A stretch of 13,057 nt of DNA, from contig JAYENL010000062.1 of the NCBI GenBank assembly GCA_034722055.1, positions 1-13,057 on the forward strand. Reading direction: 5' to 3'. This DNA comes from Armatimonadota bacterium (lineage in GTDB: Bacteria; Armatimonadota; Zipacnadia; Zipacnadales; UBA5352). Each line of letters opens with the position of its first letter. Positions within the stretch are counted from its first letter, which is position 1. Both the position numbers and the translations under genes were made by a program. This document shows, one piece after another, positions 1 through 13,057 of this stretch. Below the pieces are notes generated by a model. The model was not told the origin of the DNA. It saw nothing but the letters and a program-made list of their open reading frames with translations, and did not search any database.

Positions 1-1
1 G

Positions 2-802
2 TTGGAGTTGATGCACCAGATCCCTGACGGAGAAGCTGCTCTCGTGGTCACATCGCCACCCTACAATCTGGGCAAGGAATACGAGAGTGAATTGGCCCTT
101 GAGGATTACCTCCAAAGACAGGCTGAGACGATAGCCGAGGGAGTCCGAATCTGTGCTGACCGGGGAAGCATGTGCTGGGAGGTAGGCAACTACGTTGACG
201 ACGGTGAGGTCTTGCCGCTAGACGTTATGCTCTTCCCGATATTCAAGGCCCACGGGCTCAAGCTGCGCAACCGGATTGTCTGGCACTTCGGGCACGGACT
301 GCACTGCGCCAACAGGTTCTCCGGTCGCTATGAGGTAATCTTGTGGTTCACGAAGACGGACGACTACACGTTCCATCTCGATCCCGTCCGGGTTCCACAG
401 AAGTACCCTGGTAAGAAGCACTATAAGGGGCCAAAGGCAGGGCAGTTGTCCGGGAACCCAAAGGGCAAAAACCCCAGCGACGTGTGGAACATGCCCAACG
501 TGAAGGCAAACCACCCTGAGAAGACCATCCATCCCTGTCAGTTCCCGGTTGCACTCGTTGAGCGTCTCGTTCTCGCCCTGACCGACCCCGGGGACCTAGT
601 GGTTGATCCCTACATCGGAGTTGGGACCAGCGCCGCTGCTGCTGTCCTCAATGACAGGCGGGCTGCAGGCGCGGACACCATGGAGGATTACTTGGACATC
701 GCCCGACGGCGTGTGGAACAGGCAGCGAAGGGAACGCTGAAGTACAGGCCGCTGAACAAGCCGATCTATGACCCGGATCTGCCCAACGGGGGCCACTCGT
801 GA
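2..802 (+). CDS. Site-specific DNA methyltransferase (N4-cytosine/N6-adenine, beta class), 5'-truncated by the window edge
   Basis: Catalytic motif IV TSPPY lies near the N-terminus, followed by HPCQFP and a C-terminal SAM-binding motif I variant, DPYIGVGTS. This order is the beta-class arrangement, and SPPY is typical of m4C enzymes. The frame is open from the first bases, so the true start is probably upstream of the window. Confidence 0.93.
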   Translation: MELMHQIPDGEAALVVTSPPYNLGKEYESELALEDYLQRQAETIAEGVRICADRGSMCWEVGNYVDDGEVLPLDVMLFPIFKAHGLKLRNRIVWHFGHGLHCANRFSGRYEVILWFTKTDDYTFHLDPVRVPQKYPGKKHYKGPKAGQLSGNPKGKNPSDVWNMPNVKANHPEKTIHPCQFPVALVERLVLALTDPGDLVVDPYIGVGTSAAAAVLNDRRAAGADTMEDYLDIARRRVEQAAKGTLKYRPLNKPIYDPDLPNGGHS

Positions 803-1410
803 AGATAGCCAGGATGTACTCCCACCTGAATGGGCATGAGCACATACTGGTGCACAAGCCGCACGTGTGGGACGAGATCAGTGAGACGATCTCCGAGTTG
901 GACGCGGAGGCATGCCGCACCAAAGTCTCGAGAGAGAAGAGAATGTGCGGCAAGCTGCTCTACAGCCCGACAGACCTGAATGCGTGCTTCAAGGCTGAGT
1001 TCACCGCACGAGGGTGGAAAGAGTCACGCACGTCGTATTGGGTGACCGCTGACCATAATCTGATTCGACGGACAATGGACATGCCGGCAGAGGCGCAGAA
1101 GCAGGCTATCGAGGACGCGGGAGCAGAAGCTATCTTCTCGTACAACCAGACCGACTTCGTGAAGGATCGCATCGCAGTGGAAGTCCAGATGGGGAAGTAT
1201 GCGTTTGTGGCGTACGACCTTTTCGTGAAGCACATGGCGTTCTTCGTCGGTAACCTGATTGACGTAGGCGTTGAAGTACTCCCGATGAAGCAGCTCCAGG
1301 CCGAGATGTCCTCGGGGGTCCCCTATTATGAGGGCGCCCTCTATGACCTAATACGCGAGGGCCGCGGGGTGCCCGCTGTGCCGCTCGTGCTCGTCGGCAT
1401 CGCGCCCTGA
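799..1410 (+). CDS. Type II restriction endonuclease, BglII/BstYI family
   Basis: TDFVKDRIAVEVQMG gives D-x8-E-x-Q, the Gln variant of the PD-(D/E)xK site seen in BglII/BstYI. The protein is 203 aa. Its GTG start overlaps the methyltransferase TGA (GTGA, 799-802). Confidence 0.88.
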   Translation: MKIARMYSHLNGHEHILVHKPHVWDEISETISELDAEACRTKVSREKRMCGKLLYSPTDLNACFKAEFTARGWKESRTSYWVTADHNLIRRTMDMPAEAQKQAIEDAGAEAIFSYNQTDFVKDRIAVEVQMGKYAFVAYDLFVKHMAFFVGNLIDVGVEVLPMKQLQAEMSSGVPYYEGALYDLIREGRGVPAVPLVLVGIAP

Positions 1411-1423
1411 CGGATAGTGCACC

Positions 1424-3016
1424 TCACGCGCTCTCCAGCACCAGCAGCCAGTCGCGGCGGACCTCGATCTGCGGGACGGGCCAGGAGCTCTCCTCGTCGG
1501 CCGTCGCAACGCCGTGGTCGCGCTCCTCGCCGGTGGTGGGGTCGATGAGCGTGGCGCGGTAGCGCAGGCCCGGCTCCAGGTGGCGGATGGTGGGCTGGGG
1601 GAGGGCGTTGAAGAGGTAGATGACGCGCAGCTCGCCGGGGATGCCCGCGGCGTAGGGCAGCGAGAAGCTCTCCTCGCCGGCGTGCGGCTCGACCCACTCC
1701 GGATGCGGCTCGATGCGCCACCACTCCCAGCGCTCCAGGAGGCGCCGGAAGCGGCCGAGCTGCGCCGAGCCGGGCAGGTGCATGGCCTCGGTCCATGGGG
1801 TGTCGCCCCAGGAGAAGCCGTGCGGGGAGGCCCCGTAGGGCGCGCCCTCGCGATTCACCTGCCAGATGCCGTTGGCGCCGTAGGTGTGCCCGCAGGTGCC
1901 GGTGAGGAAGGAGGCCCAGAACATCATCCGCTGGACCTCCTGGCGGCTGCCCTCCAGGATGCCCTCGTAGCAGACCTCCCCGTTGATGACCGGCATGGCG
2001 GGGGTGTCGGCGCGGGCCTCGCGGACGGCGCGCACGGTGCCCGGGAGGCTGCCGCGGTCGCCGTGGCCGGTCTGCAGCATCTCCAAATCGAGCACGGACT
2101 CGTCGGTGACCTGCTCCCGGCCCCGGCGGGTGGGGTGGATGGTGATGAGGCGCTGGTAGGGGTCCATGGCGCGGAGCCGGCGGGCGACCTCGGTCCAGCC
2201 CTCGCGCTGGATGCGGGCGTCCTCCTCGGCCTGCTCGGTGCGCTTGTGCAGATACCAGGGCATGGCGCCCTCCCCGGCCAGGCACCACACCACGGGGTGG
2301 GCGCCCCAGCGCGCCACCATCTCCCGCCAGTGCCGCGTTAGCCTGTCCACGCCCATCCACGGCAGGTAGTAGCCCCAGGAGCCGAAGATGCAGGGCATCA
2401 GCCCGCGCGAGACCAGCCACTCGATGCGCAGGTCGGCCAGGTCCCACCAGCCGGGGTTGATGCCCGCCCAGTCATGATGCCACGGCCAGCCGGCCTCATT
2501 GTCTCCCCGCCGGTCGAAGGCGGCCATGTCGGGGTAGAGGCCGGCCACGAGCTGCACCACGTTGAAGCCCTTCTCCACGCGGTCGGCGGCGAGGCGCTGG
2601 AACTCGCCGGGCCAGTGCAGCCGGGAGCACAGCGCCATCCACCAGGTATCTGCCAGCCACAGGAAGGGCGTGCCGTCGGCGTGCTGCAGGTGGCGGGCGC
2701 TGTCGGCGACCTGCAGCGGCCCGCGCGCCAGCAGGGCGTTGTCGCCCTCGTACTCGATGACCTCCAGCTCGCCCTCGGACGCGTGGAGGCCGTCCATTAC
2801 GTCATCTGGCGCCTCGACGCGCCACCGGTGGCGGCCGAGCTGGGCGGAGGAGTAGCGCACCCGCTGGAGGCCGGCGGCATCCCGGAAGGCCGGCACCACC
2901 AGCTCGCCGCCGTCGGGCGTGGTGACGCGCACGTCGATGGGGCCGGAGGGCTCGCCGGCGGCGGCCTGACGGCCGAGAGACCACTCCGCGACGCAGTTGC
3001 GCTGGACCGTGAGCAT
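1424..3016 (-). CDS. DUF4038 (apiosidase/GH140-like) glycoside hydrolase with N-terminal Ig-like (DUF5060-like) and C-terminal beta domains, about 530 aa
   Basis: Motifs HADGTPFLWLADTWW, KGFNVVQ, WCLAGE, ITIHP, MLQTGH, PVINGEVCYEG and GHTYGANGIW. The start is placed at ATG 3016, which has a GGAGG ribosome-binding site upstream on the minus strand. The 434 extra codons in the ORF track are antisense to the next gene. Confidence 0.85.
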   Translation of the reverse strand: MLTVQRNCVAEWSLGRQAAAGEPSGPIDVRVTTPDGGELVVPAFRDAAGLQRVRYSSAQLGRHRWRVEAPDDVMDGLHASEGELEVIEYEGDNALLARGPLQVADSARHLQHADGTPFLWLADTWWMALCSRLHWPGEFQRLAADRVEKGFNVVQLVAGLYPDMAAFDRRGDNEAGWPWHHDWAGINPGWWDLADLRIEWLVSRGLMPCIFGSWGYYLPWMGVDRLTRHWREMVARWGAHPVVWCLAGEGAMPWYLHKRTEQAEEDARIQREGWTEVARRLRAMDPYQRLITIHPTRRGREQVTDESVLDLEMLQTGHGDRGSLPGTVRAVREARADTPAMPVINGEVCYEGILEGSRQEVQRMMFWASFLTGTCGHTYGANGIWQVNREGAPYGASPHGFSWGDTPWTEAMHLPGSAQLGRFRRLLERWEWWRIEPHPEWVEPHAGEESFSLPYAAGIPGELRVIYLFNALPQPTIRHLEPGLRYRATLIDPTTGEERDHGVATADEESSWPVPQIEVRRDWLLVLESA

Positions 3017-3066
3017 GGTACCATCGCCTCCCGAGGACGCTGCCGCGTCTGGACCGAGGAGAGAGT

Positions 3067-3092
3067 TTCGCCGCAGGCGGCGGCGGTCCTGC
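3067..3092 (-). promoter_or_regulatory. Putative SigH-like promoter for the DUF4038 gene
   Basis: The minus strand reads GCAGGA-N14-GGCGAA, about 50 nt upstream of ATG 3016. The spacing matches the Bacillus SigH consensus RNAGGAWWW-N11-12-RNNGAAT. Confidence 0.55.
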
Positions 3093-3110
3093 AATTGCGA
3101 CTGCTGTGGC

Positions 3111-3136
3111 GGAGGACTGCGGGCGTTCTCGTCGAA
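3111..3136 (+). promoter_or_regulatory. Putative SigH-like promoter for the PHP hydrolase gene
   Basis: GGAGGA-N14-GTCGAA ends 54 nt upstream of ATG 3191. Confidence 0.55.
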
Positions 3137-3190
3137 GAACCCGCGGGCACCTGTACGGACGCACGAATCTACCACGAAGGGAACGAACCC

Positions 3191-4069
3191 ATGGCGAGCG
3201 CCTTTGACGTGTCCGGGGAGTGGCTGCGGGGGAATCTGCACCTGCACACCACCGGGTCCGACGGCGAGCTCACGCCCCAGGAGGCGGTTGACGGATACGC
3301 CGAGGAGGGCTATGACTTTCTGTCCATCACCGACCACGATGTAGTGACCGAGGTGGAGGGTCTCGACGACCGGGGGATGACGCTGCTGCCGGGGGTGGAG
3401 ATCGCGCCGCCGGGCGGAGAGCTGGGGCAGACGATCCACGTGGTGGGGATCGGCTCGCAGGAGGCGCCGCCCAGCAAGGGCGAGGCCCAGGAGGCCATCG
3501 ACCGCCTGGCGGCGGTCTCGGAGGTGTGCTTCGTGGCCCACCCGTCGTGGTCCAGCCTCACCTTCGCGGATATCCTGGAGCTGGAGGGTATCATGGGGGT
3601 AGAGGTCTTCAACGCCACCTGCCGGCGGGGCGTGGGCAGGGGGACCGCGGAGGTGCAGTGGGATGACCTGCTGGCGCGCGGGCGGCGGCTCTTCGGCCTG
3701 GCGGTGGATGACGCGCACTGCCACTACGACGACCGCTACGGCGGCTGGATCATGCTGCGGAGCGACGACCGCGGCCCGGAGGCCATCTACCGGGCGCTGC
3801 GGGAGGGGCACTTCTACGCCAGCTCGGGGCCGCGCATCGAGCACGTGGAGGTGGATGGCGTGGACGTGCACGTGGAGTGCTCGCCGTGCGTGGAGGTCTT
3901 CGCGGTCTGCCCTCAGCCCGGGAAGGGCTGGACGAACTGGCGGCATGGCGGGGGCAGGGAGCCGGACACGGAGTTCGACCTGCAGATGAGGCCGGGGACC
4001 GACCCGGTGCGGATCGTGGCGATCGATGAGGCTGGGCGGCGGGCCTGGACGAATCCGTTCTGGGGGTAG
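3191..4069 (+). CDS. PHP-domain metallohydrolase (CehA/McbA-like), 292 aa
   Basis: PHP metal-ligand motifs WLRGNLHLHT, SDG, ITDHD, GVE, H, AHP, EVFN and DDAH, plus a C-terminal GHFYASSGP. ATG 3191 is preceded by GAAGGGA. Confidence 0.87.
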   Translation: MASAFDVSGEWLRGNLHLHTTGSDGELTPQEAVDGYAEEGYDFLSITDHDVVTEVEGLDDRGMTLLPGVEIAPPGGELGQTIHVVGIGSQEAPPSKGEAQEAIDRLAAVSEVCFVAHPSWSSLTFADILELEGIMGVEVFNATCRRGVGRGTAEVQWDDLLARGRRLFGLAVDDAHCHYDDRYGGWIMLRSDDRGPEAIYRALREGHFYASSGPRIEHVEVDGVDVHVECSPCVEVFAVCPQPGKGWTNWRHGGGREPDTEFDLQMRPGTDPVRIVAIDEAGRRAWTNPFWG

Positions 4070-4153
4070 GCGGAACTGCGGGCGGCGGGCAACGTCGGAT
4101 AGAGATGGGGCCAGCCTGCGAGCGTAGCCGTGGTGAGGACCGACGGCGATTCG

Positions 4154-4264
4154 GGTGGAGCGGCCGCCGGGCGCGCTTAGCACGTGGGCCGGGGTGGAAC
4201 CTGTGAGGTCACTCGCTCCGCTCGCGACCTCACACCGCTCGCTTCGCTCGCGGCGGCCCCTCCA
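4154..4264. repeat. Structured inverted-repeat element, copy 1: a partial + motif at 4154-4176 joined to a complete minus-strand motif at 4186-4264
   Basis: 4154-4176 matches 12858-12880 at 22/23 nt. The reverse complement of 4186-4264 has the same flanks and two-hairpin layout as 12860-12955. The terminal arms 4156-4169 and 4251-4264 are complementary at 13/14 nt. Confidence 0.8.
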
Positions 4265-4358
4265 TGGTGGCGGCAGGCGGGTTACGGTGACGCCGCACAA
4301 TGCGGGAACCTCTGCCACTGAGCACGAGCCTCAGGCAACGCGGGAGGTGTCGCGAGCG

Positions 4359-4910
4359 ATGCGCATCGGGATCATCGCGGACACGCACGGGAACCTCGAC
4401 GGCTGGCAGCGCGCCAGAGAGCTGCTGGGCGAGGTTGAGCTGATAGTGCACTGCGGCGATGTGCTCTACCACGGGCCGAAGTTCGAGCCGGTGGAGGGCT
4501 ACGGGCCGATGGCCCTGGCGGAGGCGATCAATGACAGCCACGTCCCGGTGCTGATCGCGCGGGGCAACGGGGACTCGGACGTGGATCAGCTCGTGCTGGA
4601 GGTGCCGCTGCAGAGCCCGTACCTGTTCGCGCAAATGGAGGGGCTGCGAATCCTGGCGGCGCACGGGCACATCACGCCCCCGGAGGAGCTGGTGGGGCTG
4701 GCGCGGGGTTGGGGGATCGGTCTGCTGCTGACCGGCCACGTGCACGTTCCAGTCCTGGCGCGACACGGCGAGCTGGTGCACGTGAACCCCGGGACGGTGA
4801 CCTACCCGCTGGCCGAGGACGAGGCGCTGGCGCGACGGACATGCGCACTGTGGGAGGACGGCATCGTGACGCACTACGACCTGGCCTCGGGCGAGGTCAT
4901 GGACCTGTAG
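4359..4910 (+). CDS. yfcE: YfcE-family metallophosphoesterase/phosphodiesterase, 183 aa
   Basis: Calcineurin-like motifs DTHG, CGDVLYHGP, RGNGD, HGH, GHVH and NPG. ATG 4359 has GGAGGT upstream. Confidence 0.85.
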   Translation: MRIGIIADTHGNLDGWQRARELLGEVELIVHCGDVLYHGPKFEPVEGYGPMALAEAINDSHVPVLIARGNGDSDVDQLVLEVPLQSPYLFAQMEGLRILAAHGHITPPEELVGLARGWGIGLLLTGHVHVPVLARHGELVHVNPGTVTYPLAEDEALARRTCALWEDGIVTHYDLASGEVMDL

Positions 4911-4967
4911 AGAGATGGGCGGGGGCAGGCGAGGTGAGGCGCGGCCCCTCCTGGGGCGGCAGGGACA

Positions 4968-5516
4968 GTGGAGACGCACGGGAGCGGCGGGAAGGAACAG
5001 GGAGAGCTGGAAGCACAGCAGAGCCGGGAGCTGCGGCGCCTGTGGCTGCGGGCGTGGCTGTTTTCGGCACTGGGCTCGGTGGCAGGTGCCGCGCTGTTCT
5101 TTGGCGCGACATTCGTGCTGTGGCGGTGGCAGGGATGGGACCCCGCCGCCGGGCGCGCTGAGCTGGAGATCGGCCTGTTCCTGCGCATGATCGTGGGAGG
5201 GGTGCTGGGCGCGGCCCTGGGCAGCCTGCTGGGCGTGCGGGAGCCGGCCGAGCTGAGTTTGGCGACGGCGGCCGGGGGCTGCCTGACCTATCTGCTGGGG
5301 ATGCAGGTGGTGATTGTGGCCCTCTACGGGCTCTGTCCGGGGATCTGGCGGGGAGAGACCGTCACCGGGCTGGGACGGCTGGAGGTGCTGCTGGCGGCCG
5401 GTGCCGTGGGGGCGTTGGCGCCCCCGCTGGTGGCTACGTACGTAGTTCGACGGTACGACAGGGCCGGCCGGCGTGAGGAGGGCCCCGACAGCGCCAGCGA
5501 CGACGAGGAGCCCTAG
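4968..5516 (+). CDS. Hypothetical integral membrane protein (about 4 TM helices)
   Basis: Four hydrophobic Gly/Ala/Leu-rich segments with charged termini and high GC at third codon positions. The GTG start follows CAGGGA; the start position is uncertain. Confidence 0.7.
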   Translation: METHGSGGKEQGELEAQQSRELRRLWLRAWLFSALGSVAGAALFFGATFVLWRWQGWDPAAGRAELEIGLFLRMIVGGVLGAALGSLLGVREPAELSLATAAGGCLTYLLGMQVVIVALYGLCPGIWRGETVTGLGRLEVLLAAGAVGALAPPLVATYVVRRYDRAGRREEGPDSASDDEEP

Positions 5517-5622
5517 GACGAGAGGGCGCCCGAGCAATGCCCCTGAGCCGCTTCGAGGTGCGCTGGCCCCATCGCCGGGAGTAGCTTGCACCGGGCCGAG
5601 GAGGGATGGGCGAATCGATCCG

Positions 5623-6060
5623 ATGACGGTGGCGGCCATAGTGGGCGCGGCCGTCGTCACCGTCGTCGCGCTTGTGCTGGCGGTGCGGGCGGTGGCGAGG
5701 CGGCGGGAGGCTGAGGCGGACGAGGCGCTGATGGGCGAGCGCATCCTGCTGCGCGACCCCTCGGCGAACCTGATGGGCGTAGAGTCCGCGGGCATGGGCC
5801 AGGTGCGCGGGAGCGGCGTGCTGTCGCTGACCGAGCATCGCCTGCACTTCCTCATGTGGCTGCCGAGGCGGGAGGTCGTCATTCCGCTGTCGCGGGTGAC
5901 CGGCATCGAGACGCCGGAGCGGTTCATGGGGAAGACGAAGGGCACGCCGCTGCTGCAGGTGAGCTTCACCGGCCAGGACGGGCGCGAGGACGCGGCGGCG
6001 TGGGCGGTGCGGAAGCTGCCGGCGTGGCGGGACAGGCTCGAGGAGCTGCTGGAGCGGTAG
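5623..6060 (+). CDS. Membrane-anchored protein with probable PH-like (GRAM/bacterial PH) beta domain, 145 aa
   Basis: N-terminal TM segment (VAAIVGAAVVTVVALVLAV) followed by RRR. The pattern GVLSLTEHRLHF...VVIPLSRVTGIE...LLQVSF and a C-terminal amphipathic helix is typical of PH-like folds. ATG 5623 lies downstream of GAGGAGGG. Confidence 0.72.
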   Translation: MTVAAIVGAAVVTVVALVLAVRAVARRREAEADEALMGERILLRDPSANLMGVESAGMGQVRGSGVLSLTEHRLHFLMWLPRREVVIPLSRVTGIETPERFMGKTKGTPLLQVSFTGQDGREDAAAWAVRKLPAWRDRLEELLER

Positions 6061-6078
6061 CCCGGCCCGGGAGGCGGC

Positions 6079-7623
6079 TCAGCCACCCGGCTGGATCTGG
6101 GGGTGGGAGACGTCCCAGGGCACGCGAAGGGTGACGGTGGTGCCCGCGCCCCGGCTGCTGGTGATGTCGCAGCCTCCGCCCATCAGCTCCACGCGGGCGC
6201 AGACGCTGCTGAGGCCGAAGGCGTCGCCGGTGGAGGCGGCCTCAAGCGCCTCAGAGGGATCGAAGCCGACGCCGTCATCGGCAACGTCGATACGCACCTG
6301 TCGGTCCTCGCGCCGCACCCGCACCGTGCCGCTGTGAACCCCGGCGTGCTTCACCACGTTGAACAGCAGCTCCCGCACGGAACGGAAAAGCAGCGGCGCA
6401 AGATGTTGGTCGGCGATGTCCACGCCGCCCTGAATGTTGACGTCCACCTCCAGCCCGTGGCGATCCCGCATCTGGTCGGCCAGCCAGTGGAGGGCGGCGG
6501 CCAGGCCCAGGTCGCGCACGATGGCGGGGCTGACCTCCACGGAGAGGCTGCGGCAGGTGCTGATGGCCTCGTCCAGGAGGGCGTCGGCCTCCCCCAGTGC
6601 TGCGCTGACCTCGGCGCTGGAGTCCCGGGCTGCGAGCTTGAGCTGCAGCCGGGAGCCGGCCAGGGCCTGCTGGAGCTCCTCGTGCAGGACGGCCGCCACG
6701 CGCTCCCGCTCCCGCTGCTCGGCCTCACTCAGCTCCCGGCTGAGTGTCCGAAGCTGCTCGGTGCGCTGGGCCACGCGCTCCTCGAGGCTCTCGTTGAGGG
6801 CGCGCAGCTCTCGCTCCGAACGCGCCAGGGCCTCCTCCCGCCGCTTGAGATCGCGGAAGAGCAGCTCGTAGGGCCGCTGCAGGCCGATCTCCACCACCGC
6901 CCTGTAAATGAGATAGAAGGCCACCAGCTTCAGGTAGTGCCCCAGGAGGTTGGGGAAGCCGTAGGGGGAGGTGTAGAGCGTGAAGGAGATCTCGGAGAGC
7001 AGGGTGGTGAGGATGGCGGCACCGAGCAGGGCCAGCACGGTGGGGCTGAAGCGCTCCCGCAGGGCCAGCATCCAGCCCAGCGCCACAAGCAGAATGGCGG
7101 AGATGACGTACTCGCTGGCGATCTTGAAGGTGGTGAGGCGGCCGGCGGCGTCGTCGTAGGCGGTCGGAAAGACATCCCACGCGAAGATGCTCAGCAGCAC
7201 GAGCACAGCCACGGCGGCATAGACGAAAAGCGCCACATACTCCCGCAGCCGCCGCTCGAGGAAGACCGGGGCGATCAGGAGCGTGAGGGCCTGCATGTAG
7301 CGGGCGGCGATCCAGAGCTGCGCGGGGAGGTTCGTTCCGCCGCCGGGAAAGATCTCCATGCCCGTGTAAGCCAGGGTGTGGACCAGGTCGATGCTGCCCA
7401 CGCACAGGTAGCCGATGCCGATCCACAGGAAGAGGTCGTTGTCCATGAACCGGCGGGCGTTCCACGCCAGCATGAAGATGGCGACAGCGACGGTGATGCT
7501 GAAGATCTCGACGATGCTGTGGAAGAGCAGGTAGCTGTGAAGCCTGGCCACCCACAGGCCGGCCAGGACGGCGGCCCCCAGGACGACGCGCCAGATGATG
7601 TAGAGCGCGGCTGTCGGCTTCAT
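6079..7623 (-). CDS. Sensor histidine kinase: MASE3-like membrane domain + coiled coil + HisKA_3 + HATPase_c
   Basis: N-terminal multi-TM region containing SYLLFHSIVEIFS, DLVHTLAYTGM, NLPAQLWIAAR and GHYLK. H-box RERVAAVLHEELQQAL, N-box ELLFNVVKHA, G1 DVADDGVGF, G2 AFGL and GAGTTV follow. Confidence 0.9.
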   Translation of the reverse strand: MKPTAALYIIWRVVLGAAVLAGLWVARLHSYLLFHSIVEIFSITVAVAIFMLAWNARRFMDNDLFLWIGIGYLCVGSIDLVHTLAYTGMEIFPGGGTNLPAQLWIAARYMQALTLLIAPVFLERRLREYVALFVYAAVAVLVLLSIFAWDVFPTAYDDAAGRLTTFKIASEYVISAILLVALGWMLALRERFSPTVLALLGAAILTTLLSEISFTLYTSPYGFPNLLGHYLKLVAFYLIYRAVVEIGLQRPYELLFRDLKRREEALARSERELRALNESLEERVAQRTEQLRTLSRELSEAEQRERERVAAVLHEELQQALAGSRLQLKLAARDSSAEVSAALGEADALLDEAISTCRSLSVEVSPAIVRDLGLAAALHWLADQMRDRHGLEVDVNIQGGVDIADQHLAPLLFRSVRELLFNVVKHAGVHSGTVRVRREDRQVRIDVADDGVGFDPSEALEAASTGDAFGLSSVCARVELMGGGCDITSSRGAGTTVTLRVPWDVSHPQIQPGG

Positions 7624-7688
7624 TGATGCTTGGACTCAGGCGGATCGTGGCACGTTGCTCGACATGTGTTGCGCTGTGAAGCCACTCG

Positions 7689-8537
7689 TCAGCCTTCGGC
7701 CTCCTCCAGCAGTCGTGAGAGGTAGTCGTAGGCCTCCTGCAGCTTCTGCTCGGTGGTGATCCCCTCCGGCCGTACGCAGTAGCCGCCGCGGAAGTCCTCA
7801 AGGTCGATGTAGCCCTGGTAGTCGTACTCGGCGAGGGCCGCGATGATGGCCTCGAAGTCAGCGATGCCGTCCTCCAGGGAGGCATTCTCCCATGTCCACT
7901 CACCCTCGTCATCGCGCACCCAGCTCATGTTCTTGGCGTGCACGTGGGCCAGGTAGGGGCCGAGGATCTCGACGGCCATGCGCCAGCTCTCCATGCCCTC
8001 GATGACCATGTTGCCGGGGTCGAGGATGGCCCCGACGTGCTCGGGGTCGAAGTGCTCCAGAATGCGCATGGTGGCGGAGGCGGAGGGGCAGATGGTGTTG
8101 GAGTGGATCTCGATGAGGGCCTTGACGCCATGGTCGGCGGCCATCTGCTCGATGGTGCGGTAGTTCTCGATCACGGTCTCGCGCAGCTCGTCGTAGTGCG
8201 TGGAGCCATCATAGCCTGCGGAGCCGATGCGGAGCATGGGGGCGCCCATGGCGACGGCGCCCCTCATGAGGCGCTGGATCTTCTCGAAGTCGCCGGTGTC
8301 GGCGGAGGTGCCCAGGGAGGGAATCTCCAGCCCGTAGCGCTCGGCCGCCTCCCGAGCGCGAGGGGCGTCCTCCTCCAGGTCCTCGAGGCTGACATGCCAC
8401 TGCTGGCCGGAGTCGAAGACGCGGTCTGGGTAGCCGACAGTCCACTCGATCCCGGTGTAGCCGATCTCGGCGACCTTGGCGGCGGCCTCCTCGCGGTGGT
8501 AGTCGGGCAGGACGATGGAGTAGACTCCCAGCTTCAT
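7689..8537 (-). CDS. Sugar phosphate isomerase/epimerase (xylose isomerase-like TIM barrel), 282 aa
   Basis: GYTGIEW and the metal-ligand motifs IEIH, LDPGN, HVHAK and DLED. ATG 8537 is 9 nt downstream of GGGAGG and is preferred over TTG 8543. Confidence 0.88.
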   Translation of the reverse strand: MKLGVYSIVLPDYHREEAAAKVAEIGYTGIEWTVGYPDRVFDSGQQWHVSLEDLEEDAPRAREAAERYGLEIPSLGTSADTGDFEKIQRLMRGAVAMGAPMLRIGSAGYDGSTHYDELRETVIENYRTIEQMAADHGVKALIEIHSNTICPSASATMRILEHFDPEHVGAILDPGNMVIEGMESWRMAVEILGPYLAHVHAKNMSWVRDDEGEWTWENASLEDGIADFEAIIAALAEYDYQGYIDLEDFRGGYCVRPEGITTEQKLQEAYDYLSRLLEEAEG

Positions 8538-8600
8538 TGGCAAGGTCCTCCCGGCCTGGCAGACGGCGGCCGCGACAGAGTCGTGTCCCGGGCAGATGCC

Positions 8601-8626
8601 TTCCTCGCCGAGGCCCGACGACCTCC
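8601..8626 (-). promoter_or_regulatory. Putative SigH-like promoter for the isomerase gene (possibly also the kinase)
   Basis: The minus strand reads GGAGGT-N14-GAGGAA, about 63 nt upstream of ATG 8537. Confidence 0.45.
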
Positions 8627-8846
8627 CAGTGCGCAGGGCGATCGACGTTCAACCCGAGCGCCCAACGGGGGACCAGCAACCGTGGAGTCGGCCTCCTCCG
8701 ATTGCTTCGCACCCGTCATCGTGCGGCCGCTGCCACGACAACGCCGGCGAGCCCCGCGGCCAGCTTTGGGCGTAGGCACGCCCGACCTCCGTACGGCAAC
8801 GACAGCGGACCTGAGGGCCCGCCCCCGATGTGAATGCGGATATCAT

Positions 8847-8960
8847 CCTGGGAAGCCGGCGCCCTCGCCGGCTTGTGGCGCGCAGCGCCACTGATGTCGC
8901 ACGGTTCCAGCGACCCTCCGACCAGCGACGACACGCGGGCGAGGGCGCCCGCGCCCAAGG
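8847..8960. repeat. REP/REPIN-like inverted pair of 26-nt palindromic units (8847-8872 and 8935-8960)
   Basis: CCTGGGAAGCCGGCGCCCTCGCCGGC matches the reverse complement of the second unit (CCTTGGGCGCGGGCGCCCTCGCCCGC) at 21/26 nt. Two of the differences are a compensatory C-G/G-C swap in each unit's own hairpin. Confidence 0.7.
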
Positions 8961-8994
8961 AGGAGTCGGTGTCCCGCGCTGGGGCGTGGGCGAG

Positions 8995-9020
8995 GCAGGT
9001 GCGGGCGGAGAGGACGCGAA
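8995..9020 (+). promoter_or_regulatory. Putative SigH-like promoter for holB
   Basis: GCAGGT-N14-CGCGAA ends only 12 nt before ATG 9033. Confidence 0.5.
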
Positions 9021-9032
9021 GTATACGGGGCT

Positions 9033-10301
9033 ATGGCTCTCTCAGAGGTTGTGGGGCACGACCAACCCATCGAGGTGCTCACACACGCTATCGCCACGGA
9101 CCGCATCGCCAAGGCCTACCTGTTCGTAGGGCCGCCGAACGTGGGCAAGACGCTGGTGGCCAAGGAGTTCGCCAAGGCGGTCAACTGCGAGAGCCCCGTT
9201 GAGCGCGAGGGCGGGCGCCTTGAGGGCTGCGATAGCTGCCACAACTGCGTCCGGATAGACCAGGAGAACCATCCCGACCTGCTGGTGCTGCGACCGTCGG
9301 TTCGCGTTCAGGTCAGGGAGCGGGATGAGGATGTCGAGGCTGCGGCCGCCGAGGGTGAGGAGGAAGAGGCGGCTCCGGCGGAGGTGCAGGTGAGGACAGG
9401 CGTCCAGGACGTCTACATCGAGCTGCCCGACGCCGTCATCTACATCGACCAGATACGGCGCCTGATCCGGCACGGGGCGGCACAGCGGTCGGCGGCGAGG
9501 CGCAAGTTCTACATCATCTGCAGCGCCGAGACCATGAACGATCCGGCCGAGAACGCCCTGCTCAAGACCCTGGAGGAGCCGCCGCCCCACACTACGCTGA
9601 TCCTCACCACCGCAAACCTCCCCGAGCTGCGGGAGACGACGGTCTCCCGCTGCCAGGTGGTGCGCTTTCAGCCCCTCTCCCACGGGGAGTTGCGGGAGGT
9701 GCTGGCGGAGAGCTTCCCTGATGCGGGGCCGCAGCGGATCGCGGCCGTCGCGGCCATGGCCGGGGGACGCTACGGGCGGGCGCAGAGGCTGATGGACGCC
9801 CCGGGTCTGGTGGAGCTTCGGGGCGACCTGTTGGAGCTGGCGGCGGCGACGGCCAATGCGGACCTGGCGGAGTGCCTCCACCTAGGGGAGCGGGTGATGG
9901 CGCTGCCAGAGCAGTGGTGGGAGGCGGCGCAGGCGGCCGAGGAGAGCGTGGGCGTGCGCTCTGAGACCGAGCGGACGCTGCGGGGGCGGGCGCTTGAGGA
10001 GCTGGGGGCGGGGAGCCCGGATCGCATCAACCGGATCCAGATGAGCGAAATGCTGGACCTGCTGCAGACCTGGTACCGGGACCTGACGCTGCTGCGGCGC
10101 GCGCCGGACTCGGAGCTGGTGATCAACGCCGACCGGCTGGCGCAGTTGCGGGAGCTGGCACCGCTGTACAGCCCGGCGGGGCTGATCTGGGCGTCGGATG
10201 TCATCGAGGACGTTCGGCGAGACCTGAGCGTGCACAACGCCAACTTCCGGCTGGCATGCCAGACACTGATGGTGAAGCTGATCGCCGCGCGGCGGCGGTA
10301 G
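9033..10301 (+). CDS. holB: DNA polymerase III subunit delta' (clamp loader)
   Basis: N-terminal VVGHD, AYLFVGPPNVGKT (Walker A), Zn cluster C...CDSCHNC, HPDL, IDQIR, AENALLKTLEEPP, SRC arginine finger, and C-terminal WYRDL...INAD typical of HolB. Confidence 0.93.
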   Translation: MALSEVVGHDQPIEVLTHAIATDRIAKAYLFVGPPNVGKTLVAKEFAKAVNCESPVEREGGRLEGCDSCHNCVRIDQENHPDLLVLRPSVRVQVRERDEDVEAAAAEGEEEEAAPAEVQVRTGVQDVYIELPDAVIYIDQIRRLIRHGAAQRSAARRKFYIICSAETMNDPAENALLKTLEEPPPHTTLILTTANLPELRETTVSRCQVVRFQPLSHGELREVLAESFPDAGPQRIAAVAAMAGGRYGRAQRLMDAPGLVELRGDLLELAAATANADLAECLHLGERVMALPEQWWEAAQAAEESVGVRSETERTLRGRALEELGAGSPDRINRIQMSEMLDLLQTWYRDLTLLRRAPDSELVINADRLAQLRELAPLYSPAGLIWASDVIEDVRRDLSVHNANFRLACQTLMVKLIAARRR

Positions 10302-10322
10302 GGCCGACACGACGCAGGGACG

Positions 10323-10886
10323 GTGATCGGGATCGATCGCAGCGAGTGGCTCGCACTGGTCAGGGGCACCCTCCAGGCGACGCTGTGGCTGATGGCGGCG
10401 GCCAGCCTGGGCGGATGGGTGGCGGGCCTGGGGGTGCTGGCGGCGATCGGCGGGGATACGAGGACGGTCATGATCGCCTTCGGCGCCGTCACGGTGCTCT
10501 ACGGAGTGCTGGCGCTGGCGGTGGGCAATGCCCTGGGCAGGCGCCAAGGCCTGCGGGGGATCACGGCGTCGGCGCTCGGTGCGCTGCTGACCTGGGGCAT
10601 TCTGGAGCTGCTGCTGCGGGGCTTCGAGATCAACGTCCCGGCCCTGCGGGCGCCGCTGGTGACCGGCGTGGCCATGAGCGTAGTCGGCGCCGCCATCGGC
10701 GTGTCGCGGCGCGCGGACCGTGAGGCCCTCAGCGTGCAGCTCCGGGAGGAGCTGGGGGAGCTGGCGCGCGACGAGCACTCCGGAGCGCCACTGCTGCAGG
10801 CGGCCATCGACGCGGGCAGCGGGGCACCGGCCGATGACGCGGACGGCGCCGTGGAGGATGACTCCGACCCGGGCGAGGAGGAGTGA
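10323..10886 (+). CDS. Hypothetical integral membrane protein (4-5 TM helices) with an acidic C-terminal tail
   Basis: Hydrophobic segments and high GC at third codon positions. It lies 21 nt after the holB stop and 9 nt before the next gene. The GTG start follows CAGGGA. Confidence 0.72.
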   Translation: MIGIDRSEWLALVRGTLQATLWLMAAASLGGWVAGLGVLAAIGGDTRTVMIAFGAVTVLYGVLALAVGNALGRRQGLRGITASALGALLTWGILELLLRGFEINVPALRAPLVTGVAMSVVGAAIGVSRRADREALSVQLREELGELARDEHSGAPLLQAAIDAGSGAPADDADGAVEDDSDPGEEE

Positions 10887-10895
10887 GCCGCATCG

Positions 10896-11660
10896 ATGCA
10901 GCAGTTCCGGGAGCTTGAGGTGGCCGGTCAGCGCGTGGCGGCCACGCTGCACGTGCCGGAGAGCACGCCGGCGCCGGGGGTGGTGATGTGCCATGGCTTC
11001 ACCGGCCACCGCATCGAGGCGCACTTCCTGTTCGTGAAGGCCGCGCGCGCCTTCTGCGACGCAGGGCTGAGCGTGCTGCGCTTCGACTTCCGGGGCTCGG
11101 GGGAGAGCGACGGGCGCTTCGTGGAGATGACGGTGGAGACGGAGATCGCCGATGCCCTGGCGGCACTGGAGGCGATGCGCCGGGAGCCGACCGTTGATGC
11201 CGAGCGGGTGGCGGTGCTGGGGTTGAGCCTGGGCGGGCTGGTGGCGGCCTGTGCGGCGGCGCGCGACGGCGGTGTGTCGGGACTGGTGCTGTGGTCGGCG
11301 GTGGCCGACCCGGTGGAGGTCTTCGAGGAGCGGCAGGACTCGGCGGCCGAACGCGAGGCGCTGCAGCGGCAGGGATACTACGATTACGGTCCGCACCGCA
11401 TCGGCGCGGGGTTCCGCCGGAGCGTGCGGCAGGTCGATGTGCTGGAGGAGCTGGCATCCTGGCGGGGGCCGGCGCTGATCGTGCACGGGTCGGGGGATGA
11501 GTCGGTGCCAGTCGAGCACGCTGCGCGCTACCAGCGGGCCCTGAGCGGCGAGACGACCGTACACATCATCGAGGGGGCGGATCATACCTACGCCGGCGTG
11601 GCGTGGGAGCGGGAGGCCATCGAGGTCACGCGCGACTGGCTGGTGGGCCGAATGCTGTGA
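10896..11660 (+). CDS. Alpha/beta-fold hydrolase (esterase/peptidase-like)
   Basis: Oxyanion HGFTG, RFDFRGSGESDG, nucleophile elbow GLSLGG, HGSGD (Asp) and GADH (His). RBS GGAGGAG. Confidence 0.92.
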   Translation: MQQFRELEVAGQRVAATLHVPESTPAPGVVMCHGFTGHRIEAHFLFVKAARAFCDAGLSVLRFDFRGSGESDGRFVEMTVETEIADALAALEAMRREPTVDAERVAVLGLSLGGLVAACAAARDGGVSGLVLWSAVADPVEVFEERQDSAAEREALQRQGYYDYGPHRIGAGFRRSVRQVDVLEELASWRGPALIVHGSGDESVPVEHAARYQRALSGETTVHIIEGADHTYAGVAWEREAIEVTRDWLVGRML

Positions 11661-11700
11661 GGCTCAGGCCATCAGCAGTGCAGATCGGGGGGTGAGGCAG

Positions 11701-12780
11701 ATGTCCGAGGACAGCAACGAAACCATCGCGCGGGCGAGGCGGCTGATCGAAGAGGGCCGCCAGGACGCTGCCGTGCATCTGCTTAAGCCGGTGGTGGAGG
11801 AGGAGCCGGACGAGCCGGCGGCCTGGGCGGTGCTGGGCGCGGCCTGGTTCGAGCTCGGCAACTACGCCGAGGCGGAGGGGGCGGCGCGGCAAACGGTGCG
11901 GCTGCGGCCCCACAGCGCTCGAGACTGGAGCAACCTGGGGACGATCCTGCGCAAGCGCGGTGAGCTGGAGGAGGCGGCCAGAGCGCAGCGTCGGGCCCTG
12001 CAGCTCGAGCCGAGCTACACCCGCGCCCGAGTCGAGCTGAGCAAGCTTGGCAAGCAGTACGCCGAGGCTGAGGCCCCGCCGCCTGAGGCGCCTCCGGACT
12101 TCCAGGAGGCTCCCGTGCCGCCGCCACCTCCCGAGGAGGTCAGCAGGCCCCGGGACCGTCGCTCCCGGGAGCGCGTGCCTGAGCCCCAGGAGCAGGAGCG
12201 GGAGCCGCAGGAGGACGTGGCGGCTCGCCCGCGCCCCGAGCCCGCCGGCGGCAATCTGCTGCACGCGGTCGTGGCGGTGCTGATCGTCACGAACCTGGTG
12301 GGCTTCGGCGGCTGGCTGGTGGCCCACCGGCGGGCCTCGGCGACGCGTGCGGAGTTGCAGGCGCTTCGGGATGACCTGGCCGCCCGGCGGGCCGGGCAGG
12401 CGGCGGAGCAGCAGCGCCGCCAGGCGGGCCCGGGCTCGGAGCTGTCCTTCGCGGCCGTGGACGCCATGTTCGGCCGCGACAGCAAGCACACGGTGGTGGA
12501 GATGGAGCAGCTCTGGGAGGGCTATCGAGGACGGGTGGTCTCCTGGCAGGGGTCGGTCAAGGACGTGGAGCGGGACGAGGCCGGCGGCTACACGCTGCGG
12601 GCAAGGTGCGCCGAGGGCGAGGGGGCGGCCGACACCACAGTGCAGTGCTCCCAGAGTGAGGCCACGGCTCTGGCCGGTCTGCACAAGGAGGACGCGGTGT
12701 CAATCACCGGGACGCTGGCGGAGCGCACCGATGAGGGCTACCTGCTGAGTCATGGGTACGTGCGCTCGCTGGTCCCGTAG
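11701..12780 (+). CDS. TPR-repeat protein with Pro/Glu-rich linker, single TM helix, coiled coil and putative C-terminal OB-fold, 359 aa
   Basis: TPR-like repeats (AWAVLGAAWFELGNYAEAE...P; DWSNLGTILRKRGELEEA...ALQLEP), a Pro-rich tract, TM LLHAVVAVLIVTNLVGFGGWLV, then YRGRVVSWQGSVKDV...LHKEDAVSITGTL. ATG 11701 follows GGGGGTGAGG. Confidence 0.8.
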   Translation: MSEDSNETIARARRLIEEGRQDAAVHLLKPVVEEEPDEPAAWAVLGAAWFELGNYAEAEGAARQTVRLRPHSARDWSNLGTILRKRGELEEAARAQRRALQLEPSYTRARVELSKLGKQYAEAEAPPPEAPPDFQEAPVPPPPPEEVSRPRDRRSRERVPEPQEQEREPQEDVAARPRPEPAGGNLLHAVVAVLIVTNLVGFGGWLVAHRRASATRAELQALRDDLAARRAGQAAEQQRRQAGPGSELSFAAVDAMFGRDSKHTVVEMEQLWEGYRGRVVSWQGSVKDVERDEAGGYTLRARCAEGEGAADTTVQCSQSEATALAGLHKEDAVSITGTLAERTDEGYLLSHGYVRSLVP

Positions 12781-12857
12781 TGCTCACTTGCGCAATTCCG
12801 CGTACCTTGACGACGGGCACAGTCGGCGCTTGGTTGCCTCAAAAACCCACCGTGTCC

Positions 12858-13057
12858 GGTGGAGGGGCCGCCGGGCGCGCAGCGCCCGGTGAGGCCTGTG
12901 ACTGAGACTTCGTAGAAGTCTCCCAGCGAATAGGCCTCAGGTTCCATCCCGGCCCGGTAGATAGCTCTATGAAGCGGCGAAACGGCGCGCCGGCGGGGGC
13001 GCCTGCGCTAATGGTCGGGCTGGAAGCCCGTGAGACCGAAGGTCTCCAGTGGGCCGG
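12858..13057 (+). repeat. Structured inverted-repeat element, copy 2, running off the window edge
   Basis: A complete motif at 12860-12955, further GNA-triloop hairpins at 13016-13030 and 13032-13046, and a terminal GTGGGCCGG (13049-13057) identical to 4184-4192, where the inverted motif begins in copy 1. Confidence 0.8.

Follow-up and report, generated by a model that had tools for sequence, protein, structure and literature searches.

What is the conserved two-hairpin motif that occurs twice in this stretch of DNA, and which enzyme might act on it? The window analysed is an entire contig of 13,057 bp from a 6.14-Mb Armatimonadota genome in 330 contigs (68% G+C). In addition to the motif, it carries an apparent type II restriction-modification pair, an N6/N4 DNA methylase gene followed by one for a BglII-family restriction endonuclease (2-1410, +), and a gene like that for DNA polymerase III delta-prime with an acidic insertion (9033-10301, +). 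Both copies of the motif, A and B, lie where the original prediction had placed them (Table 1). As described there, their flanks are identical at 11/11 and 15/16 positions, the first hairpin is 8+3+8 in both, with one G-C pair exchanged for C-G and a tandem GA/GA in copy A, the second hairpin is 50 nt in copy B and 33 nt in copy A, and all four loops are c-GNA-g triloops. DNA folding of the copies gave z = -5.4 (copy B) and -2.2 (copy A). The motif was predicted to be a structure-selected single-stranded DNA (ssDNA) element, possibly the substrate of an HUH enzyme encoded elsewhere, and was not recognised as a member of a named family.

Table 1. Features of the motif and of its surroundings in the window.
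Feature	Coordinates	Strand	Basis
REP copy B (B type, probable four-way-junction REP), 96 nt	12860-12955	+	sequence and DNA fold
REP copy A (A type, tandem GA in both arms), 79 nt	4186-4264	-	sequence and DNA fold
GGAG foot of copy B, replacing the GTAG guide of classical REPs	12861-12864	+	nearly invariant in 190 copies
P1, 5' strand, of copy B (partner 12950-12955)	12865-12870	+	pair probability 0.95-0.99, DNA parameters
P1, 3' strand, of copy B	12950-12955	+	DNA-parameter fold
Side arm P2 of copy B, 8+3+8, GNA triloop	12871-12889	+	arm parsing
Side arm P3 of copy B, T-A closing pair; extra hairpin in B subfamily	12890-12939	+	
P4 of copy B, 2-bp stem and 6-nt loop TTCCAY	12940-12949	+	closing pairs covary across three families
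Outer doublet flank beside copy B	12778-12859	+	G instead of C before the end
95-nt doublet spacer separating the two REPs; contains two more hairpins	12956-13050	+	~95% identical to C24 doublet
Partner A-type REP, first 7 bases, then contig end	13051-13057	-	alignment to C24 doublet
Outer flank of copy A; end motif at 4326, CT before it (4328-4327)	4265-4328	-	
Truncated B-type partner remnant of copy A	4151-4176	+	24/26 identical to B-type head

The further copies that the original prediction proposed to look for were found in number. The two-flank pattern matched the genome 190 times, as compared with 1 and 0 matches for two reversed-pattern controls. None of the 190 copies overlaps a called gene, the calls coming from a simple codon-score caller written for this analysis that missed one gene of the window. 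A stricter pattern was present in 12/79 genomes of the class, all from one family (11/17 and the source genome). Genomes G020, G021, G026 and G030, from other families of the same order, have 126-218 copies each of elements with the same GGAG foot and stem. Those listed (150 of 648, from G026 and G021) resemble hairpins of the simple or bulged kind, so that foot and stem characterise an order-wide REP superfamily. Small cassettes that form hairpins, their arms being GAGAC/GTCTC and their loops GNA, are seen in P3 (12902-12924) and in the spacer (13032-13048) of the window; similar cassettes inside G026 REPs suggest exchangeable hairpin modules.

The genome has six Y1 HUH genes. One of them, on contig C193, is bounded by four copies of the element in the order A-, B+, gene, A-, B+, and the other five have no copy within 3 kb. 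This gene supports the expected tie to an HUH enzyme encoded elsewhere. Its 171-aa product, P0001, scored 92.6 bits against the curated RAYT model NF047646 (cut-off 80) and 31.3 bits against the IS200 TnpA model, below the cut-off of 55. The best relative of solved structure is the E. coli TnpA-REP 4ER8 (E 1.7e-5). P0001 retains the HLH motif, WQ..D and the catalytic tyrosine (Tyr135), and has D instead of the N of the class-2 motif Y---NP (PMC6006769, accessible part). It is encoded by a single-copy gene, the next paralogue being 46% identical, and its two nearest named relatives are from Armatimonadota. At C193 (L002:1088-1255 and 2019-2190) the outer copies are head to head, and the 168- and 172-nt linkers resemble each other and, loosely, the outer flanks of doublets, as in a tandem array. 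At another locus (L017:1050-2600), a simple double-foot hairpin is repeated in long tandem arrays to either side of a related RAYT.

RAYT-like genes were compared at 39 loci, comprising the own genome, 30 loci from 56 family-search matches and the three best metagenome matches. The element adjoins the gene at 9/39 of these loci, namely C193 and eight loci in relatives. In a tree of 45 proteins the nine element-bearing RAYTs fall into two well-supported clades (100/99 and 99/94); such clustering was matched in 0/500 label shuffles, and a single origin of the nine was recovered in 8% of bootstrap trees. Among the loci fetched for 5/12 element-bearing genomes (G005, G007, G010, G016 and G017; 83-98% complete, with a few to 18 copies each) there was no flanked RAYT, which speaks against a strict link between element and RAYT. 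Beside other close RAYT paralogues there are different repeats, which share the GGAG foot and the GGGCCG/CGGCCC stem. The source genome contains 559 GGAG-footed elements, mainly of five families that match five RAYT genes: the paralogues at L001, L003, L004 and L005 each have their own GGAG-footed REP family, two being simple 26-nt hairpins and two long GA-containing forms. REP families hence pair one-to-one with RAYT paralogues. In the RAYT relatives at L119, L120, L006, L113 and L124-L126, the foot-recognition segment is altered (WLKRVSG or WL.E.Y.RIIR instead of WQRSF.DRH) and the flanking hairpins are different, so that protein and foot possibly co-vary there.

Given the 190 extragenic copies, mostly in convergent pairs, and a RAYT flanked here and at eight loci in relatives, the element is a REP, and the expectation that it belonged to no named family did not hold. 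The features of REP/RAYT systems found here are a RAYT-family gene, inverted flanking repeats that are kept with relatives of the gene, a high extragenic copy number and a conserved 5' foot.

The motif is one half of a larger doublet with defined ends. Among pairs less than 1.5 kb apart, 48/55 are convergent and 46 have gaps of 15-96 nt; pair types are A+B (30), C+D (9) and A+A (1). The doublet thus corresponds to a REPIN or BIME, in which two inverted REPs form the replicating unit. A shared end motif lies 60-62 nt (A) or 81-84 nt (B) outside the REP head. The 18 doublets with both ends are 313-441 bp long, and near-identical doublets of 390-410 bp occur at many sites. The dinucleotide CT precedes 43/84 ends at the modal distance, as compared with a genome background of 5.8%, and the inner side of the opposite doublet end likewise reads CT on the same strand. 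Half of the doublet ends are without CT, and the data bore out neither the predicted asymmetry of the two ends nor the expected association of a missing CT with A as the first base of the end (p = 0.79). Beside copy B, the terminal TAG of the doublet end (12778-12780) doubles as stop codon for the TPR gene upstream (11692-12780), whose orthologue in the same-genus genome G001 extends several codons further. As the doublet end begins with TAG, insertion beside stop codons may be common.

G001 lacks the insertion at both sites of the window, and ~250 bp at the copy A site are missing from the orthologous site there. Nine doublet loci were tried in the empty-site search in G001, of which six aligned and three were informative; the remaining loci had no orthologous flank or showed larger deletions. 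All three informative empty sites (3/3) join without duplication. The cut sites are placed to 1-2 nt, the relative being just ~88-90% identical. Copy B belongs to a young doublet, ~95% identical to that of C24, of which the window contains the left part up to the seventh base of the partner, where the contig ends. In contigs of four metagenome DNA runs from one study, neither a joint skipping a whole doublet nor a circle junction was found, a result that does not count against either; among the sequencing runs listed for this DNA there was no RNA run.

The arms show covariation. The first arm is 8+3+8 in 133 copies: 65 of these have Watson-Crick pairs at positions 5-6, 63 have tandem GA/GA there and 5 are mixed, the two states exchanging as a unit, and the loop is GNA in 112; the base of the second arm is Watson-Crick in 87/175 and GA/GA in 58/175 of the copies parsed (175 of 190), all of these counts reflecting a few subfamilies. 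Across genera the arm bases take many sequences yet stay paired. The covariation, GNA loops and GA/GA exchanges noticed in two copies therefore hold across hundreds. No unpaired base separates the arms from each other or from either flank in 103/139 distinct copies of this genome and in 62/77 distinct copies of other genomes (hand-picked listed places and fetched loci), whereas shuffling gave 25 (maximum 39) of 216. There are 161 occurrences of the GA-flanked triloop motif and one of its reverse complement, which identifies the active strand. GNA triloops and sheared GA pairs are unusually stable in DNA, and such loops favour DNA over RNA. The arms most likely speed and stabilise the local fold and mark the active strand, given that GNA loops and GA/GA pairs can arise on just one of the two strands.

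How the arms are joined can be seen by comparison with simpler relatives. Several related RAYTs have 26-nt REPs that consist of the foot, a six-pair stem and a self-closing 10-mer. The element of the window has the same layout, with two arms inserted between the 5' strand of the stem and the 10-mer. In two sister families, found in 6/18 genomes, these arms accompany other 10-mers, and the arms abut in 7/7 and 7/9 fetched copies. The 10-mers of the three families start with G and end with C, and as second pair they have G-C, C-G or T-A. Next to RAYT L109, the T-A family lacks the arms; it has them next to the sister RAYT L117 (100/99) and at other places in G016, the genome of L109. The armless 26-nt layout and the covarying second pair suggest that the 10-mer is a hairpin tip (P4) and that the whole is most likely a perfect four-way junction. 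The stretch taken in the original prediction as an unpaired junction strand is thus better read as a fourth helix. P4 would be the tip of the ancestral REP hairpin, and its TTCCAY loop is probably a family-specific recognition loop. Helices of a four-way junction stack in pairs, and P1 stacked on P4 would rebuild the ancestral hairpin.

A pseudoknot between TGGA at the foot and TCCA in the junction strand had also been predicted and was rejected. The base before GGAG is C in 17/190 copies, and A in relatives, with TCCA unaltered, so that changes of the first base are uncompensated, and the loops of the sister families cannot pair with the same foot. A three-pair GGA/TCC contact may form in the TTCCA family alone. 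This leaves the possibility that the same REP/RAYT system uses a three-way junction with an unpaired junction strand and, possibly, a TCC-GGA foot pseudoknot. P4 is indeed marginal in energy: it gains ~1 kcal/mol, with a probability of 0.72 in copy B and 0.10 in copy A, and its support in the DNA-parameter fold of copy B is weak. In the TTCCA family, double changes in P4 were found in 1/190 own and 3/79 other copies, and single changes also occur; no armless form of this family was found in G000, the source genome, and one near-armless copy was found in G009. GGA and TCC are both nearly invariant in the family, so covariation has no bearing on whether they pair. However, the first base varies while TCCA is constant, the sister families keep foot and arms with non-complementary loops whose ends are paired, and in the accessible account of the TnpA-REP crystal structure the foot is held by protein (PMC3479197). 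A three-way fold is therefore considered unlikely, and the four-way junction is most likely the fold.

The functional form could instead be a doublet-long hairpin or cruciform, the flanks being merely inverted repeats and the arms extruded passengers. The minimum-energy fold of the C24 doublet is such a long REP:iREP hairpin, not two junctions, which suggests that the two folds may compete; the short gaps in 46 doublets and the outer ends, which are imperfect inverted repeats, are likewise in keeping with it. However, a doublet hairpin requires complementarity, not the invariance of P1 and the 10-mer across genera; the RAYT-flanking copies are 500-600 nt apart or head to head; and the arms meet the junction to the base. 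Hence this form is improbable as the functional one, and the four-way fold and the doublet hairpin may alternate.

It is very improbable that a structured RNA (regulatory, terminator or mRNA-stabilising) was selected and that the RAYT link is secondary. RNA folding is significant too (z = -5.5 for copy B and -2.1 for copy A), copies are enriched in gaps between convergent genes (46/149, as compared with 232/1944 gaps), and classical REPs are often transcribed, according to the accessible part of PMC3733652. However, orientation with respect to neighbouring genes is unbiased (47 sense and 41 antisense copies), and the predicted loops comprise 231 triloops, of which 168 are GNA, and 84 tetraloops, of which 5 are GNRA and none UNCG. 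The Rfam scan proposed in the original prediction, carried out on the window and five other loci, gave no match to a described RNA at E <= 1, and no tRNA or tmRNA was found. The one-to-one pairing of REP families with RAYT paralogues also argues against an RNA; a secondary RNA effect may exist beside the RAYT role. That the copies are ends of another mobile element (IS91-like, IS200/IS605 or a DDE-moved MITE) is suggested by the fixed, imperfectly inverted doublet termini and is hardly tenable in view of the IS200 score of the flanked gene, the absence of target duplication at 3/3 informative sites, the lack of matches in viral contigs and, weakly, since control genomes gave 0 matches as well, the 0 matches to the IS91/ISCR Y2 transposase (PF04986) in G000.

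As compared with described systems, in so far as the accessible parts of the cited papers cover them, the element is closest to four kinds of system. The E. coli REPtron/REP-BIME (TnpA-REP, subclass 2.2/group 2) shares an HUH-Y1 gene flanked by REPs and a tetranucleotide foot 5' of the stem that ends in A-G (PMC3333891, PMC3479197), inverted doublets of two REP types, CT at inferred cut sites and strand-marking irregularities of the stem. It differs in having a GTAG foot and a bulged hairpin, whereas the element here has a GGAG foot, is branched and 58-130 nt long, and has long conserved outer flanks with fixed ends and an Armatimonadota host. Before the same stem, GGAG was found 673 times and GTAG 30 times, so the element departs from the GTAG-tagged types of PMC6006769; with two arms abutting the stem, it also departs from the canonical unbranched hairpin. 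Group 3/subclass 2.5 RAYTs of Pseudomonas, Stenotrophomonas and Marinomonas share D and R in place of E. coli E100/H101 (PMC3116915, PMC8266576, PMC6006769), a short stem whose loop probably determines specificity, as in the loop read-out described for short REPs (PMC8266576), several RAYT paralogues per genome with a REP family each, and a doublet that replicates; unlike theirs, the short hairpin here is interrupted by two arms and has a GGAG foot.

Likenesses were also found with two other groups. In TIRtrons/TIRYT and the atypical subclasses 2.1, 2.6 and 3, Y1 genes are likewise flanked by longer, partly self-complementary, dimer-forming inverted repeats (PMC3733652, PMC6006769). The GGGGWSAS motif of TIRtrons is missing here, and P0001, with its 171 aa, is without the C-terminal extension of subclass 2.1. 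The four REP types of PMC6006769 are all single hairpins, as far as the accessible text goes, with occasional GGAG feet and GA/GA pairs; its table S1, of which 60 of the 61 GGAG places were covered, includes two GGAG-footed hairpins and hairpins with tandem GA, and the rows covered are single hairpins, in contrast to the branched element here. The ends of IS200/IS605 elements (IS608, ISDra2) are alike in the folded ssDNA end, the guide tetranucleotide and the duplication-free insertion that is likely here. However, membership would entail a multicopy IS200-type TnpA, whereas P0001 is single-copy and below the IS200 cut-off, and each strand of the symmetric unit carries a REP. Neither a branched REP nor an Armatimonadota REP appears in the accessible, mostly open-access REP literature, including PMC3116915, PMC5581495, PMC5737381 and bioRxiv 2021.07.10.451892; supplementary figures of PMC6006769 may show atypical structures.

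Taken together, it is highly probable that the motif is the REP of the C193-encoded RAYT (TnpA-REP, HUH/Y1) and spreads as a convergent A+B, REPIN/BIME-like doublet with a four-way ssDNA fold. In the mechanism that we propose, exposure of a strand by replication or supercoiling would allow the REP on that strand to fold into the four-way junction. P1 and P4 would stack, recreating the ancestral 8-bp REP hairpin with a 6-nt loop, and the inserted arms P2 and P3 would stack on each other. The RAYT would then bind the GGAG foot and the P1/P4 hairpin and read the TTCCAY loop as a family badge. TnpA-REP cuts at C^T, including sites remote from the hairpin, the choice being made by the foot bases A3 and G4, as reported in the accessible parts of PMC3479197, PMC3333891 and PMC8266576, and the GGAG foot retains both bases. 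A3-G4 could thus select the C^T cut at the fixed ends 60-84 nt away, after which strand transfer would free the doublet, which would insert at another CT with no duplication of the target. The A arms differ from the B arms, which probably weakens the competing doublet-long hairpin.

A bolder reading is that the element is a natural ssDNA mimic of a perfect (4H) Holliday junction and that the functional signal lies in the junction, which would attract a host protein that binds or resolves junctions or would arrange the synaptic complex of the RAYT. We regard this as doubtful. If true, a hairpin bound by RAYTs would have acquired two ultra-stable arms by splicing, RAYTs of at least three specificities would have reused the product, the doublet would be exactly excised and reinserted at C^T by peel-and-paste, and the element would be the first REPIN with IS-like exact ends and a dock for a host factor.

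The element is a new structural variant of the REP/REPIN-RAYT system from an uncultured lineage. Natural ssDNA folds beyond a hairpin are called rare in the accessible part of PMC5737381, and excision and insertion of REPINs in vivo are still presented as a model in those of PMC3333891 and PMC8266576. The covarying, family-wide probable four-way junction and its armless counterpart constitute a natural experiment on DNA recognition by RAYTs and on the selection of ssDNA structure, and the fixed CT ends and clean empty sites supply exact substrates and predicted products for the REPIN model.
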